In this document: positions 1 through 59,086 of the stretch, one piece after another
Numbering within the stretch: position 1 is the stretch's first letter
Layout of the letters: every line of letters starts with the position of its first letter
From: Candidatus Eiseniibacteriota bacterium
Lineage (GTDB): Bacteria; Eisenbacteria; RBG-16-71-46
Assembly: GCA_031370785.1 (NCBI GenBank)
Contig: JANMQY010000004.1
Location: forward strand, 1-59,086
Direction: 5' to 3'
Length of the DNA stretch: 59,086 nucleotides
Position numbers and translations under genes: made by a program
The notes under the pieces: model-generated
The model's input: the letters and a program-made list of their open reading frames with translations, nothing else
Databases searched by the model: none
Told to the model about the DNA's origin: nothing

Positions 1-1449
1 CGCCTTGAGCCCGCTCTTGAGCTCGCCCTTCATCACGCCGAAGCGGGCCGGGTGCCTGGCGGCGAACGCGGCGACCTCGCGCTCGATGGTCTCGCGCGCG
101 GCCTCCCAGCGCGAGACGCCGAGCCATCGGCCCTGCGCCGGTGAAACGACCTCGCCGCCTCCGAGCAGCGCCTGGAGCGCGGCCAGCGTCGCGGCCTCGC
201 TCTCGCTCACCGCCTGCGCAAGGACCGCGGTCGCCACGGGCCTGGCCTCGGTTGCGAGCCGCTGCAGGAGCCGCGCCTCGAGCGAGCCGCTTTCGCGCAC
301 CTCGAGCGCCTCGATCCCGGCGGCGTGACGGCGGCGCTTGGCGGCGACGGGCGCGATCATGCTGCCGCCGCCGATAGTGCGGCTGGGCGAGTACTGGCGG
401 ATCACGAACCGATCGCCGCGCGCGGCGACGGTGGGCTGCTCCAGGCGAAGCTGCGCGAGCGCGCTCGTACCAGGCTGGATCGCCGCGCCGTCGAGCGTGA
501 CGAGACGCCCAATGATCTCGCTCGCTCCGAGATGGAAGCGCACCCGCGTGTTGCCGGCCCATTCGCGCGGCACATCGCCGAGCAGCTCGAAGCGCACGTC
601 GAGAATCGACGAAGGCCGGAGCGACCCCGGCGCCACCAGCCAGTCGCCGCGCGTCACCTGCTCGCGCTCGACCCCGTGCAGAGCGAGCGCGGTGCGCTGG
701 CCGGCGCGCGCCTCTTCGACCGTGGCGCCGTGCACCTGCACGCGGCGCACGCGGACGCTCTTGCCCTCGGGCAGCAGCTCGAGCGTGTCGCCGGTGCGGA
801 TCGCGCCGCGCCACAGCGTCCCGGTCACGACGGTGCCAAAGCCTTCGACCGTGAACACGCGATCTATGGGAAGCCTCGCGGGCTCGGCTGTCGATCGCAC
901 GGTCGACTGTGCGAGCTGGCGATCCATCTCGGCGAGCAGCGCCTCGCGGCCCGCGCCGGTCACGGCGCTGAACTCGACGATCGGCGCCTCGGCCAGCGCG
1001 CTGCCCGCGAGCAGCGCGCGCACCTCGCGCGCGACCTCGTCCATCCACTCGCGCTCGGCGAGGTCGCTCTTGGTCAGCACCACGATGCCGCGCGCAACGC
1101 CGAGCAGGCGCACGATCGCCAGATGCTCGCGGGTCTGCGGCATCACGCCCTCATCGGCGGCGATCACCAGCAGCACGAGGTCGATGCCGCCCACGCCGGC
1201 GAGCATGTTCTTGACGAAGCGCTCGTGGCCGGGCACATCCACGATCCCGACGTGCACGCCGGCGGGCGTCACCAGCGGCGCGAAGCCGAGGTCGATCGAG
1301 ATGCCGCGCTTCTTCTCTTCGGGCAGGCGGTCGGTGTCGACGCCGGTCAGGCGCCTTACGAGCGCGGTCTTGCCGTGATCGATGTGCCCTGCGGTGCCGA
1401 CCACGGCGAGCCGCGAGGCGGCGGTGCGGGATGCGGGAGCCTGAGCCAT
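1..1449 (-). CDS. selB: Selenocysteine-specific elongation factor SelB (3' end runs off the window)
   Basis: Manual minus-strand translation gives [28 protein letters not shown]...[38 protein letters not shown], the SelB G-domain signature. The frame is open to base 1, so it is absent from the ORF track. Confidence 0.93.
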
Positions 1450-1561
1450 GCGCGGCATGTTACCTGAACGTGGCGGCGCGCTCCGAGCGCGCCAGCGCTT
1501 GGGCGCAGGCGCGCGACGCGCTATGGTCCCGCTCGTGCGGCACGCCACTCACGGAGGAGAC

Positions 1562-2965
1562 ATGCGCAATCCACCCGGGCCAGGGATGCCTCGCGCGCTC
1601 GCTGTCGCTCTGCTGTTCGCATCGCTCGCGCTGGTCGCGAGCGCGCTCGGCGCCAAGGCGCCGCCGGCAGAGGTCCGCCTGACCACGCCGCCCGTCATCT
1701 CGCGTGCGCTGCCGGCGCCGGGCGACAGCGCGGGGCCATCGCCCGAAGTGCGCGCCGCGATCGCGTGGGCGAGAGCGTACGGGCATCGCCTCGCATTCCC
1801 GGACTCGATCCCGGATGGCCAGCTCGCCTTCCTCGACACGCTGCTGGCCGGAAAGCGCGTGGTGCAGCTCGGCGAGAGCGTGTCCGGCACGGCCGAGTTC
1901 AGCACGCTCAAGCTGCGCCTGATCCGTTACCTGCACGAGTGGCTCGACTACGACGTGATCGCGATCGACGGCGGGCTGTTCGACTGCTGGCAGGCGTATC
2001 GCACCGGCGACACGCTCTCGGCAAAGGCGCTGCTCAAGAGATCGGTGTCCGGCACCTGGGCCACGAAGGAGGCGCTCGAGCTGTTCCGCTACATCCAGCA
2101 GACGCGGCGCTCGACGCGCCCGCTCGTGCTGGCAGGGTTCGACGTGCAGGTCACCGGCACCGCGGCCGCCGATCGCGCCTCGTTCTTCGGCGCTACGATC
2201 GCGACGGTGGACGAGGCCTACGCCGATCGGACCCAGGAGTGGATGCTGGCCGCGGCCGCCGAACAGCGCGCGCTGCGCTCGCCGCGCGAGCGCGACCTGT
2301 GGATGACGCGCGAGCGCGGCCGGCTGGTCGCGTCGTACGACTCGCTCGCGGACTGGCTCGGCCGCCACACCGGCGACCTGATGCGCGCCAACCGCGACGA
2401 TCCCGAGATCGCGAAAGTCGCGTGGCGTGCGGCGTGGTGCGCGGCGCGCGGACTGGAACTCTGGTCGCCGGTCGGCATGACGCGCACCCAGCAGCTCGAG
2501 CGCGACGAGCACATGGCGGGCAATCTCGAATACCTGATGGACCTGGTCTACCCGGGCCGCCGCTTCATCGTGTGGACGCACAACGCGCACATCTCCTACG
2601 CGCCCGAACGTGCGGTGCCGCCCGGCCTGCGCGGCATGGGCTCGTGGCTGGCCGAAGGCCGTCGGCGCCAGCTCTACACCGTTGGCCTGTTCATGGGCGC
2701 GGGGAGCGCGGCAACGCCGGAACGCCACGAGTATGCGATCGCGCCGCCCTACCCCGGCAGCCTCGAAGCGATTCTCGGTGGCACCGGTGCCCGGGCGCTG
2801 TTCGTGGACCTGGACGGCGCACACGAAGCGCTGGCCACCGCGTGGATGCGGCGTTCGCTCGCGGCGTACAGCGAAGGCACGCGGATCGAGTCGTGGGTGC
2901 CGGCCGATCAGTACGACGCGATCCTGTTCGTCGCGGACGTCCACCCGCCGCACTGGCTCGAGTAG
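1562..2965 (+). CDS. Erythromycin esterase (Ere/ChaN-like) family protein, probably secreted
   Basis: Contains VVQLGE..GTAEF..LKLRLIRYL, GFDVQ and WTHNAHI motifs. GGAGG precedes ATG 1562, and the N-terminus is a hydrophobic signal-like segment. Confidence 0.8.
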   Translation: MRNPPGPGMPRALAVALLFASLALVASALGAKAPPAEVRLTTPPVISRALPAPGDSAGPSPEVRAAIAWARAYGHRLAFPDSIPDGQLAFLDTLLAGKRVVQLGESVSGTAEFSTLKLRLIRYLHEWLDYDVIAIDGGLFDCWQAYRTGDTLSAKALLKRSVSGTWATKEALELFRYIQQTRRSTRPLVLAGFDVQVTGTAAADRASFFGATIATVDEAYADRTQEWMLAAAAEQRALRSPRERDLWMTRERGRLVASYDSLADWLGRHTGDLMRANRDDPEIAKVAWRAAWCAARGLELWSPVGMTRTQQLERDEHMAGNLEYLMDLVYPGRRFIVWTHNAHISYAPERAVPPGLRGMGSWLAEGRRRQLYTVGLFMGAGSAATPERHEYAIAPPYPGSLEAILGGTGARALFVDLDGAHEALATAWMRRSLAAYSEGTRIESWVPADQYDAILFVADVHPPHWLE

Positions 2966-3051
2966 CGGCGGCGGTTTGCGCCGCGCCGTGCGCTTCACCG
3001 CAACCGCGCTGCCCGTCGCAGTGCGTTCAGCGCGCCGCGCGGACCCGGCGT

Positions 3052-3648
3052 TTACCTGCCGCGCTCGAACGTGGTCAGGGTGTGCGCGAACTGCTCTCCG
3101 ACGAACGCGTAGTTCCCGCAGTGGATGAGTCCCACGTCGCGGAACAGGCGGCGATAGGCGGCCGGGGAGCGCAGCTTGAACTCGCGGTGGTCGCCGGCGA
3201 TCGAATCCTCGGCGGTAAACACCTCGATCCACGCGACGCCGCCCAGCAGCTTCGCGAGCGTCGCGAGCCCGGCACGAGCCTCGGAGGCGCGCACGTAGTG
3301 CAGCACGTCGGCGCAGACGATCAGGTCAAACGGACCCTCGAGGCCAAGTTTCTCGAGCGCGCCGAACCGGCCGAGGCGGATGTTGCGCGCGCGGCCGTAG
3401 CGCTTGACCACGTACTCGCTGCCGTCCACGCCCTGATAGCGTAGGGCGGGACGCAGGCGCTTCAGGATCGCGCGCCACGGCGCTTCGCCGCAGCCGATGT
3501 CGAGTACGGAGCTGACGCGCTGGCCGAGCAGGTACTCGGCGGTGGCGAGTGCGACCGCGACCTTGCGCACGACCGCGCCGCGGCGATGGATGCGCGACGA
3601 GCGGTCGTGGTACCAGCGATCGAAGTACGCGCGGTCGTAGGTCTTCAC
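3052..3648 (-). CDS. Class I SAM-dependent methyltransferase
   Basis: VLDIGCGE motif I and FDLIVCADVLHY. Start is GTG 3648 (7 nt after TACGAT) or ATG 3657. Confidence 0.85.
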   Translation of the reverse strand: MKTYDRAYFDRWYHDRSSRIHRRGAVVRKVAVALATAEYLLGQRVSSVLDIGCGEAPWRAILKRLRPALRYQGVDGSEYVVKRYGRARNIRLGRFGALEKLGLEGPFDLIVCADVLHYVRASEARAGLATLAKLLGGVAWIEVFTAEDSIAGDHREFKLRSPAAYRRLFRDVGLIHCGNYAFVGEQFAHTLTTFERGR

Positions 3649-3732
3649 GCGCGGCATCGTAGCCGATGCCGTCGCGTCGGTGCGAACGCGGACGCCGTGA
3701 AGCCGTGAAGCCGGCGCTGCGCCGCGCTGCCG

Positions 3733-4986
3733 CTACTCCTGCACGCGCTCGATGTTCGCGCCCAGCTTCTGCAGCTTCTGCTCGAGCTGCTCGTAGCCGC
3801 GGTCGAGATGGTAGATGCGCGAGATGCGGGTCTCGCCCTCGGCCACCAGCGCGGCCAGAACCAGCGCGGCGCTGGCGCGGATGTCGGTCGCCATCACCGG
3901 GGCGCCCTGCAGGCGGTCCACGCCCCGGATCACGGCGCTATTGTTCTTGAGCTCGATCTCGGCGCCGAGCCGCTGCAGCTCGGGCACGTGGGTGAAACGA
4001 TCGAGGTAGATCGTGTCGGTGATCACGCTGGTTCCATCGGCCACCGCGCACAGCGCCATCATCTGCGCCTGCATGTCGGTCGGGAAACCGGGGAAGGGCG
4101 CGGTCGTGACATCGACCGAAGAAGGGCGTTTGGGGCCGCTGATGCTCACCTCGCGGTTGCCGGGCAGCACCTCGCAGCCGGCCTCTTCCAGCTTGTGCAC
4201 CGCCGCCGCCATGTCGCCGGCTTGGCAGCACTCCAGGGTGATGCTGCCGCCGGTGATCGCGCCCGCGGCAAGCAGCGTCGCGGCCTCGATCCGGTCGGGA
4301 ATGATGGTGGTGTCGATCGGCTTGAGATCCTTGACGCCATGGATCGCGAGACGGCGCGTGCCGAGGCCCTCGATGCGCGCACCGCATTGCACCAGGATCT
4401 GTCCGAGCACGGTGATGTCGGGCTCGATCGCCACGTTGTCGAGCACGGTGGTTCCCTCGGCGAGCACCGCGGCCATCATCAGCTGCGCGGTCGCTCCGAC
4501 CGAGACCACGTCGAAATGGTATTCGATGCCCTTCAGGCGAACGTTCTTCCCGACGATGTAGCCGTGATCGATCTCGAGCTGGGCGTTCATCGCGTTGAGT
4601 CCATCGAGATGCAGGTTGACCGGGCGCGGTCCCCACGCGCAGCCGCCGGGCAGCGAGACGCGCGCTCCGCCGAAGCGGGCGAGCAGGGGTCCGAGCACGT
4701 AGATGCTCGCGCGCATGGTGCGTACCAGCTCGTACGGCGCCTCGATGCTCTTGACGTTCGAGGTGTCGACCTTGCAGGCGTGCCCGCGGAACTCGACGCG
4801 CGCGCCGAGCCGCTCGAGGACGCGCGCCATGGTCCGTGTGTCGCTGAGCAGCGGCACGTTGCGCAGCGTGTGCACCCCGGGCGCGAGCAGTGTCGCCGCC
4901 ATCACCGGCAGCGCCGCGTTCTTGGCGCCGCTCACTTCGACCCGACCCGACAGCTTCTTCCCGCCGTGAATGATCAGAGCGTCCAT
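3733..4986 (-). CDS. murA: UDP-N-acetylglucosamine 1-carboxyvinyltransferase
   Basis: SGAKNAALP, MRASIYVLGPL, LPGGCAWGPRPVNLH (catalytic Cys), PGFPTDMQAQ, HLDRGYE. An alternative start is ATG 5052. Confidence 0.97.
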   Translation of the reverse strand: MDALIIHGGKKLSGRVEVSGAKNAALPVMAATLLAPGVHTLRNVPLLSDTRTMARVLERLGARVEFRGHACKVDTSNVKSIEAPYELVRTMRASIYVLGPLLARFGGARVSLPGGCAWGPRPVNLHLDGLNAMNAQLEIDHGYIVGKNVRLKGIEYHFDVVSVGATAQLMMAAVLAEGTTVLDNVAIEPDITVLGQILVQCGARIEGLGTRRLAIHGVKDLKPIDTTIIPDRIEAATLLAAGAITGGSITLECCQAGDMAAAVHKLEEAGCEVLPGNREVSISGPKRPSSVDVTTAPFPGFPTDMQAQMMALCAVADGTSVITDTIYLDRFTHVPELQRLGAEIELKNNSAVIRGVDRLQGAPVMATDIRASAALVLAALVAEGETRISRIYHLDRGYEQLEQKLQKLGANIERVQE

Positions 4987-5320
4987 GGGAACCTTTTCGG
5001 TGGATTCGGCGATGCTGGAATCAATCACGCTGTCGTTCGAGCCCACGTCCATTGTGCGCATTCCTTGGGAAGGCCGCGGTTGTGGTTCCGCGGAAGTTGG
5101 ATAGCAGTGCGGTGTGACCGGATTATCGGCGGGTACCCTGTTCAAATCAACCGGTCGCGAAGATTTTTCTTCGATGTGACTCCTGCGACCTCCCCGCGCC
5201 GGTTGGACCTCTCCCGCCACTCGTCATCGAGGGCGAGGCGAACCGTGCGAAGCGCACATCGACTGACGTATTCTGTGGGCGAAATCGCGCTGTGCTCGCC
5301 ATCACACCCTGGAGATCGCC

Positions 5321-6244
5321 ATGTTTCTCGTGCTCGCCACCGCCATCGTGCTCGCCGCCTCGCCCGGCGCCGTCCCTCAGATCCATGCGACCCCTCCGGT
5401 CTCGCTCGCCCCGGCCAGGGCCGACTCGATTCGGAAAGCGGCCGAGGCCGATTGGGCCGAGACCGCGAAGTGGTTGAAGAGCGCGCCGACGTCGTACCTG
5501 GCGACGGTGCAGCGCAGGGACTTCGAGGACCGGACCTCGCTCGTAGTCGGGCGCGATGCGGCGTCCGACGTGCGCATCGACGATCCCGAGCTCGCGGCCA
5601 GGCACCTGCGCGTGACGGTCGTCGGGGACTCCTTTCACGTGCAGGCGCTGGATGATTCCGCGCACTTCCGGGTGAAGGATGTGTCGTTGCGCGAAGCCAC
5701 GCTGGGCCCGAGCAGCATCGGCGTCGGACGATTCATGCTGCGGCTCTCCCACCAGCGATACCCCGCGATCATCGTGTTCGATCCCAGAAGTCCGCGCTAT
5801 GCGCTCTACCATGGCAACAAGGTGTTTCCGGTCGACCTTCGCTACCGCTACGAGCTGCCGCTGACCGCGAACCCGAATCCCGACACGCTGATCATCATGA
5901 GCACGCGTGGCAATCAGCGGCGCGCGGTGCGCGTGGGATGGTTTGATTTCCTCGCGGGGCGCACGCCCTGCCGTCTCGAGGCGGTGCGTCTGCTCGAACC
6001 CGGGGTCGGCGAGAACGACGTCAGCATCTTCTTCCGCGATGCCACGAGCGGACGCGAGAGTTACAGCGTGGGCCGCTACGTCGACCCGCAGCGGCTGCCG
6101 AACGGTCGCTGGCTCGTCGACTTCAACAATGCTTACAACCCGGCGTGCGCCTTCTCGGATCACTACAACTGTCCGATCCCGCCGAAGGCCAACACGCTCA
6201 AGGTGGCGATCCGCGCCGGAGAGATGGACTCGCACTACCACTAA
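5321..6244 (+). CDS. DUF1684 family protein with signal peptide
   Basis: FRDATSGRESYSVGRY, DFNNAYNPACAFSDHYNCPIPP..N.L.V.I.AGE. GGAG precedes the ATG. Confidence 0.88.
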   Translation: MFLVLATAIVLAASPGAVPQIHATPPVSLAPARADSIRKAAEADWAETAKWLKSAPTSYLATVQRRDFEDRTSLVVGRDAASDVRIDDPELAARHLRVTVVGDSFHVQALDDSAHFRVKDVSLREATLGPSSIGVGRFMLRLSHQRYPAIIVFDPRSPRYALYHGNKVFPVDLRYRYELPLTANPNPDTLIIMSTRGNQRRAVRVGWFDFLAGRTPCRLEAVRLLEPGVGENDVSIFFRDATSGRESYSVGRYVDPQRLPNGRWLVDFNNAYNPACAFSDHYNCPIPPKANTLKVAIRAGEMDSHYH

Positions 6245-6332
6245 ATGACACCTGTTTCCTACAACCCAACGTAGTGTTATCGGACGTTGGAAACGTGGGC
6301 AATGCGGCCCATCCCCAACGAAAGGTAGGAAG

Positions 6333-6746
6333 ATGAAGAGTCAACCAAAGGCAGCAGGCAAGGCGGCCTCCAAACTAATCAGCGAAAGGATTGCCGAGTT
6401 GGGTGACTGGAGAGGCGATACACTAGCAAGGATGCGCGCCCTCATCAGGGAGGCCGACCCTGATGTTGTGGAATAGTGGAAGTGGATGGGGACCCCGATA
6501 TGGTCCCATGATGGGGGCATCTGCACGGGAGAGTCGTACAAGTCGATAGTGAAGCTGACCTTCTTTAAGGGCGCTTCCTTGAAAGATCCTGCCAAGCTCT
6601 TCAACTCGAGCCTTGACGGGAACGCAAGGCGCGCCATCGACATTCACGAGGGTGAGGAGATTGACGCGAATGCGTTCAAGGCGCTCATCCGCGCGGCCGT
6701 CGCTCTCAATACTTCTGGCGGAAAGAAGTCCACGAAACGCAAGTGA
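6333..6746 (+). pseudogene. DUF1801 (YdhG-like) gene interrupted by an in-frame TAG
   Basis: Reads MKSQ...GDWRGDTLARMRALIREADPDVVE*WKWMGTPIWSHDG...KLTFFKGASLKDP..LFNSSLDGN.RRAID. The TAG is at 6474-6476, where the family usually has Glu (VVEEWKW). Confidence 0.82.
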
Positions 6747-6850
6747 GCATTCCAAATTTAGCACGTGGCGGAATCGGGCCTCCGCCACCCGCATGAACAC
6801 GGGCCACAATCGCCAGCGACGAGTCGGCCAGCAGGAGCGCTCGCAATGCG

Positions 6851-6876
6851 ACGGCCGCCCCTTGCGGAGCGGCCGT
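6851..6876 (-). terminator. GC-rich hairpin with GCAA loop after the DinB gene
   Basis: Minus strand reads ACGGCCGCUCC-GCAA-GGGGCGGCCGU between convergent genes. There is no strong U tract. Confidence 0.4.
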
Positions 6877-6934
6877 TCGCGTGTCCGCATCTGCGTGAGG
6901 CGGCGGGCGTTTCAGCTCGCCCCGCGTGGCGTGC

Positions 6935-7435
6935 TCACCACGGCTCGTCAGCCGAGGGTCCATAGATCGACGGCACTTTCGCGCCGAGCATGCGCAGGTA
7001 CACGACGAGCTGTCCGCGATGGTTGATCGAGTCGAACAGCATCGTCCACATCATCTCGATGTTGCGTACCTCTCCCGTCTGCTTCGGGCCGGTCGGGACC
7101 TTGACGGTCTGGTTGAAGACACTGTCGGCCGCGGTGCGCAGCTTGGTGACAGCCGCCGCGTGTGAGGTTTCATACTGCTTGATGATCTCGGCAACGGTAG
7201 TCGGCGGAGGTGGGGGCTTCGACATCATGTCCATCTTCCCCCGGCTTACTTCCTCGAACATCTTCTCGACCAGCACGAAGTCCCACATCAGCTCGCGCCC
7301 GGTGCGCGACTTCTCGGCGGGCTTGAATTCCTCCTTACCGGCCGGATAGTTCTTGAGTGCGCGCAGCGTGATGTCGAACTCCCGCTGCCACGTCGTGAGG
7401 AACATGTCCTTTTCGGAAATGGTCTGTGTACTCAT
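6935..7435 (-). CDS. DinB/YfiT family protein
   Basis: FKPAEKSRT, HRGQLVVYLRMLGAKVPSIYGPSADE C-terminus. AAGGAG RBS. Confidence 0.88.
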   Translation of the reverse strand: MSTQTISEKDMFLTTWQREFDITLRALKNYPAGKEEFKPAEKSRTGRELMWDFVLVEKMFEEVSRGKMDMMSKPPPPPTTVAEIIKQYETSHAAAVTKLRTAADSVFNQTVKVPTGPKQTGEVRNIEMMWTMLFDSINHRGQLVVYLRMLGAKVPSIYGPSADEPW

Positions 7436-7606
7436 GAGCAGACTCCTTTGGAGATGAACGCCGAAGAACTCGCGCGTTGGGTTTGGCACGACAAGGGTGC
7501 TGCGACCGTGACGCCATTCGATGCGGCAGGTGTCATGGGAGCGTAAGTCCGGCTCTTGCTGAATCGATGAAGCGATCCCCGATGTCGTAATCGAGGCTCG
7601 CGTCGC

Positions 7607-8509
7607 TCAGGCGCGATCCTCGGGCCACTGGCGCGGTGCGATCGCCGGGCCTCCCTCGCGCCGGGCCAGAAGTACGCGCGGCCGACCCGCGAGATCGTCC
7701 CGGAGCTCGACCCCGCTCCAGTCGTGCGCGCCCTCGAGCCAGCCCGCAACCTCCTCGGCGCGCGCCTCGGCCAGCTCCAGCGCGAGCAGTCCGCCCGAGA
7801 CCAGATGGCGCGGGGCTTCGTCCACGATCTCCCGGAGCGCCTCGAGCCCGCTCGCGCCCGAGAACAATGCCTGCTGCGGCTCGAACGCACGCACGTCGTG
7901 CGGAAGCGCCTCCCACTCTCCGGTCGCGATGTATGGCGGATTCGAAACCACCGCCTCGAACAGATCATCGCCGCCGAGCGCATCGAGCCAGTCGCCGAGC
8001 GCGAACGTGACGCGGCTCGTGAGGCCGAGCGCCTCGGCATTCGCGCGCGCGATCTCAAGCGCCGCGTCGCTCGCATCGGTGGCCGTGACCGTCGCGGAGG
8101 GATATTCGTGCGCGATCGCGAGCGCGATCGCTCCCGAGCCCGTACCCAGATCCAGCAGGCGCGGCGCCGGCCAGTGCGCAGATTCGCGGCGCAGAGTTTC
8201 GAGCACGGCTTCGACCAGGCCCTCAGTCTCGGGGCGCGGCACCAGCACCGAGGTGTTCACCTTGAGATCGAGCCCGCGAAATGCCGCGCGGCCGGTGATG
8301 TACTGAACCGGCTCCCCCGCCACGCGCCGGCGCAGCCACGCGTCGAGAGTGCGTTGCTGATCCGGGCTCAGCTCGCGCGCGCGCTCGAGGTAGAGCTGAG
8401 TGCGCGTGAGTCCGATCAGACGCCCGACCAGCTCCTCAGCGTCGGACCGGGCGGAGTCGCCGCGCAGCGAAGAGACGGCGGTACGCAGCGCATCATCGAG
8501 GGTCGGCAT
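7607..8509 (-). CDS. prmC: Peptide chain release factor N5-glutamine methyltransferase
   Basis: GEPVQYITG, VLVPRPETE, DLGTGSGAIA, SNPPYI. Lies downstream of prfA. Confidence 0.96.
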   Translation of the reverse strand: MPTLDDALRTAVSSLRGDSARSDAEELVGRLIGLTRTQLYLERARELSPDQQRTLDAWLRRRVAGEPVQYITGRAAFRGLDLKVNTSVLVPRPETEGLVEAVLETLRRESAHWPAPRLLDLGTGSGAIALAIAHEYPSATVTATDASDAALEIARANAEALGLTSRVTFALGDWLDALGGDDLFEAVVSNPPYIATGEWEALPHDVRAFEPQQALFSGASGLEALREIVDEAPRHLVSGGLLALELAEARAEEVAGWLEGAHDWSGVELRDDLAGRPRVLLARREGGPAIAPRQWPEDRA

Positions 8510-8561
8510 GTGCGAAGGATAGCGCGGGCGCAAGGGGCCCGCGAATCTCCGCGACGCGCAG

Positions 8562-9272
8562 CTAGTGGTAGATCGCCTTGATCGCGGCCCAGGCGCGATT
8601 GCGCACCGGAACCGATGCGTCACCCGCCCATACGATTCGGTTGCTGTTCGGTTGGTTCGGCTGGGTGATGACGAGTATCGGAACTGGATCAGTCTGAGTA
8701 ATGCGCAGCTCTACTAGTTCGAGGATCACTTGCTGCGGACAGCCAGCGCACGCCCCTGAACCTGTCGTCTTCTGACGGTTGATCACCACTTGGAATAAGT
8801 AGTACTCGGTGCCAGATGCCAAAGGCCCAGCGTCTGCGGTCGGTTGCGCGCTTACCAAGCGGATACGGGCGCGGTTTGGCCCACCGAACAGGGGATACGA
8901 ATAATCCACGGCGTCCAGTTCCCTCCCAAGCCACGGCACGAGGCAATTCGTAAACGCGCCGAACGCAGTTGAAGCGGAGAGCGCGCCCTGACGACAGCCG
9001 CCAACCTGCATCTGCCACCATGGGCTCAACGCCGAATCCGAAGTCTGAAGATCGATCACACCTTCTGCGGCTACGAAGTGATCAATGCCGGGTCCCGGAA
9101 TTAGCGAGACGATTGAGATGTTCGCACCGCCGCTGTTCGTACAATTGGCAATTTTCGCAGGCGTTCCGAAAGACCCGCAATCGTTCCACGCGAGATTGAA
9201 TCCCGCGGCGGATGCGCCGGCAGAGAATGCGAACGTGAATGCGAGGGCGGCAAGTAGCGGGGTGCGAGTCAC
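8562..9272 (-). CDS. Secreted Cys-containing hypothetical protein with C-terminal W-x-x-I-K-x-x-Y motif
   Basis: GGAGG + GTG 9272. Signal peptide ends ASA, followed by GFNLAWNDC...GSGACAGC...PVRNRAWAAIKAIYH. Confidence 0.75.
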   Translation of the reverse strand: MTRTPLLAALAFTFAFSAGASAAGFNLAWNDCGSFGTPAKIANCTNSGGANISIVSLIPGPGIDHFVAAEGVIDLQTSDSALSPWWQMQVGGCRQGALSASTAFGAFTNCLVPWLGRELDAVDYSYPLFGGPNRARIRLVSAQPTADAGPLASGTEYYLFQVVINRQKTTGSGACAGCPQQVILELVELRITQTDPVPILVITQPNQPNSNRIVWAGDASVPVRNRAWAAIKAIYH

Positions 9273-9352
9273 GAGGCCTCCGTCGTTGGTATGCGCCCTA
9301 TCGTGGAGGGTGCGCCTCAAGAATACCAGCCGCTCTTGGCCCGGATCAGCAG

Positions 9353-10453
9353 CTAATTCGCGCGGGCCTCGCCCGCTCCGAGGGCGGCAAGGCGCTCGGC
9401 GGCGTCGGCCTCGAGCAGCGCCCGGCTCATCTCTGCGATGTCGCCTTCCATGAAATCCGGCAAGCGATAGAGCGTGAGATTGATGCGGTGGTCGGTGACC
9501 CGCCCCTGAGGGAAGTTGTAGGTGCGGATCTTGGCGCTGCGATCGCCGGTAGAGACCTGCGACTTGCGCTGGGCCGCGTACTTCGCCTGTGCGGCCTGCA
9601 GCTTGGCGTCGTACAGCCGCGCGCGCAACACCTTCATCGCCTTCGCGCGGTTCTTGATCTGCGAACGCTCGTCCTGGCAGGTGACGACGAGCCCGGTCGG
9701 TATGTGAGTGATGCGCACCGCCGAGTCGGTGGTATTGACGCCCTGCCCGCCCGGACCGCCGGCGCGGTACACGTCCACGCGCAGGTCCGCCTCGCGCACC
9801 TCGACGTCCACGTCCTCGACCTCGGGCAGCACCGCGACCGTCGCGGCCGAAGTGTGGATGCGCCCCGAGCCCTCGGTGTCGGGCACGCGTTGCACGCGGT
9901 GCACGCCCGACTCGAACTTCATTTCTCGATACACGCCATCGCCAGTGAGCAGGAAGATGATTTCCTTGAACCCACCCACTTCCGAAGGGCTCGAGCTGAT
10001 GATCTCCTGCTTCCAGCCGCGCGCCTCGGCGTGCTTGGTGAACATGCGGTAGAGATCGGCGGCGAACAGCGAAGCCTCATCGCCCCCGGTGCCAGCCCGG
10101 ATCTCGACGATCACGTTCTTATCGTCATCCGGATCGCGCGGGAGCAGCAGGCGCTTGAGCTCGGCCTCGAGCTTTTCGCGCTTCTCGCGCAGCTCCGGCA
10201 GCTCGGCGCCCGCGAGCTCGGCAAGCTCGGCATCGCCCGAAGCGACGGCCGCCTCGTCGTCGGCGATGGTTTTGTCGACGGCCCGGTACTCGGCGAGCGC
10301 GCCGATCGTCTTCTGCACGCGCGCGCGCTCCTGCGAGAGCTCGCGAAGTTTCTTCAGGTCCTTCGCGACCTCGGGGCTCGAGAGCAGCTGGTCCAACTCG
10401 GCGAAGCGCTCCTCGACCTTGCGCAACGCGTCCTGCATCGCACGGTCCATCAT
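9353..10453 (-). CDS. prfA: Peptide chain release factor 1
   Basis: [25 protein letters not shown] (PxT), [35 protein letters not shown] overlap with the DUF1385 gene. Confidence 0.97.
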
Positions 10454-11388
10454 TGGACGAACGCCACCTCGACCGGCACGCCCTCTTTCGCACACTCGAG
10501 CGCGACCACCGCTTCGTCGATCCGCACGCGCTCGAGCGCCGCGATCGCGACCTCGCACATGGTGAGATCAGGCTCGCGCGTGGTCAGGCGTTGGAACTGG
10601 AGTCCGGGCCAAACCAGCGCGCGCACCAGCGGACGGTCGGCATACCTGCCCGAGAGCCGGATGAACTCGAACGCGACGCCAGCGATGAGCGGCATGCACG
10701 CGATGCGCAGCAGATGCTGTCCGAGAGTCGTTGGGCGCCCGATGAACGTGAACACGATGATGCTGATTACGACCACGAGAAACAGGAACGAGGTGCCGCA
10801 GCGCGGATGAAGGCGGCTGAAGCTCTGGACGCTCTCGGGTGTGAGCGGCGCGTGGTTCTCGATGGCGTGGATCGCCTTGTGTTCGGCGCCGTGGTAGCCG
10901 AGAACGCGCGCCATTTCCTTCCACTGGCTGATCAGCAGCAGGTAGAGCATGAAAGCCAGCAGGCGAAAGGCTCCGTCCACCAGGCCGAAGCCAATCCGGT
11001 CTGTGAATCCGAGCCACATGGTGACGCGGGCCGGGAGCACGACGAACAGCAGCACGCCCAGCGTGAGCGAGATCGCGACGGTGATGATCTGCGCCACGCT
11101 CCCGACGCCCGAAGACTTCTTCGGCCCGGCCGTGGCTTCGTCGCGCGCAACCTCGTCGGCGCTGTAGTTGAGCGCGCCGATGCCGAGGTAGAGCGTCTCG
11201 AACAGCGAGACCGCACCGCGGATCACGGGGAGCCCGAGCAGCTTGATGCGCCGGGTGATCGACTCGAAGCGGCGCTCCATGATGGCGATGGTGCCGTCGC
11301 CGCGGCGCACCGCGACCGCGACGCGTGTCGGCGAGCGCATCATCACGCCTTCGATCACGGCCTGGCCACCTACTGGCAAAAAGGGCAT
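10450..11388 (-). CDS. DUF1385 (YqhQ-like) membrane protein
   Basis: [37 protein letters not shown]. Sits in its usual position between rpmE and prfA. Confidence 0.93.
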
Positions 11389-11406
11389 GCGGACTCCTCA
11401 ACAGAA

Positions 11407-11443
11407 CGGCTCCCGTCCGGGAACAGCTTCCCGGAGGGAGCCG
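11407..11443 (-). terminator. Stable hairpin between rpmE and DUF1385
   Basis: Inverted repeat CGGCTCCC(g)TCCGGGAA / TTCCCGGAGGGAGCCG followed on the minus strand by UUCUGUU. Confidence 0.5.
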
Positions 11444-11454
11444 ATGGGTAAACG

Positions 11455-11718
11455 TTACTTCTGAGCCTTCTCGGCAGTCTCGGCGGTTTCGGTTGCTTCG
11501 GCCGGAGCGGCCTCGCCCTTCGCGTAGCGCCGGCGGAAGCGCTCGACGCGGCCGGCCTTGTCCATCAGCTTCTGCTTGCCGGTGAAGAACGGGTGGCAGT
11601 TGGCGCAGATTTCGACGTGCAGCTCGGGCTTCCCGATGGTGGATCGGGTCTCGATCACATTCCCGCAGACGCACACGATCTTGGTAGTCGCGTAGACGGG
11701 ATGAATGCCGGCTTTCAT
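11455..11718 (-). CDS. rpmE: 50S ribosomal protein L31, Zn-binding type
   Basis: MKAGIHPVY...CVCGN...[31 protein letters not shown]. Confidence 0.97.
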
Positions 11719-11936
11719 TGGATGACCTCGTGGTAGCGGCGGCGGCGACGGACGCTCCGAACGCCAACCCGCCGTGTTATGAGCGGCCGGGGAGTATGCC
11801 CGAACCTGCCGAGAGATTCCAGCAGGCCGGTCGCGGGGCATTGGGATGCGCCTCGAGGCCGCGCGGTGCCGGGAGCCGCCGGATGCGGTGTCACGTTCGA
11901 GTCATGCGGCGCGCGGGCTCAGTCCCCTTCGTCCTC

Positions 11937-12788
11937 TCAGCCCACGCGGACCAGCGTGAACAGCGTGATCTCGGGCCGCACATTGAATCGCAGCGGGGTC
12001 AGGTGTCCGACGCCGCGGCTGACGTACATGCGGCGACCATCGGCACACTCGAACGCGCCCGCGGAGTAGCGCTTGTTGACGACCGGCAGGATCGGCGGCG
12101 GCAGGAACGGCACGGGCCGGACCTGGCCGCCGTGCGTGTGCCCGGCCAGGATCCAGCCGCGAAAGCCGCCCCACCGTGGAAGGTCCGCGGTGTCCGGGTT
12201 GTGGCTGAGCGCGAGCATGGCGCGCGAAGGATCGAGCGTTCCGACCGCGTTCTCCGGCGCGAAGCGGTGGGCCCACAGGTCGTCGAGCCCGAGCACCTGC
12301 AGGCCTTCGATCTCGCGCACTTGGTTGCGCAGGATGTGGACGCCGAACGAAGTCGCGGTCGCGACCACCTGTTCGGCGATGTCGGGATGCGACCAGTTCC
12401 GGCCGTAGTCATGATTGCCGAGAATGCCGAGCGTCGCGATCCGCCCGCGCGGCGCGTGCTCGAACAGGCGCCGCATCTTCCCGAACGCCGGCGGATACCA
12501 GGAGACGAAGTCCCCGGTGAAGACGACCAGGTCGGCCTTCAGCTCGTTCGCCCGCTCGAACACGCTCGCGAGGTAGGAGTCGCTGACCCGCCGCCCGATG
12601 TGCAGGTCACTGATCTGGAGCATGGTTTTCCCAACGAGCGCATCCGGGAGGCGTTCGATCGCGAGCGGCCGGCGCACGGTCTCCAGCCAGTGCAGCTCGA
12701 TGCAGCGCGCGTACACGCCGGCTGTCGCGACCGCGCCGAGCGCGCCGGCACTGACCTGGAGGAAGCGGCGACGGGTCAGTGCGGGCAT
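11937..12788 (-). CDS. Metallophosphoesterase (YkuE/YaeI-like) with twin-arginine-type N-terminus
   Basis: ISDLH, TGDF, GNHD, SHNPD, GHTHGGQ, VSRGVG. N-terminus LTRRRFL. Confidence 0.92.
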   Translation of the reverse strand: MPALTRRRFLQVSAGALGAVATAGVYARCIELHWLETVRRPLAIERLPDALVGKTMLQISDLHIGRRVSDSYLASVFERANELKADLVVFTGDFVSWYPPAFGKMRRLFEHAPRGRIATLGILGNHDYGRNWSHPDIAEQVVATATSFGVHILRNQVREIEGLQVLGLDDLWAHRFAPENAVGTLDPSRAMLALSHNPDTADLPRWGGFRGWILAGHTHGGQVRPVPFLPPPILPVVNKRYSAGAFECADGRRMYVSRGVGHLTPLRFNVRPEITLFTLVRVG

Positions 12789-12795
12789 ACGCGCA

Positions 12796-13644
12796 TCACT
12801 CCGGCCTGCCGGGCGTCGAGCCGCCGCGCATCAGCTCTTTCACGAACTCTCGTGCCTGCACCAGGTCGAAGGAATAGAGCTGCCGCGCGACCTTGATCGC
12901 GGTGATCGTCTCCCCCGACTCGGCCAATGCGCGCAGGCGCAGCTCCTGCTCGGTCCGACTCAGATGCGCCATGCGGACGAAATCCTCGTCGAGCTCGATC
13001 GAGCTCGCGATCTGAGTGTGCGGACCGAGCGCCTCGAGAAACTCTGCCGCTCCCGGGGCGACATCCCACTCCACCTGCAGTCGCGCGGGAGCGATCACGC
13101 GTACCGGGTAGTGACGCCAGGTGGCGGTGCCCGGCAGCGTCTTCTCTCGTTCCTCCGCGAGCGCCTGCGCCAGCGCAACCAGGTCGCCGGACAGTTCCAG
13201 ATCGACCAGCCAGCTCACCTTGGTCTGCCAGCCGCGTGTCGACTCATCCCGAGTCTGGCGCGTGCGATGGACGCTGCGCGCCGCGCGAATGTCGCCGAAT
13301 GGAATGAACGCGACGGTCGCGTCCTCGGCGGGAAAGCGGAAGTTGAGATAGGAACGGAACTGGATGAAGAGCCCCTCGTCGCCGATCCGTGCGAGCCAGT
13401 TCGAAGGCCTGAAGCGCGCGGTGACCATGCGAAAGGTGACCACCAGAATCAGGAGCAGCACGATCGCGACGTATCCGGCAATCCACGAATGACGCTGCCA
13501 GGCGACCACGCCGAGCACGAGGCTCGCGAGCACGACGACGGTTGACCAGAACATTGCCCGCCCCGGCGAAGCACGATAGACACGATCGCGATCCAGGATC
13601 GGAACGTCCGCCACTCGCATCAGCTTGACCGCGCTCTCGCTCAT
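12796..13644 (-). CDS. Hypothetical membrane protein with C-terminal L7/L12-like helical motif
   Basis: Two TM segments. C-terminus ITAIKVARQLYSFDLVQAREFVKEL. ATGA overlap with the upstream gene. Confidence 0.7.
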   Translation of the reverse strand: MSESAVKLMRVADVPILDRDRVYRASPGRAMFWSTVVVLASLVLGVVAWQRHSWIAGYVAIVLLLILVVTFRMVTARFRPSNWLARIGDEGLFIQFRSYLNFRFPAEDATVAFIPFGDIRAARSVHRTRQTRDESTRGWQTKVSWLVDLELSGDLVALAQALAEEREKTLPGTATWRHYPVRVIAPARLQVEWDVAPGAAEFLEALGPHTQIASSIELDEDFVRMAHLSRTEQELRLRALAESGETITAIKVARQLYSFDLVQAREFVKELMRGGSTPGRPE

Positions 13645-14051
13645 TCGAGGAAACGCTCCCGATCCTCCGGCGAAGGCACCATGCAGGCCGCCCGCTGTCC
13701 GAACCAGCGATAGCGGTTGCGCGCGATGATCCGGTAGGCCCAGTCGCGGATCGGCCGCGGGATGATGGCGAGCGCGACCGCCAGCGACCACGGCGCCGAG
13801 AGACCACGCGCGACGCGGATCGCAGCATCGCTTCGCATGTAAGGGCGGCCGTCCTCGATCAGGACGAACGTGTCCACGTCGGCGGAGGCGAGTCCGCTTG
13901 CGGCGAACAGGGCGCCTCCAGCGTTCGACTGCACGGGCGCGAACTTGAAATGCGGCTTCCGCTCGTGGCGCAGGATGAACTGCACCGACGCCGTGCACAG
14001 GTTGCAAAGGCCGTCGAACACAATGATCGCGGGCCCGGGCGGACTGCTCAT
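13641..14051 (-). CDS. DCC1-like thiol-disulfide oxidoreductase
   Basis: FDGLCNLC, RSDAA, RDWAYRIIARNRYRWFG..ACMVP...RFL. Confidence 0.93.
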   Translation of the reverse strand: MSSPPGPAIIVFDGLCNLCTASVQFILRHERKPHFKFAPVQSNAGGALFAASGLASADVDTFVLIEDGRPYMRSDAAIRVARGLSAPWSLAVALAIIPRPIRDWAYRIIARNRYRWFGQRAACMVPSPEDRERFLE

Positions 14052-14920
14052 CCGCGGCCCGGATCGCGCATCATCACCGCGCGCATTCTGAGAGCGGCGA
14101 GCGCGAGCCGTGCGTTGCCGGCGTGTCGAACGTGCTGCGCCAGCTCCCCCGGGCTCGCCGCCCCGAACCACATGCGCCACGCGAACGCGTCCTCCAGCGT
14201 CAGCGTCGCAGTCGGCGCCTCTGGAGGATCCGGCGCTCCCTCGCGCAGGCTCCAGACGCCTTCATCGCTCACCGCGCTCCACGCGCCGCCCGCCTGCCCG
14301 GTCACGCGCAGCGTCACGACCGTGCCGGTCGCGGCATCCTCGCCGGCAAGCGCGTGCGGCAGCGCCCACGCCGACACTGCGACCAGTGGCGCGAGCAGGC
14401 GCTCCGATGTGATCGGCAGCGCGCCGACCGCTGCGCGAATCTGCGCCTGATGATGCCAGCGCTCGGTGAACTCGCGGCCAGTGTCGAGCCAGTTGGGCGA
14501 GGTCTTCTGACCGGCCCAGGCCACCGCGCACTGCGCGGGATCGAGCGGATCGAGTCCCGAGAAGTGCTCCGTCACCTGCGGCCCGGTGAACTCGAGAAGC
14601 TCGATCATGAGCTGCGGGCTCAGACTCCGGGCAACCCGGACCCACTCCGCATTCGTGCGATCGATCGTCGCGACGATGTCCTCGAACTCCGGGAAGCGCG
14701 GGACAGGGTCCGGCCTCGGGTATCGATCGCGCCGCTGCGACAGCACGCCGAGATCGCCCTGCACCAGATGGGCGACCACGTCGCGCACGAGCCACGCGCC
14801 GGCAGTCGTGGGCCGCTGCCAGTCCTCGGCGGCGAGGCCGCGCAGCAGCACGATCAGCTCCCGATGCAGCTCGGGAAAGTGCTGCGTCGTCATCACCGGC
14901 TGCGGAGGGCGGAGCGTCAT
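14048..14920 (-). CDS. Maleylpyruvate isomerase N-terminal (MDMPI/DinB-fold) protein
   Basis: DWQRPT..GAWLVRDVVAHL, VAWAG, REFTERWHHQAQIR. Confidence 0.85.
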   Translation of the reverse strand: MTLRPPQPVMTTQHFPELHRELIVLLRGLAAEDWQRPTTAGAWLVRDVVAHLVQGDLGVLSQRRDRYPRPDPVPRFPEFEDIVATIDRTNAEWVRVARSLSPQLMIELLEFTGPQVTEHFSGLDPLDPAQCAVAWAGQKTSPNWLDTGREFTERWHHQAQIRAAVGALPITSERLLAPLVAVSAWALPHALAGEDAATGTVVTLRVTGQAGGAWSAVSDEGVWSLREGAPDPPEAPTATLTLEDAFAWRMWFGAASPGELAQHVRHAGNARLALAALRMRAVMMRDPGRG

Positions 14921-14936
14921 GCTGCCCTTGCGACCG

Positions 14937-15425
14937 TCACCGGAATCCGCGTTTCACGAACCGCTGCAGCTCGGAGAGGGAGCGGAACGACCTCGTGCTG
15001 TCGCTCTTCGACATCAGAGCCCAGGACAGCTCGGGCGGGCCGGCGACTCCGGTGGCAATCGTTCCGACCATCACCGCCACGCTCAGAGTTGATCCGTCGG
15101 GAAGGCGGGACGAAGCTTCGACGCAGGTCGGAAGATCCCTCGCGGTGTCGGCAGGGCATCCACACGCCTCGCCACAGTCGTTGACCTCCCAGCTCACCGT
15201 GGCCCGGGGTCCCACGAGCCGCTGCAGCCAGCGGGACAGCGTCGTGTCGACAAGGGTGGTGTCGATGGCGTGCACGGAAGCGCGTTGCCCGGCGAGAAGG
15301 AAGTCAGCCATGCTCGTCTCCGGCTCGGTGGCGCGGGCGGGGACGAAGAGAAACAGCAGCAGGACCGCGGTGCGGATGCCGGGAGCGATCGAGCTGCTCC
15401 ACGGTCCTGGCCAGCGCGCGATCAT
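14937..15425 (-). CDS. Hypothetical exported protein
   Basis: ATGA overlap with the TfoX gene stop. Hydrophobic signal-like segment followed by WEVNDCGE...PTCVEA. Confidence 0.6.
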   Translation of the reverse strand: MIARWPGPWSSSIAPGIRTAVLLLFLFVPARATEPETSMADFLLAGQRASVHAIDTTLVDTTLSRWLQRLVGPRATVSWEVNDCGEACGCPADTARDLPTCVEASSRLPDGSTLSVAVMVGTIATGVAGPPELSWALMSKSDSTRSFRSLSELQRFVKRGFR

Positions 15426-16021
15426 GATCGCTTCGCGGACGCCTTCTTCGCGGTGCGCCCGCCCGCAGCAGTTTTCTTCGCCGGCGCTCTCTTCGCGGGC
15501 GAGATCTTCGCCGCCGCCTTCTTCGCAGGCGCCTTCTTCCCCGGTGCCTTCTTCGCAGGTGGGCTCTTCGCCGCCCCCTTCTTCGCAGGCGCCTTCTTCC
15601 CCGGTGCCTTCTTCGCAGGTGGACTCTTCGCCGCCGCCTGCTTCACGGGAGCCAGCTTCGAGAGTTTCGCCGGCAGGCTCGCCGCGAATGCGAACGACTT
15701 CGCGAGCCATCTCTCGAGGTCGCGAGGCGTATCCAGCACGGCCTTCGGGACGACCGCGTACTCCTTCATCGGGCGTCCCGGCATGGGCTCGAAGGTGGTG
15801 GCGCCAAAGCGCGAAGTGAATTCGGCGCGATCCTCCGCGGCGAGCCGCAGGATCATCCGGTCCTCGAAGAGTCCCGCAAACATGTTGCCCTGTGCGAGAG
15901 CCGCCGGATAGCCGAACATCTTCTTCTTCTCAGTCCCCGGAAGTGAGACGAGCGCGATCTCGAAGCGCTGGATGAGCGCCTCGGGCGCAGGCTTCCACCT
16001 GGGCATCGGTTTGTTGGGCAT
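15422..16021 (-). CDS. TfoX/Sxy N-terminal domain protein with histone H1-like Lys/Ala/Pro tail
   Basis: KKMFGYPA...GNMFAGLF, FEPMPGRPMKEY, then PAKKAPGKKAPAKK repeats. GAGG RBS. Confidence 0.85.
   Translation of the reverse strand: MPNKPMPRWKPAPEALIQRFEIALVSLPGTEKKKMFGYPAALAQGNMFAGLFEDRMILRLAAEDRAEFTSRFGATTFEPMPGRPMKEYAVVPKAVLDTPRDLERWLAKSFAFAASLPAKLSKLAPVKQAAAKSPPAKKAPGKKAPAKKGAAKSPPAKKAPGKKAPAKKAAAKISPAKRAPAKKTAAGGRTAKKASAKRS
15475..15645. repeat. 60-bp tandem repeat (about 2.8 copies, 15-bp sub-period) encoding the KAP tail
   Basis: Sequence lines starting at 15481, 15541 and 15601 are near-identical column by column (ccggtgccttcttcgcagg...cttcgccgcc). Confidence 0.9.
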
Positions 16022-16173
16022 GTGGGGGCCTCTCGGGAACATGCGGTTACCCGCGCCAGATGCCGCAAGTGCGGTGTGGCAAGAGTGCTGGCAGAGTAGC
16101 CCGCCGCGCGTGCAGTCGCAATGAGACAGGCGCACTCGGCTGCGTGAAGCGGGTCGGACGTCGCCCGCGACGG

Positions 16174-17049
16174 TCAGTCTCGAACTTCGAACTCCACCGA
16201 TGCGCTGAGATCCAGCAGCGGAATGTGGCGGAATCGCTGCGACAACTCCTCGGGCAGGGCCGAAGGAGGAGGCAAGCCAAGCCACTTTTTCACTTGAGGC
16301 TCATTCGTCGAGTAGCGGAACGTCGCGACGTATTTCCCCGCCTTGGCGAACCGCCCAATCTGGATACCGTAAGGCAACCATCCATTGTCGAACGGATCGA
16401 ATGCTCCACCCGGCGCCAATCTTACGAAGTCGGCTTCCGACAGGCCGTTCATGTTTCCGCAACGCAGAGCGGGTGGAACGACGAATCCGTCTGGCGGTCC
16501 GACGATCTCTATCGACACCTGCGGGTATCGCCCGTCGTTCGAACCATCCACGCTCTTGATGAGCCATGGGGTGTGCCATGAGCGGTTTCGGATCCGGACT
16601 TTGAATTCGGGACGCTCGCCTACCTTGAATTGCCTCGCGGGGACGATCTTGCATTGGAAGTCGTGCGCAGTCATTGAGACATCAGCCCCGACGGTTGCAT
16701 GCGCGGCTGCGGCCGGGCCCAACCCCCAAGGTCCCAGTTCTACTTTCAGCTCCGTAATCGTTCCGGCGACCACGTTTGTCGTGACAACGGCCCTCTTGTG
16801 ACCAATTGCCATTACATGCAGCACGTAAGTTCCAGGAGCGAGATCTGAGAACCGAAATGCACCGTCTTCGGTAGTCGTGGTGCCGGTTCGCGTCCCAAGT
16901 ATCACGACCTGTGCGAATGCGACCTTCTCCTGGGACGCCGCAACCGTTACCGAGCCGGAGATCGCTCCAGTCGCCGTTTCGGCGGCGCCGGCAAGTCCGG
17001 CGCTCCACAGAATGGCTGCGCTCATCAGGAGCGCGAAGACATGCTTCAT
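16174..17049 (-). CDS. Secreted protein with carboxypeptidase regulatory-like (beta-sandwich) N-domain
   Basis: Signal peptide, then TGAISGSVT...AQVVILGTRTGTTTTEDGAFRFSDLAPGTYVL. GGAG RBS. Confidence 0.75.
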   Translation of the reverse strand: MKHVFALLMSAAILWSAGLAGAAETATGAISGSVTVAASQEKVAFAQVVILGTRTGTTTTEDGAFRFSDLAPGTYVLHVMAIGHKRAVVTTNVVAGTITELKVELGPWGLGPAAAAHATVGADVSMTAHDFQCKIVPARQFKVGERPEFKVRIRNRSWHTPWLIKSVDGSNDGRYPQVSIEIVGPPDGFVVPPALRCGNMNGLSEADFVRLAPGGAFDPFDNGWLPYGIQIGRFAKAGKYVATFRYSTNEPQVKKWLGLPPPSALPEELSQRFRHIPLLDLSASVEFEVRD

Positions 17050-17335
17050 GGCTTCTCCAAGGCTGTGAACGCCGTCGGGTGTGACGGCCGATACAGGCCC
17101 AGCTCGCCACCACTCGGCAGGACGATGGTCGTCCTCATCCCCCAGGACTCTTCGGAGATCTCGGTGCAGCAGACGTTCTTCGCCGCGAGCGACCGGATCA
17201 TTGCGCGCAGATCGTCGCACATCCAGTAGAGCGCTGCTCCGAGCACCTGTTTGCCGGCCTCAAGCTGGGGCGTAGCGCCGTCGAGGGGATGGACGGCGAC
17301 CTCTGCGGGCGGCAGCTCGAAGATCAGCCAGCTGC
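17046..17335 (-). pseudogene. 5'-truncated VOC/glyoxalase (extradiol dioxygenase-like) gene fragment
   Basis: WLIFELPPAEVAVHP...LYWMCDDL...WG..T.I.LPSGGELGLYRPSHP. It has no start codon of its own and begins immediately after the rho stop. Confidence 0.7.
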
Positions 17336-18643
<1,308 letters not shown>

Positions 18644-18944
18644 GCGGGTTCGCCTTTGAGATTGTGGCGTGGCCTCCGAGCTGCGGGCCGAGGACCCATG
18701 CGTCGGAGGTGTGGCCGTGGCCGCGTCGTCTAGGTGACGCGTGCGGGCCGGAGGTTAGTGGTGAGGGGTGGTTGGGTTCGTGTGACTCGCGAAGAGTCTC
18801 GAACGAATGCCTCGAATGATTGGGAACGAACGGTGGGTCAGCGGACGTGCTCGGGAAGCTACGTCAATGGGGAGTCGCGGCGGCGTTCGGGTCTCGAGAT
18901 TGGAAGGTCACTCGATCTCGTCCCGGAGCCAACCAGCACACGGA

Positions 18945-18973
18945 ATGTTATGAGGCACCCGGGAAGCTGTCAA
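18945..18973 (-). promoter_or_regulatory. Sigma-70-type promoter of rho
   Basis: Minus strand reads TTGACA (18973-18968), 17 nt, TAACAT (18950-18945). Confidence 0.75.
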
Positions 18974-19148
18974 GCACTTGCTCGACCAACGCGCGGCCTA
19001 TTTCCAAGTCTCGCTCCGTGCATTCCCCGCGACACCGCATGCGCTTCGCACCGGGCGCGCTGAGCGATTTCCCCCGCGGCGCCGGCGCGGAGACTGGCGC
19101 ACCGTGTGTTTGCAGGCCTTATGCGCGGGGCGAAGCGCATCGTTCGCA

Positions 19149-19164
19149 TGGCACACGGGTTGCC
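19149..19164 (+). promoter_or_regulatory. Sigma-54 (-24/-12) promoter
   Basis: TGGCACACGGGTTGCC matches TGGCAC-N5-TTGC exactly. It is intergenic and next to a sigma-54 activator operon. Confidence 0.8.
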
Positions 19165-19174
19165 CTTCTGATCG

Positions 19175-19292
19175 AACGGCGGTGACGCGGGGCTGCGTCC
19201 TACCATCCGAGCCTGCCATCTTCAGCGCGGCTCCCGCACCGCCCATCATCGATCGAGACGCCCCGGCCCAGAGAACCGGGGCGTTCTCATTT
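19175..19292 (+). ncRNA. Candidate sigma-54-dependent small RNA
   Basis: Predicted +1 is ~19175. A hairpin at 19178-19243 (U-G pair favours the + strand) has a 28-nt C/U-rich loop and is followed by a GC hairpin at 19258-19284. No credible ORF. Confidence 0.55.
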
Positions 19293-19294
19293 GG

Positions 19295-19324
19295 AGCCGG
19301 GCGCCCCAGCCGGGCGCCCCAGCC
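19295..19324. repeat. 13-bp direct tandem repeat
   Basis: AGCCGGGCGCCCC x2 plus AGCC. Confidence 0.85.
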
Positions 19325-19330
19325 AACCTG

Positions 19331-19999
19331 TCAGCGCGACGGCCGCCGGATCGGCACCGTGACCGTGACGGTCGGCGGATCCATCGTGCACCAGTCGGGC
19401 AGTGCCTCGGGACTGACTTCCACTCGCACCGTGTCGCGCTTGCCGTCGATGCGCACCGGGGCGAGCACCAGGCTGTCGAGCCTGCGCACCGCGGTCTCCG
19501 GCCCGATGATCGTGACGTAGGGCGGCATCACGTACGCGGTCGAATACGCGTCGGGCCCGAAACCCGGAACGCCCTCGACCCGTGCGGCAACCGGCACGCG
19601 CCGGCGGATCTTGCGGTCGAGCTGGAACTCGAGAATACGCGGCCCGACGACGCGTTCGACCTGCAGGCCCTCGTTGGCGGCGACCGGAAGATCCTCGGCG
19701 CTCACCGCGCGCTCGAACCGCCCGCGCCCGACACCGGCGAGCGAGATGCGGAGCACCGGCTCGCTCAGGCGCACCCGGATCAGCTGCTTGCCGGTTCCGC
19801 GCAGCTCGGCGAGCACCGCGGAAGGCACCGGACCCGAGAGCGCGAGCGAATCACCGATGTCGGTGACCTGGATCGGGAACGAGACCGTCATCCTGGCCGG
19901 CCGGTCGGTATACACATTGAGATAGACCAGCACCGCGAGCAGCAGCGCGACCAGCTTGAGCCCGAGATTGTCGAACAGCAGTCCGCGAAGCAGACTCAT
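19331..19999 (-). CDS. CdaR/YbbR-like membrane-anchored protein
   Basis: N-terminal DNLGLKLVALLLAVLVY anchor, then beta-rich repeats with V.I.GPE and PPTVTVTV. Confidence 0.72.
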   Translation of the reverse strand: MSLLRGLLFDNLGLKLVALLLAVLVYLNVYTDRPARMTVSFPIQVTDIGDSLALSGPVPSAVLAELRGTGKQLIRVRLSEPVLRISLAGVGRGRFERAVSAEDLPVAANEGLQVERVVGPRILEFQLDRKIRRRVPVAARVEGVPGFGPDAYSTAYVMPPYVTIIGPETAVRRLDSLVLAPVRIDGKRDTVRVEVSPEALPDWCTMDPPTVTVTVPIRRPSR

Positions 20000-21417
20000 G
20001 CATCGGCTCCCTGCGCGGCATCGGCCGCTTCGTCCTCACCCGCCTCTTCGCCTTCGCCCGGCTTTCTCAGTCCGTGGCGCTCCATGCGTGAATAGAAGGT
20101 ACGCCGCGTGAGCCCGAGCAGTCGCGCGGCCAGGCTCTTGTTGCCGCGCGCCATCTCCAGCGCCTGCACGAGCAGCTCGCGCTCGAGCACTTCGAGCGAG
20201 AGGCCTTCGGGCGGGATGCGCGGCACCCAGCCGACGCCGCCCGGGCCCGGCTCGGCCGCCTCGGGCCTGGCGAACGACAGGTGCTCGACGCCGATCGTCT
20301 CGCCGCCGGCGAGGATCATCGCGCGCTCGAGCGTGTTCTCCAGCTCGCGCACGTTCCCCGGGAAGGCATAGCGCTCGAGCGCGCGGAGCGCGTCGGGCGT
20401 CAGCTGCTGGGCCGAGGAGCCGTGATTCACGAGGAAGTATTCGGCGAGGCCCGCGATGTCACCGGGCCGCTCGCGCAGCGCGGGCAGCCGGATCGGGAAC
20501 ACGTTCAGGCGGAAGAACAGGTCCTCGCGGAACTGGCGCGCGCGCGCCATCTCCTCGAGGTCGCGATTGGTCGCGGCCACGATGCGGGCGTCCACCGTGA
20601 TCGGCTGATTGCCACCGACGCGGGTGAAGGTCTTCTCTTCGATCACCTGCAGCAGCTTGACCTGCAGGCTCATCGGCATCTCGCCGATCTCATCCAGGAA
20701 GATGGTGCCGCGATGCGCGTTCTCGAAGCGGCCCGCCTTCTGCCGCACCGCTCCGGTGAACGCGCCCTTCTCGTGGCCGAACAGCTCGCTCTCGAGCAGG
20801 TTCTCGGGCAGCGCGCCGCAGTTCACTTTGACCCACGGCCCGGCCGCGCGCCGGCTCGAGAAGTGGATCGCGCGCGCGAACAGGTCCTTGCCGGTCCCGC
20901 TCTCGCCACGCAGCAGCACCGTCGAGTCGGTGGGCGCAACCTTCTGCGCGAGATCCACCGCGCGCCTCGTCGCCGGCGCGTCCCCGACGATGGTGGCGAG
21001 CCCCTTGCGCAGCGAATCAACGGTGCTCTCGAGCCGCGCGTTCTCGGCGGTGAGGGCGCGTTCGCGCTCGATGCGGGCGAGGATCGTGCCCAGCTCCTCG
21101 ACGAATTCGCCCTCCTTGGCGACGAAGTCGGAGGCCCCGCCGCGCAGCGCCTTGCGCGCGCTCTCGAGCGAGCCGTACGCGGTCATGAGCACGACCGCGG
21201 TCGCGGGCCAGCGCTTGCGCACCTCGGCAAGCAGCGCGAGGCCGTCGGGCGGCGGCATCAGCAGATCGGTGATCACGGCGTCGAATGGGGCGGCCGCGAG
21301 TTGCTGGAGCGCGGCGCCCGAGCCGTTGACGAACGCGGTCTGATGCCCCGCGTCGCTGAGGGCGAGCGCGGTCAGCTCCGCGTTCTTGATCTCGTCGTCG
21401 ACCACCAGCACTCGCAA
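19996..21417 (-). CDS. Sigma-54-dependent response regulator (NtrC/AtoC family)
   Basis: Receiver (VVDDE, ITDL), [38 protein letters not shown], Fis-type HTH. Confidence 0.96.
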
Positions 21418-21421
21418 AGGC

Positions 21422-22726
21422 TCAACCTCTCTGGCGTGCCAGGCGCACGGTGCAGGTCGTGCCGCGTCCCGGCTCGCTCTCGATCTCCAGCTTGCCGCCG
21501 GCCGAGGCCACCAACCGCCGGGTGAGGAACAGCCCCAGCCCCGAACCTCTGGCCTTGGTGGTGTGGAACGGGCTGCCCACCTTCTTCAGCATCTCCCGAT
21601 CCATGCCCGGCCCGTCGTCGTTGATCGCGATCTCGATGCGATCGCCTCGCTCGGTGACCGACACCCGCACGTGGCCACCTTCGGGCACGGCTTCGAGCGC
21701 GTTCAGAATCAGGTTCAAGTAGACCTGTTTCAAGGACTCATTGTCGAGCGCCACACGGACACCGGCTGGCGCCGACCCGGGACGTTCGAGCACGACGTGC
21801 CGTGCCGCGAACTCGCCCTCCAGCAGATCGAGGGTCGCGCCGAGCGTGGCGAGTGCATCGCCGGGCTGTCCGGTGGGCTCTTCGCTGCGCGCGAACTGAA
21901 GGTATCGGGTCACGGTGCTGGTGAGCCGGTCGATCTCCTCGATTACGAACTGCGCCATGCGCTGCGCTTCCGGCTCGAGCTTGCCCAGGCGCTGCGCCGA
22001 GCCACGGATGATCGCGAGCGGGTTCTTGATCTCGTGCGCGAGGGTCGCCGTGAGCCGGCCCATCGCCACCAGGTTTTCGGAGCGGCTGAGCCGGCGCTCG
22101 AGCCGCGCAGCCGAGCCGGCGAGGCGCACGAACAGCATCGCCAGTACCGCGATCGCGAGCAGGCTGACCAGCGTGATCGCGCCCAGCGTGTTGCGCAGAT
22201 CGTTCAGCACTCCGAGGTAGCCCGCCTCGGCTTCGATCGCGACCGCGCCGCGCACGCGTCCGCCGGGCTCGGCGATCGGCGCGAACGCCGCGCGCAGGAT
22301 CGAGCGGCCGCGCGGGAACGGGCGCGACACCGCGGGGTGTCCGGCGAACGCGCGCTCGAGCGCGGGGGTTGCGAGCGAATCGAGCTCGCTCGGCAGACCT
22401 TCCAGGTTGTCGCGCGCCAAGGCGTCGACCAGCGTGATCCGCGCGCTGTCGAGCACCGCAGCGCTCACCACTTCCGTGCTGGCGCGCAGCGTCGCGAGCT
22501 GGACCTGGATCGAGCCATACGCGCCGCCTTCCTCGCGCAGCCGCGCATCGGTGATGTCGGAAGCGGCGATCTGATTCGCGGCGGTCGTGGCAATGCGCTC
22601 GAGGCGATGCTCGAACTCCGTCGTCAGCGCGCGCGCGACACCGTGGAACGCGAAGTACGCGGTCGCGACCGTGGCCAGCACCGCCGCGGCCGCAAACAGG
22701 ATGGTGAAAGTGAGCGTGCGCTGCAG
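21422..22726 (-). CDS. Sensor histidine kinase, cognate to the adjacent regulator (start uncertain)
   Basis: Two TMs, LAHEIKNPL, NLILNA, DDGPG, TTKARGSGLGL. The start may be CTG 22726 after GGAGG; ATG 22819 would collide with the divergent gene. Confidence 0.88.
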   Translation of the reverse strand: MQRTLTFTILFAAAAVLATVATAYFAFHGVARALTTEFEHRLERIATTAANQIAASDITDARLREEGGAYGSIQVQLATLRASTEVVSAAVLDSARITLVDALARDNLEGLPSELDSLATPALERAFAGHPAVSRPFPRGRSILRAAFAPIAEPGGRVRGAVAIEAEAGYLGVLNDLRNTLGAITLVSLLAIAVLAMLFVRLAGSAARLERRLSRSENLVAMGRLTATLAHEIKNPLAIIRGSAQRLGKLEPEAQRMAQFVIEEIDRLTSTVTRYLQFARSEEPTGQPGDALATLGATLDLLEGEFAARHVVLERPGSAPAGVRVALDNESLKQVYLNLILNALEAVPEGGHVRVSVTERGDRIEIAINDDGPGMDREMLKKVGSPFHTTKARGSGLGLFLTRRLVASAGGKLEIESEPGRGTTCTVRLARQRG

Positions 22727-22817
22727 GATTCCCTCCCGCGGGTCAGGGATGAGCGCATCCGGGGCTGCTCCTGCCGAGGCGGTGGAGAGCAGCGCCAATC
22801 TAGCCGATAACCCATGC

Positions 22818-23774
22818 ATGAGCGAACCCGAGGAGAACTCGATCGAGGTCGAGCAGTGGTGCGTCGGGTACCGATACGTCGACACCCGGCCGCTGAGCGA
22901 CTCCGAGCTCGAGGTGATCCGTGCCACCGCCGTGCGCAGCGCGTGGACTCTGGCCTGGCAGGCGCCGGCGCCGCTGGTCGTCGGCTTCCCGCTGGTTCTC
23001 GCGATGCCGTGGCTGCCCCTGGCCGTCTGGTTTTCGGCCTTGATGTTCGCGCTCCTGTGCGGCCTGTCGGTCTGGATCTTGTTGGTTCGTGACTCGTGGC
23101 GGAGGTGCGTCACCCTGAATCGAGACGCTCGTGGCGGTGAGGCGTGGACGTTTGAATCGCCGCGGGGGATGGATGCCGCCGGCTCTACGCCGCCGCCCCT
23201 CACGGTCCTGCCGATCTCACTCTATGCCTTCGAGCCTGGGACCTTCACGCTGTCGGAATGGCCGATGTCGATCAACGAGGTCGCGAAGGGACCCAGCTAC
23301 GCGATGCGGGTGCCGGTCGAGGCAACGACCGACGCGGAGAACGCGCAGGCGGTCGCCGATTTCTCGCGGCGCACGCTCAATCACTCCGAGCAGGGCGAGA
23401 TCGAGATCGCCATCCGGAGGCTGCGCTGGCCAGGCTTCTGGCTGCTGATTTCGCCGCTCTGGTTCGCGTTCGTGATCTTCACCGTCAGGGCCGGCCGCTG
23501 GGACTTCTCGAGCGACACGGTTTCCAGCGCCGTGCTTACCGTCCTGTGCGTGATGGGGCTCGCTCGGTACTTCCGCGGATTCGCCCTGACGATCAAGATG
23601 CGACGGGATCTTCGGACCGGCTGGGCAATCACCGCACCGCCGAAAGACTCCCAGGCGCAGGACGGACCGCTGATCGAGGAATTCCTGCCCCACTCGAGGC
23701 TATCGTGGACGGTGAATGGTAGCCCGGCCTTCTGGCGCAATCTGAAGCGCGGGCCGCTCATTCTGCGTCGGTAG
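22818..23774 (+). CDS. Hypothetical membrane protein (4 TM)
   Basis: Long ORF with two hydrophobic hairpins filling the space between recognised genes. Confidence 0.65.
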   Translation: MSEPEENSIEVEQWCVGYRYVDTRPLSDSELEVIRATAVRSAWTLAWQAPAPLVVGFPLVLAMPWLPLAVWFSALMFALLCGLSVWILLVRDSWRRCVTLNRDARGGEAWTFESPRGMDAAGSTPPPLTVLPISLYAFEPGTFTLSEWPMSINEVAKGPSYAMRVPVEATTDAENAQAVADFSRRTLNHSEQGEIEIAIRRLRWPGFWLLISPLWFAFVIFTVRAGRWDFSSDTVSSAVLTVLCVMGLARYFRGFALTIKMRRDLRTGWAITAPPKDSQAQDGPLIEEFLPHSRLSWTVNGSPAFWRNLKRGPLILRR

Positions 23775-23786
23775 CGCTCTTCTCTC

Positions 23787-24533
23787 CTACTCCACCCGCG
23801 CCAGCATCACGGTGATGTTGTCGGGGCCGCCGCGCGCGCGGGCGAGCGCAATCAGCTCGTCGCACGCCTCCTGCAGACCCGGGTGCGACGCGGCCCGGGC
23901 CATCTCGTCATCGCTCACCAACCCGTGCAGGCCGTCGCTGCACAACATCAGCGTGTCGCCGGGGAGCAGGCCGCCCGGGAGCTGCGCGCTGTCCACGTCC
24001 ACGGTCTCGCCCACGCCCACGCTGCGCGTGAGCACGTTGCGCCGCGGGTCGATCCTCGCCTGATCGGGGGTGAGCAGACGATTCGCGACCAGCTGAGCGA
24101 CCAGCGAGTGATCGGCGGTGAGCTGGAGCGGCCGGCCGGCGCGAATCAGGTACGCGCGACTGTCGCCGACATGGGCGACGAACACGTCGCGGCCGCGGAT
24201 CGCGACCGCGGTGCAGGTGGTGCCCATTCCGTTCAGGCCCACCGACTCGAGGCTGCGCGTGTGCACCGCCTCGTGCGCGCCCTCGAGCGCCTTGCGCAGC
24301 GCGACTTCGGGCCGGTCCTCGTCGCAGTCGCGGTACTTCGAGACCACGGTTTCGACCGCGAGCCGGCTCGCCACCTCGCCCGCCGCGGAGCCGCCCATGC
24401 CGTCGGCCACGACCAGCACCGTGCCGCGGCACTCACGCGCGAGGTCGTCCTGCGGAGTCCAGGTCGCGAAAAAATCCTCGTTGTGCTCGCGGCGAAGCCC
24501 GACGTCGGTTGCAGCGCCGACGCTCAGTGTCAT
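23787..24533 (-). CDS. PP2C-family Ser/Thr protein phosphatase (Stp1/PrpC-like)
   Basis: TDVGLRREHNED, VADGMGG, GMGTT, HVGDSRAY, LCSDGL, GGPDNIT. GAGGAG RBS. Confidence 0.95.
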   Translation of the reverse strand: MTLSVGAATDVGLRREHNEDFFATWTPQDDLARECRGTVLVVADGMGGSAAGEVASRLAVETVVSKYRDCDEDRPEVALRKALEGAHEAVHTRSLESVGLNGMGTTCTAVAIRGRDVFVAHVGDSRAYLIRAGRPLQLTADHSLVAQLVANRLLTPDQARIDPRRNVLTRSVGVGETVDVDSAQLPGGLLPGDTLMLCSDGLHGLVSDDEMARAASHPGLQEACDELIALARARGGPDNITVMLARVE

Positions 24534-24639
24534 GGGGACTCCTCAGGGATCAGGTTTGGCTCCGCGCAGCCCGGAGGGGGCGGGTCGAATCCGCAGCACC
24601 AGCACACAGAGTAACCGAACGAAGCGCAGCGCGATCCAG

Positions 24640-24678
24640 AAAAATCACGAGCCCCGCGTTCGACTTCCGCGGGGCTCG
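24640..24678 (-). terminator. Intrinsic terminator after lpdA
   Basis: CGAGCCCCGCG / CGCGGGGCTCG 11-bp stem followed by UGAUUUUU on the minus strand. Confidence 0.65.
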
Positions 24679-24719
24679 GGGCTGCGGTCGCCGACACGAT
24701 ACGGCGCCCGCGCCAATGG

Positions 24720-26144
24720 TCAACGCGTCGCAGCTTTGAGCTCCTGGCGGATCAGGTGAATCGCCATTCCATCTGCATCCTCCGCCGCCTCGCCGAGCGC
24801 TTCGGTCAGCGTGGGGTGCGCGTGGATCGCATGCGCCAGGTCGCGAATGTTGAGGTCGGCCGCAATCGCGAGCGAGCATTCGTGGATCAGCTCGCTGGCC
24901 TTGGCCCCGATGATGTGTGCGCCGAGCACCTGGTCGGTCGCGGCGTCTCCCACCAGCTTCACGAATCCTGCCAGCTCGCCGTCGGCGATGTTGCGACCGT
25001 GCGCGCGGAACGGGAAACGTCCGATCTTGATCTCGCGGCCTTCGGTGCGGGCTTCGCGCTCGGTCAGACCGACGCTCGCGATCTCGGGGCTGGTGAAGGT
25101 CGCCGCCGGCACCGCGCGCCAGTTGGTCTGCGCCGGATGCCCGGCGATGATCTCGGCCGCGGCCTTGCCCTGCGCCGAGGCGAAATGCGCGAGCTGCTTG
25201 ATGTCGGTGACGTCGCCGATCGCGTAGATGTTCCTGACCGAAGTCTGGAGCTTGTCGTTGATCACGATCTTGCCGCGGTCCGCGACCGCCACCCCTACCT
25301 TGTCGAGACCGAGCTCGCTCGAGTACGGGCGCCGCCCGGTCGCGATCAGCACCGTGTCGGCCTCCACGCTCTTGCCGCCCGAGAGGGTCAGCGAGATCGA
25401 GCCGTCGGCGTTGTCCTTCATGCCTTCGACCTTGGCGCCCAGATGGAGCGCGATCTTCTGCTTCTTCATCTCTCGCTCGAGCGTCTGCGCGATCTCATCG
25501 TCCTCGGCGGGTACCAGTCGCGGCAGCATCTCGATCAGCGTCACCTGCGAGCCGATCGCGGCGAAGAAGCACGCGAATTCGCTGCCGACCACGCCGCCAC
25601 CCAGAATCGCGATGCGCCTGGGCTGCTTCTTGAGATCCAGCGCCTGCTGGCTCGTGATCACACGCTCGCCGTCGAGCTTGAATCCGGACGGGAGCGTCGC
25701 GTACGCACCGGTCGCGAGCATGATCGAATCCGCGCTCAGCTCGAGACTGGCGCCCGCGGCGCCGGCCACGACCACCTTGTTCGCGGAGGTGAGCCTGGCC
25801 GCTCCGCGATGAATTTCGACGCCACGGCCCTTGAGCAGGGTGCCTACGCCGCCGGTGAGCTGCTTGACCACGCTGTTCTTGCGCTCGACCAGCTTTGTCC
25901 AGTTGATCTGCGGCTCGCCGACATCGATCCCGAATTCCTTCGCCCGCTTGATCTGTTCGTAGAGGTGCGCGGTGACGATCCACGCCTTGGTCGGGATGCA
26001 GCCCCAGTTGAGGCAAGTGCCGCCCAGCTCTTCCTTCTCGATCACGGCGGCCTTCAAGCCGAGCTGCGCGGCCTTGATGGCGGCGACGTAGCCGCCGGGG
26101 CCGGTACCGACGATGAGCAGCTGGTAGTGACCGGAATCGGGCAT
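24720..26144 (-). CDS. lpdA: Dihydrolipoyl dehydrogenase
   Basis: GTGPGGYVAA, GGTCLNWGCIPTK, GGGVVGSE, IYAIGD, HAHPTLTE. Confidence 0.96.
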   Translation of the reverse strand: MPDSGHYQLLIVGTGPGGYVAAIKAAQLGLKAAVIEKEELGGTCLNWGCIPTKAWIVTAHLYEQIKRAKEFGIDVGEPQINWTKLVERKNSVVKQLTGGVGTLLKGRGVEIHRGAARLTSANKVVVAGAAGASLELSADSIMLATGAYATLPSGFKLDGERVITSQQALDLKKQPRRIAILGGGVVGSEFACFFAAIGSQVTLIEMLPRLVPAEDDEIAQTLEREMKKQKIALHLGAKVEGMKDNADGSISLTLSGGKSVEADTVLIATGRRPYSSELGLDKVGVAVADRGKIVINDKLQTSVRNIYAIGDVTDIKQLAHFASAQGKAAAEIIAGHPAQTNWRAVPAATFTSPEIASVGLTEREARTEGREIKIGRFPFRAHGRNIADGELAGFVKLVGDAATDQVLGAHIIGAKASELIHECSLAIAADLNIRDLAHAIHAHPTLTEALGEAAEDADGMAIHLIRQELKAATR

Positions 26145-26350
26145 GATCGGTTCGCTCGAGATGTTGGTTGGCACGCCGTGGCGAGTGTTCGAGGCCCTCA
26201 CCGCGCCGGCGCACGTATTCGGATGCGGGAAACGCAGCGGCGACTCTAGGGAGCCGGTGCCGCGCGTGTCAACCGCCAGGCCGAGTGCGCGATGCGCCGT
26301 GTTCCGCCCGGCGCTGGTGCCGTGCGACGTGCAGACGCTAGCATGCGCTC

Positions 26351-27007
26351 ATGGATCGAATTGCGGTGTTCGCGCGCCGCCCGCTCGAGGATCGGGTGAA
26401 GACCCGCCTCTCCCCCGCGCTGCCGGCGCGGCTCGCGGTCGCGCTGTACAACGGGATGCTTCGCGACGCGCTGGATGCGGCCGAGGCATGCGGCGCGGAC
26501 GAACGGTGGCTGTTCTGGGCCGAGCCCGTCGGCCCGAGTTTCGCGCCGCGCCAGTGGCGCGAGAGCATTCAGCCGGAGGGAGACCTCGGCGCGCGGCTCG
26601 AGCATGCGTTCGACACGCTGTTCACCCCCCGATCGCGCGCGGTGATCATGGGCGCCGATTGCCCGCGGCTCGACAGCGCGAGGATCCATGCGGCGTTCGC
26701 GGCGCTGGATCGCGCGGACGTCGTGCTCGGCCCCGCGACCGACGGCGGCTACACGCTGATCGGGCTCGCCGCGCCAGCGCCCGGGCTGTTCCAAGGCGTC
26801 AAGTGGAGCACGGACGCCGTGCTCGCGCAGACCCTCGCGAGCGCGCGAGATCTGGGCCTGAAGATCGAGACTCTGCCACCGCTGGATGACCTCGACACGC
26901 CGAACGATCTTGCACGGCTGGTCGCTGCGCTCGCCTTTGCGCCGGCCGCGGTCGCGCCCAACACCCGGCGCGCGCTCACGTCGATGGGACTCCTGCCGCC
27001 GCGCTGA
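26351..27007 (+). CDS. TIGR04282/DUF2064 family glycosyltransferase-like protein
   Basis: VFARRP...VKTRL, QPEGDLGARL, GADCP, VLGPATDGGYTLIGL, WST, DLDTPNDL. Confidence 0.88.
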   Translation: MDRIAVFARRPLEDRVKTRLSPALPARLAVALYNGMLRDALDAAEACGADERWLFWAEPVGPSFAPRQWRESIQPEGDLGARLEHAFDTLFTPRSRAVIMGADCPRLDSARIHAAFAALDRADVVLGPATDGGYTLIGLAAPAPGLFQGVKWSTDAVLAQTLASARDLGLKIETLPPLDDLDTPNDLARLVAALAFAPAAVAPNTRRALTSMGLLPPR

Positions 27008-27042
27008 GTCGGCTCGCCTGCCTGATCGCTCGCGCGAACGCG

Positions 27043-27837
27043 CTACTTCGCCCCTTCCGGCAGCGGCGGCGCCTTGATGCCGAGCTGTTTCTGCACGCGC
27101 ATCATGGCGTCCACCAGCGGCTGCTTCATGGATTCGGGCGGATTGCTCTGCATGGCGAGGTGGTAGTACTTGAGCGCCTCGTTGAAGTCGTCGCGTCGCT
27201 CGTGAACGATGCCGAGGTTGAAGAGCGCAACCGGCTGGTGCGGATCGCGGCGCAGTGCCTGCAGGAACAGCTTCTCGGCGGAGCGCGCATCCCCGAGGTT
27301 GTAGTAGCACACGCCCAGATCCACCAGGGTGGTCGCCCGGGTCGAGTCGCGCGCGAGCGCCGCGCGGTAGTGGACGATCGCGTCGGACCAGTTGCCGGTG
27401 TCGTAGAGCACGTCGGCGAGCCCGATGTGGGCGGTCACGCTGGTCGAGTCTTTGGCGAGCGAGTCGCGGAACGCATCGGCGCGCTTCTGCTGGTCTTCCT
27501 TCGCGCCTTCGACCGGCTGGTTGATGCGATCGACGTTCGCCTTGACCGCGACGAACACGACGACTGCGGCGGCGATCGCTCCGAACATGAGCCACAGCGA
27601 CATCGCCATGCCGGAGTCGGGGCGTGGCCGACGCGGGCGGATGGGCCGGATCATGCGCGGCAAGGGCTCCGCGCTCGGCCCGGATTCGCGTTCCGTCTCC
27701 CGGGGCTCGGGCGTCGAAGCACCCGTCGGAGAGGCGGTGGCGCCGAGCGGAACGAGCGGAAAGTTGCAGCGCTCGCAGGCGGTGCTTCCCAAAGGATTCT
27801 CATGCCCGCAATCGGGACAGCGCAGCGTGTCGGTCAT
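27043..27837 (-). CDS. Zinc-ribbon, TM and TPR protein
   Basis: CPDCG..N....CERC, one TM, TPR repeats (DLGVCYYNLG, FNLGIV). Confidence 0.85.
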   Translation of the reverse strand: MTDTLRCPDCGHENPLGSTACERCNFPLVPLGATASPTGASTPEPRETERESGPSAEPLPRMIRPIRPRRPRPDSGMAMSLWLMFGAIAAAVVVFVAVKANVDRINQPVEGAKEDQQKRADAFRDSLAKDSTSVTAHIGLADVLYDTGNWSDAIVHYRAALARDSTRATTLVDLGVCYYNLGDARSAEKLFLQALRRDPHQPVALFNLGIVHERRDDFNEALKYYHLAMQSNPPESMKQPLVDAMMRVQKQLGIKAPPLPEGAK

Positions 27838-28001
27838 GCTCTTTCTCCGGGGAGAGGACGCGGGCCGGCCGCCGCGATGTGAACCCGATCTGGCGCAGGG
27901 CACGATAGCGGCGGGCTCAGCAGCGGGCAAGCGGCCGCGGGGCCTGGGGCGCAGCTCGACCGGAACAGCGGTGATCCGCCGTCTGCTCTACTTTCTCAAC
28001 A

Positions 28002-29636
28002 TCAACGGCGAGCTCCGGGCCATCGACGCGCAAGCTCCTTTTCGACAAGGCGAGCCTCCCTCAGCCTGCCTGACTGGAGGAGTGCAGTGAACTGCCCATC
28101 GAGAGCGCTCGGCAGGGTGTCGCCGAGGGCGCGCACGCTACGGAACGTCGTTTCGGCCTCGGGCCACGAGCCCCTGGCCATCTGCACTCGCGCCTGGTGC
28201 ATCAATGCCGACTGTCCGTGTCCCCAGCGCTCGAGCCAGCCGCGTTGCTCGTAATAGAAGAACTCGGTGTTGTCTGACACCGGAGGAATCGTTGCGCTGA
28301 AGCCGCCGTAGACGATCTGCGGTTCGAAGAGCCGCAAAGTCTCTCCGCCGCGCATGGCGGATTCGAGCGGAAAATACGAAGTTCGTTGCGCCAGGTCCTC
28401 CGGACGGGTTGGGGCACCGGTCATCAGATCAAACCTTGCCCGAGGAACCGGATTGACGAATGCGACTCGTGTGCCAGGGCGCAGAGCCGCGGCGCGGAGC
28501 GCCGGCAAGGCGTGACTCAGAAGCATTGCATCTCGAATCGTTCGGTCGACGGGGAGCGCGTCGCGCGTCGCAGTTCTCCTGACGTCAATGTCATGCGCTT
28601 CAATCAGAACGTAGCCGCCGAGTACAGCAAGACCGATGGCGGTTCGTGTCCGGTTCGGCCAGGTCGCCAGCAACGCCTCGCCGAGCAACGCCAGGGCGAT
28701 CGCACCCCCGATCCACGGAACGTAGAGATAGTAGAGATACGTGTGGTGCGTCAGTGGAAGCACGGGAAGCAGGAACGCCAGCCACCATCCGACTCCTACG
28801 GCAACGGGAAGTCGAGCGTCTCGAGGCCCCCGGAAGAGCGCGATGCCGAGTGCCAGGCAGAGTGGCGCCCCGAGCCGCCATGAACCCTCATCGGCACTCG
28901 CAACCTGATCACGGATCGGGTCCCACAAGGCCACGCACCACTTCGCGTAGGTGAAGAAGTTCTGCACCAGGAACGGAGGGGATGCCGTAAGCGCATAGGC
29001 ATCTGATGGGCCGAGTGGAGGAGGTCCCCCACTGGCCAGGACGATCACGACAAACGCGGAGGCGAACGCTACGGCAGGAAGAAGGGCCCGGAATCTGGGC
29101 GGCTGGCGACTTGATTTCCATTCGAGCAGGGCGACCACGAGCACCCACCCTATCGCGATCTCCTTGGAGAACATCGCCGCGAACGCGACGAGCGACGCAG
29201 CCCATCGCCATGCTGAACCCCATTGGATCGACTCGAGGTGAAGGAGTGTGGCGCAAAGGAGCAACGTGCCGGTGAGCAGCTCGACCACCCCCGCCGCCCA
29301 ATGGACGGGCGTGAAGGCAATCGATGAGCAACCGAAAAGGATCGCGGCCGCGACCGCCGACTCGCGTCGGCCGCCGATCCTGATGGTGAGAACGTAAACC
29401 CCAGCCACATTCAACAGGTGAAGCGCGAGATTCACGACGTGGTAGCCAAGAGGGTTCAGCCCAAAGACGGCGTACAGGAGCCGAAACGTCAGTCCGCTGG
29501 ACAGCGATCGCAGGAGACCGGGCCCCGGCTCCAGTCCCGCCGCACGGGACAAGAATGTGATGTCGTCCTGGGCGAAGAACGTCCCGAGCGCTCCGAAGTA
29601 GACCATTCCCGCAAGAAGAAGGGCGGGGGTGAGCAT
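28002..29636 (-). CDS. Multi-TM GT-C fold (PMT/ArnT-like) glycosyltransferase-like protein
   Basis: FAQDD, FGLNPLGYHVVNLALHLLN, FSKE, YYLYVP and many TMs. Start uncertain. Confidence 0.75.
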   Translation of the reverse strand: MLTPALLLAGMVYFGALGTFFAQDDITFLSRAAGLEPGPGLLRSLSSGLTFRLLYAVFGLNPLGYHVVNLALHLLNVAGVYVLTIRIGGRRESAVAAAILFGCSSIAFTPVHWAAGVVELLTGTLLLCATLLHLESIQWGSAWRWAASLVAFAAMFSKEIAIGWVLVVALLEWKSSRQPPRFRALLPAVAFASAFVVIVLASGGPPPLGPSDAYALTASPPFLVQNFFTYAKWCVALWDPIRDQVASADEGSWRLGAPLCLALGIALFRGPRDARLPVAVGVGWWLAFLLPVLPLTHHTYLYYLYVPWIGGAIALALLGEALLATWPNRTRTAIGLAVLGGYVLIEAHDIDVRRTATRDALPVDRTIRDAMLLSHALPALRAAALRPGTRVAFVNPVPRARFDLMTGAPTRPEDLAQRTSYFPLESAMRGGETLRLFEPQIVYGGFSATIPPVSDNTEFFYYEQRGWLERWGHGQSALMHQARVQMARGSWPEAETTFRSVRALGDTLPSALDGQFTALLQSGRLREARLVEKELARRWPGARR

Positions 29637-29803
29637 GAAGGCATGTGAGTCACGCGAGAACCCGCGAGTCACGCGGATCCCTGCCCGATCCCAGCGCGAC
29701 GCCAGAGGCATTTGATCACTCGGTGCTTCGCTTCCCTGCCCTGCTGGTCGGCGCATGCAGCATTCTTGCCGACAAAACGTGCCAATGCTAGCGTCGCATG
29801 TTC

Positions 29804-32800
29804 ATGCGCACACTCCCGAAGCTCATCGCCCTGGCGTTCGCCAGCGCGCTGCTCGCGCCGATCGCCCACGCCGAAGAAGTACGCGTCACCCTCCTCCACA
29901 CCACCGACCTCCACGGTGCGCTCACCGCCTACGACTACCTGAGCGATCGGCCCGATGGCCGCGGACTCACCCGCATCGCCACCCTGGTCAAGCGCGTACG
30001 CGGCGAAGGCGTGCCGACCCTGCTGATGGATGCCGGCGATTGCATCCAGGGCGGCGGCATCGAGGCGATGTACCAGCACAGCGACCGCTCCAGGACCGAC
30101 CCGATGATCGCGGCCATGAACGCGATCGGATATGACTGCATGACGGTCGGCAATCACGAGTTCAATTTCGGCATGAACGTCCTGCGCAAGGCCGAAGGCG
30201 TTGCGCGCTTCCCATTCCTCGGCGCGAACATTCTGCGCGACGACAACCGGCTTGCCGCATTCAACACCTCGTTCGTGAAGGTCGTGAACGGTGTGCGGGT
30301 CGGCGTCGTCGGAATCACGACGCCCGCGATTCCGTTCTGGGAGGACTCGGCGAATTACGCGGGGCTCAACTTCGGCTCGCCGGTCTACATCGCCCAGCTC
30401 GAGGTGGGGCGGTTGCGTCAGCGGGAGAAGTGCGACGTGGTCGTGATCCTCGCCCACACCGGGCTCGAGCGCGATCCCGTGACCGGGATCGAGAAGACCG
30501 GCGACGACGCTTCGGCCGAGAACTGGGGCTATCGACTGGCGCACGATGTCCCGGGCGTGGACATCGTGATCCTCGGCCACACCCACGTGGTGGTTCCGTC
30601 GGCCGAGGTGTACGGCGTGCTGGTGACACAGGCCGGCAAATGGGGCGAGAACCTGGGACGCATCGATCTCACGCTTTCGCGCGCCGCCGCGGGCGATCCA
30701 TGGAAGCTGGACCGTCGCCGGGCGCAGATCATCGCGGTCACCGACACGACCCCCGACGATCCCGAAATCGCGCGCCTCGCGGCGCCGTGGCACGAAGAGA
30801 CGCAGCGCTGGCTGTCGCGCGTGGTCGGCACGGCCTCCGGGGAGCTGGCCTCGCCGCGCGGTCGGTTCGCGCCTTCGGCGATCTGGGAGCTGATCCATCG
30901 CGCCCAGCTCGACGCCAGCGGAGCCGATGTCTCGCTCGCATCGCTTTTCAACCCTGAGGCGCGCATCGCGCCGGGGCCGGTCACGATGCGCGACGTGCTC
31001 AAGGTGTATCCCTACGACAACACGCTTGGCACTGTGTCGCTCACCGGCGCCGAGCTGCGGGAGACGCTCGAGGAATCGGCGCGCTACTTCCGCACCTATG
31101 ATTACGCCGCCGACCGACCGCTGACTTCAGGTGCGCGGGCTGGCTTCAACTTCGATGCCGCGTACGGCGTGAGCTACGACGTCGATCTCACCCGGCCGCC
31201 CGGCGAGCGCATCCGGAACCTGATGTTCCAGAACCAGCCGCTCGCTTCGGACCGCACGCTCAAGGTGGCGGTCAACAACTACCGCCTGAACGGCGGCGGC
31301 GGCTTCGAAGCGATTCGCCGGGCGCCCCGAGTGTGGCACTCCGATCGCGAGGTGCAGGACCTGCTCGCCGAGTGGATCGGCAGGAGCGGGCCACTCGACG
31401 GCTCGTTCACCCGCAACTGGAGCGTGATTCCCGATTACGCCGCAACCCTCGAGCGGCCGCTGATCGACCGGCTGGTCCGTGAAGGCGTGGCGCCGAAGGA
31501 AGAGCTGCTGCGCATGGAGAGCGACGAGCCGGCCAAGCGCGGCGACGTCGCGTACTGGCTCGCGCGCGCGTTCGGATGGCGCGAGCGGAAGCTGTCCGGC
31601 GCGTTCGCCGACGTGCCCGACTCGCTCGAGCCGTGGCTCGACGGGCTGATGAAGCGGCGCGTGCTCGGAGCGGCGGCCAGCAGCGACAGGATGGAGCCGT
31701 TCAAGAACGCGGACCCCTGGACCGCGATCTCGTGGTGCGAGGCCTCTGCCCGCGCCGCGGGGCTGGTGCTGGCGCCCGGCACCGATCCCTCGTTCCGCAG
31801 GAGCGTGCTGACCGGCACCGGTGTCTCGCGTGCGTCGCTCGCCGCCGGCGGCGGTGAGACGCTGACCCACGCGCAGCTGCTCGGGCTCGTCTCCAACACG
31901 CGCTTCCCCACCGTGCGTGTGCTCGAGACCACCGACTTCCACGGCGCCATCCTGCCCGGCGCGCGCGAGCGCAGGAGCCGCCGGCCGGTCGGGGGCTCGC
32001 CGGTGCTGGCCGCCTACGTGAAACAGCTGCGCGCAGAAAACCCCGAGGGCACCATCCTGCTCGACGGCGGCGACTGGTTCCAGGGCACCATGATCTCGAA
32101 CCTCCAGTTCGGCCGTCCCGTGGTCGAGCAGATGAACATGCTCGAGTACACCGCGGCGGCGATCGGCAATCACGATTTCGACTGGTCCGCCGACACGCTC
32201 GCCCGGCGCGCGGCCGAGATGCACTTCACGACGCTCGGAGCCAATTGCATCGTGCGCAAGACCGGACGGCGCCCGCACTACGCCCGCGCCGACACCGTGG
32301 TCATGCGCCGAGGCGTGCGGATCGGCATCCTCGGCCTTTGTTATCGCAACACTCCGACCGTGACCCTCGCCGCCAACGTCGCGCACCTGCGCTTCGAGGA
32401 CGACTCGGCCGCCGCGGCGCGGCTGGTGCCCGACCTGCGCAAGCGCCGGGGCGCCACGCTGGTGCTCGGCGTCGGACACGTCCCGGCGGAAACCGACTCG
32501 ACCATGCGCGCGCTGAGCGGCGACCTGCCGCGCCTCGCGCGCGGCGTCAAGGGCGTGGATGCGTGGTTCGGCGGGCACAGCCACAATTTCGTACTGGACG
32601 AGATCGGCGGCGTGCCGCTCATGATCTCCGGCTCGCACTCCGAAGTGATCGGTCTGTGCGACCTGACCATGGATCCGCTGAAGGGCCGGGTGATCGAACG
32701 GCGCTCGCGCTTCGTGAACACCTTCGCCGACGAAATCGTGCCCGACAGCGCGATGAGCGCCGCGGTGGAGCGCTGGAACTCCGCGATCGCGCCACTCGCG

Positions 32801-33391
32801 GCGGTTCCACTCGGGCGCAATGCGCGCCGGCTTCCGCGCGGCGGCGACCCGAGCATTGGCTACCTGGTGACCGACGCGATGCGTGCCAGCGTCGGCGCCG
32901 ACATCGCGCTGCAGAATTCAGGCGGCCTGCGCGCCGATCTGCCCGAGGGCGTGATCACGCGCGGCACCGTGTACGAGGTGCTGCCGTTTCAGAATACGGT
33001 CGTGACCGTCGAGCTGAGCGGAGCCGAAGTGAAGCAGTGTTTCGAGGACGGGCTCGCCGGCAACCGCGTGCCCCAGGTGAGCGGCGTCAAGTTCAGCTAC
33101 GACCTGGACCGGCCGGTCGGGCAGCGCCTGGTCTCGATCACGCTCGCCGACGGCACGCCGCTCGACGACCGCGGGATCTACAAGGTCGCCGCCAACAATT
33201 TCATGGCCACGGGCGGAGACGGCTACACGACGCTGGCGAAGGGGCGCAACCTCACGGACACCGGCGTGCCGCTGCGCGAGCTGCTGGAGCAGTTCATCAT
33301 CAAGAAGTGCGCGAATGGCGGTGCGATCGAATACCAGCCGGAACACCGCGCGACGAAGGTCGGAGCCGTCGCTCCGCCCCCGCCCAAGTAG
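29804..33391 (+). CDS. Large exported bifunctional 2',3'-cyclic phosphodiesterase / 5'-nucleotidase (YfkN-like, two catalytic modules)
   Basis: Two calcineurin-like sets (TTDLHG/DAGD/GNHE/GHTH and TTDFHG/DGGD/GNHD/GHSH), each with a 5'-nucleotidase C-domain. Signal peptide. Promoter TTGCCG-N17-TAGCGT at 29766-29794. Confidence 0.92.
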   Translation: MRTLPKLIALAFASALLAPIAHAEEVRVTLLHTTDLHGALTAYDYLSDRPDGRGLTRIATLVKRVRGEGVPTLLMDAGDCIQGGGIEAMYQHSDRSRTDPMIAAMNAIGYDCMTVGNHEFNFGMNVLRKAEGVARFPFLGANILRDDNRLAAFNTSFVKVVNGVRVGVVGITTPAIPFWEDSANYAGLNFGSPVYIAQLEVGRLRQREKCDVVVILAHTGLERDPVTGIEKTGDDASAENWGYRLAHDVPGVDIVILGHTHVVVPSAEVYGVLVTQAGKWGENLGRIDLTLSRAAAGDPWKLDRRRAQIIAVTDTTPDDPEIARLAAPWHEETQRWLSRVVGTASGELASPRGRFAPSAIWELIHRAQLDASGADVSLASLFNPEARIAPGPVTMRDVLKVYPYDNTLGTVSLTGAELRETLEESARYFRTYDYAADRPLTSGARAGFNFDAAYGVSYDVDLTRPPGERIRNLMFQNQPLASDRTLKVAVNNYRLNGGGGFEAIRRAPRVWHSDREVQDLLAEWIGRSGPLDGSFTRNWSVIPDYAATLERPLIDRLVREGVAPKEELLRMESDEPAKRGDVAYWLARAFGWRERKLSGAFADVPDSLEPWLDGLMKRRVLGAAASSDRMEPFKNADPWTAISWCEASARAAGLVLAPGTDPSFRRSVLTGTGVSRASLAAGGGETLTHAQLLGLVSNTRFPTVRVLETTDFHGAILPGARERRSRRPVGGSPVLAAYVKQLRAENPEGTILLDGGDWFQGTMISNLQFGRPVVEQMNMLEYTAAAIGNHDFDWSADTLARRAAEMHFTTLGANCIVRKTGRRPHYARADTVVMRRGVRIGILGLCYRNTPTVTLAANVAHLRFEDDSAAAARLVPDLRKRRGATLVLGVGHVPAETDSTMRALSGDLPRLARGVKGVDAWFGGHSHNFVLDEIGGVPLMISGSHSEVIGLCDLTMDPLKGRVIERRSRFVNTFADEIVPDSAMSAAVERWNSAIAPLAAVPLGRNARRLPRGGDPSIGYLVTDAMRASVGADIALQNSGGLRADLPEGVITRGTVYEVLPFQNTVVTVELSGAEVKQCFEDGLAGNRVPQVSGVKFSYDLDRPVGQRLVSITLADGTPLDDRGIYKVAANNFMATGGDGYTTLAKGRNLTDTGVPLRELLEQFIIKKCANGGAIEYQPEHRATKVGAVAPPPPK

Positions 33392-33403
33392 TTCCTTGCG
33401 GGC

Positions 33404-34624
33404 TCAGCGCGCGCTCGGCGCTCCGGTGTCGCGGGTCGCGCCCTGCAGCTCGATGCCGGCCCGTTCGAAGTAGGCTTCGACGCCTCCCGCGAGCTGCTGG
33501 CCCATCTTCCGCTGGAAGTCGGGACTCCTGAGCAGCCGCACTTCGATCGGGTTGTTGATGAACGCGGTCTCGACCAGCACCGATGGGAACTCCACCGACT
33601 TGAGCACGGCGAAGCCCGCCTGCTTGACCCCACGCGATTCGAGCCGGCGATCCGCCGCGATATTGTCGAGCAGCGCCTCCGCCAGCAGCTGGCTCTTCTC
33701 GAGCGCGGAAGAGCGCTTCACGTCATAGAGGATGTTGACCAGCGCATCCTCGGACCGCGACGGCACACCGCCCACCATGTCCGCGGCGTTTTCCATATCG
33801 GCGAGGTCGGCGTCGGCCTGATCGCTGGCCCCGTGCAGCGACAGGAAGTACACCTCGGTGCCGCTGCCATGACCGCGCCTTCGCGACGAATTGCAGTGCA
33901 CGCTGATGAACAGGTCGGCCTTCATGCGCTCGGCGAGCCGGTAGCGCTCGCGCAGCGGGATGAAGTAGTCGTTGCTCCGGGTCAGCTGGCCCTGAATGCC
34001 CGGAATCCTGTTGAGCGCGTCCACCAGTTGCCTCGCGACCGCGAGCGTGACGTTCTTCTCGAGCACGCCGCCAGGGCCGCGCGCCCCCGTGTCTTCGCCG
34101 CCGTGTCCGGCGTCCACCGCGATCACGCGCAGCTTTCGAATCCTCTTGCCGGTCGCGATCGCGGCGAGCTTGCGCTCGATCGCGACCTCGGCGCCCGGCC
34201 GCGACACGTCCACCACCAGGCGGAATGGCTTGTCGGCTTCGGGCGCCAGCGTGAACGCCCGGAAGTTGGTGGTGTCGGCGAACCAGAGCTGCACGCGCGC
34301 ACCTCCGTCGGTCAGCATCACGCGCACCGAATCCACAACGCTGTCGCGCACCCGCAGCATCGACGGCACGCCCTCGCCGATGGTCAGGCCGCGCTCGGGC
34401 ACGCTGAGCACCAGCTCGCTGGTGAAGCCCGAGTCGGGCAGCACCGGGGTGACCGGGAACGTGAAGTCGAGCACGATGCGGGTGTTGGTCGGCGCCGACC
34501 ACGAGCGCACGCCCGAGATCTGGGGCGCGCCGGGGGCATCGGTGCGTGCCGTGGGCGGCACGGCCACGGGCGCAACCAGTGCGATGAGGGCGAGGGTGGT
34601 GAACAGGCGCAGGCTGATGTGCAT
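33404..34624 (-). CDS. N-acetylmuramoyl-L-alanine amidase (AMIN + Amidase_3, AmiC-like)
   Basis: TRIVLD and RLVVDV (AMIN), VDAGHGGED.GA, EKNVTL, FISVHCN, LVETAFINN. Confidence 0.93.
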   Translation of the reverse strand: MHISLRLFTTLALIALVAPVAVPPTARTDAPGAPQISGVRSWSAPTNTRIVLDFTFPVTPVLPDSGFTSELVLSVPERGLTIGEGVPSMLRVRDSVVDSVRVMLTDGGARVQLWFADTTNFRAFTLAPEADKPFRLVVDVSRPGAEVAIERKLAAIATGKRIRKLRVIAVDAGHGGEDTGARGPGGVLEKNVTLAVARQLVDALNRIPGIQGQLTRSNDYFIPLRERYRLAERMKADLFISVHCNSSRRRGHGSGTEVYFLSLHGASDQADADLADMENAADMVGGVPSRSEDALVNILYDVKRSSALEKSQLLAEALLDNIAADRRLESRGVKQAGFAVLKSVEFPSVLVETAFINNPIEVRLLRSPDFQRKMGQQLAGGVEAYFERAGIELQGATRDTGAPSAR

Positions 34625-34677
34625 GAGTAGCGGCCCCTCCCTGGGTGCCGGCGGCGCAAGTCCCTTAGGTGCCTGAA

Positions 34678-34722
34678 CCGAGAAGACCGGGGATGGCGAG
34701 AGCGCCGTCCCCGGTCACTCGG
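34678..34722. terminator. Long hairpin between degP and the amidase gene
   Basis: GACCGGGGATGGCG-AGAG-CGCCGTCCCCGGTC 14-bp stem directly after the degP stop. Confidence 0.55.
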
Positions 34723-34730
34723 GTTATCGG

Positions 34731-36251
34731 CTACTTCTGGTCGAGGGTGAGCGGTACGAACGCCGTGTTCTGGCCGGAGTGCACCAGCAGCACCGCGTGC
34801 TTCTTCGCCGCCTTGATCTCCTTCAGCTGCTGGGTGAACACCGCCGCAGAGGACACAGGTTTCCTGTTGACCTCTTCGATGATGTCGCCCTGCTGAATGC
34901 CCGCCTCCTCGGCCGCGCTGCCCTCATCGACGGAGGTGACGAGTACGCCGGACTGGACCTTGGCGCCAGCCTTTTCTTCAGCGGTCAGCGCGCGCACCTT
35001 GAGGCCAGCGAATCCGGCGCTCGCCGGCTCGGCGTCGCTCTGCGGCTGCGGCGTGCGACCCGCCTGCGCGGCGATCTGCTCCTCGCGATCGGCGAGCGTG
35101 ACGTACGCGGTCTCGCGGCGGCCGTCGCGCAGCACGGTCACCGGCACCCGCTTGCCCGAGGGCGTGTCGGCGACGCGCAGGCGGAACTTCTGCATGTCGC
35201 TCACCGGCTGCCCGTCGAATTCGACCACCACGTCGTTGCGCCTGAGACCGGCCTTCGAAGCGGGCGTGCCATCGAGCACGCTCTGGATCACCACGCCCTG
35301 CGTGGTGTTCGTCAGGCCGAAGCCCTCCGCGATCTCGGGCGTGAGATCGGCGAGCTGCACGCCAAGCCACGCGCGCTTCACCTGGCCGTGCGCCACCAGT
35401 TGCTCGGCGACGTGCTTCACCAGGTTGATCGGAATCGCAAAGCCGATTCCCTGACCGCTCGGATTGATCGCGGTGTTGATACCGATCGCCTCGCCACGGA
35501 TGTTGCACAGCGGGCCACCCGAGTTGCCGAAGTTGATCGAGGCGTCGGTCTGGATGAAGTCCTGGAAGTCGGGAGTGCCGCCGAAGATGTTCAGGTTCGA
35601 GCGGCCCTGCGCGCTGATGATCCCGACCGTGACCGAGCCGCGCAGCACACCCAGCGGATTGCCGATCGCGATCGCCCAGTCGCCGACGCGGATCCGATCC
35701 GAGTCGCCGAGCGGCAGCGAGGGCAGGTTCGAACCCTCGATCTTGATGACCGCGACATCGGTGCCGGCGTCACTGCCCACGACCTTCGCCTTGAAGGTGC
35801 GCTTGTCGCTGAGCGTCACGGTGATGTCCGAGGCGTCACGCACCACGTGGTTGTTGGTGAGGATGTGGCCCTCGCCGTCGATGATGAACCCCGAGCCCGA
35901 GCTGGGGCGGGTCTGCGGCCGGCGGGCCTGCGGGTCGCCGCCGAAGAAGCGGCGCATGATCTCGTCCTGCGGATCGGTGGAGTCGTCGCCGCTCATTTTC
36001 TTACGCACATCGATGAAGACCACTGCGGGCAGCGCCTTCTCGACCACGCTCGAGAACGGACTCTCGGGCAGCGCGCTGCTGTTGACCGACGGAGCGAAAA
36101 CGCTGGCCGCGGTCCTCTGGGCATTCGAGGCGCCCTGGAAGTTGAAACCCGCGCTCAGCCCGAGCCCGATCGTGAGACCGGCCACCACCAGCGCGGCGGC
36201 ACCGAGGTAGTAGGTGCGGGGCCGGGTTTTCGATGGAATGTTCGAATTCAT
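34731..36251 (-). CDS. degP: DegP/DegQ (HtrA, Do) serine endoprotease with two PDZ domains
   Basis: GSGFII, LTNNHVV, TDVAVIK, IQTDASINFGNSGGPL and two PDZ domains. GGAGG RBS. Confidence 0.93.
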   Translation of the reverse strand: MNSNIPSKTRPRTYYLGAAALVVAGLTIGLGLSAGFNFQGASNAQRTAASVFAPSVNSSALPESPFSSVVEKALPAVVFIDVRKKMSGDDSTDPQDEIMRRFFGGDPQARRPQTRPSSGSGFIIDGEGHILTNNHVVRDASDITVTLSDKRTFKAKVVGSDAGTDVAVIKIEGSNLPSLPLGDSDRIRVGDWAIAIGNPLGVLRGSVTVGIISAQGRSNLNIFGGTPDFQDFIQTDASINFGNSGGPLCNIRGEAIGINTAINPSGQGIGFAIPINLVKHVAEQLVAHGQVKRAWLGVQLADLTPEIAEGFGLTNTTQGVVIQSVLDGTPASKAGLRRNDVVVEFDGQPVSDMQKFRLRVADTPSGKRVPVTVLRDGRRETAYVTLADREEQIAAQAGRTPQPQSDAEPASAGFAGLKVRALTAEEKAGAKVQSGVLVTSVDEGSAAEEAGIQQGDIIEEVNRKPVSSAAVFTQQLKEIKAAKKHAVLLVHSGQNTAFVPLTLDQK

Positions 36252-36400
36252 GCGTCTCCTCCGTGATTGCACCGTGACGCGGCGCCTCCGGACTGGGTTG
36301 GTCCGGCGCCGGGTCGATCGGCGCGAAATCAGAACATCAATGGTGCTCGGCCGAAGCGGCCGGGCTGTCACAGCGCCGTCAAGTGTCGCGTCCGAATATG

Positions 36401-36427
36401 GACGCATGATCGAGTCGTTGGGTTACG
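36401..36427 (-). promoter_or_regulatory. ECF-sigma-type promoter upstream of degP
   Basis: Minus strand reads CGTAAC-N17-CGTC. Confidence 0.5.
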
Positions 36428-36559
36428 GCCGGAGCGCGATCATACCCGGTGCGCGCGACCCGGGTTCCCCCGCCGGGGCGGCAGCCGAACGAGCGCGGCA
36501 CCGGAGCTTCCGGGCGCCCCGGTTGTGACGTTTTCGACAAGGATTGCTAGACTGCGCCC

Positions 36560-37294
36560 ATGTCCTCCCAGGCCGTGTATTTCCTCTCCGACGCACATCT
36601 TGGCGCGGAGCCCAAGGCGTTGGAAGCGGCCCGGCAGAAGCGCCTGCATACCTTTCTCGAATCGCTCGAAGGCCGGGCCTCGACAGTCTACATCGTCGGC
36701 GACCTGTTCGATTTCTGGTTCGAGTACCGCACCGCCATTCCGCGAGCGCTGTTCGAGACGCTCGCGACCCTCAGGCGTCTGCGCGAAAGCGGTGTCGAGC
36801 TGGTGTACGTGAATGGAAACCACGATTTCTGGCTCGGCCCGTTCCTGTCCGAGGAAATCGGCGCCCGCACTCACCATGGCGCGCTGGCGGTCGAGCACCA
36901 GGGCCGGCGTGTGTGGATGCATCACGGAGATGGGCTCGTGGGCGGCGACCTCGGCTACCGCCTGCTCCGGCGCGTGATCCGCCACCCCGCCAGCATCGCG
37001 CTCTATCGCTGGCTGCACCCCGACCTCGGCATCCCGCTCGCGCATCGGGTTTCGCTCCTGTCGCGCGACGCCAGGGGCGAGCGCACGCTCGAGCCGCAGC
37101 GCCTGTGGGACGAGATCGCGCTCCCTCGTTTCGCGGAAGGGTTCGACGCGGTCGTGGTCGGGCATTTCCATCATGTCTACGAACGGCGCGAGAACGAGCG
37201 CGCCTTCTTCGTGCTCGGCGACTGGATGACGCGCTTCACCTACCTCAAACTCGAGAACGGAACGTTCACGCTCGACGCCTGGCCCGGGCCCTGA
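36560..37294 (+). CDS. lpxH: UDP-2,3-diacylglucosamine diphosphatase (LpxH-like)
   Basis: FLSDAHLG, VGDLFDFWFEY, GNHDFW, HHGDG, GHFH, LGDW. Confidence 0.87.
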   Translation: MSSQAVYFLSDAHLGAEPKALEAARQKRLHTFLESLEGRASTVYIVGDLFDFWFEYRTAIPRALFETLATLRRLRESGVELVYVNGNHDFWLGPFLSEEIGARTHHGALAVEHQGRRVWMHHGDGLVGGDLGYRLLRRVIRHPASIALYRWLHPDLGIPLAHRVSLLSRDARGERTLEPQRLWDEIALPRFAEGFDAVVVGHFHHVYERRENERAFFVLGDWMTRFTYLKLENGTFTLDAWPGP

Positions 37295-37374
37295 GGGGTC
37301 CGAGCGCACCAGCGGCTCCCGGTGTGGCCCGCGGTCCCGGCGGCGCCGGATGCCAGATGCGGCGCGAGCTCGAG

Positions 37375-38292
37375 CTAGAATTGGGCGGCGAGCGAGAACC
37401 GGTGGGTATCTCCGAGATCGCTCTTGAACGGGACGAAGGCGTAGTCGAGGTGCAGGCTCTGCACCGCCCAGCCCACGCCGAAGCTCAATGCCGACTCGGT
37501 GTCGCCCGCGGTCATTCCGGCGCGCACCGCAGCGCCCGAGGGATGCGCCAGCTCCGCTCCGAGCATCGCGACCGGCGCCTGACCCGTGCTGAAGCGCGAC
37601 TCGAGCGCACCACGCAGATCGAAGCCTCCGCCAACTCCGAATCCATACGATCCGCCGGCCTGAATGGCCGAGGGCAGACGAACCGGCGTTCCCTGCGCGC
37701 CGTCGATCGTGTAGTGCGCGGCCGGGCCGAGGTTGTGCGCGCTGAGGCTCAGGCGCAGCCCCGGTAGCATCGCGGGATCCCACGCGGTGCCGAGGCCGAA
37801 CGCCATGGTCGTGGCGGCCTGATCGGCGATGCGCTCGCGCACCAGTTGCGTGGTGGCGCCGAGCGTCACTCCGGGCGAGAGCTTGCGACCGTATCCGAGC
37901 GAGATCTCCAGATCGTGCGAGCCAAACGTGCCGATCAGATTTCCGAGCGCATCGCGCTCCTCGATCGGTTCCGAGTAGAGGGCGCGCAGCGAAGCGGCGA
38001 TGCCGCCTCCGAACAGACGTCCGCCGATCGCGAACTGGTCGTGACGGATTTTCTCGAGGTATTCGTAATGCGAACCGGAGATCTGGATGCCCTTGACCCG
38101 CTCGAGCGCCGCCGGATTCCAGAACACCGCCTCGACGCCATCGGCGAGCGAAGCGTAGGCCCCGCCCAGCGCCGAAGCACGGGCGCCGGCCGGCACCTTG
38201 AGAAAGGCGAACCCGGCGGGGTCGGCCGATGCGGCGGTGGCGAAGGCCGCGCACAGAAAGAGAGCGGCGGCGGCGCGAAGCGCGAGACGCAT
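37375..38292 (-). CDS. PorV/PorQ-family outer-membrane beta-barrel
   Basis: Signal peptide, FLKVPAGARASALGGAY, VFWNPAAL, LDYAFVP...LGDTHRFSL and C-terminal Phe. Confidence 0.85.
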   Translation of the reverse strand: MRLALRAAAALFLCAAFATAASADPAGFAFLKVPAGARASALGGAYASLADGVEAVFWNPAALERVKGIQISGSHYEYLEKIRHDQFAIGGRLFGGGIAASLRALYSEPIEERDALGNLIGTFGSHDLEISLGYGRKLSPGVTLGATTQLVRERIADQAATTMAFGLGTAWDPAMLPGLRLSLSAHNLGPAAHYTIDGAQGTPVRLPSAIQAGGSYGFGVGGGFDLRGALESRFSTGQAPVAMLGAELAHPSGAAVRAGMTAGDTESALSFGVGWAVQSLHLDYAFVPFKSDLGDTHRFSLAAQF

Positions 38293-38399
38293 GAAAGGCT
38301 CCGTGGGTCCTTAGAATGCGGAGGGGCCGGAAGTCCCGGCCCCGTCCGAACGGCGCGCACTGCGCGCGAATTGTAACCCAGTACTACCCGCGACGCCTG

Positions 38400-39911
38400 C
38401 TAGGGTTCGCCCCGACTGCGGCCATGCCCCCCGCCGCGCTGCGCATCGGGACGCGCGGAGGAATCGTGACGCTCGCGCTGCTGCGGCGGGTCGTTGCGCT
38501 GCGGTCGCTCTTCGCGGGGCGCGCGCTCCTGCCGCGGCTGGCGCTCCTCACGGGGTGGGCTCGCGGGTGCCGGGCGCTCTTCCCGGGGTCGCTCGACCCG
38601 TGGACTCTCCTCGCGCGGCGGATTCGCCGGTGCCGGGCGTTCGCGTCGCTCGATGCGCGGTGACTCTTCGCGCGGCGGGGCCTCGGGTGCAGGGCGCTCG
38701 TAGCGCCGCTCGATGCGCGGTGCATCTCCACCGCTGCCTTCCTCGCGCGGGCGCTCCGCCGGCATGGGACGCGCCACGGGCCGACGCTCATCGCCAACGC
38801 GGCGTGGGCGATCCCCGTCCGGCGGCGCCTGACGCACCGGCTCGCGGAACACGCCCGGTCGCTGCGCACCGACTCTGCCCGGCGCCGGATCGCGCGGGGT
38901 TTCGCGAGTGCCGCGGCCGACCGCGATTCCGCCCGGAATGTTCCGCCACTTCGTATTGTTGGTGACGAGGAATCCCGGCGGCGGCGATGCGGTGCCTCCG
39001 CGCCAGTTCGCGTACTTGCTCGGAGGGACGTAGCTGCGAGGCGGAGGCGTCCGGTATCGGGTGAGCGGGCCGCCCCAGATCTGGCACCAGCGATTCCAGC
39101 CATCCCACGACGAGAGCCACGGTCCGTCGTAGCGCCAGCGCGGCGGGCAGTCGTTGCGCACCACGTAAACGTAGTAGGGCACAAAGCCGTTCCAGCAGGT
39201 CGGCCCCCAGCCCCACGACCAGTTCACCCGGAAGTCCACCACGCTGCAGTGCGTGTAGTAGGGATCGAATCCATCCCACCACGCCCAGCGGTTCGGACGG
39301 TGGCAGTCGTAGCAGATGTAGCGCGGATAGCGCACCTTCTCGTGCACGTAGTACGCGGTGTAGGCGGTGGCGAATTCATCGGCCGAGCCCGGATCGCGTA
39401 GCACGTCTCGGCGAATGCGCTCCATCGCGACGAACGGGTCGCCGACGATGCGCCCGTCTTCGGTCACGCCGTCCTGATCATCGGGCTGGTTCACGTAGCC
39501 GACTTCGTCGGCCTGCGCGTTGTACGGGCGAAGGTACCAGGGCAGGTGGTCGAACGGCTGGTGCGAGGCGATCGCCACGACGTAGCCCTCGCCGGTGGAC
39601 TTCTGCACCACCAGCTCGAGGTCCGCATCGTCGGCGGGAATGTGATAGGTGCGCCGGGCCTCGACGAGACCGTTGCTCCCTTCGTACGGGAACAGGACCC
39701 GGACGTAGCCTTCCGCGTCGATTTCGTAGGCAAGCAGGTAGGAGTCTTCAGTGGTGCGGACGCGCAGCTGCATGACGTCGCCCGGCTCGTAGATCGCTTC
39801 ATTGCCGCGGTCGGTCCACAACTCGACCCCGAAGCCGCGAGCGGAGGCGGTCGTGGGCACGATCGCCAACGCTCCCATCAGCAGGCCGATCATCCACGTT
39901 GCTCGCTTCAT
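38400..39911 (-). CDS. DUF4384-domain exported protein with Trp/Tyr/Cys-rich middle and Pro/Arg/Glu repeat tail
   Basis: VELWTDRG...YEPGD...DSYL..Y.IDAEG.V.VLFP, then repeated ERPAP..PPREESPR. GGAG RBS. Confidence 0.82.
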   Translation of the reverse strand: MKRATWMIGLLMGALAIVPTTASARGFGVELWTDRGNEAIYEPGDVMQLRVRTTEDSYLLAYEIDAEGYVRVLFPYEGSNGLVEARRTYHIPADDADLELVVQKSTGEGYVVAIASHQPFDHLPWYLRPYNAQADEVGYVNQPDDQDGVTEDGRIVGDPFVAMERIRRDVLRDPGSADEFATAYTAYYVHEKVRYPRYICYDCHRPNRWAWWDGFDPYYTHCSVVDFRVNWSWGWGPTCWNGFVPYYVYVVRNDCPPRWRYDGPWLSSWDGWNRWCQIWGGPLTRYRTPPPRSYVPPSKYANWRGGTASPPPGFLVTNNTKWRNIPGGIAVGRGTRETPRDPAPGRVGAQRPGVFREPVRQAPPDGDRPRRVGDERRPVARPMPAERPREEGSGGDAPRIERRYERPAPEAPPREESPRIERRERPAPANPPREESPRVERPREERPAPASPPREERQPRQERAPREERPQRNDPPQQRERHDSSARPDAQRGGGHGRSRGEP

Positions 39912-40033
39912 GGCCAGTTCTCCTCCCGGCGACCGCCGGAGCTACTGACGCACACCCCTGGGAGCGCCCCCATGGTACACCCGGAGCGCACCTTTCGGGT
40001 TGACTACGCCCCATTTCGCGCTCTATTCCCCGA

Positions 40034-40059
40034 GACGGTTCAGGCGCGGTTCGGTTTCA
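40034..40059 (-). promoter_or_regulatory. ECF-sigma-type promoter upstream of the DUF4384 gene
   Basis: Minus strand reads TGAAAC-N16-CGTC. Confidence 0.6.
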
Positions 40060-40080
40060 GGCTCAATGCACGACCACGGT

Positions 40081-40908
40081 TCAGCGACTGGCCAGCGCGA
40101 TCGCCCGGCGCGCCCGGGGCGCGCCCTCGTCGCGCACCTTCTTCTGGCGCAGCTCAGGGTTGGCGGGGTCGGCCTGATAGGCCCAGTCGAAGGTCACCTG
40201 GGTCGTGCTCAGGGCCGTGGCCCGGAACTTTGCGTAGTGGTTGTCGAAGGTCCAGACGACGTAGCAGTGCCCGGGGACCAACTCCACCATGCCGCTCGGC
40301 GACCAGCCGGCGCTCGGGGCGACGTCCACTGCGTCCAGCGAGGTGGCATACCCGGCGTCCTGGATATCGGTGTCGGTGAAGGGGCAGATCATCGACGGGA
40401 TGCCGCTCGAAGTGGAGAAGTACACGTCGGTGGCCGGATCGTCAGCCGCCCGGACGGAGTAGGCCGAGAAGTCGTAGCCGGCGGTGGCGGGATCCGTCGC
40501 AGCATTGCTCAGCACGCGCCCGAATCCCTCGGGGCGCGGAGTGTCGTAGATATAGATGTCGTCGTAGCCCAGGGCGCTTTCGTTTCCCGCGCGGTCGACC
40601 GCGGCCACCGCGAAATACCGGGTCACGCCGTTGGCGAGCCCGGTCACGACGAACGCCGTCCCCGAGGTGAAGCCGATCGGATCGTACGGGCAGCTCGAGC
40701 CGCCAGCGCACGCCGACTCGTAGATCCGGTAGCCGGCCAGATCGCCTTCGGTGTTCGCAAGCCAGCGCAGGGTGACGCGATTGTCGCCGGTCACGCTGTA
40801 GAACCCGCGCACCGCGGCCGGAGGATGCAGATCGCGCGGAGAGGTCTGGTCGTCGCAACCCGCAACCAGACCGAGAACCGCGAGCAGGATGAGCCAGAGC
40901 CTCAACAT
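40081..40908 (-). CDS. Lipoprotein with fibronectin type III-like domain
   Basis: Lipobox LVAG-C, then VTLRW..NTEGDLAGYRIY...GLANGVTRYFAVAAVDRAGNES. GGAGG RBS. Confidence 0.85.
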   Translation of the reverse strand: MLRLWLILLAVLGLVAGCDDQTSPRDLHPPAAVRGFYSVTGDNRVTLRWLANTEGDLAGYRIYESACAGGSSCPYDPIGFTSGTAFVVTGLANGVTRYFAVAAVDRAGNESALGYDDIYIYDTPRPEGFGRVLSNAATDPATAGYDFSAYSVRAADDPATDVYFSTSSGIPSMICPFTDTDIQDAGYATSLDAVDVAPSAGWSPSGMVELVPGHCYVVWTFDNHYAKFRATALSTTQVTFDWAYQADPANPELRQKKVRDEGAPRARRAIALASR

Positions 40909-40960
40909 GGGTTCCTCCGTTGCCTGGTGGATTGCGAAGCGCTTGCCACCCACCTCAGAG

Positions 40961-40976
40961 GGCAACCCATGTGCCA
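40961..40976 (-). promoter_or_regulatory. Sigma-54 promoter of the lipoprotein gene
   Basis: Minus strand reads TGGCACATGGGTTGCC, about 50 bp upstream of the ATG. Confidence 0.8.
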
Positions 40977-41043
40977 TTCACGGATCGAGCCGGGCGGAGA
41001 GGCAATGCGCGCCCACAACCTGCGCGATTGCAAGCGTCGGCGC

Positions 41044-41083
41044 AAGAAGAAGCCGCCCCCGGTGCTAGGAACCGAAGGCGGCT
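41044..41083 (-). terminator. Intrinsic terminator closing the structured RNA region
   Basis: Minus strand reads AGCCGCCUUCGGU-loop-ACCGGGGGCGGCU-UCUUCUU. The U-G pairs form only on the minus strand. Confidence 0.7.
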
Positions 41084-41461
41084 CTGGTGTGCGCAGCAGT
41101 CGCAGGTGTGCGAGCGCGCTACACCGGTGAGTGAATCGGGACATCGGGTCGAGCTGCACGTGACAACAGCCGAGACATCCCCCAGTGTTGGCCTATGTCA
41201 CGATCGAACCGATGTCCCAAACTACGAAAAAAAACCCGCCGATGGTGGGGCCGACCTTGGTCGGCTGGTTGCGTCCTGCTTCGGCCACTCCATCACCGGG
41301 ATCGAAGTGCACGTTCCAAGCTAGCCGGTCGTAAAGGGCGGTGCGTTGTCATATGACTGGGGCTCGTACCCTCGACCGGACCCCTCACTGCACCGGCTAG
41401 CCCAGATTGTGGATCGACAACTTGCGCCGCCGATCTTTTTGGAGGTCCCCCCCCTCCGCGG
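41044..41461 (-). ncRNA. Candidate ~420-nt multi-hairpin non-coding RNA, not matching any family I recognise
   Basis: Seven consecutive stem-loops lie between a sigma-54 promoter and a terminator. G-U pairs consistently favour the minus strand, there is a GCAA tetraloop, and no ORF has a credible RBS. Confidence 0.65.
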
Positions 41462-41471
41462 AAGATGTAAG

Positions 41472-41487
41472 AGCACCCCGCGTGCCA
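41472..41487 (-). promoter_or_regulatory. Sigma-54 promoter driving the structured RNA
   Basis: Minus strand reads TGGCACGCGGGGTGCT with correct GG/GC spacing. Predicted +1 (~41461) is at the foot of the first hairpin. Confidence 0.72.
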
Positions 41488-41806
41488 TACGCGCGACAGT
41501 CGCCGAGAAAGTTCAGACGGGACTGTGCCGCAAGGTGTTGGGCCACTGAGCCGCTTCGCGCTTCGTCGAGAGTTCCGGGCGCACGGGCACGCAGAACCGA
41601 AACAAAACCGCGACGATTCGGGGCTCACTCGCTAAGCCGCTGAATGGCAACGCCCTGTCTATAAAGGTTCTTGCCACTCGTTTCATAAAGAGAAGCATCA
41701 GACCGGCGCGGCGCACGAGGCGACAGACGCTGCGCGGCACAAATGCGCGAGCGGCGGATGCGCGATGCGCGCCCGCCGCTCGAAAGAAGCTCAGGGATGG
41801 ATTTCG

Positions 41807-44800
41807 CTAGACGTTTCGCCGGCGCTCGAGGCCGAGGGTGCGGATCTTGGCGAGGAGCGTTGGATAGCTGAGCCCGAGCTCGCGCGCCACGCGCGCCTTG
41901 TTCCAGCGATTGGTCTCGAGCGCATCGGCGATCATTCGCTTCTCGAGCTGCGAGACATTGCTGCGCAGGGTCTTCCCCGTCGGGCGTTCGACCGCGGTGC
42001 GCTCGGCGGCGCCGGGACACATGTCCGGCGGAAGCAGCGAGGAGACGAGCGTATCGCCTTCGTCGGCGAGCACGACCATGCGCTTGACGGTCTTCTCGAG
42101 CTCGCGCACGTTGCCGCGCCACTCGTGCTCGAGAAAGATGCGCATGACATCGGGCGCGAAGCCCTTCAGCGTCTTCTCCATCTGCCGCGAGTAGAGCGCG
42201 AGGAAGTGCTGGGCCAGGACCGGAATGTCTTCCCGGCGTTCGCGCAGCGCGGGCACGCGCACCGTGATGTCGTTGAGCCGGTAGTACAGATCCTCGAGGA
42301 ACCGGCCGGTCTTGATACGCTCGCGCAGGTCGCAGCCGGTCGCGCAGATCACCCGCGCGTTCACCTTCTTGTTGCGCGTGGCCCCGACCGGGCGGATCTC
42401 GCCCTGGTCGAGCACGTGAAGCAGCTTGGCCTGCACCGACTCCGGCACCTTCTCGATCTCGTCGAGGAAGATCGTGCCGCCCTCGGCCTCTTCGAACAGT
42501 CCGGACTTGTCGCGTGCCGCGCCGGTGAAGGCGCCCTGCACATAGCCGAACAGCTCGCTCTCGAGCAGCTGCTCGGGGAGCGCTGCGCAGTTCACCTGCA
42601 CGAACGGCCCGTCGCGCCGGTTCGAGATCTCGTGCACGACCTGGGCGAGCAGACCCTTGCCGGTTCCGGTCTCTCCCATGAACAGCACGGTCGCGGTGCT
42701 GTCTCCCACCTTGTTGAGCAGGCTGAGGATGTTCGCCATCTCGCGCGCCTGGCTCACGATCCGATCCGCGCCCGGACTCGGCTTGAGCTTGTCGCGCAGT
42801 TCGCGGTTCTCGGCCAGCAGCAGCGAGCGCTGCGCTTCGACGATTGCAACGCCGGTGCTGTTGGCCAGCACCGCGAGCAGGTTCAGCTCGCGCTGGCGGA
42901 AGGCGCCAAGCAGGTTGTCGTTGAGCCGGTCCACGTACACCAGGCCGACCGACTGCGAGGGGAAGTTGAGCGGCACGCACACCAGCGAGCCGACGCCTTC
43001 GAGGGCGTCCACCAGCGCGGCGCCGAAGCGCGGATCGGCAGCGACCCTGCTCGAGAACAGTGGACCGTTCTCGGCGAGACGGTTTCCCGCGACGCCTTCG
43101 ATCACGCGCAGCACGCGGCGCGCGCGGTCACGGCCGAGGCCATGCTGCGCGACAACATCGAGGCGACCGCCGCCGCTGCTGAACGCGACGAAGCCGCGAT
43201 CCCCGCCGGCGTGCTCGACCGCCAGCCGCACCGCCTGCGCGAGAAGCCCGTCCATGTCGGAGGTCTCGCGGAACAGGCGGTTGGCATCTTCGAGCGCGCG
43301 GAACTCGTTACAGGTCGACAGCGAGACCGCGACGTACTGGCGCTCGAGCTCGCGACGCAGCTCGGCCGCGCGCTCCTCCGCCTCGGGCTGGCCACCCGCC
43401 GTCGGGCCGCCGTCGGCCAGCCACTGTTCGCTCTGCTCGAGAAGCGAGAGGGCCTGGTCGTAGTGCTCGCGTTCGGCCTCGAGTCTCGCAAGCGAGAGGA
43501 GCGCCTCGGCGGCAAGGGGGACCAGCCCGAGCTGACGGAACAGGGTCGTGGCACGACGGCTCGCGTCGATGACCGGCTCCAGCGGAACACGCAGCCGCGC
43601 GCTGGTCGGCAAAAGCAGCAGGTACTCGGCCCACGCCGCGAGCGTGACCGCGTGCTCGTAGACCTCGCCCAGCTGATCGAAGCACAGCGACGCATCGCGC
43701 AGCTTGAGCTCGCACGCGGCGGCATTGCCGCGCACCGCATCGAGGCGGGCGAGCGAGCGCTGGGCGAGCGCCTGCTCGATTCGGTCCCCGAGGCGCTCGA
43801 ACATCGCGGCGCCGTGGAGCAGATGCGTCTGTGCTTCATCGACGCGGCCGGCGTGCAGGAGCGCCAGTCCGTATCGGGTCTCGAGCTCGGCGGTCAGATC
43901 GCCCTGCGGTGTGATCGCGCGCGCGTCGGCCAGCGCCGGCTCGAGCAGCAACAGCGCGGCCGCGACATCTCCGCGGTCCAGCTCGAGCTCACCCAGGAAT
44001 TCGCGGGCCAGCACGTTCTCGCGCTGCACGCCCACCTGCTGGGCGAGCTGGAGCGCGCGCTGGAAGTGCGAATGCGCCTGCTCGAACTGGCGGCGGCGGC
44101 GGCACAGCAGGCCGAGCGCCATGAGCGCCATCGACTCGCCCTGCAGGTGGCCGGTCTCGCGCGAGATCCGCAGCGACTGGCGGAAATTCTCCTCCGCAAG
44201 ATCCCACTGTCCGAGTCGGTAGCGGATCAGGCCCAGGTTCTGGCAGTGCCCGCGCATGCGCGCGTAGAGGCCGGCGCGCTCGTCGAGGCGCAGCGCCTGC
44301 TCGAGGAACCGCGTCGCTTCGCGCCATTCGCGCAGGTTCTTGTAGACCAGCCCGAGGTTGTTGAGCGCGGTCACCAGCCCGTCGATGTCGTCGATGCGGC
44401 GGAACGTGGCGGCCGCGCTCTGCAGCCACTCGATCGCCTCGGTCGGCCGCCCGAGCCGATTCACGCAGATTCCGAGGGTCATGCTCACCTGGCCTACCGT
44501 GCGATGGTCGTCGGTGTCGCGCAACACCGCGTAGGCGTACTGCGCGTAGCGGCGGCCGGAACGATAGGAGGCGAGTTCGGTGAGCAGGTGTGCCGCGCGG
44601 GCAGCGATTCCGGCGTTGAGCCGCGTGTCGTGGAGGATGCGGGCGTCGCGCCGGGCTTCGCGCGTCAGGCGCAGCGCAGTCTCGAACTCGCCGCGCCGCA
44701 TCTCTGCCTCGGCCAGCCGCGTGAGGATTCGCACGCGCTCGGAGGGCATGTTGGCGCCAACCAGTTCGAGGGCGGCGGTGTACTCCTCTACCGCGCCCGC

Positions 44801-44908
44801 GAAATTGTCAGCGGCCAGATGCAGATCTCCGATCGACTCGCGCTGCCCGACACCATCTCGAAGCGTGCCGGGGGCGTGAGCCAGCTCGGGGGGGATCGCT
44901 CGCTGCAC
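41807..44908 (-). CDS. TPR-GAF-AAA+-HTH sigma-54 enhancer-binding protein with no receiver domain
   Basis: About 550 aa of TPR-like helices ([17 protein letters not shown]), a GAF domain (SLVCVPL...VGLVYVD), [42 protein letters not shown]. Confidence 0.92.
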
Positions 44909-45005
44909 TTTTCGAACCCTCGAATGACGGACACCCGGTGAAAGCCACGGCGGTTCGTTCCGCGACTTCGTTTGCGACCGGTGAGGTGAACCCGGACTAC
45001 AGCCC

Positions 45006-45326
45006 TTACTTGATCACCCTCAGGTAAAGCGCCGCCCAGATCCTACTGATCCACTGAACCCGCGCGAACCCACGCAAAGTCACGCCGTACGAACTCTCTT
45101 CACGCGGTTCGGCGACGACCCGAACCACGGGAATCGTAGGAGTCTTGCTGGGGCTGTCGGGTTCCGATGATGTCTGACCCACGCCGGGCTTTTGAATCGT
45201 GCCCACGGGTGCGCCGCCACCAACGTCGTCACCATAAGACGACGAGGCACGCGCCCCCTGCGCGGTGATCGAGATCACCGAAAGGAGGACCAGTGTGACC
45301 AGGAGTCTGTTGCAATTTTTCCGCAT
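45006..45326 (-). CDS. Small secreted protein / peptide precursor (106 aa)
   Basis: GGAGGGAG precedes ATG 45326. Signal peptide MRKNCNRLLVTLVLLSVISITAQGARA, a low-complexity G/S/P core, and a cationic Trp-rich C-terminus. Confidence 0.7.
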   Translation of the reverse strand: MRKNCNRLLVTLVLLSVISITAQGARASSSYGDDVGGGAPVGTIQKPGVGQTSSEPDSPSKTPTIPVVRVVAEPREESSYGVTLRGFARVQWISRIWAALYLRVIK

Positions 45327-45479
45327 GCGCTGCCTGCTCCCTCCACGACTGGCGGTAAAAGAAAACCCATGACCCTGTCGGGCCGGAGGAGTCCTGACAG
45401 GCTCTTTGCGAAAAGTGAGGGGACCTTTACCAGCGCCGGGAACAGTATCCGCCCTGCCCCGAACAACCGTCAAAGACTT

Positions 45480-46442
45480 TTATGCGAAGTTGCAATCTCC
45501 GCTGCGTACTTCGTCGGCGGCCATTCGCGCCAGGCCGTATCGCAGCCCCTGGGTCGAACACAGCAGCCCCGGACCCGGAAAGCGCCTGGCCAGCTCCCGG
45601 ACGACCAGGGCTCCGGCTACTACAATGTCGGCCCTTCCCTCTCCCATGACCGGCCAGCTCCCGCGCTCCGCGTGAGAGGCGGCGACGATCTCGGCGATCC
45701 TGGCCTCGAGCCGGGCCGAGGAGACCTGCCAGCCCTCGAGCTGATTCGGGTCGTAGGTCGTGAGCCCGCGATCCAGCGAAGCAAGGACGGTCACCGTGCC
45801 CCCGACGCCGGCCAGGACGGGCGAGCGTTCAGGCATGTATGCACATTCATGCATAACTTTGGTGCGGACCTCGGCGGTCAGCGCCTCGATCTCTTCGGCG
45901 GTCGGGGGATCGCTGTGCAGGTGCCGGTCGGTCAGGCTCACCGCTCCGAAAGGAAGGCTGGTCCAGCGCCCCGGCCGATCACCGACTCCGCTGACCACCT
46001 CGGTGCTCCCGCCCCCGAGATCGAAGACCACGCAGGACTGGGTCCGCACCCTGGCCCCCAGCCCCCCGATTACCGAGCGGTAGACCAGCCGTGCCTCGTC
46101 GTCGCCGGAGAGGATGCGCACGCGCAGGCCGCTCCTGGCCGCGATGCTCTCGGCAACCTCGGCGCCATTGGCGGCGCGGCGCAGCGCAGCCGTCGCTCCG
46201 ACCACCACGTGGGAGGCGCCCAGGCCCCGCGCGCGACGCGCAAACTCGGCGGTCAGCGTCGCGGCGCGCTCGGCCATCTCGGGATCCACCGAGCCGGTAC
46301 GCTCCATGCCGCGGGCGAGCCGGCACGGTTCGCCAGCTCGGGCGATGGTGAGGGTCTCCTGGGTCCCGTCCGGACGGCCCACGAAATCCGCCACCAGCAT
46401 GCGAACGGAGTTCGAGCCGATATCAATTGCACCGACACGCAT
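45480..46442 (-). CDS. Ppx/GppA family phosphatase (short form)
   Basis: AIDIGSNSVRM, ATAALRRAAN, LSGDDEARL, DLGGGSTE, GVGGT, GRADIVVAGA, GLRYG. Confidence 0.93.
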   Translation of the reverse strand: MRVGAIDIGSNSVRMLVADFVGRPDGTQETLTIARAGEPCRLARGMERTGSVDPEMAERAATLTAEFARRARGLGASHVVVGATAALRRAANGAEVAESIAARSGLRVRILSGDDEARLVYRSVIGGLGARVRTQSCVVFDLGGGSTEVVSGVGDRPGRWTSLPFGAVSLTDRHLHSDPPTAEEIEALTAEVRTKVMHECAYMPERSPVLAGVGGTVTVLASLDRGLTTYDPNQLEGWQVSSARLEARIAEIVAASHAERGSWPVMGEGRADIVVAGALVVRELARRFPGPGLLCSTQGLRYGLARMAADEVRSGDCNFA

Positions 46443-46456
46443 ACGTTCACTCGGAC

Positions 46457-47014
46457 TCACAGCAGGTAATCCTCGAAGTCGCTCCTGGGCAAAGGGGTGA
46501 AAGGAGCTTCGCCGTCCGAGTCGGCACCGGACGGCTCTGCGCCAACCGCCGCCAGCTCGGGCGTCCGCGGTTCCGAGGGTTTCTCTCGATCCGCCTGGCG
46601 GACGGAACGCGCCCGCCCTTCGGCGCCGGACTCGGTTCCCGGGGAACGGGATTGCGCTCTCGAGCGTGCGCTGCGCGCCCGACTCTTCATGTCCACCGCG
46701 CCGCGGGCGGAAAGTCCCGAGCCCGCTTCGATGGCTTCGGCCTCGTGAAGCGCCCAGGCGATGAGCCCGTCCACGGTCGGCTTCTCGCGGCACAACCGGA
46801 ACAGGACGCGCTTGCCGTCGCGGGCCCCGCACACGATTCCGGCCCGCTCGAGCACCTGCAGATGCCGGGTGGTGCAAGACTGCGAGAGGCCGACATCCAG
46901 CGCGAGGTCGCTCGCGCAGCGTTCGGAGACCAGGAGGTGGAGGACCAGTCGGAAGCGTGAGGAGTCGCCCAGACAGGCGAGAAGATCGCGGGCGCGGCTC
47001 GAGGAGACGTTCAT
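46457..47014 (-). CDS. ArsR/SmtB family transcriptional regulator with disordered C-terminal tail
   Basis: LGDSSRFRLV..L...ERCASDLA..VGLSQSCTTRHLQVLERAGIV...RDGKRV. The start may be 47029. Confidence 0.8.
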   Translation of the reverse strand: MNVSSSRARDLLACLGDSSRFRLVLHLLVSERCASDLALDVGLSQSCTTRHLQVLERAGIVCGARDGKRVLFRLCREKPTVDGLIAWALHEAEAIEAGSGLSARGAVDMKSRARSARSRAQSRSPGTESGAEGRARSVRQADREKPSEPRTPELAAVGAEPSGADSDGEAPFTPLPRSDFEDYLL

Positions 47015-47097
47015 TGCATGGACATGCATACCAGCTTCGCAAATTGACCGCAAGCGATTGGCTCTGTTAGCCTGACGCGGTCCCTCCCGGAACCTCC

Positions 47098-48171
47098 ATG
47101 ACCACCTCTCCGATCGCATTTCGAACCGAGCCTGCCACGCCGAGCTTTTACGGCCTGAGCCGGTCCCGCCTGGCCGAGCGCCTGGCGGGCCTTGGCGTGG
47201 AAAGTTACCGGGCCGACCAGATTTTCGCGTGGGTCTATCAGAAGCACCTGCGCGACTCGAGGGGCATGACCAACCTGCCTTCGGCACTGCGCAGTCGCTT
47301 CGATCACCTGTGCGACCTTTCGTTGCCTCGACTGCAGTCGGTGCACGGCACGAAGGATGGCGCGACCCACAAGTTCGTCCTCGAGCTTCACGACGGCGCC
47401 CGCGTGGAGTGCGTCTCGATGCGCACCACCCGCCGCGTCACGCTGTGCCTCTCGAGCCAGGTGGGCTGCGCGCTCGGCTGCACGTTCTGCGCGACCGGCC
47501 TGATGGGCCTCAAGCGCAATCTGCGTCCGGACGAGATCGTCGCGCAGGTGATGGCGATGGGCGATTTCCACGGCTGGCACGAGGACCGGTTCAATCTGGT
47601 GTTCATGGGCATGGGCGAGCCGCTCGCCAACTACAAGCCGGTGGTGGAAGCGATCCGGATCCTCCACGACGAGCGCGGGCTCAATCTCGGCGCGCGGCGC
47701 ATCACGGTCTCGACCAGCGGGCTCGTTCCGCAGATCCGCGAACTGGCCGAAGAGGGTCTCGCGGTGGGCCTCGCCGTGTCGCTCCACGCCACCACCGATG
47801 AGCTTCGCAACGAGCTGGTGCCGGTCAACCGGCGCTGGCCGCTGGGCGAGCTGCTGCCCGCGGCGCGCGAGTTCGGGCGCAGTACCGGGCGTCGCGTCAC
47901 GCTCGAATACACGCTGCTCGGGGGCGTCAACGACAGCGCCGAAGATGCCGATCGCCTCGGCGCGATCGCACGCGAGCTGCCCTCGAAGATCAATCTCATT
48001 CCGTACAATCCGGTCCCCGGGCTGCACTGGAAGCGTCCGAGTCCCGAGGCGGTGGATGCGTTCGCCGAGCGCCTCTATCCGCGCGCACCGGCGGTGACCG
48101 TGCGCCACACTCTGGGAGGCGAGATCTGGGCGGCCTGCGGGCAGCTCGGAGGACTCAGCCCCGAGGGCTGA
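47098..48171 (+). CDS. rlmN: Dual-specificity RNA m2A methyltransferase RlmN
   Basis: CLSSQVGCALGCTFCATG, VFMGMGEP, ITVSTSG, SLHA, NLIPYN, AACGQL. Confidence 0.96.
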   Translation: MTTSPIAFRTEPATPSFYGLSRSRLAERLAGLGVESYRADQIFAWVYQKHLRDSRGMTNLPSALRSRFDHLCDLSLPRLQSVHGTKDGATHKFVLELHDGARVECVSMRTTRRVTLCLSSQVGCALGCTFCATGLMGLKRNLRPDEIVAQVMAMGDFHGWHEDRFNLVFMGMGEPLANYKPVVEAIRILHDERGLNLGARRITVSTSGLVPQIRELAEEGLAVGLAVSLHATTDELRNELVPVNRRWPLGELLPAAREFGRSTGRRVTLEYTLLGGVNDSAEDADRLGAIARELPSKINLIPYNPVPGLHWKRPSPEAVDAFAERLYPRAPAVTVRHTLGGEIWAACGQLGGLSPEG

Positions 48172-48190
48172 TGTCCCCAACGTTCGCGCC

Positions 48191-49713
48191 ATGACCCTGC
48201 GCGCGCGACTCATCCTGGCATTGCTCGCGATGGCATTGCTGCCCACCGCGGCGTTCACCATGTTCACCCTCGATCAGCTCGGGCAGTCCACCCAGCGCTG
48301 GATCCGTCCGGGCGTGGATCGCGCGCTCGAGTCCGCGGTCGAGACCACCCGGGTCACGCTGGTGAAGCTCGAGGCGCTGTGCCGGAGCCAGGCCGCGCAC
48401 TGGGCGAAGGAATGGCGCGGCGCAAGCCCAGGGAACGAAGGAACGCCCGCGATGCGCGACGCGCTGCGCGACGGCGGGCTCGACTACCTGCAGATCTATC
48501 GCCGGGACGGCCCGCGCTGGGTCGCCGAGGCGAACGTCGCGCCCACCAACGTGATCGTAGCCACGTGGCCCGAGCTGAGCGCGGCCATTGACAGCGCGCT
48601 GGCCGCGGATCACGTGGTCCGCTCGCCGCACGGCGCGCTCGCCGGCGTCGCGCGGCTCCCCGATGGTCGTGCCGCGGTCGCCGGCGTGTGGGTGCCGCCC
48701 GGTTTCTTCGCCGACATCGAGCGTGTCGCGCGCGGCCGGGACTTCTATCGCCGCCTGGGGGTGGTCGTCGACGTCCAGCGCGGATACGTATGGCTGCTGG
48801 TGATCGGTCTGGGCCTCGCTCTGAGCGTGCTCGCGATCGGGATCGCCACCCTGCTGGCGCGCGGCATGTCGCGACCGATCCGCGATCTTTCCTCTGCGCT
48901 CGAGCGCGTGGCCGCAGGGGATCTGAGCGCGCGCATCGCACCGGCCGGCGCCCGCGAATTCCGGCGCCTCGGCGGCTCGTTCAACACCATGACCGGGCGG
49001 CTCGAAACCGCGCAGGCCGCGCTGCGCGAGGCGGCGCGTGAGGCCGCGTGGCGCGAGGTGGCGCGCCGGCTCGCCCACGAGTTCAAGAATATCCTCACGC
49101 CGATGGCGCTCTCGCTGCACCGCCTCGAGCGTCGCGCCGAGGCGGTCGCCGAGCCCGAGCGCGAACCGGTGCGCGAGAGCCTGCAGGCGCTCGAACGCGG
49201 GGTCGAGCAGATGACCCGCCTGAGCGAGCAGTTCTCGCAGTACGCGCGCCTTCCCGATCCGCGCTTCGAGGTGCTGGACTTGAGCGAAGTGGCGAGTGGC
49301 GCCGCCTCGATGCACGACCCCGCTCCACAGCGGATCGAGCTCCACGATGGCGGGCGCATCGCGGTCCGCGGTGATACTCTGCTGCTCTCTCGCGCCATCC
49401 ACAATCTGATCATCAACGCATGCGAGGCGAGCCCGCCCGACACCGTGGTCGAGGTTCGCACCCGGGCCGAGGGCCCGCTCGCGATCGTGGAGGTGCTGGA
49501 CCGCGGTGCCGGCGTGCCCGAAGCGCTGCGCGCCCGGCTGTTCGAACCGTACGTGAGCACCAAGAAGCGTGGCAGCGGCCTGGGCCTGGCCCTGGTGCGT
49601 GACATCGCGCTGCAGCATGCGGGCAGCGTTTCACTGGAAGACCGTAGCGGCGGGGGCACGTGCGCGCGCCTCGCGCTGCCTCTTTTCGAGGAAACCCGGG
49701 AGACCGAGAAGGC

Positions 49714-49717
<4 letters not shown>
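48191..49717 (+). CDS. HAMP sensor histidine kinase (NtrY-like)
   Basis: Two TMs, a HAMP domain, AAWREVARRLAHEFKNILTP, NLIINA, DRGAG, STKKRGSGLGL. Confidence 0.92.
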
Positions 49718-51078
<1,361 letters not shown>

Positions 51079-51202
51079 GACCGGAAGCCGGCAGGTGCAT
51101 GGCCGCCACAGCGGACGTTGCGCGGTCGCGACACAAGGCCGCAGAGCCGGGTTCACGCCGGCGCTATCGCCGTGTCACGCGTGGTGTCCGGCAGGGTTTC
51201 CG

Positions 51203-51218
51203 TGGTATGGAGCTTGCG
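51203..51218 (+). promoter_or_regulatory. Sigma-54 promoter upstream of the outer-membrane protein gene
   Basis: TGGTATGGAGCTTGCG has correct GG/GC spacing and lies just downstream of a sigma-54 activator gene. Confidence 0.65.
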
Positions 51219-51260
51219 TTTCCAGGGAGGGCGCCCCATCTCTCCCGCAGGAGGTGTGAC

Positions 51261-52553
51261 ATGAGATTCCCGATCGCGGTCGCCTCAAACCTCGTGCTCG
51301 CGCTGCTGGTCGCGCCCGGCGCGACGAGGGCAGCGTCGGGCCCGGTTCTAGTGACTCCCGATTCCTCGAGCGTGTTCGAGTTCCCTCCTTCCTCCGAAGA
51401 GCACGGACCGGCCGCCAATGACGAATTCGGAGACGGTCGCTGGCTGCGCACACCGTTTGGCGACCGGCTGCTCACCGACCCCGACGTGTGGCGCGGCCGC
51501 GCCCACGGGCAGGACGTCGGGCTCGCGCTCGACTACAACCGGGTCGACGCGCTGCGGCTCGGCGCTTCCTACGAGATTCAGGACCCGAGCACCATGGAGC
51601 CGCGCGTCGGTGCGCGGATGGAGTATGCCTTCGGGCGGGATCGGGTGCTGTACGGCGCGCAGATCGAGCAGCCACTCGCTCCTCCGGGCCGGCTCGCGCT
51701 CGGCGTGACCATGGTGCGGCGCACCGATCACAGCGACCTGCAGCAGGTGGACGACCTCGAGAACAGCCTGGCCCTGCTGTTCGGCCGGCAGGACTACCGC
51801 GACTACTTCGAGCGCGAGGGCTTTGGCGCCTACCTGTCGTGGCGCGTGCCGGACTTTTCGACGGTGAGCGTCCATGCGCGCAGCGACCGCTACCGCTCGC
51901 TGCCGCTGAGCGACCAGACGCGCTCGTGGTTCCACGCCCGGCGCCCGCTGCGCGACAATCCGGCCATCGACGAGGGCACCGCGCACACCATGACGCTGCG
52001 TCTCGAGCGGCTCGCCCACCGCACCCGGCGCACGCGGGCCGGTCTCTACCACTGGATCGAGCTCGAGCGCGCGGGACGCGGGCTGGGCGGCGACTTCACC
52101 TACACCCGTGCGCTCGCCGACGTGCGCAGCGTGGTGCGCCTCTCGCCTGCGACCACGCTGACCTTGCGCGTGGTCGGCGGCCACAGTCTGGACGGCACGC
52201 TTTCGCGCCAGAAGGAATTCACGCTCGGCGGTGCGGATGGTCTGCGTGCCCACGCCTTCGACCTTTATCGTGGCGATCGCCTCGCGCTGGCGCAGGCCGA
52301 GTACGATGTGGGGCTGTGGCGGCTGCGCGCGCGCGGATTGGCCGGTGAGCTGCATGCGATCGCGTTCGTCGACGCGGGCCGCGCGTGGCGTGCGTCCGGG
52401 CCCGGCTGGGATCTCGGCCGACAGCACGTGCAGGCCGACGGTGGCTTCGGAATCGGCACGGCCGAGGACAACCTGCGCGTGTACTTCGCGAAGAACCTGC
52501 AGGACCCCGGCTCCGCCTTCGTGATCAGCGCGAGGCTGCAGCGCCCGTTCTGA
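51261..52553 (+). CDS. BamA/TamA (Omp85)-like outer-membrane barrel protein
   Basis: Signal peptide, DYNRVD.L.LG, LGGADGLRA, F.DAGRAW and C-terminal RLQRPF. AGGAGG RBS. Confidence 0.75.
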   Translation: MRFPIAVASNLVLALLVAPGATRAASGPVLVTPDSSSVFEFPPSSEEHGPAANDEFGDGRWLRTPFGDRLLTDPDVWRGRAHGQDVGLALDYNRVDALRLGASYEIQDPSTMEPRVGARMEYAFGRDRVLYGAQIEQPLAPPGRLALGVTMVRRTDHSDLQQVDDLENSLALLFGRQDYRDYFEREGFGAYLSWRVPDFSTVSVHARSDRYRSLPLSDQTRSWFHARRPLRDNPAIDEGTAHTMTLRLERLAHRTRRTRAGLYHWIELERAGRGLGGDFTYTRALADVRSVVRLSPATTLTLRVVGGHSLDGTLSRQKEFTLGGADGLRAHAFDLYRGDRLALAQAEYDVGLWRLRARGLAGELHAIAFVDAGRAWRASGPGWDLGRQHVQADGGFGIGTAEDNLRVYFAKNLQDPGSAFVISARLQRPF

Positions 52554-52563
52554 CCCGGACCCC

Positions 52564-53280
52564 GTGCCCTCCCCGCTCCCCACGCTGTCCGCCCGCCCTC
52601 GCCGGCTCCGCCTTTGCGGCGCGCTCGTCGTGCTGCTCACGCTCGGCGCCGCGCGCGCGCATGCACTCGAGCTGACGCTCGAGCCGCCGCGGGAAAGCGC
52701 GGGCCGGGTCTGGATCGGCGTCCACCTCTCCGATCTGTTCGAGGACCGCGTGGCGCAGAGCCTGTCGCGCGGCATGCCGGCGACGCTCGAGCTGCACGCC
52801 GAGCTGTGGCGCAAGCGCAGCGGCTGGTTCGACCGGATGGAGTCGAGCTACGACGCCGCGGTGCGGATTCGCTACGAGGTGTGGAACGACTGGTACCTGG
52901 TGGAACATCCGGGCGAGGCACCACTCACCTTCGGCAGCCTGGACTCGGTGAGCCTGATCCTTTCGCGCCCGATCGCGCTGCCGGTGGGCCGCATCTCCGC
53001 GATGCAGGAAGATGGGCGTTACTACGTCGCGGTGTCGGCCACGCTTAAACCCCTGAGCGTCGAGGATGTCGAGGAGGTCGAAGGCTGGCTCTCGGGCGAG
53101 GTCGAAACCAAGCGTCGCGCGGGCTTTGGAGTGATCACCGAGCTGCCGCGCGCACTGTTCGACGCGGTGCGCAACTTCGCGGGCTTCGGCGATCATCGGG
53201 CGCGCGAGCAGACCCCGCAGTTCATACCCACCGAGCTGTCGCCCGAGATCGCGGCGCCCGGCTCGGCCTCGTCGCGCTGA
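52564..53280 (+). CDS. DUF4390-like exported protein
   Basis: Signal-like N-terminus, SLSRGMPATL, ELWRKRSGWFD, IRYEVW. The family is commonly linked to ntrY/ntrX loci. Confidence 0.72.
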   Translation: MPSPLPTLSARPRRLRLCGALVVLLTLGAARAHALELTLEPPRESAGRVWIGVHLSDLFEDRVAQSLSRGMPATLELHAELWRKRSGWFDRMESSYDAAVRIRYEVWNDWYLVEHPGEAPLTFGSLDSVSLILSRPIALPVGRISAMQEDGRYYVAVSATLKPLSVEDVEEVEGWLSGEVETKRRAGFGVITELPRALFDAVRNFAGFGDHRAREQTPQFIPTELSPEIAAPGSASSR

Positions 53281-53289
53281 AGCGAGGCG

Positions 53290-54303
53290 CTAGGGCAGCA
53301 GGGTGACCCGGGTGGCCCGGCCGCTCTCGCCGCGCACCCGTGCGAACAGCACGCCGGGACCTGCCGGCCAGCCGGCCGCGTCGCGTCCGTCCCATGCCCA
53401 CAGTGTCCCGCCCGCGATTCCGGCCGGCAACACAGTCGCAAGCTTGCGACCGGCGATGTCGAACAGATCGAGCGGGGAGCCGGTCACGCCCGCGCGAGAG
53501 AAGCGCAGCGAGCCGCGGCCCGGGTTCGGGACGGCGGCCAGCGCGAGCGGCGCGGAGGCGCCGGCCAGCTCGGTCATGAACCCGGCGAGCCCGCTGACCG
53601 CGGCCGGCGGGGTGAGATTCGAATTCTCGATCGAGTGGGAGTAATTGGCCAGCGCATCTCCGAACAGCGCGCGAAAATCCTCGGCGAAGATCTCGTGCGG
53701 GCGATTCGCGTGCGCGGCGCCCGCGCTGTAGACGGACTCGTTCTGGATTCCGCGCAGAGCGCGGTAGCGCTCCCAGCGCCCGGTGTCCGCGTCGGGGAAC
53801 AGCGCGTACTGCACCACGTGGCCCAGCTCGTGCACGAATTCCGCGTGCTGATGCTCGTCGCTCAGCGGCCTCACTCCGGGCGCCAGCAGGATGAGTCCGG
53901 ACCCGGCCGCGGAGTCGAGCCCGCCGCGGCGCGGATACGGAAGCAGGTAGATGTCGACGCCGATCGAGGCCAGCGGGAAGTTCACCTGGCGCAGCGCGTC
54001 GCGCACGACCGAGGCGGTGTACGGATGAAATGCGCCATCTCCGGGGTTGCTGATCACCGGGTCGGTCGGGCTGGTCACGAGCTCGAAGCGCTCCCCTCCC
54101 GGAAGCGTCAGGAACAGCACGCCGTTCTCATTCTGCTGGCAGAAGTCGCGCAGGGTGGACTCGGCGTCGTGAATCACGATCCCGTGAGCCGAGCCGCTGC
54201 CCACCAGTTCGTTGGTGCGCGCGCTCACCGCCAGCGTGCCCATGCCGAGAGCGGTGCCGAAGAGCCCCAGCAGAAAACGACGTACGAATGCGAGCAGGTC
54301 CAT
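53290..54303 (-). CDS. Secreted HEXXH (zincin-like) protein with C-terminal FlgD/T9SS-CTD-like domain
   Basis: HELGH plus EIFAEDF. C-terminus PNP...LDLFDIAGRKLATV...WDGRDAAG..AGPGVLFARV. Confidence 0.72.
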   Translation of the reverse strand: MDLLAFVRRFLLGLFGTALGMGTLAVSARTNELVGSGSAHGIVIHDAESTLRDFCQQNENGVLFLTLPGGERFELVTSPTDPVISNPGDGAFHPYTASVVRDALRQVNFPLASIGVDIYLLPYPRRGGLDSAAGSGLILLAPGVRPLSDEHQHAEFVHELGHVVQYALFPDADTGRWERYRALRGIQNESVYSAGAAHANRPHEIFAEDFRALFGDALANYSHSIENSNLTPPAAVSGLAGFMTELAGASAPLALAAVPNPGRGSLRFSRAGVTGSPLDLFDIAGRKLATVLPAGIAGGTLWAWDGRDAAGWPAGPGVLFARVRGESGRATRVTLLP

Positions 54304-54543
54304 GCCCAAATCTAACGCGACAAATATGCCAGCCGAAGAACAGGAATCATGGAGTGCCCGGGTTTTCGTGGATTCGCTCAAGCGCCTGTCAGACAGGTGT
54401 TTGAACCAATGGTAGCAGGCCGGAGCCGGCGGTCGTTTCCGCTGCGCGGATGGTTTGCGAGGAATGGCTGCGGCAGGGCACCCAAACACATCGCCCGCCG
54501 TGGGCGGGACTACCCATGGCGGACGACGCGCAGAAACGCTGGA

Positions 54544-55788
54544 TCAGGCTCCGGCGTAGGGCGCTGCCGGAGCGACCGGCGGCATGGGCGTGGTGGGGAT
54601 CGACGTGTCGGGAACGATCTCGCGCGGTTGGGAGCCGAAGCGCGAGAGCAGGAATGCACCGGTTCCGATGGTCGAGAGCGCGGCCAGGAGCAGCACTCCG
54701 AGCAGGTCGAGGAACAGCGCCAGGGTGCGGACGACGCCCGATCCGGTCGCGAACAGCGCGCCGGCCACGAAGAACGCGGCGATGAACGCGGCGCCGGCCG
54801 CGATCGGCGCCATGGCGCCGCCGCTTCCCGGCGAGCGCCGCAGGATCTTGCAGCCGAGCACGTAGGACGCAGCCACCTGACCCGCCCACGTGAGGAAGTG
54901 GTAGAAGATCGGCAGCAGGAGAGCGACCGGGACCCCGATCACGGTCACGAGCAGGAGCACGATCGTGATGATTGTGAGCGGGAGCGACGCAATGCCGAGC
55001 AGCAGCGAAAGTCCGGTACGGCGTGACGAAGTGATCGCCGCGCGCAACAGCCGCTCGGGGAACAGCATGTTCAGGATCCACGCGAAGAACAGCGTGATCA
55101 GCCATCCGATGACGATCAACCCGAGCAGCACGGGCAGCGCGGGCAGGCCCCAGGCGACCGGGAGCAACCCGAGCGAGACGCTCTGGCCCCTGATGCTGGC
55201 GCCGGGCGGCTGGCGAACCACCCCTCCGACCGCGACCACATCTCCGTCGACGGAAGCTCCGGGCTCGACGTTCACGTTTCCGAACACCGAGACCACGTTG
55301 CCCGTGACCGTGCCGCGCACGGTCGCTGAGCCAAAGACCGCGACCACGTCGCCCTCGATGCGCTCGCCGGGCCCGACCTCGGCGTCCGAGAACACGCGCA
55401 CCATGCATTCGCCGTCATCCACGTGCACGGCCGGGCCCAGGATCTGGATATTGCTGCGGGACGAATCTCCGATGTCGACACCGGGGATGTTGATGGAGCG
55501 CTGAGTTCCGTTGATCTCGAGGGTGCCGTGCAGACCGTGGCGCCTCTTCTCGCCGGGCACGACATCGGCCGCGGACGCTCCTCGATCCACGCGCACGCCG
55601 TTCTCGTCGATCGTGACGCGCTTGATCACGCGAGCGGTGTCCACCGGTGCGGCCGCATGCGCCTCGAGCGCGGCGCCCAGCGCGAGCAGCAGCGCGAGCA
55701 CTCCGGCCGCGGCCGCGACCCCGAGACGGCGCATCCGATGCGCATCGAGCGCCGCCGACTGCGCCCGGACTTGGGTACGACGCGCCAT
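54544..55788 (-). CDS. Membrane protein with polymer-forming (bactofilin-like) repeats and C-terminal TM bundle
   Basis: GDVVAVFGSATVRGTVTGNVVSVFGNV..EPGASVDGDVVAVGG, then several TMs. Third gene of the ECF operon; start is 55788 or 55815. Confidence 0.75.
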   Translation of the reverse strand: MARRTQVRAQSAALDAHRMRRLGVAAAAGVLALLLALGAALEAHAAAPVDTARVIKRVTIDENGVRVDRGASAADVVPGEKRRHGLHGTLEINGTQRSINIPGVDIGDSSRSNIQILGPAVHVDDGECMVRVFSDAEVGPGERIEGDVVAVFGSATVRGTVTGNVVSVFGNVNVEPGASVDGDVVAVGGVVRQPPGASIRGQSVSLGLLPVAWGLPALPVLLGLIVIGWLITLFFAWILNMLFPERLLRAAITSSRRTGLSLLLGIASLPLTIITIVLLLVTVIGVPVALLLPIFYHFLTWAGQVAASYVLGCKILRRSPGSGGAMAPIAAGAAFIAAFFVAGALFATGSGVVRTLALFLDLLGVLLLAALSTIGTGAFLLSRFGSQPREIVPDTSIPTTPMPPVAPAAPYAGA

Positions 55789-55792
55789 TCTC

Positions 55793-56419
55793 CTAGAAGC
55801 CCAGTACGCCGACATGGCGAGCCCCCCTTGCGCCGCGACCGCGCGGACGCAACATCCACCACAGCACCAGAGCGCATGCCAGAGCCGCAGGCAGCAGCGC
55901 CATTCCCACCGCACGATTTCCGAACAGCGTGGTCAGGGCACGGCCGAACGGCGCGAAGTGCGCTCCGGCGGCGTTCAGCGCGGACCAGCCATTGACCACG
56001 TTCAGGACCGCGAACGCCGCGGCATTGAGCGTGAACACCGTGAGGCGGACCAGCGAGTGCGAAGCGGCGGCCGACAGCGCGCCGATCTGTCCGATGGTGC
56101 CCGGCCGGAAGAGCCAGAGCGCGAAAGCAGCGAGACTGCCGCCGAGCAGCGTCCCGTACGCCCATCCCGCGGCGTGTACCCAGCGGCGCCGGCGCTGACG
56201 CGACGGAAGCACCCGGTCCATCACCCGCTCGGTGAGTGCATCCCCTGGATCCCAGGTGGGCGTCGTGTCCAGCGCAGCGAACACACGCGTGTAGAGCGCC
56301 AGCTCGGCGGCGCACTCCTCGCATCCGGCGAGGTGTTCGCGGAAGCGCTCGGCCGCGCTCGCGTCCAGCTCGCCGTCGAGATAGGTCTGGACGGTTTCCA
56401 GTCGGGAACAGGGCTTCAT
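55793..56419 (-). CDS. Zinc-finger (zf-HC2) anti-sigma factor
   Basis: C......YLDGEL......HLAGCEEC followed by TMs. ATGA overlap with the sigma gene. Confidence 0.92.
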   Translation of the reverse strand: MKPCSRLETVQTYLDGELDASAAERFREHLAGCEECAAELALYTRVFAALDTTPTWDPGDALTERVMDRVLPSRQRRRRWVHAAGWAYGTLLGGSLAAFALWLFRPGTIGQIGALSAAASHSLVRLTVFTLNAAAFAVLNVVNGWSALNAAGAHFAPFGRALTTLFGNRAVGMALLPAALACALVLWWMLRPRGRGARGARHVGVLGF

Positions 56420-56988
56420 GAGGTCTGACCTTTGATGCGGCTCTTGAGCAGCGCCCTCGCGCGGTGGATCCGCGCCTTCACGGTGCCGAGTGGAAGCTTC
56501 AATGCCTCGGCGATTTCCTCGTACGACAGATCCTGCTGGTGTCTCAACATTACGACGATCCGGTAGTGCTCGGGCAGTGAGTCGATCAGGTCCCTCGAGC
56601 GTCTTTCTTCCTCGGCGTGAACCGTCACTTCATCGGGCTTGAGGCCCGGGTCTTCCACTTCGATCGTCCACTCCTCGTCGCTTTCGGCGTCGCGCCGGAA
56701 CAAGGAGATCGGACGGATCCGCTTGCGTCGCAGGTGATCGATCGCCAGTCGCGAGGCGATGGTGAAGAGCCAGGCGGCGAACGGCCGGTCCAGATCGTAG
56801 CGGTCGAGCGCCCGAAACATCCGGACGAAGGTTTCCTGAGCGAGATCCTCGGCGTCCTCACTGCTCCGTACCATGCGCAGAGCGATCGAGTACACCTGGC
56901 GCTGGTAGCGCCTGACCAGTTCCCGGTAGGCTCTTTCGTCGCCCGCTCGGCACCTTCGGATGAGTTCGGACTCGTCGCTGCTATCCAC
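56416..56988 (-). CDS. ECF RNA polymerase sigma factor (SigW/RpoE-like)
   Basis: GDERAYRELVRRYQ, DAEDLAQETF, FAAWLFTIA, LSYEEIAEAL.LPLGTVKARIHRAR. Confidence 0.96.
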   Translation of the reverse strand: MDSSDESELIRRCRAGDERAYRELVRRYQRQVYSIALRMVRSSEDAEDLAQETFVRMFRALDRYDLDRPFAAWLFTIASRLAIDHLRRKRIRPISLFRRDAESDEEWTIEVEDPGLKPDEVTVHAEEERRSRDLIDSLPEHYRIVVMLRHQQDLSYEEIAEALKLPLGTVKARIHRARALLKSRIKGQTS

Positions 56989-57009
56989 GCCGGTCCCTGG
57001 GTATCCGCC

Positions 57010-57036
57010 TACGCGCGGCCGGGGGCGTAAGTTTCA
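57010..57036 (-). promoter_or_regulatory. Autoregulatory ECF promoter
   Basis: Minus strand reads TGAAAC-N17-CGTA directly upstream of the sigma gene, resembling the B. subtilis SigW/SigM consensus. Confidence 0.7.
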
Positions 57037-57113
57037 TGGAGCTGCACGATAGGTGGGGCCCTGTGGAGGGTCAAGGATGTCCCGGCTTCGAGAAGTGACA
57101 CGAGGTGCCGGGC

Positions 57114-58438
<1,325 letters not shown>

Positions 58439-58532
58439 GCCCGATTTCGTCCGGACGCTGCCACGAGGGCGGCGTCGCGCGCCTCACGGCCGTGCGCTTG
58501 CGCGGCTCCTACCCGAGAAGGACAGGGAAGTC

Positions 58533-58898
58533 ATGCGCGACATCGGTTCCCGCATCAACCGCTATCGACTCTCACGCTACGCGCTGCCCGTGGACAAGAT
58601 CCGGCGTCGCCTGCGCTGGGCGTGGCTGCTCGGCGCGCTCTGGTTGATCTGGGTCGGGCTGGTCAGCGATCACAGCCTGCTGCGCATCTGGAGCCTGAAC
58701 GGCGAGAATGCGCAGACCGGACGCCAGCTCGCCGAGATGCGTGGCGAGATCGATCGGCTGAACGCTCAGCTCAAGGATCCGGCCGCCGAGCGGCGCCTTG
58801 CCGAGCGCATGCTGCGCGAGAAGAGCGGCATGGCGCGGCCCGGCGAGATCGTCTACCGCATCCGCGCCGGCGCTGTCGACACGCTCGGGCGAAGGTAA
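58533..58898 (+). CDS. ftsB: Septum formation initiator (FtsB/DivIC family)
   Basis: One TM, a coiled coil, and E..LREKSGMARPGE.VY. Canonical position after eno. Confidence 0.8.
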   Translation: MRDIGSRINRYRLSRYALPVDKIRRRLRWAWLLGALWLIWVGLVSDHSLLRIWSLNGENAQTGRQLAEMRGEIDRLNAQLKDPAAERRLAERMLREKSGMARPGEIVYRIRAGAVDTLGRR

Positions 58899-58910
58899 CG
58901 GAAGCGCGCG

Positions 58911-59086
58911 CTAGAACCCGTACGCCAGCCCCATGCGTGCGGAACCCCCGCCGACATCGAGCTGGAACGGCTTGCCGTCCGGATAGCGGTAGATCGGCTG
59001 CCGCGTCTCCTGGTCGAGCATGTTGTTGATCTGCGCGCTCCGGTACAGCACGCCCAGCATCACCGAGAAGTGCGAGGCGAAGAACA
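58911..59086 (-). CDS. 3' end of a probable outer-membrane beta-barrel protein (partial)
   Basis: Manual translation gives ...FFASHFSVMLGVLYRSA...LDVGGGSARMGLAYGF*, ending in a Y-x-F beta-signal. Confidence 0.6.
   Translation of the reverse strand, partial: FFASHFSVMLGVLYRSAQINNMLDQETRQPIYRYPDGKPFQLDVGGGSARMGLAYGF

What the first reader, a model, noticed from the sequence alone, without database searches (positions are those of the whole stretch)
41044..45326. Candidate new signalling module: secreted peptide -> TPR sigma-54 activator -> structured ncRNA
Seen: four co-oriented parts in a row, namely a 106-aa signal-peptide protein, a 1033-aa TPR-GAF-AAA+(GAFTGA)-HTH activator with no receiver or adjacent kinase, a -24/-12 promoter, and a ~420-nt all-hairpin transcript ending in a terminator. 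Known: RRNPP quorum-sensing receptors (Rap, NprR, PlcR, AimR) are TPR proteins encoded beside their secreted pro-peptide. Separately, Vibrio LuxO-qrr1 and Myxococcus PxrR-pxr are sigma-54 activators beside the sRNA they drive. Inference: this locus may join both logics, giving peptide-controlled, sigma-54-dependent sRNA output in a diderm lineage. I do not know a described example.
Basis: partly seen in the sequence, partly recalled or inferred. Interest (0 to 1): 0.88.

Follow-up and report, generated by a model that had tools for sequence, protein, structure and literature searches.

The report
Twin sigma-54 cassettes with pairing RNAs
An uncultured bacterial phylum (Candidatus Eisenbacteria) carries two related gene cassettes, each a small exported protein, a repeat-domain sigma-54 activator and an undescribed folded RNA, and each RNA is complementary to its own operon's messenger and to the other cassette's RNA, which suggests an undescribed two-signal circuit.

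Summary
Observation confirmed. The small Sec-signal protein, TPR-GAF-AAA+-HTH activator, sigma-54 site and structured RNA stay together across Ca. Eisenbacteria: RNA hairpin in 38 of 38 activator loci; activator before 78 of 80 independently found RNA loci; small ORF in 99 of 100 loci, with a G/S-[ED]-x-D motif. RNA helices covary; no Rfam match. The conserved RNA ends near 41137, not 41044.
The scan's earlier notes already report this cassette and its leader match on other genomes. Not found in those notes: a paralogous cassette in the same genome whose RNA carries the exact 15-nt complement of this RNA's domain-B tip (12 or more Watson-Crick pairs in 29 of 40 pairs; one +1 insertion compensated). 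Each RNA's 5' end matches its own leader better than the other cassette's (22 of 24 genomes, both ways), with compensatory changes. No Hfq found.
Best reading: two peptide-sensing activators drive RNAs that feed back on their own operons and titrate each other. The RNA pairings are well supported by comparison; peptide sensing is inferred (about 0.5) and the sign of feedback is open. Not an RRNPP member.

The parts
45444..45473 (-). sigma-70-type promoter of the small-protein/activator operon
   Evidence: 9 of 12 consensus; same TTGAC..GATACT layout in most family-level relatives
45327..45437 (-). about 111-nt 5' leader; predicted to fold back over its own ribosome-binding site
   Evidence: fold of 38 leaders; the closed fold is the MFE in some, not all; start inferred from the -10 element
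45417..45426 (-). leader motif AGGUCCCCUC, complementary to the RNA's invariant 5' hairpin (and partly to the SD in cis)
   Evidence: 28 of 41 leaders; 7 or more WC pairs in 43 of 45 close and 14 of 32 distant loci
45006..45326 (-). 106-aa exported protein: Sec signal peptide, Gly/Pro/Ser-rich linker, S-E-P-D motif (residues 54-57; G-[ED]-x-D in relatives), C-terminal amphipathic Trp-rich helix
   Evidence: pN/pS 0.35-0.88 in 15 of 15 close pairs
44913..44957 (-). hairpin loop (44957-44952) complementary to the bases just 3' of the activator's SD (44918-44913): likely pseudoknot gating activator translation
   Evidence: 6 or more WC pairs in 27 of 38 loci (shuffles 11%); both sides changed in L006, L007, L130
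41807..44908 (-). 1033-aa TPR-GAF-AAA+(GAFTGA)-HTH sigma-54 activator; conserved R151, R170, R171, N183, K190, N224, W235 in the TPR region
   Evidence: orthologue in 39 of 41 related genomes
41659..41676 (-). likely enhancer (UAS) of the activator, imperfect TRTMAA-N5-TTKAYA palindrome about 220 nt before the RNA hairpin
   Evidence: half-site in 70 of 95 loci against 13 in shuffles, often at the same distance; binding inferred
41473..41487 (-). sigma-54 -24/-12 site of the RNA
   Evidence: rpoN present in the genome
41137..41461 (-). RNA1 conserved core (about 325 nt): 5' hairpin, variable hairpin, domain B, variable domain C, domain D
   Evidence: no Rfam family
41441..41457 (-). invariant 5' hairpin GGAGG-G(3-6)A-CCUCC, the only element shared by all clades
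   Evidence: 38 of 38 loci; distant short RNAs keep it
41315..41406 (-). domain B; its tip (41373-41359) is the exact 15-nt complement of a loop in the paralogous RNA2 (G000:C103:10630-10644)
   Evidence: 11 of 29 pairs changed on both sides, 93% cells paired
41138..41218 (-). domain D, long hairpin with loop GGGGGAUG, followed by a U-rich tail in most relatives
   Evidence: 18 of 23 pairs changed on both sides, 0 of 500 shuffles as high
41044..41125 (-). element GGTGT-N-CACAC (41125-41105, probably a DNA enhancer for the next promoter) and a terminator hairpin (41084-41044); not part of the conserved RNA
40962..40976 (-). second sigma-54 site, for the lipoprotein gene 40908-40081
   Evidence: (exact match)

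Best explanation
A lineage-wide signalling cassette that works in a pair. (1) Inferred: a sigma-70 promoter makes one mRNA for the small protein and the activator; both ribosome-binding sites are folded shut, the second by a loop-SD pairing that ribosomes finishing the small ORF could open. (2) Inferred, about 0.5: the small protein is exported by Sec and cut; a fragment with the acidic [GS]-[ED]-P-D motif re-enters through an oligopeptide permease and binds the basic, Asn-lined TPR groove, switching the AAA+ domain; the GAF domain adds a second input. (3) Well supported, about 0.9: the activator binds the palindrome at 41676-41659 and fires the sigma-54 promoter, making RNA1. (4) Supported, about 0.8: RNA1's 5' hairpin base-pairs, without Hfq, with the leader of its own operon, a feedback loop whose sign is open (slight lean to activation, because the target is an anti-SD). 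(5) Supported, about 0.75 in the window's family: the tip of domain B pairs with RNA2, made by a paralogous cassette with its own small protein and TPR activator, so the two RNAs titrate each other and the cell reads the balance of two signals. Further targets of the G-rich loops are unknown.
For: Linkage: hairpin in 38 of 38 activator loci; activator before 78 of 80 loci found by promoter+hairpin alone, the other two cut by contig ends. Small ORF: 96 of 100 loci by script, 3 more by eye, 1 with an early stop (the 100 include repeats of some genomes, 79 distinct full pairs). Its profile gives only 1-2 hits per genome in 39 of 41 genomes, the second hit before a paralogous TPR activator; 29 of 30 cassette-2 loci and 36 of 36 further TPR-activator loci with upstream DNA carry one. 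Motif varies by receptor clade (GEPD, GDPD, GDSD, GDGDG, PDET) and is doubled in several precursors. R151, R170, R171, N183, K190, N224 kept in 88-97% of 137 activators; closest folds are LGN/Pins peptide complexes, RapF and RapI at ranks 48-49. Oligopeptide-binding proteins in 25 of 25 genomes. RNA helices covary. 5' ends: own leader beats the other cassette's in 22 of 24 genomes for each RNA; for cassette 2 cognate 9.15 against 7.46 WC pairs for other genomes; of 306 seed cells 287 consensus, 7 compensatory, 5 G-U, 7 mismatch. RNA1-RNA2: 12 or more WC pairs in 29 of 40 pairs (39 genomes), shuffles 0.08%; the 12-mer occurs twice in the 3.44-Mb genome, once in each RNA; +1 insertion compensated in G008 and G042, by G-U in G013; net duplex about -18 kcal/mol after opening both. 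No Hfq (controls positive).
Against: The precursor (106 aa) and receptor (1033 aa) are larger than RRNPP pairs, and the conserved C-terminal helix has no role in a pheromone model. No TPR position tracked E against D independently of clade. By energy alone RNA1's hairpin binds its own leader no better than 54 of 747 control regions. Binding lowered RBS opening energy in 14 and raised it in 5 of 28 leaders, about the same as the wrong RNA (13 and 6 of 25), so no effect is shown. For cassette 1 cognate and non-cognate leaders hardly differ (8.07 against 8.01), and the motif is partly explained by cis pairing with the SD. The RNA1-RNA2 match is absent in all 5 genomes of the sister family tested and under 12 in 6 more; the indel is probably one event; kin are not independent, so permutation p-values overstate. 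Expression was not shown.
Confidence: 0.5

Rival explanations
1. Export monitor, not pheromone: the small protein is sensed inside the same cell. Precursor that fails to be exported (Sec jam, envelope stress) binds the TPRs in the cytoplasm, or its translation and export control the activator's translation through the loop-SD pairing, as SecM or VemP do for their downstream genes (recalled). The RNA layer is as in the best explanation.
For: Signal peptide plus conserved amphipathic C-terminal helix; strict position 20-145 nt before the activator; conserved, covarying loop-SD pairing at the activator start; needs no passage across two membranes.
Against: The conserved motif lies a median 50 residues (21-75) from the C-terminus, mostly outside a ribosome tunnel; clade-specific and doubled motifs fit a ligand with specificity; the downstream gene is a regulator, not an export component.
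Confidence: 0.25
2. The RNAs are protein sponges (CsrB/RsmZ- or CrcZ-like) that titrate CsrA through G-rich loops; the complementarities are secondary.
For: csrA in 38 of 41 genomes, FliW not found in this genome; the domain-D loop ends in an invariant GGAUG closed by ACA/UGU, like the recalled CsrA consensus; both RNAs have GGGGGA loops.
Against: GGA is not enriched (2.7 against 2.2 and 2.2 against 2.1 per 100 nt); csrA not found in G038 and G040 (94% and 86% complete), which keep the hairpin and loop; one family lacks the GGAUG loop; does not explain cassette-specific leader matches.
Confidence: 0.1
3. The complementary stretches are DNA operators in inverted orientation near both promoters (for instance for the activator's own HTH), not RNA-RNA contacts.
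For: Both seeds lie just downstream of promoters, where repressors bind; concerted changes could follow a change in protein specificity.
Against: The domain-B tip is 90 nt inside a covarying RNA domain; changes include G-U-tolerated ones and a compensated insertion; a separate palindrome fits the enhancer role; in L127 the leader carries a 15-nt perfect complement of the RNA 5' end.
Confidence: 0.1
4. The RNA is only a long 5' leader or riboswitch of the downstream lipoprotein operon.
For: Co-oriented with the lipoprotein gene, which follows in most loci.
Against: That gene has its own sigma-54 site; U-rich terminators follow domain D; the downstream gene differs in several loci while the RNA stays.
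Confidence: 0.03

Closest known systems
LuxO-Qrr of Vibrio, with the QrrX sponge
   Same: Sigma-54 activator drives sRNAs that feed back on the activator's mRNA (PMC3262071, passages read); a second RNA base-pairs with and inactivates them (PMC9732341, abstract and section 8 read).
   Different: LuxO is switched by phosphorylation; Qrr and QrrX act with Hfq; qrrX is driven by a LysR regulator. Here there is no receiver, no Hfq found, the RNAs are 300-500 nt multi-domain, and the partner RNA is the output of a paralogous cassette.
PxrR-Pxr of Myxococcus xanthus
   Same: sRNA gene directly behind its NtrC-like activator, with a sigma-54 promoter about 260 bp downstream, functional first stem-loop, host without Hfq (PMC5684412, passages read).
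   Different: PxrR is a response regulator with kinase PxrK; Pxr has three stem-loops; no exported partner; no sequence match to any Rfam family.
RRNPP peptide systems (Rap-Phr, NprR-NprX, PlcR-PapR, AimR-AimP)
   Same: Small Sec-exported protein encoded next to a cytoplasmic TPR protein; clade-specific short motif; TPR fold close to RapI (TM 0.83 on the target, rank 49). AimR driving the AimX RNA is a recalled parallel.
   Different: Firmicutes and their elements; receptor 250-500 aa, propeptide 10-100 aa (PMC10075063, passages read). Here 1033 and 106 aa, an N-terminal TPR on a sigma-54 AAA+ activator, in a lineage with outer-membrane (Omp85, PorV-like) genes.
CbrB-CrcZ and CsrB/RsmZ sponges (recalled; no call)
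   Same: Long regulatory RNA downstream of its activator (CrcZ is sigma-54 dependent).
   Different: They carry many repeats of a protein-binding motif; here GGA is not enriched and Hfq was not found.

Membership tests
RRNPP | Propeptide and receptor genes directly adjacent | tested here: met
   99 of 100 cassette-1 loci, 29 of 30 cassette-2 loci, 36 of 36 further loci
RRNPP | Propeptide with Sec signal | tested here: met
   basic N-terminus, hydrophobic core, AxA in 77 of 106, no lipobox in 106; SignalP itself not available
RRNPP | Propeptide 10-100 aa | tested here: not met
   106 aa here, 82-126 aa in 79 relatives; narrowly outside the criterion of PMC10075063
RRNPP | Receptor 250-500 aa | tested here: not met
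   1033 aa; paralogue about 800 aa
RRNPP | Receptor with TPRs homologous to Rap/NprR/PlcR/AimR | tested here: inconclusive
   TPRs present; no RRNPP chain among 35 phmmer hits or the best 60 of 166 profile hits; RapF and RapI appear by fold behind LGN
RRNPP | Mature peptide re-imported and bound by the TPRs | not testable with these tools
   needs experiment; oligopeptide-binding proteins are present
Qrr/Pxr-type sigma-54 sRNA output | Adjacent sigma-54 activator, -24/-12 site at fixed spacing, rpoN in genome | tested here: met
Qrr/Pxr-type sigma-54 sRNA output | Activator controlled by phosphorylation of a receiver domain | tested here: not met
   no Response_reg in the activator
Qrr family | Sequence family match and Hfq dependence | tested here: not met
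   no Rfam match; Hfq not found in a 100% complete genome, controls positive
CsrB/RsmZ sponges | Many GGA motifs in loops | tested here: not met
CsrB/RsmZ sponges | CsrA encoded by the host | tested here: met
   38 of 41 genomes
sRNA sponge pair (QrrX-like) | Conserved extended complementarity between two regulatory RNAs | tested here: met
   29 of 40 pairs, compensated insertion; inactivation itself not testable

The most novel reading that the evidence does not exclude
Eisenbacteria run peptide cell-to-cell signalling of an undescribed kind in two-membrane bacteria: each of two exported propeptides controls its own TPR sigma-54 activator, each activator makes a large RNA that amplifies its own cassette, and the two RNAs annihilate each other by loop-loop pairing, giving an Hfq-independent, RNA-based bistable or ratio-sensing switch between two social signals.
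Probability: 0.3. Interest if true: 0.92.

Novelty: categorically new. Interest (0 to 1): 0.8.

Why it matters
If true it adds a new input to sigma-54 activators (an exported protein fragment read by TPRs), extends intracellular peptide sensing beyond Gram-positive bacteria, and shows a way to integrate two signals by direct pairing of two sensor-driven RNAs without Hfq. It also hands over exact, cheap tests in an uncultured phylum: a 4-residue motif, six pocket residues, an enhancer, and three RNA pairings with natural compensatory variants. Each step resembles a known logic (RRNPP input, LuxO-Qrr feedback, QrrX sponging), but my searches found no described system that joins them; if the small protein proves not to be the ligand, the class drops to a new variant of sigma-54 sRNA circuits.

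Tried and rejected
RNA reads: three metatranscriptome runs of one study held a relative at about 93% identity as contigs only; X1 and X2 gave 19-27 kb flat contigs that look like DNA; X3 had one contig covering 41138-41439 (the RNA core) and one covering 44386-45419 (leader, small ORF, activator start), among other short pieces; this cannot show transcription, ends or levels. Rfam: nothing at gathering score for either RNA, four chance-level hits at E up to 10; ARAGORN none. A further copy of RNA1 in the genome: none by blastn. Genome-wide scan for the leader motif gave no clear target set with a crude gene caller. Blocking or binding the leader motif did not give a clear change in RBS access. 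Peptide-pocket covariation: top position 231 follows one clade only. ESM Atlas returned only unnamed Eisenbacteria clusters, recognition value low. A recalled likeness of the motif to an acidic motif of LGN ligands was not confirmed (no paper). The TGGCAAG at 41676 is not a third promoter (no GC at -12) but part of the palindrome. Literature searches without a description of the cassette: 0, 1, 9 and 0 listings, none on this; listing only. The library lacks most subscription papers, and no supplementary files were read; tables of predicted RNA motifs in such files could hold these RNAs.
Full report
Observation. The activator has about a dozen TPR helical pairs, a GAF domain, an intact GAFTGA AAA+ domain and a Fis-type HTH, and no receiver. 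The small ORF has no family. The RNA folds far better than shuffles (z -5.75) and matches nothing in Rfam. The genome has rpoN and csrA; Hfq and FliW were not found although controls rang.

Conservation. The activator has an orthologue in 39 of 41 related genomes, down to 41% identity (tally includes the unpublished G026). In all 38 loci with downstream DNA the gene is followed by a sigma-54 site and, 13-15 nt later, an invariant hairpin GGAGG-G(n)A-CCUCC that marks +1. A scan of 185,579 genomes for promoter plus hairpin alone gave at least 119 hits; of the 80 listed, nearly all named records are Ca. Eisenbacteria (a few carry other submitter labels that I could not check), and 78 have the activator directly upstream, the other two being cut off. 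A palindrome about 220 nt upstream of the hairpin is enriched (70 of 95 loci against 13 in shuffles) and is the likely enhancer.

The small protein. It precedes the activator in 96 of 100 loci by script, three more by eye, and one has an early stop (some genomes occur twice, 79 distinct full-length pairs). Only a signal peptide, a G-[ED]-x-D core and an amphipathic, non-transmembrane C-terminal helix are kept; pN/pS is below 1 in all 15 close pairs. Its profile finds only one or two places per genome; the second is the gene before a paralogous TPR-AAA+-HTH activator. Every further TPR activator locus with upstream DNA carries such an ORF (29 of 30; 36 of 36; six loci without a TPR N-terminus or upstream DNA were set aside). 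The motif changes with receptor clade and is repeated in some precursors. Across 137 activators the TPRs keep R151, R170, R171, N183, K190 and N224, a basic and Asn set suited to an acidic peptide; whether these line the groove is inferred from TPR register. The closest solved folds are LGN/Pins peptide complexes, with Rap proteins lower down; no RRNPP chain is among the top sequence hits. I found no clade-independent covariation between motif and pocket.

The RNA. Domains B and D covary well beyond both controls, with many G-U/G-C exchanges that favour this strand. Length and body vary between clades (about 130 to 650 nt); the 5' hairpin is the constant part. The conserved end is after domain D; the stretch to 41044 holds a probable enhancer for the lipoprotein promoter and a terminator.

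Feedback. The operon leader carries a conserved motif about 100 nt before the start that is the reverse complement of the hairpin. By energy alone this is not exceptional (54 of 747 controls as good), and the motif also pairs with the SD in cis. The decisive control is the second cassette: its RNA begins with a different sequence, GGAUACGGG, and its leader carries the matching CCCGUAUCC. In 24 genomes with both cassettes each 5' end pairs longer with its own leader in 22. For cassette 2, cognate pairs beat other genomes' (9.15 against 7.46), and among 34 of 41 loci that keep both sides there are 7 compensatory, 5 G-U and 7 mismatched cells of 306; 2 loci lost both sides, 5 one side. In distant clades of cassette 1 the match is patchier (14 of 32 with 7 or more pairs) but reaches 15 nt in L127. 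The effect on ribosome access was not resolved. A further loop-SD pairing sits at the activator start (27 of 38, three compensated).

RNA-RNA pairing. RNA2 (G000:C103, about 10445-10935, z -7.9) holds the exact 15-nt complement of RNA1's domain-B tip; the 12-nt core occurs only at these two places in the genome. Over 40 pairs from 39 genomes, 29 have 12 or more Watson-Crick pairs (shuffles 0.08%); a one-base insertion in RNA1 is matched in RNA2 in G008 and G042 and tolerated by G-U in G013; five genomes of the sister family have lost both sides and six others fall to 7-11. Both motifs are short hairpins with complementary six-base loops that open cheaply (1.4 and 2.4 kcal/mol), net duplex about -18 kcal/mol. 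Relatedness inflates all p-values; the insertion is likely one event.

Mechanism and odds. Most likely: two exported-protein-controlled activators each make an RNA that feeds back on its own operon and binds the other RNA, so the cell weighs two inputs. Shown by comparison: linkage, promoter, structure, complementarities. Inferred: transcription, processing and re-import of a peptide, its binding, the sign of feedback, the outcome of RNA-RNA pairing. Whole model 0.5; export-monitor variant 0.25; CsrA sponge 0.1 (GGA not enriched); DNA operators 0.1.

Comparison. It works like LuxO-Qrr with QrrX (PMC3262071 passages; PMC9732341 abstract and one section) and is laid out like pxrR-pxr (PMC5684412 passages), with an RRNPP-like input (criteria from PMC10075063 passages). 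It is a member of none: sizes, receiver and Hfq tests fail. PMC13443453 (passages) mentions Eisenbacteria CsrA only as often predicted inactive on a Bacillus target. CrcZ, CsrB, SecM, VemP, AimX and the CsrA consensus are recalled, not looked up. Searches that found no description.

Earlier scan notes. The cassette, and a match between the RNA tip and the activator's mRNA, were noted before on other genomes, and related cassettes in Krumholzibacteriota and Zixibacteria; I reached the leader match before reading them (note). Look-ups for RNA2's sequence and for a complementary RNA pair returned nothing.

Verdict. Real, lineage-wide and undescribed in what I could search. Interest 0.8.

Noticed in passing
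G000:C103:7334-10935 (loci L043, L176): Second cassette: 109-aa exported protein with GEPA and GDPD, about 800-aa TPR-AAA+-HTH activator without GAF, sigma-54 site at 10419-10433 and a 490-nt RNA with a 20-nt motif kept in 43 of 44 copies.
   Followed up: yes
G000:C103:10552-10561: RNA2 has a CACCUCC loop (19 of 28 copies), anti-SD-like and complementary over 7 nt to the cassette-1 small-ORF SD; could be a further cross-link.
   Followed up: partly
window 37375-40976 (-): Operon behind the second sigma-54 site: lipoprotein (no Pfam family), DUF4384 protein with a Pro/Arg-rich tail, PorV/PorQ-family protein; its activator is unknown.
   Followed up: partly
window 41227-41255 (-): Terminator-like hairpin with eight U inside RNA1's variable domain, not seen in most relatives; may give a short form without domain D.
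   Followed up: no
L045 (G000:C64, after 23500): A GAF-sigma-54 activator is followed by a sigma-54-like site and a roughly 100-aa signal-peptide ORF with a C-terminal helix, the reverse order of this cassette.
   Followed up: no
G000:C102:23033-29700: csrA lies near a sigma-54 response regulator and FlhG- and sigma-28-like genes (read from sequence), yet FliW was not found; the antagonist of this CsrA is unknown.
   Followed up: partly
L234-L240: A further TPR-activator clade whose small proteins carry a different motif, [GST]SPDETL or GTPDETL, and mostly no nearby sigma-54 RNA by my pattern.
   Followed up: partly
L183 and L212 (G012): One genome carries two copies of cassette 2, both RNAs complementary to its single RNA1.
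   Followed up: partly
window 19149-19163 (+): A third exact sigma-54 consensus in the window.
   Followed up: no
RNA1 domain C and RNA2: A CCCGGU(C) word recurs in both RNAs (about 1 and 2 copies on average); possible shared protein-binding site, unexplained.
   Followed up: no

What the first reader, a model, noticed from the sequence alone, without database searches (positions are those of the whole stretch)
41044..41461. Unrecognised ~420-nt RNA of seven back-to-back stem-loops
On the minus strand from predicted +1: H1 41457-41441 (GGAGG/CCUCC); H2 41435-41412 (10 bp, GCAA tetraloop, three G-U pairs); H3 41405-41316 (14-bp basal stem plus branched top); H4 41300-41235 followed by U8; H5 41218-41138 (GGGACAUCGG/CCGAUGUCCC and CGUGACA/UGUCACG); H6 41125-41086; terminator 41083-41044. 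The G-U pairs would be A-C mismatches on the plus strand, so they agree with the promoter direction. I see no tmRNA, RNase P, SRP or 6S hallmarks. It could be a single scaffold RNA or a polycistronic sRNA precursor cut by RNase III (inference).
Basis: partly seen in the sequence, partly recalled or inferred. Interest (0 to 1): 0.8.

Follow-up and report, generated by a model that had tools for sequence, protein, structure and literature searches.

The report
Sigma-54 feedback RNA of Eisenbacteria
This is an undescribed, folded non-coding RNA of an uncultured bacterial phylum that sits right behind the gene for a sigma-54 activator and appears built to base-pair, through two G-rich loops, with the message encoding that activator, which would form a feedback loop.

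Summary
The hairpins are real and mark an RNA gene absent from Rfam. It follows a sigma-54 promoter, is single-copy, and lies directly behind a TPR-GAF-sigma-54 activator across Ca. Eisenbacteria (50 of 61 genomes carry the 5' unit). H3 and H5 show strong compensatory change, and G-U pairs far outnumber A-C, supporting the minus strand.

Corrections: H6 is probably a DNA enhancer for the next operon, H4 and its U8 are not conserved, and the conserved RNA is about 330 nt (H1-H5). Its modules are separable: two families carry a protein gene between H1 and H5.

The invariant parts are two GGGGGA loops. Their complements are conserved in the mRNA of the upstream operon (small secreted protein plus activator): in the leader and at activator codons 5-7, with lineage-matched variants. 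Best reading: a chaperone-independent base-pairing RNA that feeds back on its own activator, like LuxO-Qrr but with inverted 6C-like seeds. Transcription, pairing and the sign of regulation are not shown. A CsrA-sponge role is weakened: the loops persist where CsrA was not found.

This scan reported the same RNA three times before, on other DNA.

The parts
45445..45473 (-). sigma-70-like promoter (TTGAC, 17 nt, GATACT) of the small-protein/activator operon
   Evidence: Same boxes found before the small ORF in 23 f1/f3 loci; function inferred
45417..45426 (-). Predicted target site A: C-rich complement of H1 in the operon's 5' leader, about 99 nt before the small ORF
   Evidence: GGUCCCC in 19 of 23 f1/f3 leaders at -90 to -106, variants in the other 4; background 29 of 2721 genes; position
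45006..45326 (-). Small secreted protein (106 aa): signal peptide, short G[ED]xD core, Trp-rich tail
   Evidence: 29 homologues aligned, one invariant Asp; no Pfam hit
44888..44896 (-). Predicted target site B: ATC CCC CCC at activator codons 5-7, usually predicted as a C6 hairpin loop
   Evidence: 18/18, 18/18 and 17/18 full-length f1 activators; CCC is 29% of Pro codons genome-wide; hairpin conserved but without covariation
41807..44908 (-). TPR-GAF-AAA+-HTH sigma-54 activator (1033 aa)
   Evidence: Pfam; directly upstream of the promoter in 77 of 80 flanked loci
41659..41692 (-). Conserved AT-rich block about 170-200 bp upstream of the RNA promoter; candidate activator binding site
   Evidence: Alignment of 20 upstream regions, sequence; role inferred
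41473..41487 (-). sigma-54 -24/-12 promoter of the RNA
   Evidence: TGGCA and TGC invariant in 20 of 20 homologues, 29-30 nt before H1
41441..41457 (-). H1: 5' hairpin, 5-bp stem, G-run loop ending in GA; deepest-conserved unit and predicted seed
   Evidence: 50 of 61 phylum genomes, one copy each, control pattern 0; G-C to A-U change at pair 5 in 3 of 3 f12 genomes
41412..41435 (-). H2: hairpin of variable sequence
   Evidence: Mean z -3.0 over 20 homologues
41315..41406 (-). H3: 15-bp basal stem with three G-U pairs, middle stem and three-way junction; order-specific
   Evidence: 93% of cells paired, 8 pairs with change on both sides, 0-4 of 500 shuffles reach the observed values; 39/39 f1, 4/4 f3; 3 of 3 f2 loci with filters off
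41235..41300 (-). H4: variable region (77-155 nt between H3 and H5), not conserved in sequence
   Evidence: mean z -1.2
41138..41218 (-). H5: long hairpin with apical GGGGGAUGU (G run at 41183-41179); second predicted seed and usual 3' module
   Evidence: 91% paired, 15 pairs with change on both sides, 0 of 500 shuffles; at least 4 U in the next 10 nt in 45 of 54 loci, though not in this genome
41087..41124 (.). 'H6': two tandem imperfect palindromes, probably a DNA enhancer for the downstream sigma-54 promoter rather than RNA structure
   Evidence: In 47 of 54 loci; distance SD 11 nt to the promoter against 33 nt to H5; no compensatory change in 16 anchored loci
41044..41083 (-). Terminator-like hairpin; likely 3' end in this genome, absent from several homologues
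40962..40976 (-). Second sigma-54 promoter, for the lipoprotein operon
   Evidence: Found in 20 of 20 homologues
40081..40908 (-). Lipoprotein-like gene with a weak Fn3 match; first gene of an exported-protein cluster (DUF4384 protein, HtrA-type protease, amidase)
   Evidence: synteny

Best explanation
The adjacent TPR-GAF activator switches on a sigma-54 promoter that makes a modular regulatory RNA of about 330 nt (up to about 420 nt here). The RNA's long stems display two G-rich loops (H1, H5). These kiss and then pair with C-rich sites in the mRNA of the upstream operon, which encodes a small secreted protein and the activator: one site in the 5' leader, one at activator codons 5-7. Pairing needs no Hfq. 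The most likely result is damping of activator output (negative feedback, as in LuxO-Qrr); other C-rich targets are likely. Shown here: the gene, its structure, strand, synteny and the conserved complementarity. Inferred: transcription, activation by the neighbouring protein, pairing in the cell and the sign of the effect.
For: Structure. Synteny: activator directly upstream in 77 of 80 flanked loci and in all 11 distant loci fetched. Site B; RTCCCCC lies in the first 30 nt of only 8 of 2756 genes; the activator start ranks 14 of 1267 start regions scored. Site A: 19 of 23 f1/f3 leaders against 29 of 2721 genes; C-rich H1 or H5 complements are also visible in the leaders of f6, f10 (4 of 5), f12, f15 (2 of 2), f16 (1 of 2) and f18 (read by eye). 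Lineage-matched variants: the f12 form of H1 has an unusually long complement near its activator start (score 12.5 against 8.5 for the common H1; one locus); in f11 the invariant loop of the long hairpin is the best non-G-loop site and pairs with the invariant ribosome-binding spacer in 10 of 12 loci (background 41 of 2756); in f7 the H1 G run is lost and no C-run was seen in the leader or at the activator start. No Hfq found in this genome. Precedents: Qrr RNAs repress luxO (PMC2632942, passages); 6C RNA pairs through C-rich loops without chaperones (PMC6486639, abstract).
Against: No reads show the RNA's ends, strand or level; the only RNA data are contigs, two of which span the whole locus. 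Each site alone is modest: the leader ranks 92 of 2060 for H1, and only 5 of 34 activator start regions beat 1% of background. Two other invariant Pro columns are also CCC-rich (16/18, 14/18), so site B could reflect codon or protein constraint. The mRNA hairpin has no covariation. f10, f15 and f16 lack a C-run at the activator start; f2 and f5 lack one in the leader; f7 keeps the H5 G loop without a visible target. The sign is open: occupying either site barely changes predicted ribosome-site access. The genomes are kin, so counts are not independent.
Confidence: 0.58

Rival explanations
1. Protein decoy: the loops titrate CsrA (GGA loops) or another G-rich-RNA-binding protein, as CrcZ or RsmZ do (both recalled).
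For: The genome has CsrA and no FliW or Hfq was found. The H5 loop ends in GGAUGU, like the recalled CsrA selection consensus. The degenerate f7 H1 loops keep GGA.
Against: CsrA was not found in 0 of 8 f10 and 0 of 1 f6 genomes, which keep canonical G loops. f8 and f14 have CsrA but no H1 match. Only two loop GGAs, and five to eight G are conserved, more than GGA needs. One f2 H5 loop lacks GGA. Eisenbacterial CsrAs were rarely predicted functional on a B. subtilis reporter (PMC13443453, passages). A decoy does not explain the conserved complements.
Confidence: 0.14
2. Processed precursor: the transcript is cut (RNase III or another nuclease) into separate H1, H3 and H5 small RNAs. This can hold together with the best explanation.
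For: Modules are separable and lineage-specific; H5 sits 1.7-1.9 kb from H1 behind a coding gene in f10 and f16. The H3 basal stem is nearly invariant in sequence. Pxr, with a similar gene layout, is processed from longer forms (PMC10217877, first part of the text).
Against: No read-end data. One 346-nt contig of a relative carries both H3 and H5, but a contig shows no transcript ends. No cleavage determinants were tested.
Confidence: 0.3
3. The H1 letters and leader site A are two copies, in opposite orientation, of a DNA operator just downstream of two transcription starts; the RNA acts by other means.
For: Both lie shortly after a predicted start. The H1 stem is invariant in most families.
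Against: The G run varies in length; f12 shows a compensatory stem change. H5, 120-1900 nt from the start, has the same G loop and its own complement in the f6 leader. Site B lies in coding sequence.
Confidence: 0.08
4. One large scaffold or catalytic RNA with a global fold, or a tRNA-like/Y-like RNA.
For: H3 has a conserved three-way junction whose f1 loop resembles a T-loop (motif recalled).
Against: That loop varies freely in f2 and f3. No TROVE/Ro60 found. H3 is missing outside one order and modules are separable.
Confidence: 0.05
5. Untranscribed DNA palindromes, a repeat or a MITE.
For: No direct proof of transcription; H6 does look like DNA.
Against: G-U-tolerant covariation on one strand, invariant promoter at fixed spacing, single copy.
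Confidence: 0.03

Closest known systems
LuxO-Qrr (Vibrio)
   Same: A sigma-54 activator drives a small RNA that pairs with and represses the activator's own mRNA (PMC2632942, passages).
   Different: Qrr RNAs act with Hfq and occur in several copies. This RNA is single-copy, much longer, in a genome where Hfq was not found, uses G-rich loops, and its activator has TPR and GAF domains. No Rfam match.
Pxr of Myxococcus (RF01812) with PxrR
   Same: Multi-stem RNA from a sigma-54 promoter directly downstream of its activator gene, with an essential first loop and longer precursors (PMC5684412 and PMC10217877, first parts; PMC5568312, passages).
   Different: No RF01812 match at this locus even at E<=10. 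Pxr is 108 nt and its activator is a two-component regulator.
6C RNA of Actinobacteria
   Same: Homopolymer loops used as chaperone-independent seeds in a high-GC genome (PMC6486639, abstract).
   Different: Polarity is inverted (G loops, C-rich targets); different promoter, size and lineage; no Rfam match.
CbrB-CrcZ of Pseudomonas (recalled; also named in earlier scan notes)
   Same: About 400-nt RNA from a sigma-54 promoter behind its activator gene.
   Different: CrcZ is an A-rich Hfq/Crc sponge; here the conserved motifs are G loops in covarying stems and Hfq was not found.

Membership tests
Any Rfam 15 family | Score at or above gathering threshold | tested here: not met
   0 in the window; 0 in four distant homologue loci; three chance hits at E<=10
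RNase P / 6S / SRP / tmRNA | Being the genome's copy of the housekeeping RNA | tested here: not met
   Each found above cut-off on another contig
Pxr (RF01812) | Sequence and structure match | tested here: not met
   Best hit in the genome 22 bits against 80, none on this contig
Pxr (RF01812) | Sigma-54 promoter directly downstream of the activator gene | tested here: met
Qrr-like feedback sRNA | Complementarity to the activator's own mRNA | tested here: met
   (prediction only)
Qrr-like feedback sRNA | Hfq available | tested here: not met
   PF17209 not found in this 100%-complete genome
Qrr-like feedback sRNA | Repression of activator translation | not testable with these tools
   Energy models give no clear sign
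Csr/Rsm sponge RNA | Many GGA loops | tested here: not met
   Two conserved loop GGAs
Csr/Rsm sponge RNA | Co-occurrence with CsrA | tested here: not met
   G loops intact in f10 (CsrA 0/8) and f6 (0/1)
Bacterial Y RNA | Ro60/TROVE partner and conserved T-loop | tested here: not met
   No TROVE; loop variable in f2, f3
MITE / REP-type repeat | Multiple dispersed copies | tested here: not met
   One copy per genome at one locus
RNase III-processed polycistronic sRNA | Cleavage in the stems | not testable with these tools
   Only contigs were available

The most novel reading that the evidence does not exclude
A phylum-wide cell-to-cell signalling cassette: a secreted peptide with a G[ED]xD core is sensed by the TPR domain of a sigma-54 activator, which makes a G-loop RNA that pairs back onto the single mRNA encoding both signal and receptor, with seeds that co-evolve lineage by lineage. 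It would join peptide-sensing TPR receptors (RRNPP-like, recalled) to a LuxO-Qrr-type RNA loop in an uncultured phylum.
Probability: 0.2. Interest if true: 0.85.

Novelty: new variant of a known kind. Interest (0 to 1): 0.66.

Why it matters
It adds an RNA family not in Rfam that is conserved across most of an uncultured phylum. It predicts exact RNA-mRNA pairings that can be tested in vitro and in E. coli reporters without culturing the organism. If right, G-rich kissing loops serve as Hfq-independent seeds (the mirror image of 6C and other C-rich RNAs), and sigma-54 activator/RNA feedback arose again far from Vibrio, possibly around a peptide signal.

Tried and rejected
Housekeeping RNAs, Pxr and other Rfam families: no match. 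Y-RNA or T-loop tRNA mimic: no Ro60, loop not conserved beyond f1. H6 as RNA helix: variable positions break pairs; its helical phasing is only suggestive (R 0.55-0.62 to the promoter, 0.39-0.48 to H5), and the motif has no second copy before a sigma-54 site in this genome. Activation by freeing a ribosome site: at site A the predicted gain exceeds 1 kcal/mol in 6 of 23 loci; at site B the mean change is 0.6 kcal/mol. Extra f1 contacts (H4 loop with a site near -30; H3 loop with the ribosome site): the H4 contact is the best non-G site in 8 of 20 loci but beats 95% of controls in only 4; the H3 contact does not beat controls. Expression: five RNA runs held small shares; four were laid, all as contigs. 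Two hold the whole 1.6 kb on contigs of 26.7 and 3.0 kb at about 92% identity, so DNA cannot be excluded; short contigs of relatives over H3 and H5 are a weak hint only. A genome-wide target list (54 of 2756 genes with a C-run near the start) was not checked for conservation. Activator TPR region with the peptide core: no verdict, score 0.12 against a mark of 0.32, neither support nor evidence against; the TPR profile's PDB hits were generic TPR proteins. The relaxed-pattern hits in one f17 and one f13 genome have no activator beside them and look like chance. A family-by-family score of H1 and H5 against both mRNA regions was left out, so the distant-family leader sites rest on reading printed sequence. 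Literature: no paper on such an RNA turned up in listings; supplements of motif-discovery papers were not read and could hold it.

Full report
Observation. The seven hairpins are present as described. The stretch folds far better than shuffles on the minus strand (z -6.2; plus strand -4.7). It has no Rfam match, and RNase P, 6S, SRP and tmRNA are elsewhere in the genome. A sigma-54 promoter lies 30 nt before H1. Upstream is a 1033-aa TPR-GAF-AAA+-HTH activator; downstream, behind a second sigma-54 promoter, is a cluster of exported-protein genes.

Conservation. DNA search found the element in 24 of 24 family genomes and 27 of 41 relatives. A model of H3 hit 39 of 39 f1 and 4 of 4 f3 genomes and none of the other 107; with filters off it also hit 3 of 3 f2 loci. 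A model of H5 hit 36 of 39 f1, 4 of 4 f3 and some genomes of f5, f6, f7, f10 and f16. The promoter-plus-H1 pattern is in 50 of 61 phylum genomes, once each, with no control hits. Of the 80 with flanks, 77 have the activator directly upstream; two are cut by contig ends and one is chance. A few contigs titled with other phyla carry the same cassette and may be mislabelled. The f3 tallies include the unpublished genome G026; no sequence-level claim rests on it. Family labels of loci are my assignment by likeness.

Structure and strand. On plain MAFFT alignments of 20 homologues, H3 has 93% of cells paired and 8 pairs changed on both sides; H5 has 91% and 15 pairs. Shuffles reached these values in at most 4 of 500 trials, and slid controls fall below 50% paired. 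Related sequences inflate such tests, but G-U cells outnumber A-C 89 to 15 and 55 to 4, as expected of RNA on the minus strand. H2 is a conserved hairpin of variable sequence, H4 is barely more stable than shuffles, and the U8 after H4 is not conserved. H1 is invariant in most families but shows a G-C to A-U change in 3 of 3 f12 genomes.

Extent. In 45 of 54 loci a U-rich tract follows H5. 'H6' is a pair of imperfect palindromes of the TGT-N11-ACA kind recalled for sigma-54 activator sites. It tracks the downstream promoter (SD 11 nt) rather than H5 (SD 33 nt) and shows no compensatory change. The conserved RNA is thus H1-H5, 306-384 nt. This genome lacks the U tract, so it may run to the terminator at 41044. 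The RNA is modular: an AAA-ATPase-like gene lies between H1 and H5 in f10 and f16, and f11 has H1 plus a different, strongly covarying hairpin (14 pairs changed on both sides).

Function. What stays fixed across families is the G-rich loop in H1 and H5. An earlier scan note suggested pairing with the activator's start, and I tested it. Codons 5-7 are ATC, CCC, CCC in 18, 18 and 17 of 18 full-length f1 activators, though CCC is 29% of Pro codons. Such a run lies in the first 30 nt of 8 of 2756 genes, and the activator ranks 14 of 1267 start regions scored, of 2810 called. Against this, two of 12 other invariant Pro columns are also CCC-rich. A second complement lies in the leader of the same operon, shortly after a conserved sigma-70-like promoter: GGUCCCC in 19 of 23 f1/f3 loci against 29 of 2721 genes. 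Alone it ranks only 92 of 2060 scored. Read by eye, C-rich complements also occur in the leaders of f6, f10, f12, f15, one f16 and f18, and near the activator start in f2, f5, f6, f12 and some f18. Five of 34 activator start regions exceed 99% of background. Three lineage-specific cases fit pairing: the f12 variant of H1 has a matching long complement (one locus); the f11 loop pairs with the f11 ribosome-binding spacer in 10 of 12 loci, beating 95% of controls in 7 (three loci dropped for short flanks or a missed start); and f7, whose H1 has lost the G run, shows no C-run. The sign of regulation is unresolved. I favour repression because site B lies at the edge of the initiating ribosome's footprint (recalled) and by analogy with Qrr.

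Rivals. CsrA is present here without FliW or Hfq, but canonical loops persist in f10 and f6, where CsrA was not found. An operator reading of H1 does not cover H5 or the coding-region site. A tRNA-like or Y-like fold fails on the variable loop and missing Ro60. Processing into separate RNAs remains open. Transcription is not shown: the available RNA runs are contigs.

The signal. The operon's first gene encodes a small secreted protein with an invariant Asp in a G[ED]xD core, seen in 29 aligned homologues and in most distant families. It may be the TPR ligand; this is inference.

Comparison. It works most like LuxO-Qrr (PMC2632942, passages), is laid out like PxrR-Pxr (PMC5684412, PMC10217877, first parts; PMC5568312, passages) and mirrors the 6C RNA's seeds (PMC6486639, abstract). 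It is a member of none. No paper describing it appeared in five searches (listings only). The scan itself noted this RNA three times before on other genomes; those notes are leads, not support.

Verdict. Real, undescribed RNA family, a new variant of a known kind. Probability that it is a true RNA gene about 0.93; that it pairs with its own operon's mRNA about 0.58. Interest 0.66.

Noticed in passing
window 45006-45326 (-): Unannotated small secreted protein before the activator: signal peptide, G[ED]xD core (repeated twice in some f10), Trp-rich C-terminal tail; conserved across most families; candidate signal precursor.
   Followed up: partly
L064 4134-5516 region, L066 3837-5303, L214, L215, L222, L223: In f10 and f16 a 488-aa AAA-ATPase-like gene (Walker motifs read by eye) is inserted between H1 and H5, so H1 is a 5' leader and H5 a 3' end of an mRNA.
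   Followed up: partly
L090, L110, L117 and 12 more (alignment A7): f11 carries a different 135-nt RNA at the same locus: H1 plus one long covarying hairpin with an invariant 7-nt loop complementary to its activator's ribosome-binding spacer.
   Followed up: yes
G000:C102:23033-23191 (L025): Orphan csrA after trpA; no FliW or Hfq found, so its antagonist is unknown. CsrA is in 128 of 151 class genomes.
   Followed up: partly
window 44925-44975 (-): Conserved hairpin and ACCGGG motif in the spacer between the small ORF and the activator in many f1 genomes; partly complementary to a motif in H4.
   Followed up: partly
window 19996-21417 (-) and 49714-51078 (+): Two more sigma-54 response regulators with histidine kinases flank the locus; either could bind the H6 enhancer. 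The genome has 51 sigma-54-like sites by a simple pattern.
   Followed up: no
G000:C46:8764-8964 and C17:60909-61460: An RNA-polymerase-omega-like gene and a phosphoribosyltransferase-like gene (names by eye) have C-runs just after their starts; candidate further targets, conservation unchecked.
   Followed up: no
L099, L117, L126, L133, L136, L155: Contigs titled with other phyla carry the Eisenbacteria-type cassette; possibly mislabelled or mis-binned.
   Followed up: no
L084 and L086 activator genes: tblastn splits the activator into two pieces near residue 280-325, suggesting a frameshift or assembly error.
   Followed up: no
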